Assembly: GCA_963718235.1 (NCBI GenBank) | Contig: CAVQYR010000002.1 | Span: 736,001 to 800,000, forward strand | Source: an uncultured Actinomycetota bacterium | GTDB lineage: Bacteria; Actinomycetota; Actinomycetes; JAHEKZ01 | Direction of reading: 5' to 3' | DNA length: 64,000 bases | In this document: piece by piece, positions 1 through 64,000 of the stretch | Numbering within the stretch: position 1 is the first letter of the stretch | Layout: the number at the start of each line of letters is the position of its first letter | Translations under genes and position numbers: made by a program | The notes under the pieces: model-generated | Told to the model about the DNA's origin: nothing | The model's input: the letters and a program-made list of their open reading frames with translations, nothing else | Database searches by the model: none

Positions 1-17
1 GTCTCGGATGGTGAGAC
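1..17. promoter_or_regulatory. candidate NdgR (IclR-family) operator upstream of the ilvB promoter
   Basis: Palindrome GTCTC-GGATGGT-GAGAC; a near-identical 17-mer lies at 23128-23144 between ndgR and leuC. Confidence 0.55.
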
Positions 18-32
18 GGGTGTCTCGCCGGG

Positions 33-61
33 TTGACCGTGGTCGGCCCCGGCCCCACCCT
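33..61 (+). promoter_or_regulatory. sigma70-type promoter of the ilv leader/ilvBNC operon
   Basis: TTGACC (33-38), 17 nt spacer, CACCCT (56-61); GTG of the leader peptide 6 nt later. Confidence 0.6.
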
Positions 62-67
62 GAAGGG

Positions 68-109
68 GTGTTCCAGCGAATTCTCGTAGTTGTGAGGCGC
101 GCGGCCTGA
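68..109 (+). CDS. ilvB attenuator leader peptide [13 protein letters not shown]
   Basis: 13-codon ORF with an Ile-Leu-Val-Val-Val run directly before a hairpin and terminator. Confidence 0.8.
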
Positions 110-131
110 AGCCACTCGTCCGCCGCGCGCT

Positions 132-165
132 GCCCCTCACCCACCCCGGGACGGAGGGGCTTTTT
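132..165 (+). terminator. ilvB attenuator intrinsic terminator
   Basis: Stem GCCCCTC (132-138)/GAGGGGC (154-160) followed by TTTTT; upstream stem GCGCGCGGC (97-105)/GCCGCGCGC (122-130). Confidence 0.8.
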
Positions 166-209
166 CGTGCCTCGCCCGGTACCGCTCGCCACGACCCGAA
201 GGAAGCCCG

Positions 210-1967
210 ATGACCGACCCGATGACCGGAGCCCAGAGCCTGGTGAAGGCCCTGGAGGCCACGGGCACCGACACGATCTTCGGCATCCCCGGCGGGGCGA
301 TCCTGCCGGCGTACGACCCGCTGTTCGACAGCACCCAGCTACGCCACATCCTGGTGCGCCACGAGCAGGGAGCCGGACACGCCGCTGAGGGCTATGCCGC
401 GGCCACCGGCCGGGTCGGGGTGTGCATGGCCACGTCCGGACCCGGGGCCACGAACCTGGTCACCCCGATCGCCGACGCGTACATGGACTCGGTGCCGATC
501 GTTGCCGTGACCGGCCAGGTGCCGCGCTCCTCGATCGGCACCGACGCCTTCCAGGAGGCGGACATCCGCGGCATCACGATGCCGATCACCAAGCACAACT
601 ACCTCGTCACCGACCCGGACCTCATCCCGCAGACGATCGCGGAGGCCTTCCACATCGCGGCAAGCGGCCGCCCCGGGCCGGTGCTCGTCGACATCTCCAA
701 GGACGCGCTCCAGGCCACGACGACGTTCTCGTGGCCGGAGTCCTTGGACCTTCCTGGCTACCGGCCGACAACCCGGCCGCACGCCAAGCAGGTCCGCGAG
801 GCCGCCCGGCTGATCGTCGAGGCGCGGCGTCCGGTGCTGTACGTGGGGGGTGGGGTGATCCGGGCGGGGGCCACCGACCAGCTGCGCGCGCTGGCCGAGC
901 TCACCGGGCTTCCCGTAGTCACCACGCTCATGGCGCGTGGGGCCTTCCCGGACTCCCACCCCCAGCACCTCGGGATGCCGGGCATGCACGGCACCGTGGC
1001 GGCGGTGGGTGCGCTGCAGCAGAGCGACCTGATCATCGGCCTCGGCGTTCGGTTCGACGACCGGGTCACCGGTCGGCTCGACTCGTTCGCCCCGAACGCC
1101 ACGGTCATCCACGCCGACATCGACCCGGCCGAGATCGGCAAGAACCGGCACGCAGACGTGCCGATCGTCGGGGATGCGCGCGAGACCATCGGTGACCTCG
1201 TCGCGGCGCTGCGTGCAGAGGCCGAGCTCGGGGCACGTCGGTGACTACGCGGGGTGGTGGGACGTCCTCAACCGGCTGCGCACCACGTACCCGCTCGGCT
1301 ACGACACCCCGGACGACGGATCGCTGGCGCCCCAGTACGTCATCTCCCGGATCGGCGCGCTGTCCGGACCGGAGGCGGTCGTGGCCGCCGGGGTCGGCCA
1401 GCACCAGATGTGGGCCGCCCAGTTCATCGACTACGAGCGACCCGGCACCTGGCTGAACTCAGGGGGCCTGGGCACCATGGGCTACGCAGTCCCTGCGGCG
1501 ATGGGCGCCAAGGTGGGGCGCCCCGAGGCGACCGTGTGGGCGATCGACGGTGACGGCTGCTTCCAGATGACCAACCAGGAGCTGGCGACCTGCACGCTCA
1601 ACGACATCCCGATCAAGGTCGCGGTGATCAACAACAGCAGCCTCGGGATGGTGCGCCAGTGGCAGACGCTGTTCTACGAGGGGCGGTACAGCAACACCGA
1701 CCTGCACACCTCGGCCGAGCACCTGCGCATCCCCGACTTCGCGAAGCTGGCCGAGGCGTACGGCTGCGTCGGGCTGCGGTGTGAGAAGGCTGACGACGTC
1801 GACGCGACGGTCGAGAAGGCGTTGTCGGTCGACGACCGTCCGGTGGTGATCGACTTCGTGGTGCACAAGGACGCCATGGTCTGGCCCATGGTGGCGGCAG
1901 GGACCGGCAACGACGAGATCAAGTACGCGCGGGACATGGCCCCCGACTGGGACAAGGACGAACTGTG

Positions 1968-1968
<1 letters not shown>
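210..1968 (+). CDS. ilvB: acetolactate synthase large subunit (one-base frameshift at about 1230-1233)
   Basis: N-terminal ORF 210-1244 ([22 protein letters not shown]) continues in ORF 1174-1968 ([11 protein letters not shown]...NN ThDP motif); removing one G from the GGGG run joins them. Confidence 0.93.
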
Positions 1969-3597
<1,629 letters not shown>

Positions 3598-3607
3598 GAG
3601 CGAAACG

Positions 3608-4888
3608 TCAGGGCAGGGAGGGGTCGAGCCTTGCCGGCGCCCCGATCACGGCGAAGTGCGGGTGGGGGCGCAGGTGCGGTTCCACCCGCAGCCCGTCGCG
3701 GCGCATGAGCAGCCCGGCTGCGCCGACAGCCGCGACCACCGAGACCACGCCGCCCAGTGCGATCGACCAGCGTGGACCGAACGCAGCGGCGACCCACCCC
3801 ACGAGGGGTGAGCCGAGCGGCGTGCCGCCCATGAAGACGAGCATGTACAGGCCCATGACCCGTCCGCGGACCTGCGGGTCGGAGTTCAGCTGCAGGTAGG
3901 ACTGCGCAGCGTTGATCAGGGTGAGCGCGCCCGCGCCGACCAGGGGCAGGGCGAGCAGGAACGTGCCGTAGGTCGGCATCGCCGAGGCGAGCATGGCGGC
4001 GAGTCCGAAGAAGACCGCCGACAGGACGACGAGCCGCAGCGGGGGAGCGCCGCGGCGGGCGGCGAGCAGCGAGCCGGCGAGCGAGCCGACGGCGAGGACG
4101 GTGGAGGCCAGGCCGAACTGGGCCGGGCCGAGCCCGAACTCCTGGGTCGTCATCAGGGCCATGGTGAGCTGGTAGTTCAGACCGAAGGTGCCCACGAAGA
4201 ACGCGATGATCATCACCATGACCAGGGGTGGGCGGGACGACACGTAGCGCACCCCTTCGCGCAGCATTCCCTTCTCACGGGCCACCGGCTCCGGCGCGGT
4301 CATCTCGTTCACGCGCAGGAAGGCCAGGGCCACCACGACCGCCACGTACCCCGAGGCGTTGATGACGAAGACCCAGCCGCTCCCGACGGCTGCGACGAGC
4401 AGACCAGCGGCGGCCGGACCGAGCACGCGCCCGAGGTTGAACGAGGCGCTGTTGAGGGCCACGGCGTTGTGCAGGTCGCCACGGGGGACGAGCTCGGAGA
4501 CCATGGCCTGCCGGGCGGGGCTGTCGAGGGCAGCCACTACACCCAGGAGGAACGCCATCGCCATCACGAGGCCCACGGTCGCCAGGCCGGAGAGCACGAT
4601 CACGCCGAGCAGCAGGGCCAGCGCACCCATCGAGGCTCCGGTCGCCATCAGCAGTCGCCGCCGCGGGAAGCGGTCGGCCAGCGACCCGCCCCAGAGGCTG
4701 AACAGCGCGATGGGCAGGAACTGAAGGCCGACGGTGACCCCGAGCGCGACAGCCGAGCCGTCACTCAGCTGCAGGACGAGCCAGTCCTGGGCGACCCGCT
4801 GCATCCACACACCCACGTTGGCGGCCAGCTGCCCGCCGGCGTAGATGCGGTAGTTGCGGATGCGAAGCGAACGAAACGTGGGACTCAT
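3608..4888 (-). CDS. MFS transporter
   Basis: About 12 hydrophobic segments, motif A GSLADRFPRRR; stop/start overlap with marR. Confidence 0.88.
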   Translation of the reverse strand: MSPTFRSLRIRNYRIYAGGQLAANVGVWMQRVAQDWLVLQLSDGSAVALGVTVGLQFLPIALFSLWGGSLADRFPRRRLLMATGASMGALALLLGVIVLSGLATVGLVMAMAFLLGVVAALDSPARQAMVSELVPRGDLHNAVALNSASFNLGRVLGPAAAGLLVAAVGSGWVFVINASGYVAVVVALAFLRVNEMTAPEPVAREKGMLREGVRYVSSRPPLVMVMIIAFFVGTFGLNYQLTMALMTTQEFGLGPAQFGLASTVLAVGSLAGSLLAARRGAPPLRLVVLSAVFFGLAAMLASAMPTYGTFLLALPLVGAGALTLINAAQSYLQLNSDPQVRGRVMGLYMLVFMGGTPLGSPLVGWVAAAFGPRWSIALGGVVSVVAAVGAAGLLMRRDGLRVEPHLRPHPHFAVIGAPARLDPSLP

Positions 4889-5325
4889 GCAGTGGCCAGC
4901 CGGTCCAGGATCGTCGCCGCCTCCGACAGGGTGGCCCGCTCGGACGGGGAGAGCTCGGCGAGCCTTCGGGACAACCAGGCCTCGCGACGCCGGCGGTCCG
5001 CGCGCAGCAGCTCCCGTGCGGGCGAGGTGACCGTGACGACGACCTGGCGGCCGTCGGTGGCGTGGGGTGTCCGGTCGACGAGCCCGGCCGACTCCAGGCC
5101 AGCCAGGACCCGGGTCATGGATGGCGGTCGCACCTTCTCGTGCGTGGCGAGCGAGCCGGGCGTGGTGGGTCCGAGCCGCTCGAGCGTGGCCAGGGTCGCC
5201 AGCTGGGTGAGGGTGAGCCCGGTGTCGGCGCGCTCCGAGCGGAGCCGCCGGGCCAGCCGCATGACCGCCAGGCGTAGCGAGCTGGCCAGGGCGCTGGAGG
5301 CGAGGGGTGCGGTGGCGATCGGCAT
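4885..5325 (-). CDS. MarR family transcriptional regulator
   Basis: wHTH with PPSMTRVLAGLESAGLV and DGR motif; ATG 5325 lies 6 nt after -10 TACCCT (leaderless). Confidence 0.9.
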   Translation of the reverse strand: MPIATAPLASSALASSLRLAVMRLARRLRSERADTGLTLTQLATLATLERLGPTTPGSLATHEKVRPPSMTRVLAGLESAGLVDRTPHATDGRQVVVTVTSPARELLRADRRRREAWLSRRLAELSPSERATLSEAATILDRLATA

Positions 5326-5339
5326 GTCGTAAGGGTAAC

Positions 5340-5358
5340 TCATTACTTGTGCTAATGA
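5340..5358. promoter_or_regulatory. candidate MarR autoregulatory operator
   Basis: AT-rich palindrome TCATTA-N7-TAATGA just upstream of the marR -10. Confidence 0.55.
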
Positions 5359-5380
5359 TTCCTGGTCCACGGACCGAGAC

Positions 5381-5404
5381 GGCATGTGAATGCGTTCACA
5401 TGCC
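5381..5404. promoter_or_regulatory. Rex/CRP-type operator in the serA promoter
   Basis: Perfect inverted repeat GGCATGTGAA-TGCG-TTCACATGCC containing TGTGA-N6-TCACA; -10 TAGGCT at 5409-5414. Confidence 0.6.
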
Positions 5405-5460
5405 TCGGTAGGCTGCAGGCTCCGACGCACCCCGATCGAAGCCGCCTCCGAGGACCGTTG

Positions 5461-7053
5461 ATGCCCAGCAAGCCCGTCGTGTTGATCGCCGAAGAGCTCT
5501 CACCCGCAACCCTCGAGGCGCTGGGGCCGGACTTCGAGGTCCGCCACTGCAACGGGGCCGACCGCGGCGCGCTGCTCGCAGCGATCACCGACGTCGACGC
5601 CGTGCTGGTGCGCAGCGCGACGCAGGTCGACGCGGAGGCGCTCGCCGCGGCCCGTCGGCTCAAGGTCGTGGCCCGCGCCGGCGTGGGTCTGGACAACGTC
5701 GACGTGGCCGCCGCCACTCAGGCCGGGGTCATGGTCGTCAACGCTCCGACGTCCAACATCGTGAGTGCGGCGGAGCTCGCGGTGGCGCTGCTGCTCGCTG
5801 CCGCCCGCAACATCGCGCCCGCCGACGCGGCGTTGAAGAGCGGTCAGTGGAAGCGCTCGAAGTACACCGGTACCGAGGTCTACGGCAAGACGGTGGGGGT
5901 CGTCGGCCTGGGCCGGATCGGCGTGCTTGCCGCCCAGCGGCTCCTCGCGTTCGGTACCAAGGTGATCGCGTACGACCCGTACGTCCAACCCGCTCGGGCC
6001 GCTCAGATGGGCGTGCGGCTCGTCGAGCTCGACGACCTGCTGCGCGAGGCTGACTTCATCACCGTGCATCTGCCCAAGACCGCGGAGACGGTCGGCCTCA
6101 TCGGCCACGAGCAGCTTCGCCTGGTCAAGTCGGGCGTGATCATCGTCAACGCCGCCCGTGGGGGGATCGTCGACGAGACCGCCCTGGCGGCGGCCCTGGC
6201 CGACGGTCGGGTTGCGGCGGCGGGGCTCGACGTGTACGCGAAGGAGCCCTGCACCGACTCGCCACTGTTCGGCTTCGAGCAGGTGGTGGCGACACCGCAC
6301 CTCGGCGCCAGTACTGACGAGGCCCAGGAGAAGGCCGGCATCGCGGTGGCGAGGTCGGTGCGCCTTGCCCTGTCCGGTGAGCTCGTGCCGGACGCAGTGA
6401 ACGTCGAGGGCGGGGTGATCGACGAGGACGTACGCCCGTACATCGACCTCGCCGAGACCCTGGGCCGGGTCTTCACCGGCTTGGCGGGTGCCGCGCCCGA
6501 GGCGCTGACCGTCGAAGTCCGTGGCGAGATCGCGGCATCGGAGGTCAAGGTGCTCCAGCTGGCTGCGCTCAAGGGTGCTTTCGCGGGCATCGTCGAGGAG
6601 CCCGTCTCGTACGTGAACGCCCCGGTGCTCGCGGGTGAGCGTGGGATCGCGGTCGACCTGGTCGTCCACGGCGAGAGTCCGGACCACCGCAACCTGGTGA
6701 CCGTGCGTGGTGCCCTGAGCGACGGTCGCGCGGTGTCGGTCTCGGGCACGCTCTCCGGACCCAAAGACGTCGCCAAGCTCGTGGAGATCAACGGGTTCGA
6801 CGTCGACCTCCAACCGTCGGCGTTCCTCGCGTTCTTCCGTTACCACGACCGGCCCGGGGTGGTGGGCGAGCTCGGGCGGATCCTGGGCGACCACGGCGTC
6901 AACATCGCGAGCATGCAGGTCAGCCGTGACGTGGCCGGTGGACACGCACTCATCGCTCTGACCGTCGACAGCGAGATCGGGTCGGAGGTCCTCGCAGCGA
7001 TCGTCGACGCCATCGGGGCCCACGAGGGTCGCTCTCTCGTGCTCTCGGCCTGA
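5461..7053 (+). CDS. serA: D-3-phosphoglycerate dehydrogenase
   Basis: [25 protein letters not shown]-terminal ACT domain (DRPGVVG). Confidence 0.97.
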
Positions 7054-7067
7054 CAGGAGACGCCACC

Positions 7068-8114
7068 GTGACCAACACGTTCCGCCTGGCCGTCATCGCT
7101 GGTGACGGGATCGGGCCAGAGGTCGTGACCGAGGGTCTCAAGGTGCTCGAAGCAGTCGCGCCGCAGCACGACGTGGTCTTCGAGCGCACCGAGTACGACC
7201 TGGGCGCCCGCCGCTGGAGGGCCACCGGCGAGGCACTGCCGGACAGTGTGCTGACCGAGATCGGCGACCACGACGCGATCCTGCTGGGGGCGGTCGGTGA
7301 CCCGTCGGTGCCGAGCGGGGTCCTCGAGCGCGGACTCCTGCTGCGACTGAGGTTCGCCCTCGACCACCACGTGAACCTGCGCCCGGTGAAGCTGTACCCA
7401 GGCGTGAGCACACCTCTGGCCGACCGTGAGCCGTCGGACATCGACCTGGTCGTGGTCCGCGAGGGCACCGAGGGGCCGTACGCCGGGGCCGGCGGCGTCC
7501 TTCGTCGAGGCACCCCTCACGAGGTGGCAACCGAGGAGAGCCTCAACACGGCCTTCGGGGTCGAGCGGGTGGTCCGTGACGCGTTCGTCCGGGCGACCGC
7601 CCGACGGGGCCGGCTGACCCTCGTGCACAAGAACAATGTGCTCACCCATGCCGGCGACCTGTGGACTCGCACGTTCGAGCGGGTCGCCGACGACTTCCCC
7701 GACGTGGCCACCGACTACCTGCACGTCGACGCCGCGAGCATGTTCTTCGTCACCCAGCCCCAGCGCTTCGACGTGGTGGTCACCGACAACCTGTTCGGCG
7801 ACATCATCACCGACATCGGGGCGGCGATCGCTGGTGGAATCGGCCGGGCAGCCAGCGGCAACCTGGACACGACCCGCACGCACCCGAGCATGTTCGAGCC
7901 GGTGCACGGGTCGGCACCCGACATCGCGGGGCAGGGTCTGGCCGACCCGACCGCCACCGTGCTGTCCGTGGCGTTGATGCTGGACCATCTAGGTCTGCCC
8001 GCAGCCGCCGCAGCGGTGGAGTCGTCGGTTGCCGAGGACCTCGCGGCCCGCGGCCGGTCGGTGCGGGGCACGGCCGAGATCGGCGACGCGCTCGCCGCCC
8101 GCGCGGCCCGCTGA
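7068..8114 (+). CDS. leuB: 3-isopropylmalate dehydrogenase
   Basis: [30 protein letters not shown]. Confidence 0.95.
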
Positions 8115-8160
8115 GCGGGCAGGCCTGCGCCCAGCACCGCACCCGGGGTAACGTCTCGCC

Positions 8161-9279
8161 ATGTCCCACGCACGGTCTGAGTCGCCCGCCATCGCCCTGA
8201 AGCCGACGTCCCAGCCGTTGGCCGCCGACCAGCGGGCGCAGATCCTGGCCGACCCGGGGTTCGGCCGCTCCTTCACCGACCACATGGTCACCATCAGCTA
8301 CACCGAGGGGCGCGGCTGGCACGACGCCCAGCTGGTGCCCTACGGACCGCTCGAGCTGGACCCGGCGACCATGGCGCTGCACTACGGCCAGGAGATCTTC
8401 GAGGGGCTCAAGGCCTACCGCTGGGACGACGGACGAATCGCCACGTTCCGGCCGGAGATGAACGCCCGGCGGTTCCAGCGCTCGGCGGCCCGGCTGGCCA
8501 TGCCCGAACTGCCGGAGCCACTGTTCCTCGAGGCCCTGGAGGTGCTGACCCGCCAGGACCGCTCGTGGGTGCCCGACCACCCGGAGATGAGCCTGTACCT
8601 GCGTCCGTTCATGCTGGCCACCGAGGTCGGCCTCGGGGTCAAGCCCGCGTCCACTTACCTGTTCCTGCTGATCGCCTCACCGGCCGGGGCGTACTTCCCC
8701 GGCGGCGTCCAGCCGGTCTCGGTGTGGCTGTCGACGGAGTACGTGCGGGCGGCGCCCGGCGGCACCGGTGAGGCCAAGTGCGCCGGCAACTACGCGGCCT
8801 CCCTGGTCGCACAGGCCCAGGCGTCGGCCCAGGGGTGCGACCAGGTCGTCTGGCTCGACGCGGTCGAGCGCCGATGGGTCGAGGAGATGGGCGGGATGAA
8901 CCTGTACTTCGTGCACGGTTCCGGCGACTCCGCACGCCTGGTCACCCCCGAGCTCACGGGCACCCTGCTCCCCGGCGTCACCCGCGACTCGCTGCTGCAG
9001 GTCGCTGCCGACCTCGGGTACGAGGCCGGGGAGGGCCGGGTCGACGTCGACGGCTGGCGGCAGGGCAACCTCGACGGTGCGATCACCGAGGTGTTCGCCT
9101 GCGGCACCGCTGCCGTGATCACCCCGGTCGGCCAGGTGAAGTCGGCCGAGGGGTCGTGGTCGGTGGGTGACGGCACTCCAGGTCCGGTGACCATGCAGCT
9201 GCGTGAGCGTCTGCTGGAGATCCAGCGCGGGCAGACGCCCGACGTCCACGGATGGATGCGCACCCTCGTCGAACCGTGA
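8161..9279 (+). CDS. ilvE: branched-chain amino acid aminotransferase
   Basis: [38 protein letters not shown]. Confidence 0.96.
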
Positions 9280-9291
9280 CCGGCCAACGGG

Positions 9292-10044
9292 TCAGCCGCA
9301 CAGCTCGGCGACAGCGGTGGCGGCCTGCTGAGCCCGCGCGGCGTAGCCCTCGGTCGACGGATGGACGTCGGTGCCGCTGAACCACTCGGGGTGCTGGGCG
9401 GCCAAGGCGTTCCACGGGACGACGTGCAGGTTGTCGTAGCGCGCAGCCGCTGCCTCCAGGACGGCGTTCACGCCCTCGTCACTGCCCGGCCGCCACACGT
9501 CGAACCACAGCACGCACCGTCTGCGCCCTGCGTCGGCCATGAGCGCGTCGACGTTCGCCGAGAGCACGAGGTCGTCGTAGTCGTTGGTGCCCAGGCTCAC
9601 GACCCAGGTCGACGGGGTCGGTGCGTAGAGCGCGTCGAGCACGTACCGGGCCGTGGTCGACCCGCGCCCCACCTCCGCCTCGACGGTCACCGGTCGGGTC
9701 GGGAGCAGGGACGGCAGGAGGTCGGCCAGTCCGAGCGCGAGGGAGTCCCCGAAGAGCAGGATCGGTGAGGTGTCGGCCGGGTCGGTGCCCTGCGGACCGG
9801 CCTCCGTCGCCGGGGTCCGTGCGGTGCCCCGGTCGGAGTCGAGGGTGCGGGCAGGAGTGGTCGCAGCGGGGGCCGAGAGCCCGGGCGCCACCCCGGCCGC
9901 CTCTGCCCCTGAGGCCGAAGCCAGCGACGCCGGGGAGCTCAGCTGCCAGGCGATGAGGCCTCCGACCCCGGCCAGCCCGGCCGCGCAGACGACCACGACG
10001 GCCCACCAGTACGCCCGGTGGGCGCGGCGGTGGCGACCGGTCAC
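9292..10044 (-). CDS. membrane-anchored SGNH/GDSL hydrolase (OatA C-terminal-like)
   Basis: N-terminal TM helix, Pro/Ala/Thr linker, GDSL, LGTND and DxH (DVHP) motifs. Confidence 0.75.
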   Translation of the reverse strand: MTGRHRRAHRAYWWAVVVVCAAGLAGVGGLIAWQLSSPASLASASGAEAAGVAPGLSAPAATTPARTLDSDRGTARTPATEAGPQGTDPADTSPILLFGDSLALGLADLLPSLLPTRPVTVEAEVGRGSTTARYVLDALYAPTPSTWVVSLGTNDYDDLVLSANVDALMADAGRRRCVLWFDVWRPGSDEGVNAVLEAAAARYDNLHVVPWNALAAQHPEWFSGTDVHPSTEGYAARAQQAATAVAELCG

Positions 10045-10106
10045 CGGGGGCGCGCGGGGCGACGGGGACTGCTCACGATGGTCGAGGGTATGCCAGACTG
10101 AGGCGC

Positions 10107-10133
10107 GTGTCCTCGTCGATCATCATCGGCTAG
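10107..10133 (+). CDS. cimA attenuator leader peptide MSSSIIIG
   Basis: GTG TCC TCG TCG ATC ATC ATC GGC TAG, 7 nt after extended -10 TGC-CAGACT. Confidence 0.75.
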   Translation: MSSSIIIG

Positions 10134-10158
10134 CGCGTCGGCCTGACGGCCGGCGCGC

Positions 10159-10190
10159 AGACCTCTCGCTCCTGCGGGGGGTCTTTTTGT
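10159..10190 (+). terminator. cimA attenuator terminator
   Basis: 11-bp stem AGACCTCTCGC/GCGGGGGGTCT (two G-U pairs) plus T tract. Confidence 0.78.
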
Positions 10191-10201
10191 TGGAGGTTCT
10201 G

Positions 10202-11821
10202 GTGCCCGTTCCCGACGCGTTCCACGTCTACGACACGACGCTGCGCGACGGCGCCCAGCGCGAGGGCATCTCCTACTCGGTGTCCGACAAGCTGGCCGTG
10301 GCCCGGCTGCTCGACGAGCTCGGGGTGGGCTTCATCGAGGGTGGCTGGCCCGGCGCCATGCCCAAGGACACCGAGTTCTTCGCTCGTGCGCACGAGGACC
10401 TGCAGCTGGCCCACGCGCAGCTGGTCGCGTTCGGGGCCACCCGCCGACCGGGCGCCAGGGTCGACGACGACCCACAGGTTCGAGCGTTGCTCGAATCGCA
10501 GGCCCCCGTGGTCACGCTGGTGGCGAAGTCCGACGTCCGGCACGTGACCGAGGCGCTGCGGACGACGCTCGAGGAGAACGTGGCGATGGTCACGGACACC
10601 GTGGCGCTGCTCGTGGCCGAGGGACGACGGGTGTTCCTCGACCTCGAGCACTTCTTCGATGGCTACCGGCACGACGCCGACTACGGGCTGCGGGTCATCG
10701 AGGCAGCGGTCAGTGCCGGCGCCGACGTGGCCGTGCTGTGTGACACCAACGGGGGGATGCTGCCCACGGAGATGCACCGGGTCGTGACCGACGTGCTCGG
10801 CCGAAGCGGGGCCCGCCTGGGCATCCACTGCCAGGACGACACCGGGTGCGCCGTGGCCAACACCCTCGCGGCCGTGGAGGCGGGTGTCACGCACGTGCAG
10901 TGCACCGCCAACGGCTACGGCGAGCGGACCGGCAACGCCGACCTCTTCGCCGTCATCGGCAACCTGGAGACCAAGCTCGACCGACGGGTCCTCCCCGAGG
11001 GCCGGCTCCAGGAGATGGTGCGGGTGTCCCACGCCCTGGCCGAGATCGCCAACATCGCCCCGGATACCCACCAGCCGTACGTCGGGGTGTCGTCGTTCGC
11101 CCACAAGGCGGGGCTGCACGCCAGTGCAATCAAGGTCTCACCGGACCTCTACAACCACATGGACCCGGTCCTGGTGGGCAACGACATGCGGGTCCTCGTC
11201 ACGGAGATGGCCGGTCGCGCTTCGATCGAGCTGAAGGGCCGTGAGCTGGGCTACGACCTGTCGCAGGACCGTGACTCGCTGACCCGCGTGGTCGACCAGG
11301 TCAAGCAGCTCGAGGCGCACGGGTACTCCTTCGAGGCGGCCGACGCGTCGTTCGAGCTGTTGCTGCGGGACGTCGTCGCCGGCCACCGTCGCCGGCACTT
11401 CACCGTCGAGTCGTGGCGAACGATCGTCGAGCAGCGACCTGACGGGGCCATCGCCAGCGAGGCGACCGTGAAGGTGCACGCATCCGGCCAGCGCATCGTG
11501 GCGACAGGCGAGGGGAACGGGCCAGTCAACGCCCTCGACAACGCCTTGCGCCGCGCTCTGGGCCAGATCTTTCCGGAGCTCGTCTCCATGGAGCTCGTCG
11601 ACTACAAGGTGCGCATCCTCGAGGGCCGTGAGGGCACCGCCTCGGTCACCCGGGTGCTCATCGAGTCCACCGACGGGCGGGGTGAGTGGGACACGATCGG
11701 CGTCCACGAGAACGTGATCGCAGCATCGTGGACGGCGTTGGAGGACGCCATCACCTACGGTCTGATCCGGGCCGGACGCGACGATGCCGTGCGGGTCGAG
11801 CCGACGGACGGGCAACGGTAG
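10202..11821 (+). CDS. cimA: citramalate synthase
   Basis: YDTTLRDGAQREG, IEGGWPG, CDTNGG, GYGERTGNA, AHKAGLH, GNGPVNALD regulatory domain; RBS GGAGG. Confidence 0.92.
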   Translation: MPVPDAFHVYDTTLRDGAQREGISYSVSDKLAVARLLDELGVGFIEGGWPGAMPKDTEFFARAHEDLQLAHAQLVAFGATRRPGARVDDDPQVRALLESQAPVVTLVAKSDVRHVTEALRTTLEENVAMVTDTVALLVAEGRRVFLDLEHFFDGYRHDADYGLRVIEAAVSAGADVAVLCDTNGGMLPTEMHRVVTDVLGRSGARLGIHCQDDTGCAVANTLAAVEAGVTHVQCTANGYGERTGNADLFAVIGNLETKLDRRVLPEGRLQEMVRVSHALAEIANIAPDTHQPYVGVSSFAHKAGLHASAIKVSPDLYNHMDPVLVGNDMRVLVTEMAGRASIELKGRELGYDLSQDRDSLTRVVDQVKQLEAHGYSFEAADASFELLLRDVVAGHRRRHFTVESWRTIVEQRPDGAIASEATVKVHASGQRIVATGEGNGPVNALDNALRRALGQIFPELVSMELVDYKVRILEGREGTASVTRVLIESTDGRGEWDTIGVHENVIAASWTALEDAITYGLIRAGRDDAVRVEPTDGQR

Positions 11822-11830
11822 CCTTCGGCC

Positions 11831-12625
11831 GTGCGCATCGCCCGCTTCACCATCGCCGACCAGATCGCCTATGGCGCCGTGGCTACCGTCGACGGGGGTG
11901 ACGACTCCGACCCGGACGCGCTCACGGTCACCGCGATCGACGGCCATCCGTTCGCACCCTTCGAGTTGTCCTCCGTCGTCTTTCCCCTGGCCGACGTGCG
12001 CCTGCTGCCTCCGGTGCTGCCGAGCAAGGTGATCGGGATCGGCAAGAACTACGCCGACCACGCGAGGGAGATGGGTGCAGAGCCTCCGGCGACGCCGGTC
12101 ATGTTCCTCAAGCCCTCGACGTCGGTGATCGGCCACGGCGACTCGGTGGTGCTGCCTGCGCAGTCCGACCAGGTGGAGTTCGAGGGTGAGCTGGCCGTGG
12201 TGATCGGCCGGTTGGCCAAGGACGTTCCCGCAGCCCGGGTCGCCGACGTGGTGCTCGGGTACGCCTGCGCCAACGACGTGACCGCGCGCGACCTGCAACG
12301 CAGCGACGGCCAGTGGACCCGGGCGAAAGGGTTCGACACGTTCTGCCCGATCGGCCCGTGGATCAGCACCGAGGTCGACGTCGCCGACCTGGCGATCGAG
12401 ACCCGAGTCAACGGGCAGGTGCGGCAGTCGGGACGGACCTCGCAGCTGGTCCACTCGGTGACCGACCTGGTGTGCTTCGTGTCGGCGGTCATGACTCTGC
12501 TGCCCGGTGATGTCATCCTCACCGGGACCCCTGCCGGCGTCGGCCCCCTGGCCGACCAGGATCAGGTCGAGGTGGAGGTCGAGGGAGTCGGCGTCCTGCA
12601 CAACCGCGTGACTCGGCCCGCCTGA
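11831..12625 (+). CDS. fumarylacetoacetate hydrolase family protein
   Basis: IGKNYADH, FLKP, EGEL, NDVTARD, KGFDTF, GDVILTGTP. Confidence 0.93.
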   Translation: MRIARFTIADQIAYGAVATVDGGDDSDPDALTVTAIDGHPFAPFELSSVVFPLADVRLLPPVLPSKVIGIGKNYADHAREMGAEPPATPVMFLKPSTSVIGHGDSVVLPAQSDQVEFEGELAVVIGRLAKDVPAARVADVVLGYACANDVTARDLQRSDGQWTRAKGFDTFCPIGPWISTEVDVADLAIETRVNGQVRQSGRTSQLVHSVTDLVCFVSAVMTLLPGDVILTGTPAGVGPLADQDQVEVEVEGVGVLHNRVTRPA

Positions 12626-12672
12626 CGCCCCCGACAGGACGGCCTCGCGTCAGCCTGGCATGATGCGCTGCC

Positions 12673-15102
12673 ATGCCCACGCTTGCCGCGGACGACGTCC
12701 TCGCCGCCGAGGTCGAGGTCAACGGCCGTACCGTGACCGTCGACGAGGTACCGAAACGACGCTGGTCGCGTCACCCGGGCGACATCATGCGTCTGTTGGT
12801 CGCACTCGTGCTCCTCGGGGTGTCGCTGGTCGTCCTCGAGTGGGGGCTGCGAACCTCGATCGGGCTCCAGGAAGACGTCTCCAACGCCACGTCCGTCCTT
12901 CCCGGATTCGTCCTGACCGTGCTGTACGGCGGTTATGCGCTGGCGGCGGTGCTGACGCCCCCGGCCATTCTGGTCTGGGTCATCGTGCGTCGACGTTGGC
13001 CGCTGCTCGGCGTCTACGTCCTGACGACGCTGGCCGCGTCGCTGCTGCTGCACCTGGCGGAAGGCTGGATCAGCGCTCGCGTGCCCGGTGTCGATGCCGT
13101 ACCCCTGGTCGTCACCCAGGTCGACATCGACTGGGCCATCGACCCCGCATGGGTGGCGTCCTTCGCTGCCGCGCTGACCGTGACCGGCCCGTGGATGAGC
13201 CGCCGCTGGTACCGCACGGCGTGGATCGTCCTGGCCCTCCTCGTCCCGGTGCGGCTCCTGGTCGGCGCCGGTGTGCCGACCGGGCTCCTGGTCGGCCTGG
13301 CGGCCGGCTGGGCCATCGGGTCGGCCGCCCTGCTGATCTTCGGTGCGCCGAGCCGCGCACCGTCGGCCTCCACGGTCGTCCAGGGCCTGGACAAGGCCGG
13401 CCTCCGGCTCGCCACCCTGCGCCGGGCCAGCGTCGACGCCCGAGGGTCGACCCCGTACTTCGGCGACGGGGTCGGTGGCGAGCACTACTTCGTCAAGATT
13501 CTCGGCCGAGATGAGCGCAGCGCCGACCTGCTGTTCCGGGTGTACCGGTACCTGCGCCTGGAGAACGTCGGTGACGAGCGCCCGTTCTCGTCGCTGAAGC
13601 GTGCCGTCGAGCACGAGGGCATGTCGTCGGTGTGGGCCGAGCGGGCCGGAGTGCGAACGCCGGTCACCGTCGCGTGCGTGGAGCTGGGCGACGGGTCGAT
13701 GGCGCTGGTCTACCAGATGGTCAAGGGCCGCTCGATCGACAGCGTCGCGCCCGAAGAGCTGACCGACGAGTTCCTGCGCGGGACGTGGCAGCAGGTCGAG
13801 CTCCTGCGCAAGGGGCGGATCGCCCACCGTGACCTTCGCCGGGCGAACGTCTTCATGACCGAGGCCAGAGAGCCGATGATCATCGACTTCGGCTTCGGCG
13901 AGGTGTCGGCGAGCGACGCGCTGCTCGACCAGGACGTCGCCCAGCTCGTGCTGTCGACCGCGGTCGACGTAGGCGCCGAGCGTGCGGTCGCGGCCGCCGT
14001 CGCCGTGCTCGGTCGCGACGCAATCGGGTCGGCTGCGCCTCGGCTGCAGACGCCGGCCCTGTCCGGGGCCACCCAGGCCGCCCTCAAGCAGCACAAGGGG
14101 CTGCTGGAGGAGACCCGCGAGCAGGTCAAGGTGCAGGCGGGCGTGGAGGAGATCCAGCTCGCGAAGCTGCAGCGGATCAGCGGGCGCCGCCTGATCATCA
14201 TGGTCATGGCCATGGGGGCGTTCTGGTTCCTCATTCCGCAGATCTCCGACATCCCGCGACTGACCGCCGAGCTCAAGGACGCCAACTGGGCCGACGCCGG
14301 CGTCGCCATCGTGTTCTCGATCTTGACCTACGTGGGTGCGGCCCTTTCGCTGTCGGCGAGCGTCACCCAACGGATCCCGGTCGGCCGAACGACGCTGGTC
14401 ACGCTGGCCGGCTCGTTCGTCAACCGGGTGACCCCGGCCAAGGTCGGTGGCATGGCGTTGAACCTGCGCTACCTGCAGAAGTCGGGGGTGCCCACCGCCG
14501 TCGGAACCGCCTCGATCGGCCTCTACTCGGTGGTCGGCATGATGACCCACATCTGCCTGCTCGTGATCTTCTCGGTCTGGGCCGGCAAGGCGGTCGACTT
14601 CACGCAGTTCCTGCCCAGGGGAACCATCCTGTACGTGGTCCTCGGCATCGGAGCCGGTCTCATCGGGGCGGTCCTCTTCGTCCCGAAGATCCGCACCTTC
14701 ATCGCGGAGAAGGTCAAGCCGCAGGCCCAGATGATCCTGACCAACTTCAAGGGGCTGTTGCAGCACCCGCTGCGCCTGGTGCTCATGGTGGTCGGCTCGG
14801 CCCTCCTGACCCTGAGCTACGTCGGCGCCCTGTACTTCAGCATCCAGGCCTTCGGCGGGGGGATCGCGGTGGCGGTCATCGCTGTCGTGTACCTGGCCGG
14901 AGCCTCGATCGCGAGCGCCGCGCCGACCCCGGGAGGCGTGGGTGCGGTCGAGGCCGCCCTGATCGGTGGGCTCAGCGCAGCGGGGCTGCCATCGACGGTG
15001 GCCGTCGCCTCGGTCTTCCTCTACCGACTGGCGACGTTCTGGATCCCGGTCCTACCGGGCTGGGGCTCGTTCGTGTGGCTCGAGCGTCACGACGAGATCT
15101 GA
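12673..15102 (+). CDS. membrane protein: degenerate PAP2-like TM domain, protein-kinase-like domain, lysylphosphatidylglycerol-synthase TM (flippase-like) domain
   Basis: Central FVK, HRDLRRAN, IIDFG; C-terminal PTPGGVGAVE and LYRLATFW; multi-TM N-terminus. Confidence 0.8.
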   Translation: MPTLAADDVLAAEVEVNGRTVTVDEVPKRRWSRHPGDIMRLLVALVLLGVSLVVLEWGLRTSIGLQEDVSNATSVLPGFVLTVLYGGYALAAVLTPPAILVWVIVRRRWPLLGVYVLTTLAASLLLHLAEGWISARVPGVDAVPLVVTQVDIDWAIDPAWVASFAAALTVTGPWMSRRWYRTAWIVLALLVPVRLLVGAGVPTGLLVGLAAGWAIGSAALLIFGAPSRAPSASTVVQGLDKAGLRLATLRRASVDARGSTPYFGDGVGGEHYFVKILGRDERSADLLFRVYRYLRLENVGDERPFSSLKRAVEHEGMSSVWAERAGVRTPVTVACVELGDGSMALVYQMVKGRSIDSVAPEELTDEFLRGTWQQVELLRKGRIAHRDLRRANVFMTEAREPMIIDFGFGEVSASDALLDQDVAQLVLSTAVDVGAERAVAAAVAVLGRDAIGSAAPRLQTPALSGATQAALKQHKGLLEETREQVKVQAGVEEIQLAKLQRISGRRLIIMVMAMGAFWFLIPQISDIPRLTAELKDANWADAGVAIVFSILTYVGAALSLSASVTQRIPVGRTTLVTLAGSFVNRVTPAKVGGMALNLRYLQKSGVPTAVGTASIGLYSVVGMMTHICLLVIFSVWAGKAVDFTQFLPRGTILYVVLGIGAGLIGAVLFVPKIRTFIAEKVKPQAQMILTNFKGLLQHPLRLVLMVVGSALLTLSYVGALYFSIQAFGGGIAVAVIAVVYLAGASIASAAPTPGGVGAVEAALIGGLSAAGLPSTVAVASVFLYRLATFWIPVLPGWGSFVWLERHDEI

Positions 15103-15779
15103 GCCGTCTGCGGGCGCTCCCGCCGGGGCACACCGACGGCCAGGTTGAGCAGGGCTGCGACCACGACCCCGGTCGCCGCTCCTGCGACGACGTCCAGCGG
15201 GTTGTGCGCCCCGAGGTACATGCGCGCCACGGGGACGGTCAGGCAGACAGCGAGGACGACCCACTGCCACCGGCGGGTGAGGTAGGGAGCGATCAACCAG
15301 CCGATGCCGAACGCGATGATGACGTGACCGGACGGGAACGAGACCCCCGACCACGGGACGTCGCGCAGGTTCAGGCAGCTGAGGTCCTCGTTGCAGATCG
15401 AGGTGCCCGGACGCTCCCGGTCGATGAGCTGCTTGAGCACCTGCTTCTCGACGATGAGCTTCAGGGGAACGAGGGCCACCAGGGCGATCGCGAGTCGCCA
15501 GCGCTTGAACACCAGTGCAACGACCGCGAAGCCGAGAGGCAGCAGGAGCAATCCGAGGAACTGGGCGGCCCACATCGGGCGGTAGAGCGCGTCGGGCAGG
15601 TCGTTGAACAGGCGGAAGACCCACTCCTCGGCCGGGGACACGCCTTGTCGCGCCACGAGCAGGCTGATGGTGACGACGACCACGCCGGCTCCTGCCGCAA
15701 CACCGTCGAACGTCCAGCGCCGGACATACGCGCGCGGAACGGCGCCGCGTCGGGCCGGTTCCCCCGAGTGGGTGGACAC
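15087..15779 (-). CDS. PAP2 family phosphatase
   Basis: K-x6-RP, SFPSGH, ARMYLGAHNPLDV. Confidence 0.9.
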   Translation of the reverse strand: MSTHSGEPARRGAVPRAYVRRWTFDGVAAGAGVVVVTISLLVARQGVSPAEEWVFRLFNDLPDALYRPMWAAQFLGLLLLPLGFAVVALVFKRWRLAIALVALVPLKLIVEKQVLKQLIDRERPGTSICNEDLSCLNLRDVPWSGVSFPSGHVIIAFGIGWLIAPYLTRRWQWVVLAVCLTVPVARMYLGAHNPLDVVAGAATGVVVAALLNLAVGVPRRERPQTAQISS

Positions 15780-15855
15780 GCTTGCCGCCTCCTGCGGTGC
15801 ATGGCGTCGGTGCTGGTCGGGTTCTGTACTGTGACCGCCCCAAGGAGGTCAGGCG

Positions 15856-17247
15856 ATGGCGCGGTCGAGGAAGACTATCGAGCGACGGGTGGCCAGCCCA
15901 CTCGGTCACGCGACGGTCAGCACGGGCGAACGCAGCCTGGTCGGTCGGTCGAAGCGGGTCGACGTGCCCCGGTCGTCGCACGGCGACTGGCAGCCGGCGC
16001 CCGACCGTCCTGACCCGGTCGACCTGCTCGCGGGGCAGGAGACCTCCCGACTGGCCGACCTCATCCCGCTGCGGCACGAGCGGATGGGTGCTGACCCGTT
16101 CTCCTTCTTCAGAGGTGCCGCAGCCGTGATGGCCTGGGACCTGACCCACGCCCCACACACCGACCTGTTCGTCCAGCTCGGCGGCGATGCGCACCTGGCC
16201 AACTTCGGGCTCTACGCCGCGCCGAACCGCGAGCTGGTGTTCGACGCCAACGACTTCGACGAGACGCTGCCCGGCCCATGGGAGTTCGACCTCAAGCGGC
16301 TCCTCGTCAGCCTCGTGGTCGGGGCCAGGGCACTGGGAGTCGCCGACGCGGCGGCTGAGACAGTGGTCCGCGCCGCCGTGGCCCGCTACCGATCCTCCCT
16401 GCGTGAGTTCGCGAGGATGACCGATGCCGAGGTCTGGTACTCACGGGTCCGGATGGAGGACGTCCGGGCCCTGGTCGAGCGGGACCGTGAGGTGGCGGCG
16501 CTGGTCGACGACACCATGCGGCGTGCGACGCGCAACACCTCGGCCCGGGCCCACGCCAAGCTCGTCGAGCGCGTGGGGTCGGGCCAGAGGTTCCGCAGCG
16601 ACCCGCCGCTCCTGGTCCGCTTGGAGGACCTGCCACAGAAGGCAACGGGGGCACTGGGCTCGGAGATCGAGCAGATCATCACCAAGTACCAGCGGTCTCT
16701 TCCGGACCACCTGAAGGTGCTCATCGAGCGGTACGAGGTGCTCGACGTGGCCCGCAAGGTGGTCGGGGTCGGCAGCGTGGGCACCGAGTGCTACATCGTG
16801 CTGCTGCAGGGGCGTCGGATGGCCGACCCGTTCATCCTGCAGGTCAAGCAGGCGGTCCCCTCGGTCTTCGAGGCCGACCTGCCCAACAGCCGTTATCGCA
16901 GCTCGGGTGCGCGGGTGGTGGCCGGGCAACGGCTCATCCAGGCCGCTTCGGATCCGTTCCTGGGGTTCTTCACCACGCGAAGCGGCACCAGCTACTACGT
17001 GCGTCAGTTCCGCGACGCCAAGGGCTCGTTCGACGTGGCCACCATGTCAAGCCACTCGCTGGCGAGCTACGGCGAGCTGTGCGCCAACTCGCTGGCCCGA
17101 GCCCACGCGAAGTCCGGGGACTCCCTGGCCATCCAGGGCTACATCGGGAAGGGCCGGACGTTGGAGGACGCGATGGTGCGGTACTCGATGGCCTACGCCG
17201 ACCAGAACGAACGGGACTTCCAGCGCTTCCGGTCAGCCGTTGGCTGA
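15856..17247 (+). CDS. DUF2252 family protein (kinase-like fold)
   Basis: PFSFFRGAA, GDAHLANFG, NDFDE, KVVGVGSVGT, QAASDPFLG. Confidence 0.88.
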   Translation: MARSRKTIERRVASPLGHATVSTGERSLVGRSKRVDVPRSSHGDWQPAPDRPDPVDLLAGQETSRLADLIPLRHERMGADPFSFFRGAAAVMAWDLTHAPHTDLFVQLGGDAHLANFGLYAAPNRELVFDANDFDETLPGPWEFDLKRLLVSLVVGARALGVADAAAETVVRAAVARYRSSLREFARMTDAEVWYSRVRMEDVRALVERDREVAALVDDTMRRATRNTSARAHAKLVERVGSGQRFRSDPPLLVRLEDLPQKATGALGSEIEQIITKYQRSLPDHLKVLIERYEVLDVARKVVGVGSVGTECYIVLLQGRRMADPFILQVKQAVPSVFEADLPNSRYRSSGARVVAGQRLIQAASDPFLGFFTTRSGTSYYVRQFRDAKGSFDVATMSSHSLASYGELCANSLARAHAKSGDSLAIQGYIGKGRTLEDAMVRYSMAYADQNERDFQRFRSAVG

Positions 17248-17907
17248 CTCCATGCCCGCGTCCCGGTCGATCCCGACCGCGAGGTGCCAGGCGTAGGCCA
17301 GGGACAGCCCGAGCGCTGTGCCGCCGACCACATCCAGCGGGAAGTGGGCCCCGACCACGACGCGGGAGAGCCCGACGGTCGCGGCCAACCCGTAGCCGAT
17401 CACCCGCCACGGGCGGGTGAGGTACGGCGACAGGGTGGCCGCGCACGCGAAGGCCACCGTGGCGTGTCCGGAGACGAAGCCGAGGCCCTCGGTGAGAGCG
17501 GACGACCGGACCACCTCGTCCGGCAGCTCTGCTGCCGGACGGCCACGTTCGATCTCGTTCTTGACCAGCTTCGCCAGCCACCAGCCGCCCCAGCCGGTGA
17601 CCAGCGCACCTGCGCTGGGGCGCCACGACCGGGTCAGTCGCCAGGCGATGAAGGCGACGACTGGGGGTGCCCATGCGCTGCCGGCCTGCATGGGGAGCCA
17701 CAGGGCGTAGTCGACCGCGCGGGGGACGTCGTGGAGCCTCTCGAACAGCGTCGCTTCCCAGTCGGGAACGCCTCTGTTGGCCGCGTACGAGCTGGCGGCC
17801 AGCACGACCACGCTGGCGGCGAGCTTGGGGAGCTGCCGGAGCCGTCGCGAGCCGCGGGGTGTCGATGTTCCGCTCGACGTGGGAAGGGCGGCATCGGCAG
17901 CGGTCAC
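17233..17907 (-). CDS. PAP2 family phosphatase
   Basis: K-x6-RP, FVSGHA, SRVVVGAHFPLDV; -10 TAGCCT 6 nt before GTG. Confidence 0.9.
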   Translation of the reverse strand: MTAADAALPTSSGTSTPRGSRRLRQLPKLAASVVVLAASSYAANRGVPDWEATLFERLHDVPRAVDYALWLPMQAGSAWAPPVVAFIAWRLTRSWRPSAGALVTGWGGWWLAKLVKNEIERGRPAAELPDEVVRSSALTEGLGFVSGHATVAFACAATLSPYLTRPWRVIGYGLAATVGLSRVVVGAHFPLDVVGGTALGLSLAYAWHLAVGIDRDAGMESANG

Positions 17908-18006
17908 CGGGGCAGGCTACCGCCCGGGGCGCCGACTAGCCTGGTGGCGTGCACCCGGCGTGGATGGTGCCGCAACCAGCTGGCTCGAAGGGTGTGAACG
18001 GCAACG

Positions 18007-19494
18007 ATGAGTGCTGATGTGCGAGTGCGCTTCTGTCCGTCACCGACGGGGAACCCACATGTCGGCATGGCCCGGACGGCGCTGTTCAACTGGGCGTTCG
18101 CCCGCCACCACGGGGGCACCTTCGTCTTCCGGATCGAGGACACCGACTCCTCCCGGGACACCGAGGAGTCCTACCAGGCGTTGGTCGACGCCCTGCGCTG
18201 GCTCGGGCTCGACTGGGACGAGGGGCCGGAGGTCGGCGGGCCCCACGCGCCGTACCGGCAGTCCGAGCGGCTCGATCTCTTCCGTGACGCCGCGGCGAAG
18301 CTGCGCGAAGCAGGGTTCGCCTACGACTGCTACTGCAGCACCGAGGAGCTGGACGCCCGTCGCGAGCAGGCGAAGGCCGAGCACCGCACGCCGGGGTACG
18401 ACGGCCACTGCCGCTCACTGGCCGCCGACCAGGTGGATGCCTACCGCGCTGAGGGCCGTCAGCCGGTGCTGCGCATGCGGATGCCCGACCACGACATCAC
18501 GTGGGACGACCTCGTACGCGGCCCGGTCACCTTCGGTGCCGGGCAGGTGCCCGACTACGTCCTGGTCCGGGCCAACGGCGAGCCGCTCTACACGTTGACC
18601 AACCCGGTCGACGACGCAGCGATGCGGATCACGCACGTGCTGCGCGGTGAGGACCTGCTGTCCTCGACCCCGCGGCAACTGGCCCTGTGGGAGGCGCTGC
18701 GCGAGGTCGGGATCGGTGACGGCACGACGCCGCGGTACGGACACCTGCCGTACGTGATGGGCGAGGGCAACAAGAAGCTGTCCAAGCGCGACCCCGAGTC
18801 CAGCCTGCAGATGTACGTCGAGCGCGGGTACCTGCCCGAGGGGCTCGACAACTACCTCGCCCTGCTCGGGTGGTCGATTGCGGAGGACCGGGACCGGTTC
18901 TCGATGAGCGAGATGGTGGAGGCCTTCGACATCGGCCGGGTCAACCCGAGCCCCGCCCGCTTCGACCTGAAGAAGTGCACGGCCCTGAACGCCGACTGGA
19001 TCAGGACCCTGCCGTCAGAGGAGGTCGCTCGACGGATCGTCCCGTTCCTGCAGCGGGCCGCCCTGCTCGGCGACCCGGCCGACCCGGACGCGTTGCAGCT
19101 GCTGGAGCGCGCGACGCCGTTGGTGCACGAGCGGATCGAGGTGCTCACCGACGCGGTCGGGATGCTGCGCTTCCTCTTCGTCTCCGATGCGGACTTCGCC
19201 GTCGACGCCGACGACGCCGCGAAGCTGCTGACGACCGCGACCCGTCCCACCATCCAGGCCTCGCTCGACGCGCTCGAGTCACTCGGCGAGTGGGCGGAGG
19301 AGCCGATCGAGGCCGCCCTACGTTCGGCCCTGGTCGGGGGTCTGGCCCTGAAGCCGAAAGTGGCCTTCGGCCCGGTACGCGTGGCGATCACCGGACGCCG
19401 GGTGTCCCCACCGCTGTTCGAGTCGCTCGCACTCCTCGGTCGCGGCCGCAGTCTCGATCGACTGCGGATGGCGCGCGACTCGATCTCCGGCTGA
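18007..19494 (+). CDS. gltX: glutamate--tRNA ligase
   Basis: [13 protein letters not shown] (HIGH-like), RIEDTD, KLSKR, SPPLFES. Confidence 0.97.
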
Positions 19495-19504
19495 GCGAGA
19501 GCCC

Positions 19505-20213
19505 GTGAGTCTCTCGCGGACCGACGCGGTGATCTTCGACGTCGACGGCACGCTGGTCGACTACGAGCACGCCCAGCGCGAGGGTCTAGCGCCGACACCT
19601 CAGAGACCAGGGCTGGGGCCCCAACGCTTCCGGTTGGGAGCGCTGGTGCCGGGCAGAGGAGCGGCACTTCGCGCGCTACCTCGCCGGCGACCTGACCTTC
19701 GAGGGTCAGCGCCGAGAACGGGTGAGGGAGTTCGTGGGTGAGCCGCTGCCCGACGACGACGCCGACACCTGGTTCGACGGCTACCGGGCCCACTTCGAGT
19801 CCTGCTGGCGGCTGTTCGACGACGTCCTCGGCTCCCTCGACGCCCTGGCCGACCGCCCGCTGGCCGCGTTCTCCAACGTGTCGGGGGCCTACACCCGACG
19901 CAAGGTGTCGGCTGTGGGGCTGCAGGACCGGTTCGCCCTCATCTGGGGGATCGACGATGTCGGCGCAGCCAAGCCCGCCCCCCGAGTCTTCCTCGACCTG
20001 TGCGCGACCTTGGGGGTTGAGCCTTCGCGGACGCTGCACGTGGGCGACCGGTACGAGGCGGACGCGCTCGGGGCCTGCGACGCAGGGCTCCTCAGTCTCT
20101 GGCTGGACCGACCCGGGGCGTCGCTGTCCGGCCGACGCCCCGACGGAGCGGTGGACCCGCGCGTGACGGTCGTCACCTCGCTCACCGACCTGGTCGCACT
20201 TCTCGAGCAGTGA
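19505..20213 (+). CDS. HAD family hydrolase (one-base frameshift at about 19588)
   Basis: Motif I FDVDGTL in the first frame; SN, KP and VGDRYEAD in the second; removing one base at 19587-19589 joins them. Confidence 0.8.
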
Positions 20214-20306
20214 GTGCTCTCCTGTGGCGGGCCACCGTCTCGGCGGTTTGGGCGGGCTGTGCATGTTGGGTATCCTCGTCCGCGTCCGGGCCCACCCCGG
20301 CACCCA

Positions 20307-20378
20307 TGGGGTATGGGGTAATTGGCAGCCCGACGGATTCTGGCTCCGTTAGTCTAGGTTCGAGTCCTGGTACCCCAG
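20307..20378 (+). tRNA. tRNA-Gln (CTG)
   Basis: Cloverleaf: acceptor TGGGGTA/TACCCCA, anticodon arm ACGGA-TTCTGGC-TCCGT, T loop TTCGAGT. Confidence 0.95.
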
Positions 20379-20441
20379 CAAGATCGAGTGGTCGTACCCG
20401 CACGTAGACTCCTCGTTCGTTGCGCCGTGCATCGGCGCGAT

Positions 20442-20514
20442 GGCCCCGTTGTGTAGCGGCCTAGCACGCCGCCCTCTCAAGGCGGTAGCGCCGGTTCGAA
20501 TCCGGTCGGGGCTA
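20442..20514 (+). tRNA. tRNA-Glu (CTC)
   Basis: Cloverleaf: acceptor GGCCCCG/CGGGGCT, anticodon arm CCGCC-CTCTCAA-GGCGG, T loop TTCGAAT. Confidence 0.96.
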
Positions 20515-20521
20515 CGCAGGC

Positions 20522-20556
20522 AACGCCCCCGACCTCGTCGGGGGCGTTCTTGTTCT
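20522..20556 (+). terminator. terminator after tRNA-Glu
   Basis: 12-bp stem AACGCCCCCGAC/GTCGGGGGCGTT plus pyrimidine-rich tail. Confidence 0.75.
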
Positions 20557-20640
20557 CCGACCGGTCTCGTTCGGTCAAGGCCGCTTCCTGACGCGTCAGT
20601 CAGTGAAGTAGGTTCGCTCCACCGACGTCCAGGAGGAGCT

Positions 20641-21723
20641 ATGCCGTACGAGGTGAGTGGAGTGGTCGCCCGAGCCAAGGGCGAGCCGGTCGCGGTCGAG
20701 ACGATCGTGATCCCTGACCCGGGTCCTGGCGAGGTCGTGGTCGACATCTCGGCCTGCGGGGTGTGCCACACCGACCTGCACTACCGCGAAGGGGGGATCG
20801 GCGACGACTTCCCCTACCTGCTGGGGCACGAGGCGGCCGGCCTGGTGTCCGAAGTGGGTCCGGGCGTGACCTCGGTGGCGGTCGGCGACTACGTGATCCT
20901 CAACTGGCGCGCCGTGTGCGGCCAGTGCCGGGCCTGTCGCCGTGGCCGCCCGTGGTACTGCTTCGCGACCCACAACGCCGCCCAGAAGATGAGGCTGCTC
21001 GACGGCACGGAGCTGTCCCCGGCGCTGGGGATCGGCGCGTTCGCGGACAAGACCCTGGTCGCCGAGGGCCAGTGCACCAAGGTCGACCCGGCAGCACCAC
21101 CAGAGGTGGCCGGCCTGCTCGGCTGCGGGGTCATGGCCGGGATCGGTGCGGCGATCAACACCGGTGGAGTGGCCCGTGGGGACTCGGTCGCCGTCTTCGG
21201 CTGTGGCGGTGTCGGCGACGCCGCGATCATGGGGGCCCGGCTCGCGGGTGCGCACACGATCGTGGCCGTCGACATCGACGATCGCAAGCTGCAGTGGGCC
21301 AAGGAGTTCGGCGCCACGCACACGGTGAACGCGTCGTCCACCGACCCGGTCGAGGCGATCAAGGCGATCACCGAGTTCGGCGCCGACGTGACGATCGACG
21401 CCGTGGGCAACCCCAAGGTGTTCCAGCAGGCCTACGACGCACGCGAGCTGGCCGGGACGCTCGTGCTGGTGGGTGTCCCGACGCCGGACATGACCTGGAC
21501 CACGCCGCTGCTGGACATCTTCGGGCGGGGAGGGGCGATCAAGTCGTCGTGGTACGGCGACTGCCTGCCCAGCCGTGACTTCCCGATGCTCGTCGACCTC
21601 TTCCTGCAGGGTCGGTTGCCCCTGGACAAGTTCGTGAGCGAGAAGATCGGGATCGACGACGTCGAGGGTGCGTTCGCCAAGATGCACCACGGCGAGGTTC
21701 TGCGTTCGGTGGTGACCTTCTGA
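20641..21723 (+). CDS. mscR: S-(hydroxymethyl)mycothiol dehydrogenase / S-nitrosomycothiol reductase
   Basis: Zn-ADH motifs CHTD, GHE, CxxCxxC-x7-C; family-typical [26 protein letters not shown]; RBS AGGAGG. Confidence 0.92.
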
Positions 21724-22386
21724 GCGCCCGGGTCGACCACATCGTCACCTCGGGGACCTTCAGCCTCGACGGCGGCACGTGGGAGGTCGACAACAACGTC
21801 TGGCTGGTGGGCGACGACGACGAGTGCCTGGTGATCGACGCCCCGCACGACGTCGAGGCGATCCTGACCGCGATCGGTGGACGACGGCTCACGGCGATCG
21901 TCTGCACCCATGGCCACGACGACCATGTGCGCGTCGCCCCCGAGCTGGCCCGGCGCACCGGGGCGCCTGTGCTGCTGCACGACGACGACCTTCCGGTGTG
22001 GCGGCTGACTCACCCCGACGTCGACCCGGACGGCTCACTGGTCGACGGTCAGACCCTCGAGGTCGCAGGCACGACGCTGCAGGTCATGCACACCCCGGGC
22101 CATGCCCCGGGTGCGTGCTGCCTCTACGCCGCCGACCTCGGGGTGCTGTTCAGCGGGGACACCCTGTTCGCCGGGGGACCCGGGGCCACGGGCCGGTCGT
22201 TCTCGGACTTCCCGACGATCATCGAGTCGATCTCCCGGCTGTTCGAGACCCTGCCGTCGGGACTCCCGTCCGACCTCCGGTCCGACGACCGAGTCCGACA
22301 CCGTCGTCCACACCGGGCACGGTGACTCGACCACCCTGGGTGCGGAGCGGCCGCACCTGCAGGAGTGGATCGCCCGCGGCCACTGA
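21720..22386 (+). CDS. MBL-fold metallo-hydrolase partnered with mscR (probable CTG start; frameshifting repeat insert at about 22254-22301)
   Basis: [38 protein letters not shown]; the C-terminal [11 protein letters not shown]...WIARGH is in another frame. Confidence 0.8.
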
Positions 22387-22396
22387 GGGCGGGCGG

Positions 22397-23113
22397 CTAC
22401 TCGCCCCGCTTGAGCGACTCGGTGAGAGCGTGGGCCGCCGCGACGACGGCGGGTGCGTGCTGCCGCCCGGGCTGCCGGGTGAGCCGCTCGATCGGGCCGG
22501 ACACCGAGACCGCGGCCACCACTCGACCTCCGGGACCGCGTACGGGTGCGGACACCGAGGCCACGCCGGCCTCCCGCTCGCCGACGCTCTGCGCCCAGCC
22601 ACGGCGCCGGACCCCGGCCAGTGCTGCTGCGCTGAACCGGGCGCCGCGCAGCCCCCGGTGCATGCGGTCCGGCTCCTCCCACGCCAGCAGGACCTGGGCG
22701 GCCGAGCCGGCGCTCATCGGCAGCACGGTGCCCACCGGGACGGTGTCGCGCAGTCCCGAGGTGCGGTCGGCGGCCGCGACGCACAGGCGCTGGTCACCCT
22801 GGCGCCGGTAGAGCTGGGCGCTCTCGGCGGTGAGGTCGGACAGCTGGGTCAAGACGGTGGCCGCTGCGGCCAGCAGCCGGTCCTCTCCGGCGGCGGCGGC
22901 CAGCTCGGCCATCCGTGGCCCCAGGACGAAGCGCCCCTGCAGGTCGCGGGCCACGAGCCGGTGGTACTCCAGCGCGACCGCGAGCCGGTGGGCGGTCGGC
23001 CGGGCCAGGCCGGTCGCAGTGACCAGCCCGGCGAGGCTCTGCGGTCCCGCCTCGAGGGCACCGAGTACGAGGGAGGCCTTGTCGAGGACACCGACTCCGC
23101 TACTGTTGTCCAT
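22397..23113 (-). CDS. ndgR: IclR family regulator NdgR/LtbR, divergent from leuCD
   Basis: MDNSSGVGVLDKA...TGLARPTAHRLA, GLRDTVPVG, SVSGPIERL; conserved position. Confidence 0.92.
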   Translation of the reverse strand: MDNSSGVGVLDKASLVLGALEAGPQSLAGLVTATGLARPTAHRLAVALEYHRLVARDLQGRFVLGPRMAELAAAAGEDRLLAAAATVLTQLSDLTAESAQLYRRQGDQRLCVAAADRTSGLRDTVPVGTVLPMSAGSAAQVLLAWEEPDRMHRGLRGARFSAAALAGVRRRGWAQSVGEREAGVASVSAPVRGPGGRVVAAVSVSGPIERLTRQPGRQHAPAVVAAAHALTESLKRGE

Positions 23114-23127
23114 GGAGCGATACTGCC

Positions 23128-23144
23128 GTCTCGGTATCTGAGAT
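23128..23144. promoter_or_regulatory. candidate NdgR operator in the ndgR-leuC intergenic region
   Basis: GTCTCGGTATCTGAGAT, matching the 17-mer at 1-17. Confidence 0.6.
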
Positions 23145-23183
23145 GCAAGCAGAAGGACCGGAACGCGTTGACAGGAGGAGCCG

Positions 23184-24608
23184 GTGACCGACCCCGAGGG
23201 GCGCCGTACGCCTCGAACCCTGGCCGAGAAGGTGTGGGACGCCCACGTCGTGCGCCGGGTCGAGGGCGAGCCCGACCTCCTGTACATCGACCTGCACCTC
23301 GTGCACGAGGTGACCAGCCCGCAGGCGTTCGACGGTTTGCGGGCGTCCGGGCGCTCGGTGCGGCGTCCTGACCTGACACTGGCGACCGAGGACCACAACG
23401 TCCCGACGCTCGACATCGAGACGCCGATCGCCGACCCGGTCTCCCGGGCCCAGGTCGACGCCCTGCGCGCGAACTGCGCGGAGTTCGGGGTGCCGCTGTA
23501 CGCGCTCGGCTCGGCCGAGCAGGGGATCGTGCACGTGGTCGGACCCCAGCTCGGGCTGACCCAGCCCGGCATGACGGTCGTCTGCGGCGACAGCCACACC
23601 TCGACCCACGGTGCGTTCGGGGCCCTCGCCTTCGGCATCGGGACCAGTGAGGTCGAGCACGTCCTGGCCACGCAGACCTTGTCCCTCAAGCCTTTCCGGA
23701 CGATGGCGGTCACGGTCACCGGGTCCCTGCCCGAGGGGGTCACCGCCAAGGACCTGATCCTGGCTGTGATCACTGCGATCGGCACCGGTGGTGGGCAGGG
23801 CTACGTCATCGAGTACCGGGGAGAGGCGATCCGGTCGTTGTCGATGGAGGCCCGGATGACGGTCTGCAACATGTCGATCGAGGCCGGCGCCCGGGCCGGG
23901 ATGATCGCTCCGGACGACACGACCTTCGAGTACGTCCAGGGCCGGCCGCACGCGCCGAAGGGCGAACAGTGGGAGGACGCCGTTGCGTGGTGGAGCACGC
24001 TCAGCACCGACGACGACGCCGTCTTCGACCACGAGGTCGTGATCGACGCCTCGACCCTGGAGCCCTTCGTCACCTGGGGCACCAACCCCGGGCAAGGTGT
24101 CCCGCTGTCGGCAGTGGTGCCTGACCCGGCCGCACTGGCCGACGCCGTCGAGCGGGCGGCCGCCGAGCGGGCTGTGGAGTACATGGGTCTGACTCCCGGG
24201 CAGCCGATGCGCGAGATCACCGTCGACACGGTGTTCGTCGGGTCGTGCACCAACGGACGGATCGAGGACCTCCGGGCGGCCGCCGAGGTGCTGCGCGGGC
24301 GCCGGGTCGCCGACCACGTGCGCGTGCTGGTCGTCCCCGGTTCGGTCCGGGTCCGGCTGCAGGCCGAGGCAGAGGGCCTCGACCAGGTCTTCACCCGGGC
24401 GGGTGCGGAGTGGCGCCACGCCGGCTGCTCGATGTGCCTGGGCATGAACCCCGACCAGCTCGCGCCCGGTGAGCGCAGCGCATCGACGTCCAACCGCAAC
24501 TTCGAGGGCCGGCAGGGCAAGGGCGGGCGGACCCACCTGGTGTCTCCCGCTGTGGCTGCGGCTACGGCGGTGACCGGCCACCTGGCCAGCCCGGCTGACC
24601 TGACCTGA
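23184..24608 (+). CDS. leuC: 3-isopropylmalate dehydratase large subunit
   Basis: [46 protein letters not shown]. Confidence 0.98.
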
Positions 24609-24634
24609 CCACCGCGAACCGAGCAGGAGACGAC

Positions 24635-25222
24635 ATGGAACCGTTCACCCAGCACCGTGGCCGAGTCCTGCCGCTTCGCCGCGGAAACGTGGACACCGAC
24701 CAGATCATCCCGGCGGTCTACCTCAAGCGGATCACCCGGTCGGGCTTCGAGGACGGGTTGTTCGCCGCCTGGCGGTCCGACCCCGACTTCGTCCTGAACC
24801 AAGCGCAGTACGAAGGGGCGAGTGTCCTCGTCGCCGGCCCGGAGTTCGGCACCGGCTCGTCGCGGGAGCACGCCGTGTGGGCCCTGCAGAACTACGGGTT
24901 CGCCGTGGTCATCTCGCCCCGGTTCGCCGACATCTTCCGGGGGAACTCGCTGAAGGGTGGACTGCTGACCGTCGAGCTGCCCACGGAGATCGTGGAGGCG
25001 CTGTGGGCCAGGGCCGAACGTCGGCCCGAGGCCGACATCGAGGTCGACCTGGTGGCACGCGAGGTTCGTTTCGACGGTGAGACGGTGCCGTTCTCCCTGG
25101 ATGACTATGCGCGGTGGCGGTTGATGGAGGGGCTCGACGACATCGGAATGACCCTGGGGCGAGTGGTCGAGATCACCGATTTCGAGGCCCAGCGCCAGGG
25201 ATTTCTTCCCACGACCCGGTGA
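24635..25222 (+). CDS. leuD: 3-isopropylmalate dehydratase small subunit
   Basis: [25 protein letters not shown]. Confidence 0.97.
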
Positions 25223-25383
25223 CCCCTCGACCGGGCCGACCCGATCGACGAATTCGAAGCGCCGAATCGCGTTGCGACACAACGGAAATCGACCCCCCGC
25301 GGTTGTTGTGTCGAGGCGTGTGATTGCCTAACGTCAGAACAGTCGGGGGATCCACCTGACATCAGGCTTTCGAAGGGGAAGTA

Positions 25384-25964
25384 GTGAACAAGGCCCAACT
25401 CATCGACGCGCTCGCCGAGCGCTTGAACGTCAGCCGCCGCGAAGCCCAGCACGCCCTGGACTCGATGCTCGACATCGTCGTGCGCAGTGTCCAGAAGGGC
25501 GAGGCCGTGGCCGTCACCGGTTTCGGCAAGTTCGACCGCCGGATCCGTCCTGCCGGTACGGCCCGCAACCCGCGTACGGGTGCGGTCGTGAAGACCAAGA
25601 AGAAGGCCGTGCCGAAGTTCGTTCCTGGTGCGGAGTTCAAGGCTGTCGTGTCCGGCCAGAAGAAGCTGGCTGCTGCGCCGAAGGCCGCTGCTCCGGCCAA
25701 GAAGGCTCCGGCCAAGAAGGCCCCGGCTCGCAAGACGGCGGCCAAGAAGGCCCCGGCTCGCAAGACGGTCGCCAAGAAGGCCCCGGCCCGTAAGACGGCG
25801 GCCAAGAAGGCTCCGGCCCGTAAGGCTCCGGCCCGAAGGCTCCGGCTCGTAAGGCTCCGGCCCGCAAGACGGTCGCCAAGAAGGCCCCGGCTCGCAAGAC
25901 GGCGGCCAAGAAGGCCCCGGCCCGCAAGACCACCGCGAAGAAGGCTCCTGCGCGCAAGCGCTGA
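25384..25964 (+). CDS. hupB: HU protein with Lys/Ala-rich H1-like tail (one-base deletion at about 25835)
   Basis: MNKAQLIDAL, GFGKF, ARNPRTG, PKFVPG; AKKAPARKT repeats continue in the shifted frame to TGA 25962-25964. Confidence 0.9.
25696..25960 (+). repeat. coding tandem repeats (about 30-bp AKKAPARKTx and 15-bp KAPAR units)
   Basis: Repeated gccaagaaggccccggctcgcaagacgg-like units. Confidence 0.85.
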
Positions 25965-25973
25965 CCTCTCGTC

Positions 25974-26013
25974 CCGAAGGCCCGGTCTCCCCGTGGGGAG
26001 GCCGGGCCTTCGG
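25974..26013. terminator. strong hairpin between convergent hupB and cofC
   Basis: CCGAAGGCCCGGTCTCCCC / GGGGAGGCCGGGCCTTCGG inverted repeat. Confidence 0.75.
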
Positions 26014-26039
26014 TGTGATCGGGGGCGGGTGCTCAGCGG

Positions 26040-26261
26040 TCAGCCCGGTCGAGGGAACGTGGCGATACCGACCGAGGTCAGCACGCCGTCGTCGTCGTAG
26101 TCGAGCCTGACCCGCTGGCCCAGGCGGAGCTTGAGCGCCCCGCCGGCGTCGAAGGCACCGGCGTCGAAGGCGAGCTCGAGGCCGTCGTCGCGCAGCACGG
26201 TGCCCGACCGGTTCGACGGGTCGAAGCTGCGCACGGTGGCCTGGACCACGGAGCCCGTCAC
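26040..26261 (-). CDS. small cold-shock/OB-fold-like protein (in-frame internal start in the cofC ORF)
   Basis: QATVRSFDP..RSGTVLRDDG...FDA..F.....LRLGQRV; own -10 TAGCCT 7 nt before GTG 26261. Confidence 0.6.
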   Translation of the reverse strand: MTGSVVQATVRSFDPSNRSGTVLRDDGLELAFDAGAFDAGGALKLRLGQRVRLDYDDDGVLTSVGIATFPRPG

Positions 26262-26888
26262 GCGACGAAGGCTACTGGGACCGATGATCACAGCGCTGGT
26301 GGCCGTCCCCACGGTCGCGGCGGCGGCGTCCAGGTCGTCGATGACGTCGACGTCCAGTCGAAGGCCCGGGCCCGCCGACGCGCTCAGGTCGAGCGCACCT
26401 CCCGCCAGGTGCCGGGCCAGGGAGCCGACACCGAACCGGGGGTGCAGCCGACTCGGCTCCGTGGCCAGCAGCAGCGTGGTGCCGTGGCCCTCGCGGTCGC
26501 CGACGACTGCGGCGCCGTGCTCGGGTGCGGAGTCGAGCAGCAGGGCGAGCTCGTCGGGCCTCGCGCTCGGCAGGTCGGCGACCATCACGACGACGGGCTG
26601 ACCGCTGGGCAGGTCCTCGACGGCCGCTACGAGACAACGGTTGAGGTCGCCAGCACCGTCGTCGCGGACCACCCGGACGCCGGTCCGCGGGACCGCCCGG
26701 GCCACGACCGGGTCTCCGGTCACCACCAGTACCTCACGCACCGACGGTGTCCTCACCGCCGCCTGGATGGTGTCCAGGGCCATCGCCAGGGCCAGCTCGG
26801 GGCGACGGGGGTGCGCCATCCGAGTCTTGGCCGATTCCAGGTTCTTCACCGGGACGACGACGACCCAGGAACGCGTGGGGGAGGTCAC
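26040..26888 (-). CDS. cofC: 2-phospho-L-lactate/PEP guanylyltransferase (F420 synthesis) running in frame into a small OB-fold-like domain
   Basis: VVPVKNLESAKTRM, DLP, GTTLL, FGVGS...H, LRLDVD; -10 CAGGAT 6 nt before GTG. Confidence 0.88.
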   Translation of the reverse strand: MTSPTRSWVVVVPVKNLESAKTRMAHPRRPELALAMALDTIQAAVRTPSVREVLVVTGDPVVARAVPRTGVRVVRDDGAGDLNRCLVAAVEDLPSGQPVVVMVADLPSARPDELALLLDSAPEHGAAVVGDREGHGTTLLLATEPSRLHPRFGVGSLARHLAGGALDLSASAGPGLRLDVDVIDDLDAAAATVGTATSAVIIGPSSLRRVTGSVVQATVRSFDPSNRSGTVLRDDGLELAFDAGAFDAGGALKLRLGQRVRLDYDDDGVLTSVGIATFPRPG

Positions 26889-26971
26889 CCGGTGATCCTG
26901 CCAAGTCGCTGGCGCGGCCGCTCGACACGGGCCCGCACGCGGGTGAGACTGACGCGGCGAAGGGAGAACTG

Positions 26972-27733
26972 TTGACGAGCGACCACGAGGCTCCGGCCTA
27001 CCGGTTGGCCCGTGCCGTTCTCCGCCCGCCGCTGATGGTCGTGACCCGTCGCGACTGGCGGGGCGCCGAGCACATCCCGGCAACCGGCGGCTGTGTCGTG
27101 GCGACGAACCACCTGTCCCACGTCGACCCCTTCACCTTCGCCCACTTCGTCAACGACGCCGGCCGGGCCCCCAGGTTCCTCGCCAAGTCGGAGGTCTTCG
27201 ACCTCCCGGTCGCGGGGTCGATCATCCGCAGCGCCGGGCAGATCCCGGTCTTTCGGGAGACCAAGGATGCTGCGCACGCCTTTCGGGCCGCGGTCGAGGC
27301 GGTCGAGTCCGGTGAGTGCGTGGTGATCTACCCCGAGGGCACGCTCACCCGGGACCCAGCACTGTGGCCGATGACGGGCAAGACCGGCGCGGCCCGGATC
27401 GGGCTGACGACGGGGTGCCCCGTGATCCCGGTCGCCCAGTGGGGACCCCAGCGGGTCCTCGCGCCCTACCGGCGCTTCCCCAAGCTGGTGCCGCGCAGCG
27501 TGATGCACGTGTGGGCCGGGCCTCCCGTCGACTTCTCCGACCTGGTCGAGCGTCCCCGCACGACCGAGGTGCTGCGCACCGCGACCAACCGGATCATGGC
27601 CGACATCGTGGCGCTGATGGAGCAGATGCGCGGCGAGACGGCGCCTCCGGTGCGGTTCGACCCACGCACCGCACACGTGCCGATGACGGGCAACCCGGCC
27701 CGGGCCACGCCCGACGGCGAGCAGGCCAGCTGA
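26972..27733 (+). CDS. plsC: 1-acyl-sn-glycerol-3-phosphate acyltransferase
   Basis: NHLSHVD, FLAK, YPEGT, KTGAAR; start inferred. Confidence 0.88.
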   Translation: MTSDHEAPAYRLARAVLRPPLMVVTRRDWRGAEHIPATGGCVVATNHLSHVDPFTFAHFVNDAGRAPRFLAKSEVFDLPVAGSIIRSAGQIPVFRETKDAAHAFRAAVEAVESGECVVIYPEGTLTRDPALWPMTGKTGAARIGLTTGCPVIPVAQWGPQRVLAPYRRFPKLVPRSVMHVWAGPPVDFSDLVERPRTTEVLRTATNRIMADIVALMEQMRGETAPPVRFDPRTAHVPMTGNPARATPDGEQAS

Positions 27734-28728
27734 TGCGAGCCGCGGTCATGGGTGCCGGGTCGTGGGGCACCGCGTACGGCATGCTGCTCGCCGATGCCGG
27801 TCACGACGTGGTCCTGTGGGGGCGCGACCCTGAGCTGTGCGAGGCCATCAACGGCACGCATGTGAACGCCAAGTACCTGCCCGGGGTCGTCCTGCCTGAG
27901 CGGTTGTCCGCCAGCGCAGATCCGGGATCGGCGCTGGCCGGGGCCGAGCTGGTCGTGCTCGCCGTCCCGTCGCAGACGCTGCGGCAGAACTTGACCGCGT
28001 GGGGCTCCGACGTGCCGGGCGAGGTTCCTGTGGTCAGCCTGATGAAGGGCCTGGAGCTGCAGACCCGGCAGCGGATGAGTCAGGTGGTGTCCGACGTGCT
28101 GGGCACGCCGGCGCGGTTGGTGGCGGTGGTCTCCGGACCCAACCTGGCCCGGGAGATCGCGGCCCACCAGCCGGCGGCCACCGTGGTTGCGTGCGTCGAC
28201 GAACAGGTCGCCCAACGTGTGCAGGCAGCGTCGCTGACCCCGTACTTCCGCCCGTACACCAACGTCGACGTGGTGGGGGTCGAGCTCGGTGGAGTGGTCA
28301 AGAACGTCATCGCCCTGGCCACAGGAATGGCCGAGGGCATGGGTTTCGGGGACAACACCAAGGCGAGCATCATCACGCGCGGGCTCGCCGAGATGACCCG
28401 GCTGGGGGTGGCGATGGGTGCGGACCCGCTGACCTTCGCCGGTCTGGCCGGCGTGGGTGACCTGGTGGCGACCTGCATGTCGCCGCTGTCGCGCAACCGC
28501 ACTTTCGGGGAGAACCTCGGCCGGGGTATGACGCTTGACGACGTCGTGGCCGCCACCCATCAGACCGCCGAGGGAGTCAAGTCGAGCCGGGCAGTGCTCG
28601 ACCTCGCCAGGGACCTTGGGGTCGACATGCCGATCGCCGAGCACGTGGTGGCCGTGGTCCACGAGGGCATGGCACCCAAGGACATGGTGCGCAGCATCAT
28701 GAGCCGCGAGACCAAAGCCGAACGCTGA
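27733..28728 (+). CDS. gpsA: NAD(P)H-dependent glycerol-3-phosphate dehydrogenase
   Basis: GAGSWGT, SGPNLA, KNVIA, GDLVATC, SRN. Confidence 0.96.
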   Translation: MRAAVMGAGSWGTAYGMLLADAGHDVVLWGRDPELCEAINGTHVNAKYLPGVVLPERLSASADPGSALAGAELVVLAVPSQTLRQNLTAWGSDVPGEVPVVSLMKGLELQTRQRMSQVVSDVLGTPARLVAVVSGPNLAREIAAHQPAATVVACVDEQVAQRVQAASLTPYFRPYTNVDVVGVELGGVVKNVIALATGMAEGMGFGDNTKASIITRGLAEMTRLGVAMGADPLTFAGLAGVGDLVATCMSPLSRNRTFGENLGRGMTLDDVVAATHQTAEGVKSSRAVLDLARDLGVDMPIAEHVVAVVHEGMAPKDMVRSIMSRETKAER

Positions 28729-28799
28729 GCCCGCCCCCGCCGATCGTGGCGGGCTCCACGTGGGAGTAGGGCCCTACAGTTGCCGACCAGGAGGACGCC

Positions 28800-28991
28800 A
28801 TGGAGTACCTGCTCTACATCGCCTTACCCCTGGCGATTGCGTTCGGTCTCCTTGCATGGACGCGTCGACACGGCAATTCCGGCCGGCGGCGGGGGGATCC
28901 TCAGGGTCACCGGGACCTCGGCAAGCAAGGCCTACCCGGTGCTGCACCCAACACCCCCGGGGAGGGCCTCGGCGGCGGCTTCGGTTCGTGA
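28800..28991 (+). CDS. small single-pass membrane protein, hypothetical
   Basis: -10 TACAGT, RBS AGGAGG, N-terminal hydrophobic helix followed by RRH. Confidence 0.6.
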   Translation: MEYLLYIALPLAIAFGLLAWTRRHGNSGRRRGDPQGHRDLGKQGLPGAAPNTPGEGLGGGFGS

Positions 28992-29046
28992 TCGAGCCGC
29001 CGGGCCGCCGGACCCCCAGGTCGCCCAGCGGCTCGGTCGGTGGTGC

Positions 29047-29706
29047 TCACAGGCCCCAGAAGGGGCCGGAGAGACCCGCGTCCCGCAGGTAGTCCTGGGC
29101 GACCGACGGCTCGCGCCTGACGTAGCCGCGATCGAGCCGTCCTTCGTACCACCGCGAGGCGAGCCGCCACAGGGTCGGCAGATCCATCACATAGCCCTCG
29201 GCCTGGTGGGTCCGAACCAACCACTCCGCGACGCAGCTGGGGGAGCAGAAGACCCTCTGGTTGCCGCAGGTGTGGACGACGTCGTCCCACATCTGCGCCG
29301 CCGGGACGAGGAAGTGGGCGACCTGGTCGCCCACCGGCGGCCGCTCGCGTCCCACGGACCACGCGTGGGGTCGGGCACATGCGGGGCAACGAGTGGCGAC
29401 GAGGACCTCGTCCTCCCAGGGCAGCAGGTGCGGAAGGGCGAAGGAGTCCCAGGCGCACCCACCCCACCACAACGTGTTCTGGCCCATCACCGAGAAGCCC
29501 AGCGGGACGGAGGAGAACGGGTGGGCCATGACGATCGCACCGTCGTCGCCCAGCACCACGTGTCGGTTCCTCGCCAGGGCACCCAGAGCGTCGTCGACCT
29601 CCGACGTATCGACGCCGAACCGGTCCGCCAGATCAGCGGTGCTGGGTGCACGGCCCGCGCGGCTGAACGTCTCGTACACGGCAAGGCGTACGTCCTCGGC
29701 ATCCAT
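29047..29706 (-). CDS. organomercurial lyase (MerB)-like protein
   Basis: N-terminal HTH, AHPFS, CAWD (cf. MerB C-x2-D), CPAC, HTC...FC. Confidence 0.78.
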   Translation of the reverse strand: MDAEDVRLAVYETFSRAGRAPSTADLADRFGVDTSEVDDALGALARNRHVVLGDDGAIVMAHPFSSVPLGFSVMGQNTLWWGGCAWDSFALPHLLPWEDEVLVATRCPACARPHAWSVGRERPPVGDQVAHFLVPAAQMWDDVVHTCGNQRVFCSPSCVAEWLVRTHQAEGYVMDLPTLWRLASRWYEGRLDRGYVRREPSVAQDYLRDAGLSGPFWGL

Positions 29707-29723
29707 CGGGACCTGCCGGCGCG

Positions 29724-30191
29724 CTACAGCACCAGGGGCTTGATCGGGGCGGCGATCAGGCTCGGGTCGCTGCGCCAGTCGACGCCGGGCACGTCGATGT
29801 AGAGCTCGATCTCGTTGCCGTCGGGGTCGGCGATGTAGAGGCTGTGCGTCACCGTGTGGTCGCTGGCGCCGAGCACCTCGACGTCGTTCGCCTTCAGCGT
29901 CGCCAGGGCTTCGCGCAGCTCGTCGTCGCTGTCGCCGACTTTGAGTCCGAAGTGGTAGAGACCGACGCGGCGACCGGCCGGGAGCGTTGCGGCGTCTGGC
30001 CCGACCTCGATGAGCAGCAGCTCGTGATGCGTTCGGTCAGAGGGCGCCGAGAACCCTGCTGCCCGAAACGGCAGCGGGTCGGCACCGCCACCGAGGATCG
30101 CCCGCCAGCCGAGCACGTCGCGGTAGAACCGCACCGAACGGTCCAGGTCTCGGACATAGAGCACCAAGTGACCGAGCTCTTTGATCTCCAC
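29724..30191 (-). CDS. VOC/glyoxalase family protein
   Basis: LGHLVLYVRDL..S..FY..VLG, YHFGL, DPDGNEIEL. Confidence 0.88.
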   Translation of the reverse strand: MEIKELGHLVLYVRDLDRSVRFYRDVLGWRAILGGGADPLPFRAAGFSAPSDRTHHELLLIEVGPDAATLPAGRRVGLYHFGLKVGDSDDELREALATLKANDVEVLGASDHTVTHSLYIADPDGNEIELYIDVPGVDWRSDPSLIAAPIKPLVL

Positions 30192-30296
30192 CGCGTCTCC
30201 CTGCGTGGCCAACCGTGCCTTGTCCTCGGAAATGTAGTGCAGATCGTCAGCGCGACCGCCAGGGCAGCACTCAGCCTCGGGGTCGCTGACGTCGTG

Positions 30297-31391
30297 TCAC
30301 ACCGGGTCGACGATGCCGGTACGGCTCAGCTCCAGTGCGGCCGCCAGGTCGGACCACAGGTCCTCGGGGGACTCCAGGCCGACGCTGAGCCGGAGCAGGC
30401 CGTCGGGAACGTCGGGAGACTCGTCCGGCCAGCGCCGTCGGCGCTCCAGGCTCGACTCGACCCCGCCAAGGCTCGTCGCGGGCACCCACAGCCGCACCGC
30501 GTCGACGACCGAGTCCGCGGCAGTCGCGTCGGCCACCTCGACCGCGATCATGGCGCCGAACCCCGGGTAGCGGACCCGGACGACCGACGGATGGCCGCCC
30601 AGCCGCTCGGCGAGCCACCCTGCCGACGACTCGGCCCGGTCGAGGCGGACCGCCAGTGTCCGCAGGCCGCGCAGGGCCAGCCAGGTCTCCATCGGTCCGG
30701 CGACGCCACCGGTCCGCGTCCGGATGTCGGCCAGTCGCTGGTGCAGGTCGGCGCTCGCCGTAGACACGACGCCCATGAGCAGGTCGCTGTGGCCGGACAT
30801 GATCTTGGTCGCGCTGTGCATCGCGAGGTCGGCGCCCAGCTCGAGCGGGCGAATCCGCATCGGGGAGGCGAACGTGGCGTCGACGGCGACCAGCGCCTGT
30901 GCCCCGTGGGCGGCGCCGATCACCGCCTCGAGGTCGACGGTCTCCAGCATCGGGTTGGTCGGCGTCTCCACCCACACCAGGTCCGCCCCGCTGACGGCGT
31001 CACGCACAGCTGCGAGGTCCGAGCCGCCGACGAACCGCGCGGTGTAGCGCCCACCGTCGACGCCTGCTTCCAGCACGGTCCTCGTGCCCGAGTAGCCGAC
31101 CCGCGGCGCCACTACGACACCGTCGGGTGGCACCAGCTCCAGGACAGCGCCCAACGCGGCGAGCCCTGAGGCGAAGGCCAGCGAGCGGCCGCCCTCCAGC
31201 GCACCGACGACGTCCTCGAAGGCATCCCACGTCGGCTGGCCCGCCCTGGCGTACGCGCGCTCGCCGCCCTGCACGAACGTCGAGGCGAACGTGACCGGCG
31301 GGCTGAGCGGTGCGCCCGGCTCGCGGGGCGGTCGTCCGCTGGTGATGAGCGCGGTCTCCAGGGACGTCGAGGCTGGCTGGTCGGTGTCCAT
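30297..31391 (-). CDS. PLP-dependent trans-sulfuration enzyme (cystathionine gamma-synthase/lyase family)
   Basis: FASG, ETPTNP, DATFASP, HSATK, TSLGGVES, RLSVGLE. Confidence 0.9.
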   Translation of the reverse strand: MDTDQPASTSLETALITSGRPPREPGAPLSPPVTFASTFVQGGERAYARAGQPTWDAFEDVVGALEGGRSLAFASGLAALGAVLELVPPDGVVVAPRVGYSGTRTVLEAGVDGGRYTARFVGGSDLAAVRDAVSGADLVWVETPTNPMLETVDLEAVIGAAHGAQALVAVDATFASPMRIRPLELGADLAMHSATKIMSGHSDLLMGVVSTASADLHQRLADIRTRTGGVAGPMETWLALRGLRTLAVRLDRAESSAGWLAERLGGHPSVVRVRYPGFGAMIAVEVADATAADSVVDAVRLWVPATSLGGVESSLERRRRWPDESPDVPDGLLRLSVGLESPEDLWSDLAAALELSRTGIVDPV

Positions 31392-31462
31392 GGGTTCATC
31401 GTCGCGTACGGGCTCGCGTGCCGGTCGGCGCCATCGTGACGGGTACGTCCTAGAGTCGTGCG

Positions 31463-32590
31463 GTGTCCACTTCCCCGCGCATTCGCGTCGCTGTGGTGTT
31501 CGGAGGGCGCAGCACCGAGCACGCCATCTCGTGCATCTCCGCCGGCAGCGTCCTGCGCGCTCTCGACCACGAGCGCTACGACGTCGTCCCGGTCGGCATC
31601 ACCCGCGACGGGGGCTGGGTGCTCGCCGCGGACGACCCGGACCATCTGGCCATCGAGGGTGGCGCGTTCCCGGAGATCACCTCCGACGGAACGGCGCTGG
31701 TCCTGGCCGGTGACCCCACCCAGCGCGAGCTCGTGGTCAGCGGGCCTGGGCAGACGCCGCACGAGCTCGCGGCCGTCGACGTGGTGTTCCCGCTGCTGCA
31801 CGGACCCTTCGGTGAGGATGGAACGGTGCAGGGGCTGCTCGAGCTGGCCGGTGTGCCGTACGTGGGCTCCGGCGTGCTGGCCAGCGCTGCGGGCATGGAC
31901 AAGGCGGTCGCCAAGACACTGCTGGCCGCCGCGGGGCTCGACCAGGCGCCTTACGTCGTCGTCACCGACCGCGACTGGCGTCTGCGCGCCGATGATGCCG
32001 TCGCCCAGGTACGACAGACCCTGACCCTCCCCGTCTTCGTGAAGCCGTCGCGCGCCGGGTCGAGTGTCGGCATCACCAAGGTCAAGGACTGGGCAGACCT
32101 CGTGCCGGCCATCGAGGGGGCCCGCGCGCACGACCCCAAGGTTGTCGTCGAGCAGGGCGTCGCCGGGCGCGAGATCGAGTGCGGCGTGCTCGAGCGTGAG
32201 GACGGCTCCGGCCCCGAGGCCAGCGTCTGTGCGGAGATCGTCGTCCACGGCGGACACGAGTTCTACGACTTCGAGGCGAAGTACGTGGCCCAGTCGGCCG
32301 ACGACGCCACCGAGCTCGATGTGCCGGCCGATCTCGATCCACAGGTCAGTGACCGCGTCCGCGACATGGCGTGCCGTGCCTTCGATGCCCTGGGTTGTGA
32401 GGACTACGCCCGGGTCGACTTCTTCGTGGCTGACGACGGGCGGATCGTGGTCAACGAGGTCAACACCATCCCCGGGTTCACACCGATCTCGATGTTCCCG
32501 CGGATGTGGGCGGAGTCCGGGCTCGACTATCCCGCGCTCGTCGACCGCTTGATCAGCCTGGCCCTGCGCAAGCGCAGTGGCCTGCGCTAA
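31463..32590 (+). CDS. ddl: D-alanine--D-alanine ligase
   Basis: FGGRSTEH, LHGPFGEDG, GSSVG, NEVNTIPGFT. Confidence 0.97.
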   Translation: MSTSPRIRVAVVFGGRSTEHAISCISAGSVLRALDHERYDVVPVGITRDGGWVLAADDPDHLAIEGGAFPEITSDGTALVLAGDPTQRELVVSGPGQTPHELAAVDVVFPLLHGPFGEDGTVQGLLELAGVPYVGSGVLASAAGMDKAVAKTLLAAAGLDQAPYVVVTDRDWRLRADDAVAQVRQTLTLPVFVKPSRAGSSVGITKVKDWADLVPAIEGARAHDPKVVVEQGVAGREIECGVLEREDGSGPEASVCAEIVVHGGHEFYDFEAKYVAQSADDATELDVPADLDPQVSDRVRDMACRAFDALGCEDYARVDFFVADDGRIVVNEVNTIPGFTPISMFPRMWAESGLDYPALVDRLISLALRKRSGLR

Positions 32591-32595
32591 GTCCC

Positions 32596-33069
32596 TCAGT
32601 CGGTGAGCAGAGGCAGCGTGCTCTTGACCACGTCGCTGAGCTCGACCAGGGGGCCCGCTTCGGGTGCGTAGTCCGCGGGAACCGCGACCTCCACGTTGGC
32701 GATCCGACCGACGGTGGTGAACAGGTAGCCGTTGCTCAGCGGTTCGGGGAACCAGTCGACACCGTTCACCGACACCAGCTGCGAGGTCGGTTCGAGCGCG
32801 TCGGGACGGGCCACCCCGCACCTCAGCACGATCGGTGGGTTCCCGTAGGCGGCGACCAGGGGGCTGTCCGGGTGGGTCTCGCGCACGATCTGGTCGACCA
32901 GGGTCGAGGGGAGCTCGTCGGCAAAGTCGTCGCAGGCGGCCGCGGCGGCCCGGCTCGGCGGGGACGGCGTGGCCACCGTGACGTGCGCCGTGGAGCAGCC
33001 TGCGACGACCAGGAGCCCGGCCACGCCGACGACGCCGCGGACCGCCCGCTGCCGGAGCCCGGTGCTCAG
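32596..33069 (-). CDS. DUF3515 family lipoprotein (start uncertain; probable CTG at 33069)
   Basis: Lipobox VAGC, YGNPPIVLRCGV, VNGVDW, VEVAVP. Confidence 0.78.
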   Translation of the reverse strand: MSTGLRQRAVRGVVGVAGLLVVAGCSTAHVTVATPSPPSRAAAAACDDFADELPSTLVDQIVRETHPDSPLVAAYGNPPIVLRCGVARPDALEPTSQLVSVNGVDWFPEPLSNGYLFTTVGRIANVEVAVPADYAPEAGPLVELSDVVKSTLPLLTD

Positions 33070-33299
33070 AGGTGGATGACCGGGCAGGTCAACGTACGGG
33101 TGATCCCGGGAACGGCCTGCACCGACGCGACGACGAAGCGGCCGAGCTCGTCGTCGCTGCTGGCCTCGGCCCGCACGATCACGTCGTACGCACCGATGAG
33201 GTTCTCGGCGAGGGTGACCCCCGGTACGGCGGCGATCTGGCTCGCCACCTCGGCGGCGCGCCCCACCTCGGTCTGGATCAGGATGTAGGCCGTGACCAT
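33066..33299 (-). CDS. Lrp/AsnC ligand-binding domain protein
   Basis: MVTAYILIQTEVG...GAYDVIVR...GITRTLTCPV. Confidence 0.9.
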   Translation of the reverse strand: MVTAYILIQTEVGRAAEVASQIAAVPGVTLAENLIGAYDVIVRAEASSDDELGRFVVASVQAVPGITRTLTCPVIHL

Positions 33300-33410
33300 C
33301 GCAGCCGTCCTCTCCGTCACCGGTCGGCGGGACCGCCGACTCTGGAACGCTGACGCTACCCCGCCGACAGGTCTCCCGTCGCGGGGGTGGGCGGGACGAA
33401 GGAGCTGACC

Positions 33411-34373
33411 GTGGCCGACGACAAGGACGACCTCGCGTGCACGGGGGAGTTCGCCCTCATCGCCGCGCTGGGGCGACGACTGCCCCAGGGCGAGGGGGTG
33501 CTGCTCGGCCCCGGGGACGACGCGGCCGTGGTGGCCGTGCCGGACGGCCGGGTCGTGGCCACGGTCGACGTGCTCGTCGAGGGGGTGCACTTCCGGACCG
33601 ACTGGGCCGCTCCCGAGGCGATCGGGCGTCGGGCCGCCGCGGCCAGCCTGGCCGACGTCGCGGCGATGGGCGCGCGGCCGACTGCCCTCCTCGTCGGACT
33701 TGCGGCGCCGAGGACGACCCCGACCGCTTGGGCGCTGCGGCTCGGTGACGGGCTGCGCGACGAGGCGGCACTCGTGGGAGCCAGTGTCGTGGGCGGCGAC
33801 GTCACGTCCGCAGACCAGATCGTCGTCTCGGTGACGGCACTGGGCGACCTGGACGGCCGAGCACCGGTGACCCGAGGGGGAGCACGGCCCGGTGATGCCG
33901 TGGCTGTCTGCGGCCGACTCGGCTGGGCAGCGGCCGGACTGGCGGTGCTGCGTCGGGGCTTCGGCTCGCCGCGGTCCCTGGTCGAGGCCTACCGCCGGCC
34001 CGAGCCGCCCTACGCGGCGGGGGTCGCCGCGGCCCGGGCCGGCGCGACGTCCCTGTGCGACGTGAGTGACGGCCTGGTGGCCGACCTGGGCCACGTCGCG
34101 GACGCCAGTGGGGTGGAGGTCGACCTGGACCGCTCGGCGCTCCCGGTGGGAGAGCCACTGGTGGCGGTGGCCGCGGCGTACGGGGTCGACCCGCTCGAGT
34201 GGGTGCTGACCGGGGGCGACGACCACGCGCTGGTCGCGACGTTCCCGGCGGGCGTGGTGCGGCCGCAGGGTTTCGTCGTCGTGGGGGTCGTGCGTGCGGC
34301 GGACCAGCCGCAGGTGCTCGTGGACGGTCGGACTTGGTCAGGTCCGGGCGGTCACACCCACTTCAAGGGCTGA
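33411..34373 (+). CDS. thiL: thiamine-monophosphate kinase
   Basis: GEFALI, GPGDDAA, DVAAMGA, GGD, DVSDGL, GGDDH. Confidence 0.95.
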   Translation: MADDKDDLACTGEFALIAALGRRLPQGEGVLLGPGDDAAVVAVPDGRVVATVDVLVEGVHFRTDWAAPEAIGRRAAAASLADVAAMGARPTALLVGLAAPRTTPTAWALRLGDGLRDEAALVGASVVGGDVTSADQIVVSVTALGDLDGRAPVTRGGARPGDAVAVCGRLGWAAAGLAVLRRGFGSPRSLVEAYRRPEPPYAAGVAAARAGATSLCDVSDGLVADLGHVADASGVEVDLDRSALPVGEPLVAVAAAYGVDPLEWVLTGGDDHALVATFPAGVVRPQGFVVVGVVRAADQPQVLVDGRTWSGPGGHTHFKG

Positions 34374-34378
34374 CCAGG

Positions 34379-34444
34379 CGTCAGCGGGCGACGTGCTGAC
34401 GGGACGTCAGCGGGCGACGTGCTGACGGGACGTCAGCGGGCGAC
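34379..34444. repeat. 26-bp tandem repeat (2.5 copies) covering the rpmB stop, each unit an inverted repeat
   Basis: CGTCAGCGGGCGACGTGCTGACGGGA twice, then CGTCAGCGGGCGAC. Confidence 0.92.
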
Positions 34445-34618
34445 CTTGCCCGCTTTGATGCAGGAGGTGCACACGTGCAGCTTCTTCGAGGTACCGCCGA
34501 CGGTGGTGCGCACGGTCTGGATGTTCGGGTTCCAGCGGCGCGGGGTCCGACGGTGGGAGTGGGAGATGCTGTTGCCGAAGCCAGGGCCCTTGCCACAGAC
34601 GTCGCAGTTGGCGGCCAC
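34433..34618 (-). CDS. rpmB: 50S ribosomal protein L28 (Zn-binding type)
   Basis: [32 protein letters not shown]...[10 protein letters not shown]. Confidence 0.97.
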
Positions 34619-34819
34619 GTCGGATCACTCCTTGGAAAGCATGCGTGAGAACACGGGTCGAACGAACACGAGAAGTCTGAGTCGTCAGACGGCCCGGACC
34701 GGCCGGACAACCGTGCCAGCCTACCCGACCGCCAGGTTGGGGCCCAAAACGCTCCCCTGACTAGGCTTCGGTTCGCGTCTGACGAGGGTCGGCGGCACCT
34801 GCGCCGAGGAGGGAGCCGG

Positions 34820-36466
34820 GTGGCACAGTCCGTGCACGCGTCGCTGGACGCCGCAGCCGTCCGGGCCTGGTGCCGGGTCGGGGTCGACCAGCTGGCCCGG
34901 GCGAGGGCCGAGATCGACGCGCTCAACGTGTTCCCCGTGCCCGACGGTGACACCGGGACGAACCTCTTCCTGACCATGGAGGCGGCCAGCGAGGCGGTCG
35001 AGACACCCGAGGGCGCCCCCCGGCACGACGAGGACCTCTCGCTCACCGTGCACGCCATGGCCCAGGGCGCGCTCCTCGGCGCTCGGGGCAACTCCGGGGT
35101 GATCGTGTCCCAGCTGCTGCGCGGCGTGGCCGAGACCCTGGGTGCTGCGGCCCCGGCGGCCTCCCCGACCGTGCTGCGTGCGGCCCTGAGGAGGGCCGCC
35201 GACCTCGCCTACGCGGCCGTCGCCCAACCGGTCGAGGGGACCGTGCTCACGGTGGCCCGGGCTGCGGCCGACGCCGCGTTGGCCGAGACGCGGGACAGCC
35301 TGGCTGAGGTGGTCACGGCTGCGGTCGCTGGCGCCCGCGAGGCGCTGGAACGCACACCCTCACAGCTGGAGGTGCTGCGGCGAGCGGGCGTCGTCGACGC
35401 CGGGGGTCGCGGGCTGGTCGTGCTGCTGGACGCCCTGGCGAGCGTGATCACCGGACTGCCGCCGGAGCGGATCGCCGAAGAGGCGGTGCGGCGCGAGCCG
35501 ACGGGGCTCGACGCCGCCGGCACCGTTGGCGACGGGCCTGACTTCGAGGTGATGTTCCTGCTGGACGCCCAGGCGCACGACGTCGACCGCTTGCGCGAGC
35601 GGCTGGGCGGGCTCGGTGACTCGCTCGTCGTCGTCGGTGGAGACGAGCTGTGGAACGTGCACGTGCATGTCGACGACGCAGGGGCCGCGGTCGAGGCCGC
35701 GGTCGAGGCGGGTCGTCCGCACCGGATCCGGATCACCCACCTGCGCACCGGCGAGGGGGATCCGCGGGCAGGCAGGGTTGCTGGGGGCGCCGGCGCCAGG
35801 ACCGGTGGCCGGTGCGTGGTGGCCGTGGTCCCGGGTCCGGGCCTGGCGGCGCTGTTCGAGTCGGTGGGGGCGCACCCGGTTCTGGGTGGCCCCGGGCGAC
35901 GGCCGTCGACCGCTGCCCTGCTGGAGGCGATGAGGGCCTGTGGGGCCAACGACATCGTGGTCCTGCCCAACGACGCCGACTCGCGCTCGGTGGCGGAGGC
36001 CGCGGCCGAGCGGGCGAGGGACGACGGCCTGCGGGTCTCGGTGATCCCGACCCGGGACCCGGTGCAGGGGCTGGCCGCGGTCGCCGTCCAGGACAGCAGC
36101 CGGCGGTTCGACGACGACGTGGTGGGGATGACCGCGGCCGCCCGGGCGACCCGGCACGGAGCCGTCAGCGTGGCGGCGAGGGAGGCGATCACCAGCGCCG
36201 GTGTCTGCCGTCCGGGCCAGGCGCTGGGGCTGATCGAGGGGGACGTCGTCGTCCTCGGCGACACCCTCGGTGAGGTGGCCGAGGTCGTGGTCGACCGGAT
36301 GCTGGCCGGCGCGGGTGAGCTGGTCACGCTGGTCACCGGGGCGGAAGTGCCCGGTGACCTGGCCGACGCCCTGGTGGCGCACCTGCACCACGAGCGGCCC
36401 GACGTCGAGGTGATGGTGTACGCCGGGGGTCAGGCCCTGTACCCGCTGCTGATCGGGGTCGAGTGA
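34820..36466 (+). CDS. DAK2 domain / fatty acid kinase A-like protein
   Basis: LNVFPVPDGDTGTN, GARGNSG, VVDAGG, VHVH, GGQ..YPLLIGVE. Confidence 0.92.
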   Translation: MAQSVHASLDAAAVRAWCRVGVDQLARARAEIDALNVFPVPDGDTGTNLFLTMEAASEAVETPEGAPRHDEDLSLTVHAMAQGALLGARGNSGVIVSQLLRGVAETLGAAAPAASPTVLRAALRRAADLAYAAVAQPVEGTVLTVARAAADAALAETRDSLAEVVTAAVAGAREALERTPSQLEVLRRAGVVDAGGRGLVVLLDALASVITGLPPERIAEEAVRREPTGLDAAGTVGDGPDFEVMFLLDAQAHDVDRLRERLGGLGDSLVVVGGDELWNVHVHVDDAGAAVEAAVEAGRPHRIRITHLRTGEGDPRAGRVAGGAGARTGGRCVVAVVPGPGLAALFESVGAHPVLGGPGRRPSTAALLEAMRACGANDIVVLPNDADSRSVAEAAAERARDDGLRVSVIPTRDPVQGLAAVAVQDSSRRFDDDVVGMTAAARATRHGAVSVAAREAITSAGVCRPGQALGLIEGDVVVLGDTLGEVAEVVVDRMLAGAGELVTLVTGAEVPGDLADALVAHLHHERPDVEVMVYAGGQALYPLLIGVE

Positions 36467-38673
36467 GCGCGTCCGGCCCCGCGCTGATGGACCAGCCGTT
36501 GCGCACGATCCTGTCGGCCGACGGGGTGAAGAAGCTCGCGGCCAAGCTCGACCTGCACAGCGTGGGCGACCTGCTGCAGCACTACCCGCGCCGGTACGCC
36601 ACGCGCGGTGAGCTCACCGACCTGAGCGGACTCGTGGAGGGCGAGGACGTCACCGTTGTCGGGCAGGTCTCCTCGGTGCGCACGCGCCGGATGAAGCAGC
36701 GCAGGGGAACCATCGTCGAGGTCCAGATCAGTGAGGGCCCAGCACGCCTTTCCCTGACCTTCTTCAACCAGGCGTGGCGGGAGAAGCAGCTGGCGGTGGG
36801 TACCCGGGGTCTGTTCGCGGGAACGGTCAGCCGGTTCAACCGCACCTTGCAGCTCACGCATCCTGAGTTCATCCCACTCGACGACCTGGACGACGACGCC
36901 AGCGGCTCGATCGAGGCCAAGGCACACCGGCTCATCCCGGTGTACCCGTCGGCGGCGGGCCTGGAGACCTGGAAGATCGGCAAGGCCGTGCAGACCGCGC
37001 TCGCCGGCGTCGACGGCCTCGGTGACCCGCTGCCCGAGGAGATCCGGGCCCGGCACGGCCTGGTCGACCTCGCGTCGGCCTACCGGCTCGTGCACCGCCC
37101 TTCGTCGATGGACGACGTCGAGGCCGCCCGCGCCCGGCTGACCTTCGACGAGGCGTTCGTGCTCCAGGTGGTCCTGGCCCAGCGGCGGCACGCCATCGGT
37201 CAGCTGCCCGCGACTGCGAGGGTGGCTCGCGCGGGCGGGCTGCTCGATGCGTTCGACGCGACGATGCCGTTCACCCTGACCGCCGGACAGCACGAGGTCG
37301 GGGCCGACATCACCCAAGACCTCGCTGCCGAGCACCCGATGCACCGGCTCCTGCAGGGTGAGGTGGGATCGGGCAAGACCCTGGTGGCCATCCGGGCGAT
37401 GCTCACCGTCGTCGACGCAGGGGGCCAGTCAGCGCTGCTCGCCCCGACCGAGGTCCTGGCCCAGCAGCACTTCCGCTCGATCACCGAGCTGCTGGGGCCG
37501 CTGGCCCAACGTGGCCGGCTCGGCGGCGATGACCAGGGCACGACCGTGGCCCTGCTGACCGGCTCCCAGAGCAGCGCTGCCCGCCGCCAGGCGCTGCTCG
37601 ACACGGCTTCGGGTGACGCCGGGATCGTCGTGGGCACCCACGCCCTGCTCCAGGAGCACGTGGACTTCTTCGACCTCGGGCTCGTCGTGGTCGACGAGCA
37701 GCACCGGTTCGGCGTCGAGCAGCGCGACGCGTTGCGGGCCAAGGCCGAGCGGCCTCCTCACGTGCTGGTGATGACGGCGACCCCGATCCCGCGGACGGTC
37801 GCGATGACCGTGTTCGGCGACCTCGAGGTCTCCACGCTCACCGAGCTGCCGTCCGGACGCTCACCCATCGCGACCCACGTCGTCCCCACCGCGGACAAGC
37901 CGCACTACCTGACCCGCACCTGGGAACGCCTGCGCGAGGAGGTCGAGGCCGGGCACCAGGCGTACGTCGTCGCTCCGCGGATCGGCGACACCGACCCGGC
38001 CCGTGACCGCGAGGACGACGCCTCGCAGCTGGAGGGCGAACCGGGGGCCCCGGACCGCCGACCGCCGACCGCTGTGCTCGACCTCGTCGCCGAGCTCACC
38101 GCGGGCCCGTTGTCCGGACTGAGGGTGGGCATGCTGCACGGCCGGATGCCGTCGGACGACAAGGACGAGACCATGCAGGCGTTCACCCAGGGGCGGCTCG
38201 ACGTGCTGGTCGCCACGACGGTGATCGAGGTCGGGGTCGACGTCCCCAACGCCACCGTGATGGTCATCGCCGATGCTGACCGGTTCGGCGTCTCCCAGCT
38301 GCACCAGCTGCGCGGCCGGGTCGGACGCGGCCGCGCGCCCGGACTGTGCCTGCTCGTGACCGAGGCGCCGCCGGGCACGCCGGCGCGGGAGCGGCTGGAC
38401 GCGGTCGCGGCCACGACCGACGGATTCGTGCTGTCCCAGCTGGACCTGCAGCAGCGGCGTGAGGGCGACGTGCTCGGGACGTCCCAGGCCGGTCGTCGGT
38501 CGAGCCTGCGCCTGCTGCGCGTCCTGCGGGACGAGGCGGTGATCACCCAGGCCCGCGCTGACGCCGTCGCCGTGGTCGAGAGCGACCCGGAGCTGGAGTC
38601 GCACCCGGCGCTGGCGCAGGCCGTGCGTCGGGTGTCGGCGTCCGACGGCGCCGACTACCTGGACAAGGCATGA
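36463..38673 (+). CDS. recG: ATP-dependent DNA helicase RecG
   Basis: QGEVGSGKT, DEQHRFGV, TATPIPRT, QLHQLRGRVGRG. Confidence 0.97.
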   Translation: MSASGPALMDQPLRTILSADGVKKLAAKLDLHSVGDLLQHYPRRYATRGELTDLSGLVEGEDVTVVGQVSSVRTRRMKQRRGTIVEVQISEGPARLSLTFFNQAWREKQLAVGTRGLFAGTVSRFNRTLQLTHPEFIPLDDLDDDASGSIEAKAHRLIPVYPSAAGLETWKIGKAVQTALAGVDGLGDPLPEEIRARHGLVDLASAYRLVHRPSSMDDVEAARARLTFDEAFVLQVVLAQRRHAIGQLPATARVARAGGLLDAFDATMPFTLTAGQHEVGADITQDLAAEHPMHRLLQGEVGSGKTLVAIRAMLTVVDAGGQSALLAPTEVLAQQHFRSITELLGPLAQRGRLGGDDQGTTVALLTGSQSSAARRQALLDTASGDAGIVVGTHALLQEHVDFFDLGLVVVDEQHRFGVEQRDALRAKAERPPHVLVMTATPIPRTVAMTVFGDLEVSTLTELPSGRSPIATHVVPTADKPHYLTRTWERLREEVEAGHQAYVVAPRIGDTDPARDREDDASQLEGEPGAPDRRPPTAVLDLVAELTAGPLSGLRVGMLHGRMPSDDKDETMQAFTQGRLDVLVATTVIEVGVDVPNATVMVIADADRFGVSQLHQLRGRVGRGRAPGLCLLVTEAPPGTPARERLDAVAATTDGFVLSQLDLQQRREGDVLGTSQAGRRSSLRLLRVLRDEAVITQARADAVAVVESDPELESHPALAQAVRRVSASDGADYLDKA

Positions 38674-39236
38674 CCCGGATCGTCGCCGGGAGCGCGCGCG
38701 GTCGACGGCTCGTGGTTCCCGCGGGGCTTGCCACCCGCCCGACGTCGGCTCGGGCGCGGGAGGCGCTGTTCAGCTCGTTGGAGGCCGAGCTGGGCCACTG
38801 GTCGGGCAGGGGCTTCCTCGACCTGTACGCCGGGTCCGGTGCGGTCGGTCTGGAGGCGGCCTCGCGCGGCGCCGCTCCGGTCGTGCTCGTCGAGAGCGAG
38901 CGGCCGGCCTGGCACGCCGCCCGCGAGAACGTCGCGACCCTGGGGCTCACCGACGTCGCGCTGCACCGCACGACGGTCGAGGCCTTCCTCGCCGGCCCAC
39001 CCGGGGCGCCGTTCGACGTCGTCTACCTGGACCCGCCCTACGCGACCGACGACGACGAGGTCGCCGCAGCCCTCGAGGCGCTCGTCGACCGGTCCTGGCT
39101 CGGGCCGGATGCGGTGGTGGTGGTCGAGCGGGCCACCCGTGGGGCCGGTCCTCGGTGGCCCATTGGACTGCTGGCGACCCGCTCGCGTCGGTACGGCGAG
39201 GCCACGCTTTGGTACGGTCGCGCCGATGGCGCCTGA
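38670..39236 (+). CDS. rsmD: 16S rRNA m2G966 methyltransferase
   Basis: TRPTS.R.REALF, DLYAGSGA, DPPY. Confidence 0.93.
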   Translation: MTRIVAGSARGRRLVVPAGLATRPTSARAREALFSSLEAELGHWSGRGFLDLYAGSGAVGLEAASRGAAPVVLVESERPAWHAARENVATLGLTDVALHRTTVEAFLAGPPGAPFDVVYLDPPYATDDDEVAAALEALVDRSWLGPDAVVVVERATRGAGPRWPIGLLATRSRRYGEATLWYGRADGA

Positions 39237-39261
39237 GGTCGGCGCTCGAGGGAGTGGGCGC

Positions 39262-39756
39262 ATGCTGTCGGTGGTGTGTCCTGGCTCGTTCGACCCGCTC
39301 ACGAACGGGCATCTCGACATCATCGAGCGGGCGAGCCGGCTGGCCGACACGGTGTACGTCGCCGTCCTGCACAACTCCAACAAGCGGGGCATGTTCGAGG
39401 TCGACGAGCGGATCGAGCTGATCAGGGGAGCCGCGCCGCACCTGGAGAACCTCGTCGTCGAGGGGTTCGAGGGACTGCTCGGCGACTACTGCGCGCAGCG
39501 CGGCATCGGGGCGATCGTCAAGGGGATCAGGGCGGTCAGCGACTTCGACTACGAGCTGCAGATGGCCCAGATGAACCACCGGCTGGCTGACGTCGACACC
39601 TTCTTCGTGGCCACCAACCCGGTGTACTCGTTCCTGTCGTCCAGCCTGCTCAAGGAGGTGGCGGCATACGGTGGTGACATCTCCGGCCTCGTCCCGGAGG
39701 GCGTCGACGCCGCACTGCGGCAGCGGCTGGCCGAACGGCCCCGCAACCAGAAGTGA
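39262..39756 (+). CDS. coaD: pantetheine-phosphate adenylyltransferase
   Basis: PGSFDPLTNGH, DFDYELQMA, LSSS. Confidence 0.96.
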   Translation: MLSVVCPGSFDPLTNGHLDIIERASRLADTVYVAVLHNSNKRGMFEVDERIELIRGAAPHLENLVVEGFEGLLGDYCAQRGIGAIVKGIRAVSDFDYELQMAQMNHRLADVDTFFVATNPVYSFLSSSLLKEVAAYGGDISGLVPEGVDAALRQRLAERPRNQK

Positions 39757-39770
39757 GACCAGGAGGACCG

Positions 39771-40274
39771 GTGGACGTCAACGACAAGCTCGACGAGCTC
39801 GCGGCGATGGTGGCCGGTGCGCGGTCGATGCCGATGTCGTCGTCGTGCGTGCTGAACCGCGCGGAGGTGCTGGACCTCGTCGAGGAGATCCGCCACCGGC
39901 TGCCGGCGGACCTCTCACGGGCTGACGCCCTGCTCGGCGACGCCGACGGAGTGATTGCGGCTGCCCAAGGGCGGGCCGACGACATCGTGGCCGCGGCGCA
40001 GTCCGAGCGCATGCACCTGGTCTCCGAGACCGAGGTCCTGGCCCAGGCCGAGCGCGAGGCGGGTCGGATCATCGACACCGCCGAGCAGGAGGCGGCCTCC
40101 ATGCATCGGGAGATCGACGACTACATCGACGCCAAGCTCGCCAACTTCGAGATCGTCCTGGGCAAGACCATGGAGGCCGTCCGTCGCGGACGGGAGAAGA
40201 TCCAGGGCCGGCGCGCCGTCGAGGAGCTCGCCGACCTCGACCTGCCGGACCCGGACCAGCCCGAGACCCCCTGA
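39771..40274 (+). CDS. conserved coiled-coil protein (DivIVA/SepIVA-like)
   Basis: ARSMPMSSSCVLNR, coiled coil, DDYID.KLA.FE; position between coaD and yceD; RBS AGGAGG. Confidence 0.75.
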   Translation: MDVNDKLDELAAMVAGARSMPMSSSCVLNRAEVLDLVEEIRHRLPADLSRADALLGDADGVIAAAQGRADDIVAAAQSERMHLVSETEVLAQAEREAGRIIDTAEQEAASMHREIDDYIDAKLANFEIVLGKTMEAVRRGREKIQGRRAVEELADLDLPDPDQPETP

Positions 40275-40392
40275 CCGGCGTCGGGGCCGGTGACGCGTCC
40301 CCGCCGGTTTGGGCGAAGCCTGCGCCCTCGGCTACCCTCACCGGGTTGGTCTCGTCCGGGACCTCCCTGTCAGCCTGCTGGTGAGGAAGACC

Positions 40393-40938
40393 GTGTCCCG
40401 CCTCGACCCGCGCGCGCCGCTGGTGCTCGACACCGCGACGTTGCCGCGAAGTCCAGGACAGATGCGCACCCTTTCGGCCACGGTGCCGGCGCCGGAGGAT
40501 CTCGGACTCGACGTCATCAGTGTTCCCCCCGGCAGCGACCTCCAGCTGGACCTTCGGCTGGAGTCGGTGATGGAGGGTGTGCTGGTGACCGGTACCGTCT
40601 CCGCTGCCGCCCACGGGGCGTGCGTGCGGTGCCTGGAACCGGTCGAGCAGCCGCTCGGGATCGAGGTCCAGCAGCTGTACGCCTACCCTGGGTCGGCGTC
40701 GGCTGACGACGACGAGACCCCGCAGCTCGAGGACGACCTCGTCGACCTCGAACCGGTGCTGCGCGACGCCGTCGTGCTGGCGCTGCCGCTGCAACCGCTG
40801 TGCCGGGACGACTGCCCGGGTCTGTGCGCCACCTGTGGCGCTCGCCTGGCCGACGACCCGGAGCACCACCACGACCAGCTCGACCCCCGATGGGCCGCAC
40901 TGCTCCAGCTGCCCGAAGACTCCAAGGAAAGAGGCTGA
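40393..40938 (+). CDS. YceD/DUF177 family protein
   Basis: CVRCL, PLCRDDCPGLCATCG, DPRWAAL; precedes rpmF. Confidence 0.9.
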   Translation: MSRLDPRAPLVLDTATLPRSPGQMRTLSATVPAPEDLGLDVISVPPGSDLQLDLRLESVMEGVLVTGTVSAAAHGACVRCLEPVEQPLGIEVQQLYAYPGSASADDDETPQLEDDLVDLEPVLRDAVVLALPLQPLCRDDCPGLCATCGARLADDPEHHHDQLDPRWAALLQLPEDSKERG

Positions 40939-40940
40939 CG

Positions 40941-41114
40941 ATGGCCGTCCCGAAGCGGAAGACCTCGCGCAGCAACACCCGCGCCCGGCGCTCGCAGTGG
41001 AAGGCCGCGCCGATCACGGTCGTCACCTGCGACCGGTGCCGCGAGCCGAAGCTGCCGCACGTGGCGTGCCCGACCTGCGGCACCTACGCCAAGCGCCAGG
41101 TCCTCGACGTCTGA
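40941..41114 (+). CDS. rpmF: 50S ribosomal protein L32
   Basis: [21 protein letters not shown], CxxC...CxxC. Confidence 0.97.
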
Positions 41115-41124
41115 CGTCGGTCCG

Positions 41125-41853
41125 TTGAGTGCCGTGCCTGCCCCGGCGGCGTCGCCGTGGCCGAACCCGCCTTCGCAGCTGATGGCCCGGCTCGGGGTCG
41201 AGGTCGAGCCCGCCCTCGTCGAGCAGGCCCTGACCCATCGCTCGTACGCCTACGAGAACGGTGGGATCCCCACCAACGAGCGGCTGGAGTTCCTCGGCGA
41301 CTCCGTGCTCGGGGTGGTCGTCACCGACGCCCTCTACCGCGAGCACCCCGACCTGCCGGAGGGCCAGCTGGCCAAGCTGCGGGCCGCGGTGGTCAACATG
41401 CGTGCCCTCGCGGAGGTCGGTCGGGGACTCGAGCTGGGCTCCTACGTGAGGCTGGGCAAGGGCGAAGAGTCCACCGGGGGCCGGGACAAGGCGTCGATCC
41501 TCGCGGACACCCTGGAGGCCCTGATCGGGGCGGTCTACCTGTCCGGCGGCATCCCCCGGGCCGCGCAGTTCGTGCACCAGCAGTTCGACCCGGTCATGCA
41601 CGCGGCCGCGTCCCTCGGGGCCGGGCTCGACTGGAAGACCAGCCTGCAGGAGGTCACCGCGACCCTGGGCCTGGGCGTGCCCGAGTACCGGGTGACCGAC
41701 AGCGGCCCCGACCACGCCAAGTCGTTCACCGCGACGGTGGTCCTCGGCGGCCGCGACTTCGGCCGCGGGGAGGGCGGGTCGAAGAAGGAGGCCGAGCAGC
41801 AGGCGGCCGCCGTCACCTGGCGCCAGCTGCGCGACGCCCCGCCGGGTGCCTGA
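41125..41853 (+). CDS. rnc: ribonuclease III
   Basis: [18 protein letters not shown], dsRBD (GPDH, SKKEAEQ); start uncertain. Confidence 0.96.
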
Positions 41854-42730
41854 GCTCCCCGAGGTCGAGAGCGTCCGACGAGGGCTGGTCGCCCACGTCG
41901 TCGGACGACCGATCGAGGCGGTCGAGGTGCTCCACCCCCGTGCGGTCCGGCGTCATGTGGCCGGAGCACGCGACCTGTCGGCGCGGCTGGCCGGCAGGTC
42001 GTTCGCGGTGCCGCGTCGCCGGGGCAAGTACCTGTGGCTGCCCCTGGACGACGGCGAGGGGGGCCTGGTCGCCCACCTCGGCATGAGCGGACAGTTCCGG
42101 GTGGCCCCTGCCCCCGCGCCGGACGAGCCGCACCTTCGGGTGCGCTGGCGTTTCGCGGACGGCGTCGACGAGCTTCGGTTCGTCGACCAGCGGACGTTCG
42201 GCGGCGTGTGGCTGGAGCCGCTGGCCACCGACGGGGTACCCGACTCGCTGCGCGGGCTGGCACTCGACCCGTTCGAGCCCGGGTACGACCTCCCGGCGAC
42301 CTCCCGGGCCCTGCGCCGTCGGCGCACCCAGGTCAAGCGGGCGCTCCTCGACCAGACCCTGGTGTCGGGGATCGGCAACATCTACGCCGACGAGGCCCTG
42401 TGGCGCGTGCGGCTGCACCACGCACGGCCGACCCAGCAGCTGACCGCCGCCCAGGCGCGTGGGGTGCTGCAGGCGGCCTCGGAGGTCATGGCCGAGGCGC
42501 TGGAGGCGGGCGGGACGTCCTTCGACGCCCTGTACGTGCACGTCAACGGGGACAGCGGCTACTTCGAGCGCTCGCTGCACGCCTACGGCCGAGAGGGCCT
42601 GCCGTGCGACCGGTGCGGGACGCCGATCCGACGCGAGGCCTTCATGAACCGCTCGTCCTTCCTGTGCCCGCACTGCCAGCCGCCCGGCCGGAGGCGACGG
42701 CGCTCACCCGTTCGGGGGAGCGCGCCGTGA
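41846..42730 (+). CDS. mutM: formamidopyrimidine-DNA glycosylase
   Basis: [24 protein letters not shown]-terminal Zn finger. Confidence 0.97.
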
Positions 42731-42873
42731 CCATTCCTTGACCTGGCCGACGCCGGGTGCGACCCTGGAGGGACTTCCCCGAACCAGGCCCGGCCCGGGT
42801 GGCAGCTCGCCCCGACCCGCCGGTCCGACCTCGACTCGCACTCGTTTCGGCCGCTGTTGAAAGGTTCCTCACC

Positions 42874-43086
42874 ATGGCAAAGGCGCTCCTCGGCCACGTC
42901 GGCGGAAGCGATCCTGTGGTAGCGGCCCAGCTGGCCTCGCTGCGCTGTCGCGTGCGCGACCTGGAGGCCGAGGTGCTGCGCCTGCGGGCCGAGAACGACG
43001 CCCTGGCTGCCGCGACCGTGCCGGGTGACCTGCTGACCCTCGACGTCACCTCGACCGTGTCGGGCGGGGCCCCGGTCCTGGCCTGA
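42874..43086 (+). CDS. small conserved actinobacterial coiled-coil protein
   Basis: MAKALLGHVGG...RVRDLEAEVLRLRAENDAL; promoter TTGACC-N17-GACCCT (42738-42766). Confidence 0.75.
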   Translation: MAKALLGHVGGSDPVVAAQLASLRCRVRDLEAEVLRLRAENDALAAATVPGDLLTLDVTSTVSGGAPVLA

Positions 43087-43131
43087 CGTCCCTCCCGGAA
43101 CCGCCGGTTCCCTGCCGGTAGAGTCGCCCCG

Positions 43132-46100
43132 GTGTACCTGAAGAACCTCACCCTGCGGGGTTTCAAGTCGTTTGCGTCGGCCACGACGCTGCGCTTCGAA
43201 CCCGGCATCACCTGTGTCGTCGGACCCAACGGTTCCGGCAAGTCCAACGTGGTCGACGCGCTCTCGTGGGTGATGGGCGAGCAAGGGGCCAAGTCCCTGC
43301 GTGGCGGCAAGATGGAAGACGTCATCTTCGCCGGAACCTCCGGGCGCCCGCCGCTGGGTCGGGCCGAGGTCGTCCTCACCATCGACAACAGCGACGGCGC
43401 CCTGCCGATCGACTACGCCGAGGTGACGATCAGCCGCACGATGTTCCGCAACGGCGGCTCCGACTACGCGATCAATGGGGAGACCGTCCGACTGCTCGAC
43501 GTCCAGGAGCTGCTGTCGGACTCCGGCATCGGGCGGGAGATGCACGTCATCGTGGGGCAGGGGCAGCTGGACTCCGTGCTGTCCGCGACCCCTGAGGACC
43601 GGCGGGGGTTCATCGAGGAGGCCGCTGGTGTCCTCAAGCACCGCAAGCGCAAGGAGAAGGCGCTGCGCAAGCTGGAGGCGATGGAGGCCAACCTCGTCCG
43701 GTTGACCGACCTGACGGCCGAGCTGCGCCGCCAGCTCAAGCCGCTGGGCCGCCAGGCGGAGGTGGCCCGCCGAGCTGCGGTCATCCAGGCCGACGTCCGC
43801 GACGCCCGGCTGCGTCTGCTCGCGGACGACCTGGTCACCCTGCGCGGAGCGCTGGACGCCGAGGTGGCCGACGAGACCGCCCTGCTCGAGCGTCGCTCCG
43901 GGGTCGAGACGGCGCTGGCCGCAGCACGCGGCCAGGAGACCGAGCTGGAGCAGGCCGCGTCGGCCGCGTTGCCGATCGTCACCGCCGCCCAGGAGACCTG
44001 GTACCGGCTGTCCGGTCTGCGCGAGCGCATGCGCGGCACCGCCTCGCTGGCCGCAGAGCGGGTGCGGCAGCTGGCCACCCTGCCCGACGACGACCGGCTT
44101 GGTCCCGACCCGGACGCGCTCGAGGCGCAGGCGATGGAGGTGCGAGCGCAGGAGGCCGAGCTCGCCGGACAGGTCGAGGCGGGTCGGCTGAGCCTGAAGG
44201 AGGCCGAGGCGCTGCGCCACGACGCCGAGACCGCCCTGGCGACCGAGGAGCGCCGCCTGGCGGCGCTGCTGCGGGCCATCGCCGACCGCCGCGAGGGGCT
44301 GGCCCGGCTGGCCGGCCAGGTCAACGGGCGGCGCAGCACGGTAGAGGCAGGGGACGCCGAGATCGCCCGCCTGACCGCCGCGCTCGACGAGGCCCGGGCC
44401 CGGGCCGACCGCGCGCAGCAGGAGTTCGCCGCACTCGAGTCGCGGATCGCCGGCATGGACGCCGGCGAGGTCGACCTCGACTCCGAGCACGACAGCGCCC
44501 TGGCCGCCCTGGCCGCGGCCGACGAGCGGATCGCCGCGCTGCGCGAGGAGGAGCGCGAGGCCGAGCGGGCCCGCAGTGCGGCCACGGCCCGCAAGGAGGC
44601 CCTCGAGATGGGCCTCGCGCCCAAGGACGGCGCTGGCGCGCTGCTAGCCGCAGACACCCGGGTCAGTGGGTTGCTCGGGTCGGTCGCGGCCCTGCTGTCG
44701 GTGCAGCCGGGCGCCGAGACCGCGGTCGCCGCAGCGTTGGGGTCGGCTGCCGACGCCGTCGTCGTGGAGTCGGTGGGCTCCGCGGTCGATGCGATCCGCC
44801 GGCTCAAGGACGACGACGCGGGGCGCACCGGGCTCGTGGTGGGCGGTGCACCGGAGCAGCCGCGGCAGTCCTGGCCGGTCTTGCCCCAGGGCACCCACTA
44901 CGCGATCGACCTGGTGACCGCCCCGACCCAGATCCAGGCCACGCTGACCGCCCTGCTCGAGCGGGTGGCCGTGGTCGACGGGCTCGCGTCGGCCCGGGCT
45001 CTGGTGCAGGAGCACGCCGAGGTGGTGGCGGTCACCCGGGACGGCGACGTCCTCGGGCGGCGGTTCGCGGCCGGGGGCTCCAGCGCGACCCCGAGCCTGC
45101 TCGAGGTCCAGGCCGCCGTCGACGAGGCAGCCGCGGCTCTCGAGGCGGCGTCCCACCGCAGCGAGCAGCTGCGCTTCTCCCTGGCCGGTCTCGCCCAGGA
45201 GCGCGAGGTCGCCTCGGGCCGGGTCGACGCTGCGCTCGCCCAGCTGCACGAGTCCGATGCCCGGCTCGCCGCGGTCGCCGAGCAGCTCGGCCAGCTCGGC
45301 TCGGCTGCCCGGGCTGCGGCCGGGGAGGCCGAGCGGCTGCAGGTCACCATCGACACCGCTCGTGCGGCCCGAGACGGCGATGCGCAGGCCCTGGCCGAGC
45401 TGGAGCAGCGTCTTGCCGCCGCCCAGGACGCCCCTGAGGTCGAGGAGCCGTCGGCCGACGAGCGCGACGCGCTCGCCCTGGCCGCGGCGCAGGCACGGGC
45501 CAGCGAGACCGAGGCCCGCCTGCGGGTCCGCACGGTCGAGGAGCGGGTCGCCGGCCTGGCCGGCCGGGCCGACCAGCTCGACCGGGCGGCCCAGGTCGAG
45601 CGCGAGGCTCGCGAGCGGGCTCGGCTGCGTCGGGAGCGTGCCGTTCGGGAGGCCGCGGTCGCCGCGGCGGTCGTCTCGGCGACCGACGTCGTCCTGTCCC
45701 GCCTGGAGACCTCGTTGGCGCTGGCGGCGGTCGAGCGCGACGAGGCCCAGCGCACCCGCGAGGCCCAGGACGCCGAGCTTGGCGTGGTGCGGCTGCGTCT
45801 GCGCGAGCTCGAGGGTGAGCTGGACCAGCTCACCGACTCCGTCCACCGCGACGAGGTCGCACGCACCGAGCAGCGGCTGCGGATCGAGCAGGCGGAGACG
45901 CGGGCGGTGGAGGAGCTCGGGATCGACGTCGACTCGCTGCTCGCCGACTACGGCCCCGAGCAGCTGGTCCCGCCGTCGGGTGTGGCGCCCGGTGATCCCG
46001 AGCCCGACGTGCCGCCGACCCCCCAGCCCTACGACCGCGGGCAGCAGGGGAAGCGGCTTCGGGCCGCCGAGCGCCAGCTCGCCCTGCTCGGCAAGGTCAA

Positions 46101-46695
46101 CCCGTTGGCGCTGGAGGAGTACGCAGCCCTGGAGGAGCGCCAGCAGTTCCTGACCGAGCAGCTGGAGGACCTCAAGAAGACCAGGCGCGACCTCATGGAC
46201 ATCGTGCGCGAGGTCGACGAGCGCGTCGAGCAGGTCTTCACCGAGGCCTACCGCGACGTCGAGCGTGAGTTCGTCGACGTGTTCGCCCGACTCTTCCCCG
46301 GGGGTGAAGGGCGACTCCTGCTCACCGACCCCACCGACATGCTGGCCTCCGGGGTGGACATCGAGGCCCGACCGCCCGGCAAGAAGGTCAAGCGGCTGTC
46401 CTTGTTGTCCGGCGGCGAGCGCTCGCTGACCGCGGTGGCCTTCCTGATCGCGCTGTTCAAGGCCCGTCCGAGCCCGTTCTACGTGCTCGACGAGGTCGAG
46501 GCGGCCCTCGACGACACCAACCTGGGGCGCTTGCTGGAGATCTACGAGGAGCTGCGCGAGAACAGCCAGCTGATCGTGATCACCCACCAGAAGCGCACGA
46601 TGGAGGTCGCCGACGCCCTGTACGGGGTCTCGATGCGTGGTGACGGGGTCAGTGCGGTGATCAGCCAACGGCTGCGCGAGGCCGAGTCCGCGTGA
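43132..46695 (+). CDS. smc: chromosome segregation protein SMC
   Basis: GFKSF, GPNGSGKSN, long coiled coil and hinge, LSGGE, LDEVEAALD. Confidence 0.98.
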   Translation: MYLKNLTLRGFKSFASATTLRFEPGITCVVGPNGSGKSNVVDALSWVMGEQGAKSLRGGKMEDVIFAGTSGRPPLGRAEVVLTIDNSDGALPIDYAEVTISRTMFRNGGSDYAINGETVRLLDVQELLSDSGIGREMHVIVGQGQLDSVLSATPEDRRGFIEEAAGVLKHRKRKEKALRKLEAMEANLVRLTDLTAELRRQLKPLGRQAEVARRAAVIQADVRDARLRLLADDLVTLRGALDAEVADETALLERRSGVETALAAARGQETELEQAASAALPIVTAAQETWYRLSGLRERMRGTASLAAERVRQLATLPDDDRLGPDPDALEAQAMEVRAQEAELAGQVEAGRLSLKEAEALRHDAETALATEERRLAALLRAIADRREGLARLAGQVNGRRSTVEAGDAEIARLTAALDEARARADRAQQEFAALESRIAGMDAGEVDLDSEHDSALAALAAADERIAALREEEREAERARSAATARKEALEMGLAPKDGAGALLAADTRVSGLLGSVAALLSVQPGAETAVAAALGSAADAVVVESVGSAVDAIRRLKDDDAGRTGLVVGGAPEQPRQSWPVLPQGTHYAIDLVTAPTQIQATLTALLERVAVVDGLASARALVQEHAEVVAVTRDGDVLGRRFAAGGSSATPSLLEVQAAVDEAAAALEAASHRSEQLRFSLAGLAQEREVASGRVDAALAQLHESDARLAAVAEQLGQLGSAARAAAGEAERLQVTIDTARAARDGDAQALAELEQRLAAAQDAPEVEEPSADERDALALAAAQARASETEARLRVRTVEERVAGLAGRADQLDRAAQVEREARERARLRRERAVREAAVAAAVVSATDVVLSRLETSLALAAVERDEAQRTREAQDAELGVVRLRLRELEGELDQLTDSVHRDEVARTEQRLRIEQAETRAVEELGIDVDSLLADYGPEQLVPPSGVAPGDPEPDVPPTPQPYDRGQQGKRLRAAERQLALLGKVNPLALEEYAALEERQQFLTEQLEDLKKTRRDLMDIVREVDERVEQVFTEAYRDVEREFVDVFARLFPGGEGRLLLTDPTDMLASGVDIEARPPGKKVKRLSLLSGGERSLTAVAFLIALFKARPSPFYVLDEVEAALDDTNLGRLLEIYEELRENSQLIVITHQKRTMEVADALYGVSMRGDGVSAVISQRLREAESA

Positions 46696-47066
46696 ACCAG
46701 CCCCCGGTCCCTCCGTACCGGATGGGGGTGCTCGTGTTCGCCGTGGTGTCGGTGGCGGCGCTGGCCGGGCTGCTGGCCTGGGCGATCCTCGTGGTTCCGC
46801 TGCGAGACGCCGACGGGACCAGCGCGGTCGGCCTGCTCGGGCTGCCGCTGCCGGCGCTGGCCGCCGTGTTCGGCTTCAGGTTCGTCACTCGAGACCTCGG
46901 TGGCCGCATGGGGCTGGCCAGCCTCCTGGTCTTCTTCGGATCGCTGGGCTCCACCGTGCTCGCCTTCTCGGTCGCGCCCGGGCTCGTCCTGGTCGTGGTG
47001 CCGCTGCTGTCCGCCGCGTTCGGGCTGCTGGCCCGACGGATGCTCGACGTCCCCTCAGGAGCCTGA
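46692..47066 (+). CDS. hypothetical 4-TM membrane protein
   Basis: Four hydrophobic segments; GTGA overlap with smc. Confidence 0.65.
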   Translation: MNQPPVPPYRMGVLVFAVVSVAALAGLLAWAILVVPLRDADGTSAVGLLGLPLPALAAVFGFRFVTRDLGGRMGLASLLVFFGSLGSTVLAFSVAPGLVLVVVPLLSAAFGLLARRMLDVPSGA

Positions 47067-47069
47067 CCC

Positions 47070-48230
47070 GTGGAACCGCTCTGGATCGCCCTGCTCGTGC
47101 TTGCGGCCGTCGTGGTCGTGGTGGTCGCCGGAGCCGCACTGCTCGCCCCACGGCGCCGTGCCGGGCGCCCGGGGCCGCGGCCCGCAGACCACGTGCCCGG
47201 CGTCGGTGACGACGCGAGTGAGCCGAGGGACACCCCGCTTCGCACCGTCGAGAGCGTGCCGCTCCCCGACGCCGACGGCTCGGGGGGAACGGCGGTCCTC
47301 GAGCGGCCCGAACCCGCGGCCACCCGGTTGCAGCGGCTGCGCGCGCGGCTGGCCGGGTCCCAGTCGGTGCTCGGCCGAGCGCTGCTGGCCGTCCTGTCCC
47401 GCGACCACCTCGACGACGCCGACTGGGAGGACGTCGAGGACACCCTGATCAGTGCCGACCTCGGCGTCGAGGCCAGCCGTTCGCTGGTCGATCGCCTGCG
47501 GACGAGGGTCCGGGTCGAGGGGGCCCAGACACCCGCCGCCGTCCAGGCGCTGCTCCGTGAGGAGCTGCTCGACCTGGTCGGGCGCGACGCGGATCGTTCC
47601 CTCTCCCTGGTCGGAGGCGACGGCAGCCCTGCGGTCGTCATGGTGGTCGGCGTCAACGGCACCGGAAAGACCACGACCACCGGGAAGCTCGCCCGGCTAC
47701 TCGTGGCCGAGGACACTGACGTCCTGCTCGGCGCTGCCGACACGTTCCGAGCGGCCGCCTCCGAGCAGCTGCAGACCTGGGGCGACCGGGTCGGCGTTCC
47801 GGTGGTCCGTGGTCCCGAGGGTGGCGACCCGGGCAGTGTCGCGTTCGAGGCGGTCGCCGCAGGCGTCGAGCAGGAGGTCGACGTCGTGATCGTCGACACG
47901 GCCGGCCGGCTGCACACCAAGTCGGGTCTGATGGACGAGCTGGGGAAGATCAAGCGGGTCGTGGAGAAGCAGGCGTCGGTCACCGAGGTGCTGCTGGTGC
48001 TCGACGCGACCACCGGCCAGAACGGGCTGACCCAGGCCCGGGTCTTCGCCGAGGCCGTCGACGTCACCGGGATCGTGCTCACCAAGCTCGACGGCACGGC
48101 CAAGGGCGGGATCGTGGCCGCAGTGCAGTCCGAGCTGGGCGTGCCGGTGAAGCTGATCGGACTCGGCGAGGGCCCCGACGACCTGGCCCCGTTCGACCCG
48201 GTGGAGTTCGTCGACGCGCTGCTCGGGTGA
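47070..48230 (+). CDS. ftsY: SRP receptor FtsY
   Basis: N-terminal TM, GVNGTGKTTT, DTFRAAA, DTAGR, TKLDGTAKGG. Confidence 0.97.
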   Translation: MEPLWIALLVLAAVVVVVVAGAALLAPRRRAGRPGPRPADHVPGVGDDASEPRDTPLRTVESVPLPDADGSGGTAVLERPEPAATRLQRLRARLAGSQSVLGRALLAVLSRDHLDDADWEDVEDTLISADLGVEASRSLVDRLRTRVRVEGAQTPAAVQALLREELLDLVGRDADRSLSLVGGDGSPAVVMVVGVNGTGKTTTTGKLARLLVAEDTDVLLGAADTFRAAASEQLQTWGDRVGVPVVRGPEGGDPGSVAFEAVAAGVEQEVDVVIVDTAGRLHTKSGLMDELGKIKRVVEKQASVTEVLLVLDATTGQNGLTQARVFAEAVDVTGIVLTKLDGTAKGGIVAAVQSELGVPVKLIGLGEGPDDLAPFDPVEFVDALLG

Positions 48231-48922
48231 GCTCGCAGCGGGCGCACCTGCTCGACACGGTCACCGCGGCGGTGCTGCGACACCGCCGGTGGCCCGTCAC
48301 CCGGGTGGCCGTGGACGGTGTGGACGGCGCGGGCAAGACCTTCTTCGCCGACGAGCTGGCCGCCCGCCTGCGGCACGAGGACGTGCCGGTGATCCGGGCC
48401 GGGATCGACGGGTTCCACCGCCCCGCCCGCGAGCGCTACCGGCGCGGACGCCGAAGTCCTGAGGGCTTCTTCCTGGAATCCTACGACTACCCGGCGTTCC
48501 GGCGATCGCTCCTGGACCCGCTGGTGGCCGGTGGCACGCTGCGCTACCGGGTCGCGGTCTTCGACCTGGCCTCGGACGCCCCGGTGGACCACCCCATGGC
48601 CGTGGCGGAGGTCGGGTCGATCCTGGTGGTCGACGGGATCTTCCTGCATCGTGACGAGCTCGTCGGGGAGTGGGACTTCTCGGTGTTCCTCAGGGTCTCG
48701 TTCGCAGAGGCGACGCGTCGTTGGCAGGTGCGGGACGGAGTCGCACCGCGAAGGCGAACGACGTCAGACGACCGCTACGTCGAGGGCCAGCGGCTGTACC
48801 TGACCGCCTGCCATCCGGAGTGTAGGGCGAGCCTGCTCGTCGACAACGAGGACTCCTCGGCACCCTTCGTCGTCCAGGCCCCCGAACGGGACGCCGGCGG
48901 GGAGCCGCGGGGCCGGGTCTGA
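48227..48922 (+). CDS. uridine kinase-like P-loop kinase
   Basis: VDGVDGAGKT, DGFH, VDGIFL, RYVEGQRLY; GTGA overlap with ftsY. Confidence 0.8.
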   Translation: MSSQRAHLLDTVTAAVLRHRRWPVTRVAVDGVDGAGKTFFADELAARLRHEDVPVIRAGIDGFHRPARERYRRGRRSPEGFFLESYDYPAFRRSLLDPLVAGGTLRYRVAVFDLASDAPVDHPMAVAEVGSILVVDGIFLHRDELVGEWDFSVFLRVSFAEATRRWQVRDGVAPRRRTTSDDRYVEGQRLYLTACHPECRASLLVDNEDSSAPFVVQAPERDAGGEPRGRV

Positions 48923-49013
48923 CCGACCGCCCCCGGTGGCGGTTAGGCTTCCTTCCGCAACCGTGCCGGACCCGTCCTGCGCCCGTCTCACCCTGCGAAG
49001 GCTCTCGATTCCC

Positions 49014-50549
49014 TTGTTCACCACGCTCTCCGACCGCCTGAACACCACGCTCAAGTCGCTGCGTGGCAAAGGCAAGCTCTCCGACGCCGACCTCGACGCC
49101 ACGCTGCGCGACATCCGGGTGGCGCTGCTCGAGGCCGACGTCGCTCTGCCTGTGGTCAAGGAGTTCGTCGCTGCCGTCCGCGAGCGGGCCCGGGGAACCG
49201 AGGTCTCCCAGGCGCTGAACCCCGGTCAGCAGGTCGTGAAGATCGTCAACGATGAGCTCGTCACCGTCCTCGGCGGCGAGACCCGCCGGGTGCGCTTCGC
49301 GAAGAACCCGCCCACGGTGATCCTGCTGGCCGGGCTCCAGGGCACCGGCAAGACCACCCTTGCCGGCAAGCTCGGCCACTGGCTCAAGCAGCAGGGGCAC
49401 ACCCCTCTGCTCGTCGCCGCGGACCTGCAGCGACCCAACGCCGTCAACCAGCTGCAGGTGACGGGGGAGCGGGCCGGTGTCCCGGTGTTCGCCCCCGAGC
49501 CGGGCAACGGCGTCGGCGACCCGGTGGCCGTGGCTCGCAACGGGCTCGCCGAGGCGCGGGCCAAGCTGTTCGACGTCGTGGTCGTCGACACTGCGGGTCG
49601 GCTCGGTGTCGACGCCGAGCTGATGCAGCAGGCCAAGGACATCCGCGACGCCGTCAACCCCGACGAGATCCTGTTCGTCCTCGACGCGATGGTCGGCCAG
49701 GACGCCCTCGCCACGGCGACCGCTTTCTCCGAAGGCGTCGGGTTCGACGGGATCGTGCTCACCAAGCTCGACGGCGACGCCCGCGGCGGGGCGGCGCTCT
49801 CGGTCCGCGGTGTCACCGGCAAGCCGATCATGTTCGCCTCCAACGGTGAGAAGGTCGAGGACTTCGACGTCTTCCACCCGGAGCGGATGGCCTCGCGCAT
49901 CCTCGGCATGGGCGACCTGCTCACCCTGATCGAGCAGGCGGAGCGGGTCTTCGAGCGCGACCAGGCCGAGGCCATGGCGGCCAAGATCAGCACGGGCACG
50001 GCCTTCACCCTGGAGGACTTCCTGTCCCAGCTGCAGGCGGTCCGCAAGATGGGCTCGCTGAGCAAGATGCTCGGGATGCTGCCCGGGATGGGTGACTTCA
50101 AGGACCAGATCAACGACATCGACGAGGGCGAGCTCGACCGGGTCCAGGCGATCATCTTGTCCATGACGCCGGCCGAGCGGGTCGACGTGAAGATCCTCAA
50201 CGCCTCCCGCCGGACCCGGATCGCCCGCGGGTCCGGGACCCAGGTCAGCGACGTCAACCAGCTGGTCAACCGGTTCCTCGAGGCGCGCAAGATGATGAGC
50301 TCGATGTCCCGTGGGGGCATGCCGGGGATCCCGGGCATGGGAGGGATGCCCGGTCCCGGAAAGCGGGGCAAGGCCAAGTCCGGCAAGGGCAAGGCCGGCA
50401 AGGGCAAGGCCCGCAGCGGCAACCCGGCCAAGCGGGCCCAGCAGGAGCGCCAGGAGCAGGAGCGGCTGGCCACACCGGCCCCCGGCGTCCCGGCCGACCT
50501 GCAGCTGCCCCCGGAGTTCACCAAGCTGCTGCCGCCCAGCTCGAGCTGA
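49014..50549 (+). CDS. ffh: signal recognition particle protein
   Basis: FTTLSDRL, GLQGTGKTT, DTAGR, RILGMGD, Met-rich M domain; TTG start inferred. Confidence 0.97.
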   Translation: MFTTLSDRLNTTLKSLRGKGKLSDADLDATLRDIRVALLEADVALPVVKEFVAAVRERARGTEVSQALNPGQQVVKIVNDELVTVLGGETRRVRFAKNPPTVILLAGLQGTGKTTLAGKLGHWLKQQGHTPLLVAADLQRPNAVNQLQVTGERAGVPVFAPEPGNGVGDPVAVARNGLAEARAKLFDVVVVDTAGRLGVDAELMQQAKDIRDAVNPDEILFVLDAMVGQDALATATAFSEGVGFDGIVLTKLDGDARGGAALSVRGVTGKPIMFASNGEKVEDFDVFHPERMASRILGMGDLLTLIEQAERVFERDQAEAMAAKISTGTAFTLEDFLSQLQAVRKMGSLSKMLGMLPGMGDFKDQINDIDEGELDRVQAIILSMTPAERVDVKILNASRRTRIARGSGTQVSDVNQLVNRFLEARKMMSSMSRGGMPGIPGMGGMPGPGKRGKAKSGKGKAGKGKARSGNPAKRAQQERQEQERLATPAPGVPADLQLPPEFTKLLPPSSS

Positions 50550-50738
50550 CCGCTTCCCTCGCCCGGGGGCGGGCGGATTGTCGACCGGAGGGGTGCTGCG
50601 GCTAGACTCCCCGCTCGTACCCGACCGACCGCGGGCCCTCTCACCCGTCGGTTCGTCGAGTCCCCCCGCCGAGCACGGCCTGCGTTCCCCACACGCGGCC
50701 CGTTCCGGCTGCGACCAGAACCAGGAGACCCACACCCC

Positions 50739-51332
50739 GTGGCTGTCAAGATCAAGCTCAAGCGGATCGGCAAGATCCGTGAGCCGCACTACCGCATCGT
50801 CATCGCCGACGCCCGGGCCAAGCGCAACGGTCGGGCGATCGAGGAGATCGGCCAGTACCACCCGCTGCACGACCCGTCGGTGATCAAGGTCGACTCCGAG
50901 CGGGTCCAGTACTGGCTCGGGGTCGGCGCCCAGCCGACCGAGGCCGTGGCCGCGCTGCTGCGGGTCACCGGTGACTGGCAGCAGTTCAAGGGCGAGCCGG
51001 CGCCGCCGCCGATGAAGATGGCCGAGCCCAAGCAGGACAAGCGAGCCGTGTTCGAGGCCGCGGTCAAGGACGGCGCCGCTGAGCCCACCGCGGCCGCGAC
51101 GACGCCCAAGAAGGCCAAGGCCCCGAAGCCGGCCAAGGCCGACCCGGTCGATGCTGCTCCGGAACAGGCGGCCCAGCCGGCAGCCGAGCCGGCGGCCGCG
51201 GAGGTTCCCACCGAGGTCGAAGCCCCGGCCGAGGCCGAAGTGGCTGCCGAGGCTGCTCCGGAACCGGAGGTCGAGCAGACCGCTGCCGAGACCGTCCCCG
51301 ACGAGGCTGCCGCGGACGAGGGCAAGGCCTGA
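50739..51332 (+). CDS. rpsP: 30S ribosomal protein S16 with long Ala/Glu/Pro tail
   Basis: [30 protein letters not shown]. Confidence 0.97.
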
Positions 51333-51333
51333 C

Positions 51334-51576
51334 ATGGTCTCCGACGCGTTGGAGCACCTGGTGCGCGGCATCGTCGACAACCCCGACGACGTGAGTGTGC
51401 GGACCCGGCGCCAGCGGCACGGTGGCTCGATGGTCGAGGTGCGGGTGCACCCCGACGACCTCGGCCGGGTCATCGGCCGCGGCGGCCGCACCGCCGGATC
51501 ACTGCGCACGGTCGTGGACGCCCTGGCTGGGCACCGGACCCGGGTCGACTTCGTCGACACCGTCGGCTCGCGCTAG
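51334..51576 (+). CDS. khpA: KH domain RNA-binding protein
   Basis: LEHLVRGIVDNPDDV, DLGRVIGRGGRTA. Confidence 0.92.
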   Translation: MVSDALEHLVRGIVDNPDDVSVRTRRQRHGGSMVEVRVHPDDLGRVIGRGGRTAGSLRTVVDALAGHRTRVDFVDTVGSR

Positions 51577-51591
51577 GCCCCAGCGGCGACC

Positions 51592-52152
51592 GTGGCTGCC
51601 CAGTCACCGACGTCTCCGGAGCCTCGCCCGGCCGCGGCCGAGGAGGCGACGGTGGTGGTCGGCCGGGTCGGCCGGCCACATGGGGTGCGTGGTGACGTCG
51701 CCGTCGAGGTGCGTACGGACGAGCCCGAGCGCCGCTTCGCCTCCGGGTCGGTGCTGACCGCCGACAACGGGCCGTTGACCGTTGCGAGCAGTCGGGCGCA
51801 CTCCGGACGTCTGCTCGTGCACTTCGAGGGTGTCGACGACCGAACCGCGGCCGAGCGGCTTCGCGGGCTGCTGCTGCACACGCCGATCGACCCGGACGAG
51901 CGCCCCGCGGACGACGACGAGTTCTACGACCACCAGTTGGTCGGCGCCTCGGTCGTCACCGTCTCCGGTGACGCGGTCGGGCGCGTCGTCGAGGTCGTCC
52001 ACCTGGGTGGCCAGGACCTCCTCGTGGTCCGCCCCGACAGCGGGGGTGACGTCCTGGTCCCCTTTGTGACGTCGATCGTCCCTGTCGTCGAGCCCGGGCG
52101 CCTGGTCATCGACCCCCCGGACGGGCTGCTGCAGCTGGACGCCGGTGCCTGA
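51592..52152 (+). CDS. rimM: ribosome maturation factor RimM
   Basis: [32 protein letters not shown]. Confidence 0.95.
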
Positions 52153-52954
52153 CGTGCGCTTCGACGTGATCACCGTGTTCCCGGAGTACTTCGTGCCGCT
52201 CGAGGTGTCCCTGCTGGGCCGGGCGAGGTCCGCCGGGCTCATCGACGTCCGGGTGCACGACCTACGTGACTTCACCACCGACCGCCACCGGACCGTCGAC
52301 GACACCCCGTACGGCGGCGGGGCCGGCATGGTGATGAAGCCCGAGCCATGGGGGGCCGCCCTCGTCCGGGTGCACCACGAGGTGGGTGGCGCAGGGGGCC
52401 CTCGACCGAGGTTGGTCGTTCCCACCCCGGCGGGTCGACCGTTTCGGCAGTCCGACGCGGTCGAGCTCGCCAGCGTGCCGTCGATCGCCTTCGCCTGCGG
52501 GCGCTACGAGGGCATCGACCAACGAGTCGTCGAGCAGGCCCGCGAGGCGTGGCAGGTCGACGAGCTCTCACTGGGCGACTACGTCCTCAACGGGGGCGAG
52601 GTGGCCGCGCTGGCCATGATCGAGGCGGTCTCTCGGCTCCTGCCGGGAGTCTTGGGCAACGTCGACTCCCTCGCGGAGGAGTCGCACAACGACGGGCTGC
52701 TCGAGTACCCCGTGTTCACCAAGCCGGCGGTGTGGCGCACGAGGACCGTCCCGGCGGTCCTGCAGTCTGGGCACCATCAGCAGATCGCCCGTTGGCGTCG
52801 TGACGAGGCACTGCGGCGGACGGCGTCGGTGCGACCGGACCTCCTGCGTTGCTACCCTCCAGCGCACTGCGACCCCCACGACCTGGAGCTCCTGGAGACC
52901 CTGGGCTGGTACGCCAGTGGCGAGGGGTTCAGCGACCGGCCACCCGCAGACTGA
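52145..52954 (+). CDS. trmD: tRNA (guanine37-N1)-methyltransferase
   Basis: [33 protein letters not shown]. Confidence 0.97.
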
Positions 52955-53027
52955 GCCAGATCCTTCGCCCGGGTACGCCGAGACCGGCGATTTCGCGGGG
53001 AATCGGCCGCTGTGGCACACTCGGGGG

Positions 53028-53119
53028 TCGCGGCTACCGCCCTGCCACAGGGGGGTCTCTTGCAGCCGCACTCATCCCCGCGAACCGTGGGTGACCTGTG
53101 GCGCCTTCGAGGAGCAGAC
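53028..53119 (+). promoter_or_regulatory. structured 5' leader of rplS
   Basis: Extended -10 TGG-CACACT (53013-53021); GCGGCT/AGCCGC stem crossed by GCCACAGG/CCTGTGGC pairing. Confidence 0.45.
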
Positions 53120-53479
53120 ATGCACACGCTCGACTCCGTGGACGCAGCCTCACTGCGCAGCGACCTCCCGCAGTTCCGCCCCGGTGACGAGCTGAAGGTG
53201 CACGTCCGGGTCATCGAAGGCAACAAGAGCCGGATCCAGGTCTTCCAGGGCGTCGTGATGCGTCGCTCCGGCGGTGGGGTTCGCGAGACCTTCACCGTGC
53301 GCAAGATCAGCTACGGCGTCGGCGTCGAGCGGACCTTCCCCGTCCACTCCCCGGTGCTCGAGAAGATCGAGGTCGTCCGCCGGGGTGACGTCCGCCGGGC
53401 GAAGCTCTACTACCTGCGCGACCGCCGGGGCAAGGCAGCCAAGATCAAGGAGCGACGCGACAACGTCGTCGGCGACTGA
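53120..53479 (+). CDS. rplS: 50S ribosomal protein L19
   Basis: [31 protein letters not shown]. Confidence 0.98.
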
Positions 53480-53527
53480 GCGTGGCGTCTCGCCGACCAC
53501 CGGGCGCCGCATAGGCTTCCGGTCACC

Positions 53528-54286
53528 ATGGACTCCACCGATACGACGCCACCGTCGTCGCCGGCCGGGGCCGCCGTCGGAGACATCCGCCCGTCAGGAC
53601 ACCGCCGCAAACGGTCCCACTCGGGCTCGTTCTGGCGAGAGCTCCCCGTACTCGTTCTGATCGCGCTGGCCTTGGCACTGCTGCTCAAGACCTTCCTGGT
53701 GCAGGCTTTCTACATCCCCTCCGGGTCCATGGAGAACACTCTCCAGGTCGGCGACCGGGTCCTGGTCAACCGGATGGTCTACCGGCTGGGCGACATCGAG
53801 CGCGGTGACGTCATCGTCTTCAACGGCGTCGACTCCTGGACTCCGGAGGTGCAGATCGCCGAGCCCTCCAACCCGGTGGCCAAGGTCGTGTCGACGATCG
53901 CCGGAGCGTTCGGCTTCGCCACGCCCAACGAGAAGGACTTCATCAAGCGGGTCATCGGGATCCCCGGCGACCGGGTGAAGTGCTGCGACAAGCAGGGGCG
54001 GATCCAGGTCAACGGCGTGCCCCTGGACGAGACGTACCTGTTCCCCGGTGACAAGCCTTCGGAGCAGCAGTTCGACGTCGTCGTGCCCGAGGGCCGGGTC
54101 TGGGTGATGGGCGACCACCGAGGAGCGTCGTCGGACTCTCGCTACCACCTGGGTGACCCCGGGGGTGGGACGATCCCGATCGACCACGTGGTCGGCAAGG
54201 CCTTTCTGGTCGTCTGGCCGTTCAGCCACTTCGCCCCCCTGCCGGCTCCGGACACCTTCAGCCAGCCCGGTCTGACCGACCAGTGA
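53528..54286 (+). CDS. lepB: signal peptidase I
   Basis: TM, IPSGSMENTL, IKRVIG, GDHR..S.DSR. Confidence 0.95.
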   Translation: MDSTDTTPPSSPAGAAVGDIRPSGHRRKRSHSGSFWRELPVLVLIALALALLLKTFLVQAFYIPSGSMENTLQVGDRVLVNRMVYRLGDIERGDVIVFNGVDSWTPEVQIAEPSNPVAKVVSTIAGAFGFATPNEKDFIKRVIGIPGDRVKCCDKQGRIQVNGVPLDETYLFPGDKPSEQQFDVVVPEGRVWVMGDHRGASSDSRYHLGDPGGGTIPIDHVVGKAFLVVWPFSHFAPLPAPDTFSQPGLTDQ

Positions 54287-54326
54287 CCGAGCAGTGACCG
54301 ACCCGTGGTGGACGGGTGGCTGACCA

Positions 54327-55025
54327 GTGACTGACCCCGAGGAGTCGGTCGTGCGGCCCCGTCGGCAGCGACACGTCGTGGTCGAGACGGCGGTCATCAT
54401 CGTGATCAGCCTGGTCATCGCCGCCTTGGTGCGGGCCTTCGTCGCCCAGGCGTTCTACATCCCCTCCGGTTCGATGGAGAACACCCTCCTCGAGGGTGAC
54501 CGGATCCTGGTGAGCAAGGTGTCGCTGTGGTTCGACGACATCGACCGTGGCGACGTCGTGGTCTTCGAGGACCCGGGCGGCTGGCTGGGAGCGCCGCGCG
54601 CGGCGTCCGCCAACCCGGTACGCCGATTCCTGGAGTTCGTCGGCGTGGCACCGTCGAGCACCGAGGGCGACCTGGTGAAGCGGGTCATCGGCGTTGCAGG
54701 TGACGAGGTCTCGTGCTGTGACGCGCAGGGCCGGGTGACCGTCAACGGCCAGCCGCTCGACGAGCCCTACCTGTTTCCTGGCGACGACCCAGCCGACTGC
54801 CCGGAGGGCCAGTGCCGGTTCGACGTCACGGTCCCCGAGGGCTCGCTGTGGGTGATGGGTGACCATCGCACGGTGTCCGGCGACTCCCGGGTCCAGCCCA
54901 GACGCACCCAGTTCGTGCCGGAGGACCTCGTCGTCGGGCGGGCGGTCGCCGTGTTCTGGCCGCTGAGCCGGCTCGCCTGGCTGGGCACGCCGGACACCTT
55001 CACCGATCGACTCGACCCGGGCTGA
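54327..55025 (+). CDS. lepB: signal peptidase I (paralog)
   Basis: IPSGSMENTL, VKRVIG, GDHRTVSGDSR. Confidence 0.94.
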   Translation: MTDPEESVVRPRRQRHVVVETAVIIVISLVIAALVRAFVAQAFYIPSGSMENTLLEGDRILVSKVSLWFDDIDRGDVVVFEDPGGWLGAPRAASANPVRRFLEFVGVAPSSTEGDLVKRVIGVAGDEVSCCDAQGRVTVNGQPLDEPYLFPGDDPADCPEGQCRFDVTVPEGSLWVMGDHRTVSGDSRVQPRRTQFVPEDLVVGRAVAVFWPLSRLAWLGTPDTFTDRLDPG

Positions 55026-55027
55026 CC

Positions 55028-55540
55028 GTGCGGCCGCCGGTCGACCTCGCCACGCTGCCGAGACGGGCCTCGGTGCGGGTCGTGCTCAGCGCGCCCGGGC
55101 ACGACCTGGTCCTGCTCCCCACGTGCGACCCCGTCCGCCCGTCGCGGTCTCCCTGGTGGGAGCTGCCCGGGGGCGGGATCGAGCCGGCCGAGACGGCCGA
55201 GGCGGCGGCCGTCCGCGAGCTGGACGAGGAGCTCGGCGTCGCGATCGGCGTCGAGCAGGTCGTCGTGGGTCACTGGACCAGGACCGTGGTCTACCCCAGG
55301 GCCGACGGGTGGTGGTGGCAGGACGAGACGGTGGTGCGGGTGGCGCTCGACCAGGTGCCTGCCTGGTCGTTGACCGGCCGCACACCGGAGGAGCAGGCAG
55401 CGCATGGGCCGCCTCGGTGGTGGTCGGTCGACCAGGTCAGGCACAGCGTCGAACGGTTCTTCCCCGACTCCCTGCCTACCCTGCTGCCACGGTTTCTTCG
55501 CGGCGAACGAATCGCCGAGCCGCCGGTCGTGTTCTGGTGA
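55028..55540 (+). CDS. NUDIX hydrolase
   Basis: Nudix box GGGIEPAETAEAAAVRELDEELG. Confidence 0.85.
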   Translation: MRPPVDLATLPRRASVRVVLSAPGHDLVLLPTCDPVRPSRSPWWELPGGGIEPAETAEAAAVRELDEELGVAIGVEQVVVGHWTRTVVYPRADGWWWQDETVVRVALDQVPAWSLTGRTPEEQAAHGPPRWWSVDQVRHSVERFFPDSLPTLLPRFLRGERIAEPPVVFW

Positions 55541-55572
55541 GCGGCAAAACCGCCTCGCCTACGCTGACCGTC

Positions 55573-56064
55573 ATGGAACCGGTGCGACGGCGCTCGGCGC
55601 GGGTGCTCGTCCTCGACGCCGACGACCGTCTGCTGCTGCTGCGTGGGGGAGATCCGGCGCGTCCGCAGTACGTCATCTGGCACGCCCCGGGCGGTGGGGT
55701 CGACGACGGCGAGGACGACGCCACGGCGGCGCGGCGTGAGCTGCGCGAGGAGACCGGACTGTCGGTCGACGCCGTCGGGGACCCGGTGTGGCTGCGCAGC
55801 CTGGTCTTCTCTTTCGACGGCGTGCTGTACGACCAGGATGAGGTGTTCTACTGCGTGCGGGTCGACGGACATGAGGTCGACGACAGTGGGCACACCGAGC
55901 TGGAGCGGCGCTACCTCAGCGGTCATCACTGGTTCTGTCTCGACGAGCTGCGCACCTGTCCGGATCTCCTTGCCCCACCGGACCTCGTCGAGCGACTGAC
56001 CGAGCTGCTGAGCGACGGACCGCCGTCGCTGCCGGTGCAGGTGCAGGGAGCGGTGCTGCCATGA
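55573..56064 (+). CDS. NUDIX hydrolase
   Basis: Nudix box [23 protein letters not shown]; -10 TACGCT 7 nt before ATG. Confidence 0.88.
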
Positions 56065-56813
56065 CCGCGGGCCGGGCACCCAGCGTGCGGGTCGAGCGAG
56101 CACTTATGCGTGACGGGCATGTCCTGGTGGCCGGCATGGACGAGGTGGGCCGGGGTGCACTTGCCGGTCCGGTGAGCGTCGGCGTCGCGGTGGTCGCCGA
56201 TCCCGTCGGTCGAACGCCGTCGGGGCTGCGCGACAGCAAGCTGTTGACACCGGAGGCCCGGAACCGACTGGTCCCTCGGATCCGGCGCTGGTCGGTCGCG
56301 TCCGCGGTCGGCCATGCAGGAGCCGGCGAGATCGACGCGTTCGGGATCATCGCAGCGCTGCGCCTGGCTGGTCTTCGGGCCCTGGCGGCGCTGCCCCAGC
56401 GCCCCGACGTCGTGCTGCTCGACGGCAACCACGACTGGCTGTCGTCGTCCCCGCAGGGGTCGTTGTTCGACACCGATGCCGCCGACGACGCGGAGGTCCC
56501 GTCCGTCGTGACCCAGGTCAAGGCCGATCTCCGCTGCTCGGTCGTGGCCGCGGCGAGCGTCCTGGCGAAGACCGAGCGCGACCACCACATGGTGGCTCTG
56601 TCCGCCAGTCATCCTCGCTATGCGTGGGCCGAGAACAAGGGCTACGCCGCGCCGGCCCACGTCCAGGCGTTGGCCCAGCACGGACCGACCGAGCTGCACC
56701 GACGATCGTGGCGACTGCCGGGCTGCGGCCCGGACGGCGGTGACGGCTGGAACCCGAGGTGGGAAGAGAGCCCTCACGACGAACCGCCATCGACCACGAT
56801 CGTTGTGCCATAG
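56061..56813 (+). CDS. rnhB: ribonuclease HII
   Basis: [37 protein letters not shown]. Confidence 0.96.
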
Positions 56814-56821
56814 TGCGGCCC

Positions 56822-57196
56822 ATGACTGCAATCGCCCGGCTGGCCTGGACGGCCATCGACTGCCCCCGCCCGCGTCAGCTCGCCGGCTTCTACTCGGCCA
56901 TCACCGGCTGGCCGATCGACGACAGCGCCGCCGACGACGAGTGGGTGACGTTGGTCAGCGACACGGGTGCAACCTTGGGCTTCCAGCGGGTCGACGACTA
57001 CCAGCCGCCGCAGTGGCCCGGCCAGGAGCACCCGCAGCAGGCCCATCTGGACTTCGAGGTCGACGACCTCGACGCCGGTGAGGCCGCCGTACTGGCCATG
57101 GGTGCGCGTAAGCACGCGGTGCAGCCCGGTACCGACTTCCGGGTCTACCTCGACCCCGACGACCACCCGTTCTGCCTCATCCTGCCTGGCGGTTAG
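56822..57196 (+). CDS. VOC/glyoxalase-like protein
   Basis: AIDC, LAGFY, QQAHLDF, VYLDPDDHPFCL. Confidence 0.87.
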   Translation: MTAIARLAWTAIDCPRPRQLAGFYSAITGWPIDDSAADDEWVTLVSDTGATLGFQRVDDYQPPQWPGQEHPQQAHLDFEVDDLDAGEAAVLAMGARKHAVQPGTDFRVYLDPDDHPFCLILPGG

Positions 57197-57213
57197 GCGC
57201 CGAAGGAGCCAGA

Positions 57214-59139
57214 TCAGCCCGAGGACGTGACGGCGATCCGGTCCAGGCTGGGCTCGGTGTTCGCCTGGTCGATCGAGAACGCGGTGACGTTCGTCCCGGC
57301 GAGCCGCACGGTCTGCCGACTGACCACGGGGACGATTGCGACCAGCTTCGAGGTGAGCCACTGGTCCAGGTGGGCCCAGCACGTTGGTGCCTGTGCAGGG
57401 AGAGCTGCGATGCATCGGTCGTAGTCGGACTGCACGCTGGGCACGTGCGTCACCGACATCCCCGCCCGCCGCAGTGCGCCGGGAGTCGCGCCCATGGCAG
57501 TGACCGCTAGGGCGCCGCCACGACCACTCGTGTCGGTGAGGAAGGGCTGGAACAGCGAGCCAGTGCCCGGGTAGTCGGCAATCCAGCCGAAGAAGCAGGC
57601 CACCATGTGGCTGGTGGGGCGGGAGCAGTCCTTGCGCTCGAACCGAAAGTCCGTGACGACGAACCGCGAACGAAGGCCGATGACCTCCATGGCGTCGGTG
57701 AGCTCATCCATCGGAGCGCCTCCGATGATCACCGGCCGGCAGGCCGCTGCCACGCAGTGGCCGTCTCGCCAGTAGCGGGACTTGCGCATCTCCGCCAAGG
57801 CCAGCTGTTGACGTGAGGCGGATGAGTCCACGAGGTCGGGTTGCCACCCGGCGAGCAGGTTGTCGCTGAGGGCATTGGGGACGAGATGGGAGGTCACCGG
57901 CCCGAACTGCACCCCCGTCTCGGCCAGCGACTCCTGGAGTCCCTGCCGGTCCAACGCAAGCGCGTAGGCGCGTCGCACGTGCACGTCGTCGAAGGGTGGC
58001 TGAGCGAGGTTGAAGGTCACCCAGCTTGTTCCGTTGCTCTCGCTTCGGTAGACCCGTGCGCGCTCCTCCGGCGTGCGGTACCGGGCGAGCTCCTCGAGCG
58101 ACGGGTCCTCACCGATCACGGTGTCCACGGAACCGTCGCGCAGGCCCTCGTACGGGTTCTGCCGGGGCTCGATCGTGATCTCGATCCGGTCCGGATAGGC
58201 CGGCCGGTTCGGGTCGGTGGCGGAGTCCCACGACGGGTTCCTGACCAGGACGAGCCGCCCGGGGCTGGGCGGGTCGAACCACCACGCCGGAGTGAAACCG
58301 GCGGCCGGCTGCTGCTGGTCGGGCGCAAGCGTGAAGTCGACCTGGTCAATCCCCTCGATCATGTACGGACCGGTCGACACCTGGAAGGGGCCGTAGCCGT
58401 CGTTGAGCGGCCGCTCCGGGTGCTCCTGGTCGAGCTGGAGCGTGTGGCCGGTCGCGACGCCGAGAGGGGCCGTGGGGTCGCTCGGGGACGGGGGGATCGG
58501 CGCACTGAACGCCATGGCCATGAGGTCGACGATCGAGCGGTCGGGACGTGTCTCGCGCAGCTGCAGGGTGTGGTCGTCGACCGCCACAGCACCGGCGATG
58601 GAGTCCGAGCGGCCGGCCACGAACGCCTCGTAGCCCTCGAGCAGTGGTTTCAGGTAGCCGAGTCCGGGGCCGTTTGCGGCCGCTGACCGCTCCAGCGCGC
58701 GCACGAAGTCGGCGGCGGTGACCTCGACGTCCTCGAGGGGTGGGGAGTAGTGGATCCCGGATCGCAGGTGGAAGGTCCAGGTGCGACCGTCTACCGACAC
58801 CGTCGGCGGCCCCTCGGCAAGGTCGGGGACCGCCCGGAACCCTTCGAAGCCCGGCAGGCCGCGGAAGGTCATGAGGGTGCGCTGCAGGCAGCAGCGCAGC
58901 ACCTCGAACTGGTCGAACATGTACGCGGCCTCCGGGTCGAAGCCGGCGTACGCGGGTTGGGGCATCGCCACGTGCAGCGTGCCACCAGGCGACGGCTCGG
59001 TCACCGCAGCCGCAGCGCGAGGCGAGGCGGTGCCGAGCGGTGGAGCAGCGACGGCCGCGACAGCGACCAGCCCAGTGACCAGCACCGCCAGCGCCAGCAA
59101 GGCAGTGGGCACGGGTCGCCACATCCCTCGGGCGGCCAT
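57214..59139 (-). CDS. orphan family-5 (peptide/nickel-type) solute-binding protein
   Basis: Signal peptide, PDLA...VS.DGRTWTFHLR.GI, TGPY, L.RNP.W, FN..QPPFDDVHVRRA..LALDR; TGATG overlap with the cyclase gene. Confidence 0.85.
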   Translation of the reverse strand: MAARGMWRPVPTALLALAVLVTGLVAVAAVAAPPLGTASPRAAAAVTEPSPGGTLHVAMPQPAYAGFDPEAAYMFDQFEVLRCCLQRTLMTFRGLPGFEGFRAVPDLAEGPPTVSVDGRTWTFHLRSGIHYSPPLEDVEVTAADFVRALERSAAANGPGLGYLKPLLEGYEAFVAGRSDSIAGAVAVDDHTLQLRETRPDRSIVDLMAMAFSAPIPPSPSDPTAPLGVATGHTLQLDQEHPERPLNDGYGPFQVSTGPYMIEGIDQVDFTLAPDQQQPAAGFTPAWWFDPPSPGRLVLVRNPSWDSATDPNRPAYPDRIEITIEPRQNPYEGLRDGSVDTVIGEDPSLEELARYRTPEERARVYRSESNGTSWVTFNLAQPPFDDVHVRRAYALALDRQGLQESLAETGVQFGPVTSHLVPNALSDNLLAGWQPDLVDSSASRQQLALAEMRKSRYWRDGHCVAAACRPVIIGGAPMDELTDAMEVIGLRSRFVVTDFRFERKDCSRPTSHMVACFFGWIADYPGTGSLFQPFLTDTSGRGGALAVTAMGATPGALRRAGMSVTHVPSVQSDYDRCIAALPAQAPTCWAHLDQWLTSKLVAIVPVVSRQTVRLAGTNVTAFSIDQANTEPSLDRIAVTSSG

Positions 59140-60719
59140 CAGCCCACCTCTGCGACGACGACCCACGGTCGCCCTGCGTCGTCGACCGCCACCGCCACGG
59201 GTGCTCCGTCGACGGGAAACGTCCCCGTGACCGACCCGTCCGTCGGGTCAAGGGAGACCACATGCTCCGAACCTCCGCAGGTGACCCAGACCTGCGTCGA
59301 CGTCACCGCGAGATCGGTAGGGGCATCACAGCGAGCGCCGAGCTCGAGACGCAGTCGGGAGTCTCCGCCGGCCGAGAGCGAGAGCAGAGTGTCGTTGGGC
59401 TGGCTGGCCACCCAGACCGTCCCGTCCGGGGCGGTGGCGATGGCGGACGGCACGGCCCCGCCGGTTGAGAAGGCGGAGACCTCCGGTCGGCCACCGGATG
59501 TCTCGACCTTGAACACCGAGGGGCTCCGGCCCGCCGCCACCCAGGCGGTGTCTCCTCCTGCGACGACCGCAACGTCGACCGGTCCGGACGCGGCGGGCAC
59601 GGGGACCGAGGCGACCGAGCTGGTCGTGGTGTCGAAGCGTGTGACCACGGCGTCGCGAGTGGCCACGAACCACACGGCTCCGTCGGCGGCGTCCGTGGCT
59701 GACGTTCCGTCCGGCACGATGAACCCGGCGGGAGCAACCCCAGCGCCGCCGGACTGCAGTACGCCGACCCTTCGGTTGGGGTCGGAGCTGAAGCCAAAGG
59801 TGACCCAGACCTGGTCGGCCGTGTGGGAGAGGCCCGTCGGCGGGGCCGGTGTGCCGTAGACACGGACCGAGGCATCGTCGGTGACCACGACCTCCGAGAC
59901 CGTCTGTGAGCGAACGTCTGCAACCCAGACCTTGCCGTCACCGGTGGTCACCGCCTGGGGTGATCCGCCGGGCTGAAGGGCGACGGCCAGGTCGAACCCC
60001 GAGCCGTCAGCGGCAACGCGCGCCACAGAGTGGGCCGAGGGAACGACGGTGGTGCTGCGGGTGGCTCGCCACCCGAACCAGCCACCGATCACCAGCACCA
60101 GCACGGCGGCTACCACGACCGGCCACCAACGACGCCGCGCGCTCGATGCGGCGGTCGCCCCGACCGAGGCGCGAAGAGCAGCACCCTCTTCGGGCGGGAG
60201 CGGCTCAGGGCGGTCCACGTTGTCCACGGAGGTGACCTCGTACACCTGCCAGGGCTGCTCGACGCCCTTCAGTGTCTGGACTCCGTGGTCCGTCAGCCCG
60301 AACCCGGCGCCACGGGTCAGCTCAGCCACGGTGCTCGTGACGAGGACGTCGCCAGCGGTGGCCAGTCCCATCACCCGCGCGCCGACCACCACCGTGATGC
60401 CCGAGAGCTTGCCATCGGCCGGCTCACACTCACCGAAGTGGACGCCGGCGCGGATGCCGACCCCGAGCGCTCGCATGTCGTCGGACAGCAGGCAGGCGCA
60501 GCGAACGGCCGAGCCGGGGTCTGCGAACGAGGCGAAGAACCCATCACCTGCGGTGTCCAGCTCCTTGCCGCCGAGCTCCTTGAGGCGACGGCGCACGATC
60601 CGGTGGTGCTCGGCCACGAGACTGCGCCAACCCTTGTCGGCGAGCTCTTCGGCGAGCCGGGTGGAGTCGACGATGTCGGTGAACAACACCGCCGCAAGGA
60701 CCCTGCCCGCACGCGCCAC
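59139..60719 (-). CDS. class III adenylate/guanylate cyclase, single TM, extracellular beta-propeller
   Basis: LFTDIVDST, AGDG, IRAGVHFGE, GAR, LKGV; TM after RRR; repeated P..VA...G.VWVA blades; -10 CACAAT 6 nt before GTG. Confidence 0.88.
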   Translation of the reverse strand: MARAGRVLAAVLFTDIVDSTRLAEELADKGWRSLVAEHHRIVRRRLKELGGKELDTAGDGFFASFADPGSAVRCACLLSDDMRALGVGIRAGVHFGECEPADGKLSGITVVVGARVMGLATAGDVLVTSTVAELTRGAGFGLTDHGVQTLKGVEQPWQVYEVTSVDNVDRPEPLPPEEGAALRASVGATAASSARRRWWPVVVAAVLVLVIGGWFGWRATRSTTVVPSAHSVARVAADGSGFDLAVALQPGGSPQAVTTGDGKVWVADVRSQTVSEVVVTDDASVRVYGTPAPPTGLSHTADQVWVTFGFSSDPNRRVGVLQSGGAGVAPAGFIVPDGTSATDAADGAVWFVATRDAVVTRFDTTTSSVASVPVPAASGPVDVAVVAGGDTAWVAAGRSPSVFKVETSGGRPEVSAFSTGGAVPSAIATAPDGTVWVASQPNDTLLSLSAGGDSRLRLELGARCDAPTDLAVTSTQVWVTCGGSEHVVSLDPTDGSVTGTFPVDGAPVAVAVDDAGRPWVVVAEVG

Positions 60720-60858
60720 CCCGGCATTGTGTCCCAGCGGCAGGCGTCTGGTGCCCGTTTGACCACCGGATGTCCCCACCTCTGACCCCGGGCGCCCACG
60801 GTCGTACGCTGCCCGCGGGACCACTTCCTGGCCCTCGAGCAGAGAGGACAGCAAGGTC

Positions 60859-61185
60859 ATGAGTGCTGAGGACCTCGAACGCTACGAGGCCGACCTGGAG
60901 CTGCAGCTGTACCGCGAGTACCGCGACGTGGTCGGCCTGTTCGCCTACGTGGTGGAGACCGAGCGGCGCTTCTACCTCACGAACCACGTCGACCTGCAGG
61001 TGCGGGGCACCGACACCGGTGAGGTGTTCTTCGAGGCCACCATGAGCGACGCCTGGGTGTGGGACATGTACCGGCCGGCTCGCTTCGTCAAGAACGTCAA
61101 GGTCCTGACCTTCAAGGACGTCAACGTCGAGGAGCTGGCCGCCACCGACCTCGAGCCCCCCAAACCGCTCGGTTTCGACCGCTGA
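60859..61185 (+). CDS. DUF2469 family protein
   Basis: MSAEDLERYE..LELQLYREYRDVV, DAWVWDMYRPARFVK. Confidence 0.93.
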   Translation: MSAEDLERYEADLELQLYREYRDVVGLFAYVVETERRFYLTNHVDLQVRGTDTGEVFFEATMSDAWVWDMYRPARFVKNVKVLTFKDVNVEELAATDLEPPKPLGFDR

Positions 61186-61300
61186 CCGGTCGGCGAGGCT
61201 CGTCCCCAGGAATGGGGCACGGACGTCGTCCACACCCTCCGACGGGAGCCGCCCGCCCACGACCGATGACCGCCACTGTTGCGCGCGGAGGTGGTGACCG

Positions 61301-61660
61301 GTGCGGGCCAAGGACGGACTCGGACGGTACGGCGAGCAGGTGGCGGCCCAGCATCTGGTCGACCAGGGCCTGGTCGTGCTGGACCGCAACTGGCGGTGCG
61401 AGGTCGGCGAGATCGACATCGTGGCCCGCGACGGTGACACGCTGGTGGTGTGTGAGGTCAAGACCCGCAGCGGCTCCGGGTACGGCTCGCCACTGGAGGC
61501 GGTCACCGAGCAGAAGGCCCGGCGACTCCGCCGGTTGGCGGCTCGCTGGGTCCAGGCCAGCGGGCTGCACCCGTCGGCGATCAGGATCGACGTCGTCGCC
61601 GTGCTCGCCTCGGGGCGGGGGCCGGCCTCGGTGCAGCACGTGCGCGGAGTCGTCTGGTGA
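61301..61660 (+). CDS. yraN: YraN family PD-(D/E)XK nuclease
   Basis: LGRYGE, RNWRC..GEIDIVA, EVKTR. Confidence 0.92.
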   Translation: MRAKDGLGRYGEQVAAQHLVDQGLVVLDRNWRCEVGEIDIVARDGDTLVVCEVKTRSGSGYGSPLEAVTEQKARRLRRLAARWVQASGLHPSAIRIDVVAVLASGRGPASVQHVRGVVW

Positions 61661-63186
61661 CGGTCGCCCGCACCCGAACCGTGACCCTGGCCGGCGTCCA
61701 CGGGCATCTGGTCGACGTCGAGGCCGATGTGAGTCCGGGCCTGCCCAGGACGGTGCTGGTCGGCCTGCCCGACCCGGCGGTCAACGAGGCCCGGGACCGG
61801 GTGCGCGCGGCGCTGGTGAACTCAGGGCTGACCTGGCCGGACGCCCGGATCACGGTCAGCCTGTCCCCGGCCTGGGTCCGCAAGCGCGGCAGTGGGCTCG
61901 ACCTCGCCGTCGCCTGCGCGATCCTGGCCGCCACCGAGCAGGTGCCGACGGCGGGCGTCGGCAGCTCGGTGCTGCTGGGTGAGCTGGGGCTCGACGGAGC
62001 GGTGCGCCCGGTTCGGGGGGTGCTGCCGATGGTCCTGGCCGCTCTCGAGCGCGGGCACGACCACGTGGTCGTGGCCGCCGGCAACGCGGCCGAGGCCGCC
62101 CTCGTCCCGGACCTGAAGGTCGTCGCCGTCGACCGGCTGGTCGACCTGGTCGCCGTGCTCCGGGGCGAGGCCGAGCCAGTCCTCGTGCCGCGCACGCAGT
62201 GCCCGCCGAGCCACGATCCGGTGCCCGACCTCGCCGACGTCGTCGGGCAGCATGACGCCCGTCGAGCCCTGGAGATCGCAGCAGCCGGAGGGCACCACCT
62301 GCTGCTGCAGGGCGCGCCGGGCGCCGGCAAGACCCTGCTCGCGCAACGGCTGCCCGGGCTGCTACCTCCGCTCGACGAGCGGCAGCGGCTCGAGGTCACC
62401 GCGGTGCACTCGGTGGCCGGCGTCCTCCCACCGGACCGCCCACTGGTCGCGCACCCGCCGTTCCAGGCGCCGCACCACACCGCCACCGGTCCGGCTCTGG
62501 TCGGCGGCGGCAGCGGTGTGCCGAGACCGGGGGCCGTATCGCTCGCTCACCGCGGCGTGCTCTTCCTCGACGAGGCGCCGGAGTTCTCCCCTCGTGTCCT
62601 GCAGACCCTGCGCCAACCGCTCGAGAGCGGAGTGGTCACCGTCGCTCGGGCCGAGGCCGTTGTGCACTACCCGGCGAGCTTCCAGCTGGTCCTGGCGGCC
62701 AACCCCTGCCCTTGCGGTCGCCTCGTCGGTCGCGGGCTCGACTGCACGTGCACCCCCATCCAGAAGATGCGGTACACCGCGCGTCTGTCCGGGCCGCTGC
62801 TGGACCGGATCGACCTGCGGGTGGTGGTCCATCCGCTGACCCGTGAGCAGCTGGCCGAGGGGCTGGCCGGCGAGCCCAGTGACCGCGTGCGAGACCGGGT
62901 CGCAGTGGCCCGCGATCGGGCCGCCCGGCGCCTGACCGGCACCCCGTGGGTGACCAACGCCGCGGTACCTGGACGTGAGCTGCGCGGGCGCTTCCGGGTC
63001 GACCCTGACGCCATGGGCGACGTGTACGACCAGGTGGGCCGTGGAGCGCTGACGGCTCGCGGGGTCGACCGGGTACTGCGGATCGCCTGGACCCTGGCCG
63101 ACCTCACCGATCGTGACCGACCCGGGCCGGCCCAGGTGGGCGCCGCACTGCGGCTGCGGCAGGGAGAGTCGGCATGGGCGGCGTGA
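61657..63186 (+). CDS. comM: YifB/ComM Mg-chelatase-like AAA ATPase
   Basis: VGLPD, GAPGAGKT, PFQAPHH, LFLDEAPEF, NPCPCG, SGPLLDRID. Confidence 0.93.
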   Translation: MTVARTRTVTLAGVHGHLVDVEADVSPGLPRTVLVGLPDPAVNEARDRVRAALVNSGLTWPDARITVSLSPAWVRKRGSGLDLAVACAILAATEQVPTAGVGSSVLLGELGLDGAVRPVRGVLPMVLAALERGHDHVVVAAGNAAEAALVPDLKVVAVDRLVDLVAVLRGEAEPVLVPRTQCPPSHDPVPDLADVVGQHDARRALEIAAAGGHHLLLQGAPGAGKTLLAQRLPGLLPPLDERQRLEVTAVHSVAGVLPPDRPLVAHPPFQAPHHTATGPALVGGGSGVPRPGAVSLAHRGVLFLDEAPEFSPRVLQTLRQPLESGVVTVARAEAVVHYPASFQLVLAANPCPCGRLVGRGLDCTCTPIQKMRYTARLSGPLLDRIDLRVVVHPLTREQLAEGLAGEPSDRVRDRVAVARDRAARRLTGTPWVTNAAVPGRELRGRFRVDPDAMGDVYDQVGRGALTARGVDRVLRIAWTLADLTDRDRPGPAQVGAALRLRQGESAWAA

Positions 63187-64000
63187 GCGGGTCGAACGGC
63201 CAGCTCGACCCGGATCGGCGGGCCCGTGTCGTTCTCGCCCGGATCGCCGAGCCGGGTGACTCCGCCCTGGTCGAGGCGGTGCGGATCCGGGGGGCTCGCT
63301 CCGTGCTCGAGGCGATCGGTGAGCATCGTTCCGGCCTGCCCAACGAGCGGGGTTACCTCACCCGCCTCGACGGGCTCGACCCCCGCCGTGACCACGAGCA
63401 GCTGACCGACTGCGGCGCGCGCGTGGTCGTCCCCGGTGACCTCGAGTGGCCCAGCCAGCTCGACGACCTCGGGGCCACCACGCCCCTGGCGCTCTTCGTC
63501 CGCGGCTGCGACCTGCGCCGATGCGTCCTGCGGTCCGCAGCCGTGGTCGGTGCACGCGCAGCAACGACCTACGGGGTGAACGTCGCCAGTGACCTGGCCG
63601 CCGGGCTCTCCGACCGAGGCTGGGCGGTCGTGTCCGGCGGGGCGTACGGGATCGACGCGGCGGCTCACCGCGGGGCGCTGGCAGCGGGCGGGTTGACGGT
63701 GGCCGTCCTCGCCTGCGGGGTCGACGTGGCCTACCCGCGTGGCCATGTGGCCCTGCTCGAACGCGTGGCCGCGGAGGGTGTGGTCGTGAGCGAGCTCCCA
63801 CCGGGATGTCACCCGACCAAGAGCCGGTTCCTGACCAGGAACCGGCTGATCGCGGCCCTGTCCCGGGGCACCGTCGTGGTCGAGGCGGCCCACCGGTCGG
63901 GCGCGTTGAACACTGCGGCCGCGGCCCGTCGCCTGGGCCGCCCCCTGCTGGTGGTCCCTGGTCCGGTCACGTCGCCCCTGTCGGCCGGCACTCATCGACT
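63183..64000 (+). CDS. dprA: DNA-processing protein DprA (truncated by window end)
   Basis: VVGARAATTYG, VSGGAYGIDAAAHRGAL, RFLTRNRLIAALS, VVEAAHRSGALNTA; GTGA overlap with comM. Confidence 0.94.
   Translation, partial: MSGSNGQLDPDRRARVVLARIAEPGDSALVEAVRIRGARSVLEAIGEHRSGLPNERGYLTRLDGLDPRRDHEQLTDCGARVVVPGDLEWPSQLDDLGATTPLALFVRGCDLRRCVLRSAAVVGARAATTYGVNVASDLAAGLSDRGWAVVSGGAYGIDAAAHRGALAAGGLTVAVLACGVDVAYPRGHVALLERVAAEGVVVSELPPGCHPTKSRFLTRNRLIAALSRGTVVVEAAHRSGALNTAAAARRLGRPLLVVPGPVTSPLSAGTHR

Follow-up and report, generated by a model that had tools for sequence, protein, structure and literature searches.

Eukaryotes have receptors in which an extracellular binding-protein fold is joined through one membrane helix to an intracellular class III cyclase working as a dimer; examples are the trypanosome GRESAG4/ESAG4 adenylate cyclases and the natriuretic-peptide receptor guanylate cyclases. 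In these receptor cyclases, a type-I binding-protein fold is attached directly to the helix.

In bacteria, membrane receptors may be stimulated by an extracytoplasmic solute-binding protein (SBP), whose gene is often a neighbour of the signalling gene. The available sections of PMC8050422 describe such SBP-dependent receptors in the pairs DppA-Tap, AibA-TlpB, CBP-ChiS, NspS-MbaA, and GlnH-GlnX-PknG; family-5 SBPs already act with Tap, TlpB, and ChiS. The receptors covered in these sections are chemoreceptors, sensor kinases, GGDEF/EAL enzymes, and a Ser/Thr kinase, and their docking domains are of the TarH, Cache, HBM, and four-helix-bundle types. The word “propeller” is not mentioned in these sections, which bring up adenylate cyclases in the general introduction alone.

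Propellers are found in two other systems. PknD of Mycobacterium tuberculosis (1RWI/1RWL) is built on the same plan as the receptor described here: a cytoplasmic output, one transmembrane (TM) helix, and an extracellular propeller. According to the accessible text of PMC3322341, this propeller has six blades and pknD belongs to a predicted operon with the SBP gene pstS2; no report of a contact between PknD and an SBP was found in the literature searched, as far as its accessible text goes. In Paracoccus denitrificans, the periplasmic beta-propeller protein AztD interacts directly with the SBP AztC (PMC6689063, accessible text).

In this paper, we analyse a gene pair encoding a receptor cyclase and a family-5 SBP, located in a 64-kb stretch of DNA (hereafter the window). 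Its domain make-up and its conserved pairing and fusion are shown by computation. The principle which it would share with the receptors from the available sections of PMC8050422 is that of an extracytoplasmic SBP acting on a membrane receptor.

Arrangement of the locus

The first-pass annotation of the window proposed two overlapping minus-strand genes with a leaderless promoter of their own and a VOC gene at their side. Gene 1 was described as a class III cyclase domain followed by RRR, one TM helix, and beta-propeller blades, and gene 2 as a family-5 SBP, with no ABC permease or ATPase gene in the 64 kb. All these elements were recovered in our analysis, the promoter as a candidate (Table 1).

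Table 1. Features of the cyclase–SBP locus (positions within the window)
Feature	Position	Strand	Remark
VOC/Glyoxalase_6 gene, between rnhB and the SBP gene	56759..57196	+	Glyoxalase_6 E 2.9e-26
Orphan family-5 solute-binding protein (SBP) gene, 641 aa	57214..59139	-	start and cyclase stop share one base
N-terminal hydrophobic export signal or anchor of SBP, ~aa 1-33	59041..59139	-	predicted
Receptor cyclase gene, 526 aa	59139..60719	-	cytoplasmic class III cyclase, one TM helix, extracytoplasmic seven-bladed beta-propeller
Seven-bladed beta-propeller, aa 231-523	59151..60029	-	Vgb_lyase/YVTN/PknD-sensor-like; predicted SBP docking face
Single transmembrane helix, aa 199-219, RRR before it (aa 195-197)	60063..60125	-	
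Cyclase homology domain, aa 7-165, Rv1900c type	60225..60701	-	1YBT/1YBU matches
Divergent intergenic region, 139 bp, common to cyclase gene and DUF2469	60720..60858	.	
-10-like hexamer CACAAT, candidate promoter of leaderless transcript	60726..60731	-	6 nt before GTG start
DUF2469	60859-61185	+	

Both reading frames of the pair were confirmed. The cyclase frame, as read from the sequence, ends in ...GAG GTG GGC TGA with TGA at 59141-59139, and the SBP ATG occupies 59139-59137, the A at 59139 being common to the two codons. A GAGGTG stretch lies immediately 5' of this ATG. The in-frame GTG start of the cyclase gene (60719-60717) gives the N-terminus M-ARAGRVLAAVLFTD, which is aligned with the N-termini of homologues. 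An alternative ATG further upstream, at 60860, would leave no gap to the start of the divergent DUF2469 gene (60859). A hexamer of the xAxxxT form (CAnAcT type) is present 6–7 nt 5' of the aligned start codon in 8/8 homologous genes, the count covering only those with a placeable start codon. The predicted start of the cyclase gene has the layout expected for a leaderless transcript, with a putative -10 element about 6–7 nt before the start and no Shine–Dalgarno sequence. The scan of 56700-61000 for E. coli-type promoters gave nothing, which is uninformative at the ~70% G+C of the genome.

Pfam profile search revealed no match to PF00528 or PF00005 within the window, and no ABC component was detected by Pfam scan among its called genes. 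The VOC gene is probably the context and not a part of the cyclase–SBP module because two relatives carry VOC alone at this site.

The adjacency of rnhB and DUF2469, named in the annotation as common to many actinobacteria, is present in 29/29 loci of the relatives, where these genes are joined directly (27 loci) or have only VOC between them (2 loci). Excluding L105 and L106, which come from the unpublished genomes G025 and G033, the numbers are 25 direct and 2 with VOC (n = 27). Compared to the 29 loci of the relatives, cyclase and SBP genes are located between rnhB and DUF2469 in the window's genome only. The same-genus genome G001 is without the pair, and in G005, the orthologous cyclase–SBP cluster is ~80 kb from its own DUF2469. 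The computed comparison shows that the pair has been inserted or moved as one unit into the rnhB–DUF2469 housekeeping locus.

Cyclase domain and propeller of the receptor

The cyclase domain of gene 1 scores 30.1 bits with Pfam Guanylate_cyc (PF00211; cut-off 21.9). Its profile search against PDB returned 1YBT with E 7.8e-65, and the domain model superposes on 1YBU_B with TM (target) 0.96, rmsd 1.0 Å, and 42% identity (Foldseek); the trypanosome catalytic domains 1FX2 and 1FX4 are also among the PDB matches. The closest solved relative is Rv1900c (LipJ) from M. tuberculosis (1YBT/1YBU), which, unlike the window's cyclase, is a soluble protein fused, according to its PDB molecule names, to an alpha/beta-hydrolase domain, with no membrane helix, propeller, or SBP partner.

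By the established roles in this family, D15 and D59 are the two metal-binding Asp and R115 is the transition-state Arg; none of the three varies among the 29 aligned sequences. Of 69 homologues, 68 retain the first metal Asp (in the remaining one, the alignment has a gap there), and all 69 retain the second as well as the Arg. The canonical Lys/Asp/Asn positions of adenylate cyclases are occupied by D55/K104/V111, and at the position of the ATP-specifying Lys, 67/69 homologues have Asp or Glu and none has Lys. We file the gene 1 product as a predicted nucleotide cyclase and not as an adenylate cyclase, a label that would overreach given the Asp in place of the ATP-specifying Lys.

The replacement of all three canonical residues, as well as the low Pfam score, would suit a pseudo-enzyme that produces no cyclic nucleotide and serves for dimerisation or interaction in the cytoplasm alone, the more so as the cytoplasmic module in the same family can be a DNA-binding SARP or kinase (see below). 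We regard this explanation as very unlikely, since the almost complete retention of the metal Asp and transition-state Arg is hard to explain without catalysis. Moreover, Rv1900c is also without the canonical Lys and Asn (Asn and His instead, versus Asp55 and Val111 in the window's cyclase) and also keeps the two metal Asp and the Arg, although the second specificity Asp is kept in Rv1900c and is Lys104 in the window's cyclase. The Rv1900c structure was deposited as adenylyl cyclase with a bound substrate analogue, and, as Sinha et al. reportedly found in 2005, the canonical Lys and Asn residues are dispensable in it.

In the gene 1 product, the RRR at residues 195-197 is followed by WWPVVVAAVLVLVIGGWFGW. 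In its AlphaFold2 model (mean pLDDT 90.2, pTM 0.60), residues 199-219 are helical and the 28 strands at 231-523 (pLDDT >90) make up seven blades. Seven Trp, ~42 residues apart, are shared by all 29 aligned sequences. The propeller exceeds the cut-off of Vgb_lyase (PF24684; 54.7 bits versus 50), matches 2Z2N, 1L0Q, and 1RWI in the PDB profile search and Foldseek, and is homologous to the NHL propeller of PknD (E 8.7e-19), while its identity with Vgb lyase is only 16–17%.

Pairing of the propeller with the solute-binding protein

The first-pass annotation suggested a search for co-occurrence or fusion of cyclase-, kinase-, or SARP-TM-propeller genes with the SBP. The forward search brought 13 assessable full-length cyclase–propeller loci besides the window, and SBP is adjacent or fused in 11 of them (7 adjacent, 4 fused). 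The fusions are encoded by single ORFs in L015 (1086 aa), L018 (1057 aa), L019 (1045 aa), and L030 (1057 aa), and separate SBP genes are directly adjacent in L016, L020, L021, L028, L075, L013, and L064, with two genes in each of the last two. L027 and L063 represent cyclase–propeller loci without an SBP nearby (2/13), and an Opp-type permease was found beside none of the 13 loci. In the control composed of 66 loci having the same cyclase domain but no propeller, SBP was found in none (0/66) within the fetched flanks.

The fused propeller–SBP part has matches in 2210 proteins at E<=1e-20. Architectures were classed for the 150 top representatives (50% identity): 68 are SARP–propeller–SBP, 40 cyclase–propeller–SBP, 1 SARP–cyclase–propeller–SBP, and 41 are without a recognised N-domain, 2 of these being Ser/Thr kinases according to Pfam. 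P0435 is a kinase–TM–propeller–SBP5 fusion, so that both alternative outputs named in the annotation were encountered. Exactly one hydrophobic segment separates the output domain from the propeller in 38/40 cyclase-type and 66/68 SARP-type fused proteins. The cyclase–SBP pair belongs to a large family of putative bacterial sensors; neither for this family nor for the cyclase–TM–propeller plus SBP architecture did we find a description in the literature searched.

Assignment of gene 2 to family 5 is based on SBP_bac_5 (PF00496; E 5.9e-36, 124.8 bits versus cut-off 32.4), although the window's SBP covers only positions 3-237 of the 368-position profile, which its orthologues match in full length. 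Eight conserved Cys in the SBP fit with an extracytoplasmic protein. Most homologues whose N-terminus is complete carry a lipobox Cys, which the window's SBP and P0124 lack. The nearest solved relative is OppA2 of Streptomyces clavuligerus (2WOK, E 8.6e-61), an actinobacterial peptide-type family-5 binding protein; its identity to the window's SBP is modest, with the match split into two stretches. The name OppA2 refers to clavulanic-acid biosynthesis, and no propeller partner of this protein is known. In the window's own genome, 5/6 SBP_bac_5 genes are within ~4 kb of permease genes, and the window's SBP is the only one of the six family-5 SBP genes without a permease nearby (the nearest is 88 kb away).

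The reverse test, started from the SBP profile alone, gave 89 SBP genes in 79 metagenome loci: 30 neighbour a propeller gene and 28 OppB/OppC, 6 have neither in flanks of at least 1.5 kb, and for 25 the flanks are too short to class. Propeller-linked genes constitute 30/64 SBP genes with a classifiable neighbourhood. In the SBP tree (95 rows), the window's SBP belongs to a 52-row clade (SH-aLRT 99) with 38 propeller-linked, 14 unclassed, and 0 permease-linked rows, i.e., all 38 classed rows are propeller-linked. Its 33-row sister clade (SH-aLRT 95) contains 24 permease-linked, 9 unclassed, and 0 propeller-linked rows, and SBPs of this clade are found in OppC-SBP-OppB-OppD-OppF operons. The location of SBP homologues mostly in opp/dpp operons, which the annotation saw as an argument against its idea, is a feature of the sister clade only. 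These computations show that a separate, receptor-linked SBP clade exists. Five fused proteins are included in the tree, and their SBP domains branch together as a deep clade distinct from the split SBPs; hence, the fusion evidence links homologous families and not orthologues of the window's gene.

The interaction of propeller and SBP, for which the annotation proposed complex prediction, was modelled using propeller 245-526 and SBP 55-641. The runs resulted in ipSAE of 0.78, 0.74, and 0.74 (median 0.74), and the best of three controls in 0.00; the mark of 0.74 is reached by 116/157 solved complexes and 2/215 mismatched pairs, which is a rough calibration using own alignments. At least 95% of contacts agree between the runs, pLDDT of the partner is at least 84, and the predicted interface residues of the propeller come from loops of all blades. 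The model of the fused ectodomain (806 aa, pLDDT 92.2, pTM 0.90) is one compact unit. Judging by these models, the SBP probably docks on the propeller of the cyclase. Conservation of the 28 predicted SBP interface positions in the receptor-linked clade is no better than that of the rest (0.49 versus 0.56), and of the 7 interface positions conserved in both SBP clades, 0 differ between the clades. Since the interface is not specially conserved, the predicted docking geometry is without independent support.

This lack of special conservation may also be read in favour of an ordinary transport protein serving a distant Opp/Dpp-type ABC importer, with the cyclase adjacency reflecting co-regulation or chance and the propeller sensing something else. 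The operons of the sister clade, the five Opp/Dpp-type systems carried by the genome, and the relatedness to peptide-binding OppA2 point in the same direction, and a transport role of the SBP, alone or additional, is possible given the transporter-linked sister clade and these five systems. However, the purely transport explanation is highly improbable: the clade of the window's SBP has propeller genes and no permeases at its side, covalent propeller–SBP fusions with three different outputs occur in thousands of proteins, the complex prediction passed its controls, and cyclase and SBP moved together into the housekeeping locus. Other SBPs are known to serve in both signalling and transport (PMC8050422, available sections), and such a twofold role would agree with a sensory function of the pair.

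Proposed signalling and comparison with known systems

We lean towards the view that the two genes represent one sensory unit in which the SBP-bound ligand controls the receptor cyclase. The receptor would cross the membrane once, with its Rv1900c-type class III cyclase inside and its seven-bladed propeller outside, and its partner would be an exported family-5 SBP, the putative descendant of an Opp-type transport SBP, without a transporter of its own. The SBP would bind a ligand outside the cell, probably one resembling a peptide, and sit on one face of the propeller, possibly in a ligand-dependent manner. The liganded state of the SBP–propeller complex may then alter the pairing of two receptor chains across the membrane. 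Active sites of class III cyclases are formed at the dimer interface, which is why the changed pairing would change the synthesis of a cyclic nucleotide (cAMP, cGMP, or both). The signal would be read by the many cNMP-binding proteins of the genome (3.17 Mb), in which we found 12 Guanylate_cyc and 13 cNMP_binding matches.

The pairing, fusion, and complex evidence fits equally well with a reversed or indirect logic, in which the propeller is the primary binder of an extracellular compound, or an enzyme acting on it, and the SBP is an accessory to which the propeller passes its ligand or product (like zinc from AztD to AztC) or which restrains the receptor when unliganded (as described for CBP-ChiS). 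The Vgb_lyase score above the cut-off and a fold resembling streptogramin lyases and lactonases agree with this logic; the propeller-to-SBP hand-over is known for AztD-AztC (accessible text of PMC6689063), and CBP-ChiS is among the SBP–receptor pairs in the available sections of PMC8050422. Nevertheless, we consider it unlikely: the identity with Vgb lyase is low, and the propeller is also similar to the non-enzymatic PknD sensor and to the YVTN surface-layer propellers. The data favour neither direction of information flow. If our reading of the pair as a ligand-controlled receptor is true, the propeller–SBP sensors convert an outside chemical into an inside signal.

Compared to this sensory unit, PknD uses a Ser/Thr kinase as its output instead of a cyclase, its propeller has one blade fewer, and its neighbouring SBP is the phosphate-binding PstS, which belongs to another family and to a transport locus. 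AztD is a soluble zinc chaperone for an ABC importer and, unlike the window's pair, has neither a signalling output nor a family-5 SBP. In the window's receptor, the propeller would lie between the helix and the SBP, which is of family 5 and a separate polypeptide, in contrast to the eukaryotic receptor cyclases. The family of the window's pair differs from the receptors in the available sections of PMC8050422 by a propeller as the predicted docking domain, class III cyclase or SARP outputs, and many covalent fusions. The pair is probably a real variant of SBP-dependent receptor signalling, new to the literature searched.

Pairing of the receptor gene with the binding-protein gene

Comparison of loci across genomes and metagenomes indicates that the cyclase gene and the adjoining gene for a family-5 solute-binding protein (SBP) are a genuine receptor module of two genes that has been conserved. 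Full-length receptor matches were found in G005 (two) and G035 out of 41 related genomes. Eighty loci came from a scan of species-representative genomes; 12 of them carry the propeller, one of these being truncated where its contig stops. The remaining 11 and the two from G005 form an assessable set of 13 besides the window. The first-pass annotation had proposed that the SBP docks on the propeller of the membrane cyclase, and the two indeed occur together at most of these loci: at four the SBP is fused into a single ORF of 1045–1086 residues (L015, L018, L019, L030), at seven one or two separate SBP genes lie directly alongside (L013, L016, L020, L021, L028, L064, L075), and at two (L027, L063) the cyclase–propeller gene has no SBP beside it. 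None of the 66 loci with the same cyclase domain and no propeller has an SBP homologue in the flanks examined. An Opp-type permease is found beside the receptor at none of the 13 loci, the only ABC genes nearby being an ABC-F-type ATPase and an unrelated CBS-type system. Two neighbours may be recorded here: a cNMP-binding-domain protein about 3 kb upstream of the module at L020, and a methyl-accepting chemotaxis protein adjoining the SBP at L013.

The SBP clade is rare among the sampled genomes of the class: when 401 of them were searched with the SBP profile, there were, beyond G005 and the window's own genome (G000), only two weak matches (G176 and G363, 27–29% identity), on short contigs (2.1 and 5.5 kb) with no propeller within them. 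For this reason the reverse test was made on metagenome contigs, which were scanned with the SBP profile alone and yielded 89 SBP genes at 79 loci. Thirty of these genes stand beside a propeller gene (with cyclase, SARP or kinase N-domains where visible), 28 are in OppC-SBP-OppB-OppD-OppF operons, six are beside neither (flanks of at least 1.5 kb), and for 25 the flanks are too short to judge.

These sequences were placed in a maximum-likelihood tree of 95 rows (quick search mode, midpoint rooting), for which 10 of the 89 were left out because they fell below 450 residues or contained a stop, and which also includes 11 reference SBPs and the SBP domains of five fused proteins. A rival expectation, that homologues of the SBP sit mostly in opp/dpp operons, fits the sister clade (33 rows, SH-aLRT 95), where 24 rows are permease-linked, nine unknown and none propeller-linked; in the window's own clade (52 rows, SH-aLRT 99), 38 rows are propeller-linked, 14 unknown and none permease-linked, although 10 of the 38 were found via the cyclase and hence give no evidence independent of it. 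The five fused SBP domains branch as a deep clade of their own, so the fusion evidence ties homologous families rather than orthologues. The gene order of the sister clade's operons is unusual (L138–L140, L143–L145, L147–L150 and others), and the Opp operon of G000 itself (L098) has the same order.

Gene structure and genomic setting

The pair lies in a housekeeping stretch (ilv, leu, gltX, recG, rnc, smc, ftsY, ffh, rpsP, rimM, trmD, rplS, two lepB, nudix, rnhB ... DUF2469, yraN, comM) of about 70% G+C. The adjacency of rnhB and DUF2469 put forward in the first-pass annotation was borne out at all 29 relatives' loci, 27 with direct contact and two with only a VOC gene between; two of these loci come from unpublished genomes (G025, G033), and the remaining 27 comprise 25 direct and two VOC cases. 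The same-genus genome G001 has no insert between the two genes. This adjacency in the relatives marks the cyclase–SBP pair as an insertion, with the VOC gene of the window probably a separate passenger. As had been noted at first reading, transporter genes are missing, both ABC permease and ABC ATPase being absent from the 64-kb window.

The receptor lies in a minus-strand ORF that opens with an ATG and contains an in-frame GTG. From this GTG a 526-residue protein is read, whose N-terminus, M-ARAGRVLAAVLFTD, aligns with those of the homologues; the upstream ATG abuts the divergent DUF2469 start and would add 47 residues absent from the homologues, and was rejected. The SBP ORF encodes 641 residues. 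Its ATG, which is preceded by GAGGTG and aligns with the homologues' N-termini, was preferred for these reasons to a GTG further upstream, and has its A in common with the receptor TGA. This one-base overlap and the GAGGTG would fit translational coupling.

Positions of the features discussed
Feature	Sequence	Position	Strand
Receptor gene (cyclase, helix, propeller), gene 1	window	59139-60719	-
SBP gene, gene 2	window	57214-59139	-
Hexamer CACAAT	window	60731-60726	-
Receptor start GTG	window	60719-60717	-
Rejected receptor start ATG	window	60860	-
DUF2469 start	window	60859	
Receptor stop TGA	window	59141-59139	-
SBP start ATG	window	59139-59137	-
Rejected SBP start GTG	window	59166	-
VOC gene	window	56759-57196	
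Signal peptidase I (Peptidase_S26), first copy	window	53528-54286	+
Signal peptidase I (Peptidase_S26), second copy	window	54327-55025	+
Acetolactate synthase large subunit, first ORF	window	210-1244	+
Acetolactate synthase large subunit, second ORF	window	1174-1968	+
MerB homologue and second VOC/glyoxalase gene	window	29047-30191	-
cNMP-binding-domain protein	L020	818-1408	
Methyl-accepting chemotaxis protein	L013	2985-5120	
944-residue protein with SBP_bac_5	L097	1196-4030	-
Opp operon of G000	L098	G000:C2:346000-356000	

Six bases separate the hexamer CACAAT from the GTG, and the leaderless promoter proposed in the first-pass annotation gains support: an xAxxxT hexamer stands 6–7 nt before the start in all eight receptor genes whose start could be aligned. 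In the window and in L016, L019, L021, L028, L030, L064 and L075 the hexamer is of the CAnAcT type (A in position 2, T in position 6). The eight proteins share only 31–47% identity. Leaderless expression seems, from these upstream sequences, to be a trait of the receptor family. An E. coli-type promoter scan of 56700-61000 gave no promoter, the E. coli consensus being uninformative at the host's G+C, and a terminator scan of the same interval picked out two sites resembling terminators within the SBP gene, no more than chance would give and uninformative at the window's G+C.

Some other features of the window deserve mention. Immediately before nudix-rnhB come two paralogues of signal peptidase I in tandem. 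The large subunit of acetolactate synthase appears to be divided between two overlapping ORFs in different frames, with TPP_enzyme_N/M in one and TPP_enzyme_C in the other, which may be a frameshift or an assembly error. A homologue of MerB (alkylmercury-lyase) adjoins a second VOC/glyoxalase gene in an otherwise housekeeping region.

Receptor, cyclase site and binding protein

Pfam recognises Guanylate_cyc (30.1 bits, cut-off 21.9) and Vgb_lyase (54.7 bits, cut-off 50) in the receptor. When a 29-homologue profile was compared with solved structures, the cyclase part matched first the Rv1900c cyclase homology domain of M. tuberculosis (1YBT, E 7.8e-65) and next Ma1120, and the C-terminal part matched designed Pizza propellers, an archaeal YVTN propeller, the PknD sensor (E 8.7e-19) and virginiamycin B lyases. 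In the AlphaFold2 model (mean pLDDT 90.2, pTM 0.60), residues 7–165 adopt a cyclase fold, which superposes on 1YBU_B (TM 0.96, rmsd 1.0 Å); they are followed by a juxtamembrane helix, a helix at 199–219 and 28 strands at 231–523 that match seven-bladed Vgb lyases and YVTN propellers. Seven Trp at a spacing of about 42 residues are invariant in the 29-homologue alignment, and RRR (195–197) stands just before the hydrophobic helix. Since the cyclase requires cytoplasmic nucleotide and the receptor has a single helix, the propeller is expected to be extracytoplasmic.

Of 69 homologues, 41 of them fused and 28 split, 68 retain the first metal Asp, the remaining one showing an alignment gap, and all retain the second metal Asp and the Arg, which argues for a catalytic cyclase domain. 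The position of the ATP-specifying Lys is occupied by Asp or Glu in 67 of the 69 and by Lys in none; the Asn position has Val (as in the window's protein), His or Asn, and the second specificity position is variable (Lys104 in the window's protein). About half of the fused forms combine Glu at the Lys position with the canonical Asn. Guanylate cyclases typically carry an acidic residue at the Lys site (compare the 'KDA to EGY' mutant named in Ma1120 structure titles). In the alignment, Rv1900c has Asn and His at the Lys and Asn sites, respectively; Sinha et al. in 2005 reportedly found it active without needing these residues, and a literature search for Rv1900c N342/H402 gave nothing. Judged by these residues, the product may not be cAMP, and cAMP, cGMP or both are possible. 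G000 (3.17 Mb) has 12 Guanylate_cyc and 13 cNMP_binding matches, and the latter mean that candidate readers of the signal exist. This cyclic-nucleotide toolkit is large for a genome of that size.

The SBP matches SBP_bac_5 (E 5.9e-36) over the first two thirds of the Pfam profile, and its closest solved relative is Streptomyces clavuligerus OppA2 (2WOK, E 8.6e-61). It has eight conserved Cys and an N-terminal hydrophobic segment without the lipobox Cys found in most homologues with complete N-termini. Of the six SBP_bac_5 genes of G000, five have BPD_transp_1 permease genes no more than about 4 kb away; for the window's gene the nearest lies at a distance of 88 kb.

Complex prediction for the propeller (245–526) and the SBP (55–641), with our own alignments, agreed with the proposed docking: ipSAE was 0.78, 0.74 and 0.74, and the best of three controls gave 0.00. 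Of 157 solved complexes, 116 come up to this ipSAE mark, as do 2 of 215 mismatched pairs (approximate counts, own alignments used). The runs share at least 95% of contacts, with partner pLDDT of at least 84, and the predicted contacts join loops of all blades on one propeller face to SBP residues 116, 417, 426–436 and 571–598. The fused ectodomain (806 residues, L019 type) is modelled as a single compact body whose linker is about ten residues long (pLDDT 92.2, pTM 0.90). At the 28 predicted SBP interface positions conservation is no higher than elsewhere in the protein (0.49 vs 0.56), and clade-specific switches were seen at none of the seven that are conserved in both clades. Since conservation does not support the interface, we claim propeller and SBP as partners and leave the docking geometry outside the claim.

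Outputs of the propeller–SBP unit and known systems

In the protein collection, no fewer than 120 clusters have the receptor architecture at full length, and the same holds for the SBP clade. The propeller–SBP part of the fused L019 protein found 2210 proteins at E<=1e-20 and 2123 clusters (50% identity) at E<=1e-30, mostly from soil and sediment actinobacteria known only from metagenomes. The best 150 representatives, classed with domain pieces of L019 and of L096 (a 1107-residue SARP-type fusion in the relative G034), comprise 68 SARP–propeller–SBP, 40 cyclase–propeller–SBP and one SARP–cyclase–propeller–SBP proteins; in the other 41, mostly short fragments, the N-domain was not recognised. 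Between output and propeller there is a single hydrophobic segment in 66 of the 68 SARP types and 38 of the 40 cyclase types. Pfam analysis of 22 representatives confirmed all eight SARP types by Trans_reg_C and BTAD (Trans_reg_C itself shown in seven) and found a Ser/Thr kinase domain in P0435 (complete) and P0380 (beginning partway in).

Two single proteins stand apart. P0404 (1293 residues) carries both outputs in one chain, in the order Trans_reg_C and BTAD, Guanylate_cyc, propeller, SBP_bac_5. The 944-residue protein of L097, with SBP_bac_5 at residues 449–840 and a 448-residue N-terminal part without a Pfam match, may represent a further architecture of the family.

A wider reading, which we regard as rather doubtful, is that propeller and family-5 SBP constitute a portable extracytoplasmic sensor cassette of Actinomycetota with at least three outputs (cNMP cyclase, membrane-anchored SARP transcription activator, Hanks-type kinase); that, by extension, PknD-type propeller sensors generally would be docking platforms for ligand-loaded binding proteins and not direct ligand receptors, in which case the long-orphan PknD sensor would bind its operon partner PstS2; and that the invariably acidic Lys position would point to guanylate or dual-specificity cyclases. 

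In the proteins classed above, one very common extracellular unit (the 2123 clusters) is joined to three unrelated outputs. This offers a testable path by which a ligand outside the cell would act on cAMP/cGMP, on the transcription of SARP targets, which often belong to secondary metabolism, or on protein phosphorylation. It also provides a working hypothesis for what propeller sensors such as PknD bind. The split form in the window lends itself to experiments, since the two proteins can be produced apart and then mixed.

Sensing with the help of an SBP is established for chemoreceptors, histidine kinases, c-di-GMP enzymes and one kinase system. Related arrangements appear in earlier work: kinase–SBP fusions with other SBP families were catalogued in 2005 (PMC1262709), pknD is predicted to share an operon with pstS2 and its sensor is a six-bladed propeller (PMC3322341), and the AztD propeller passes zinc to an SBP (PMC6689063). 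In our literature search, covering such partial texts, no description of a cyclase- or SARP-linked propeller–SBP5 sensor was found. Among receptors stimulated by SBPs, the available text of a 2021 review (PMC8050422) names chemoreceptors, sensor kinases, GGDEF/EAL enzymes and Ser/Thr kinases; cyclic-nucleotide cyclases, SARP regulators and a propeller docking domain are not among them there, the word "propeller" does not occur in that text, and adenylate cyclases appear in the general introduction only. By analogy, the module would operate like the known SBP-dependent receptors and the eukaryotic receptor cyclases, and what is new, by the literature covered, is the docking domain, a propeller, and the outputs.
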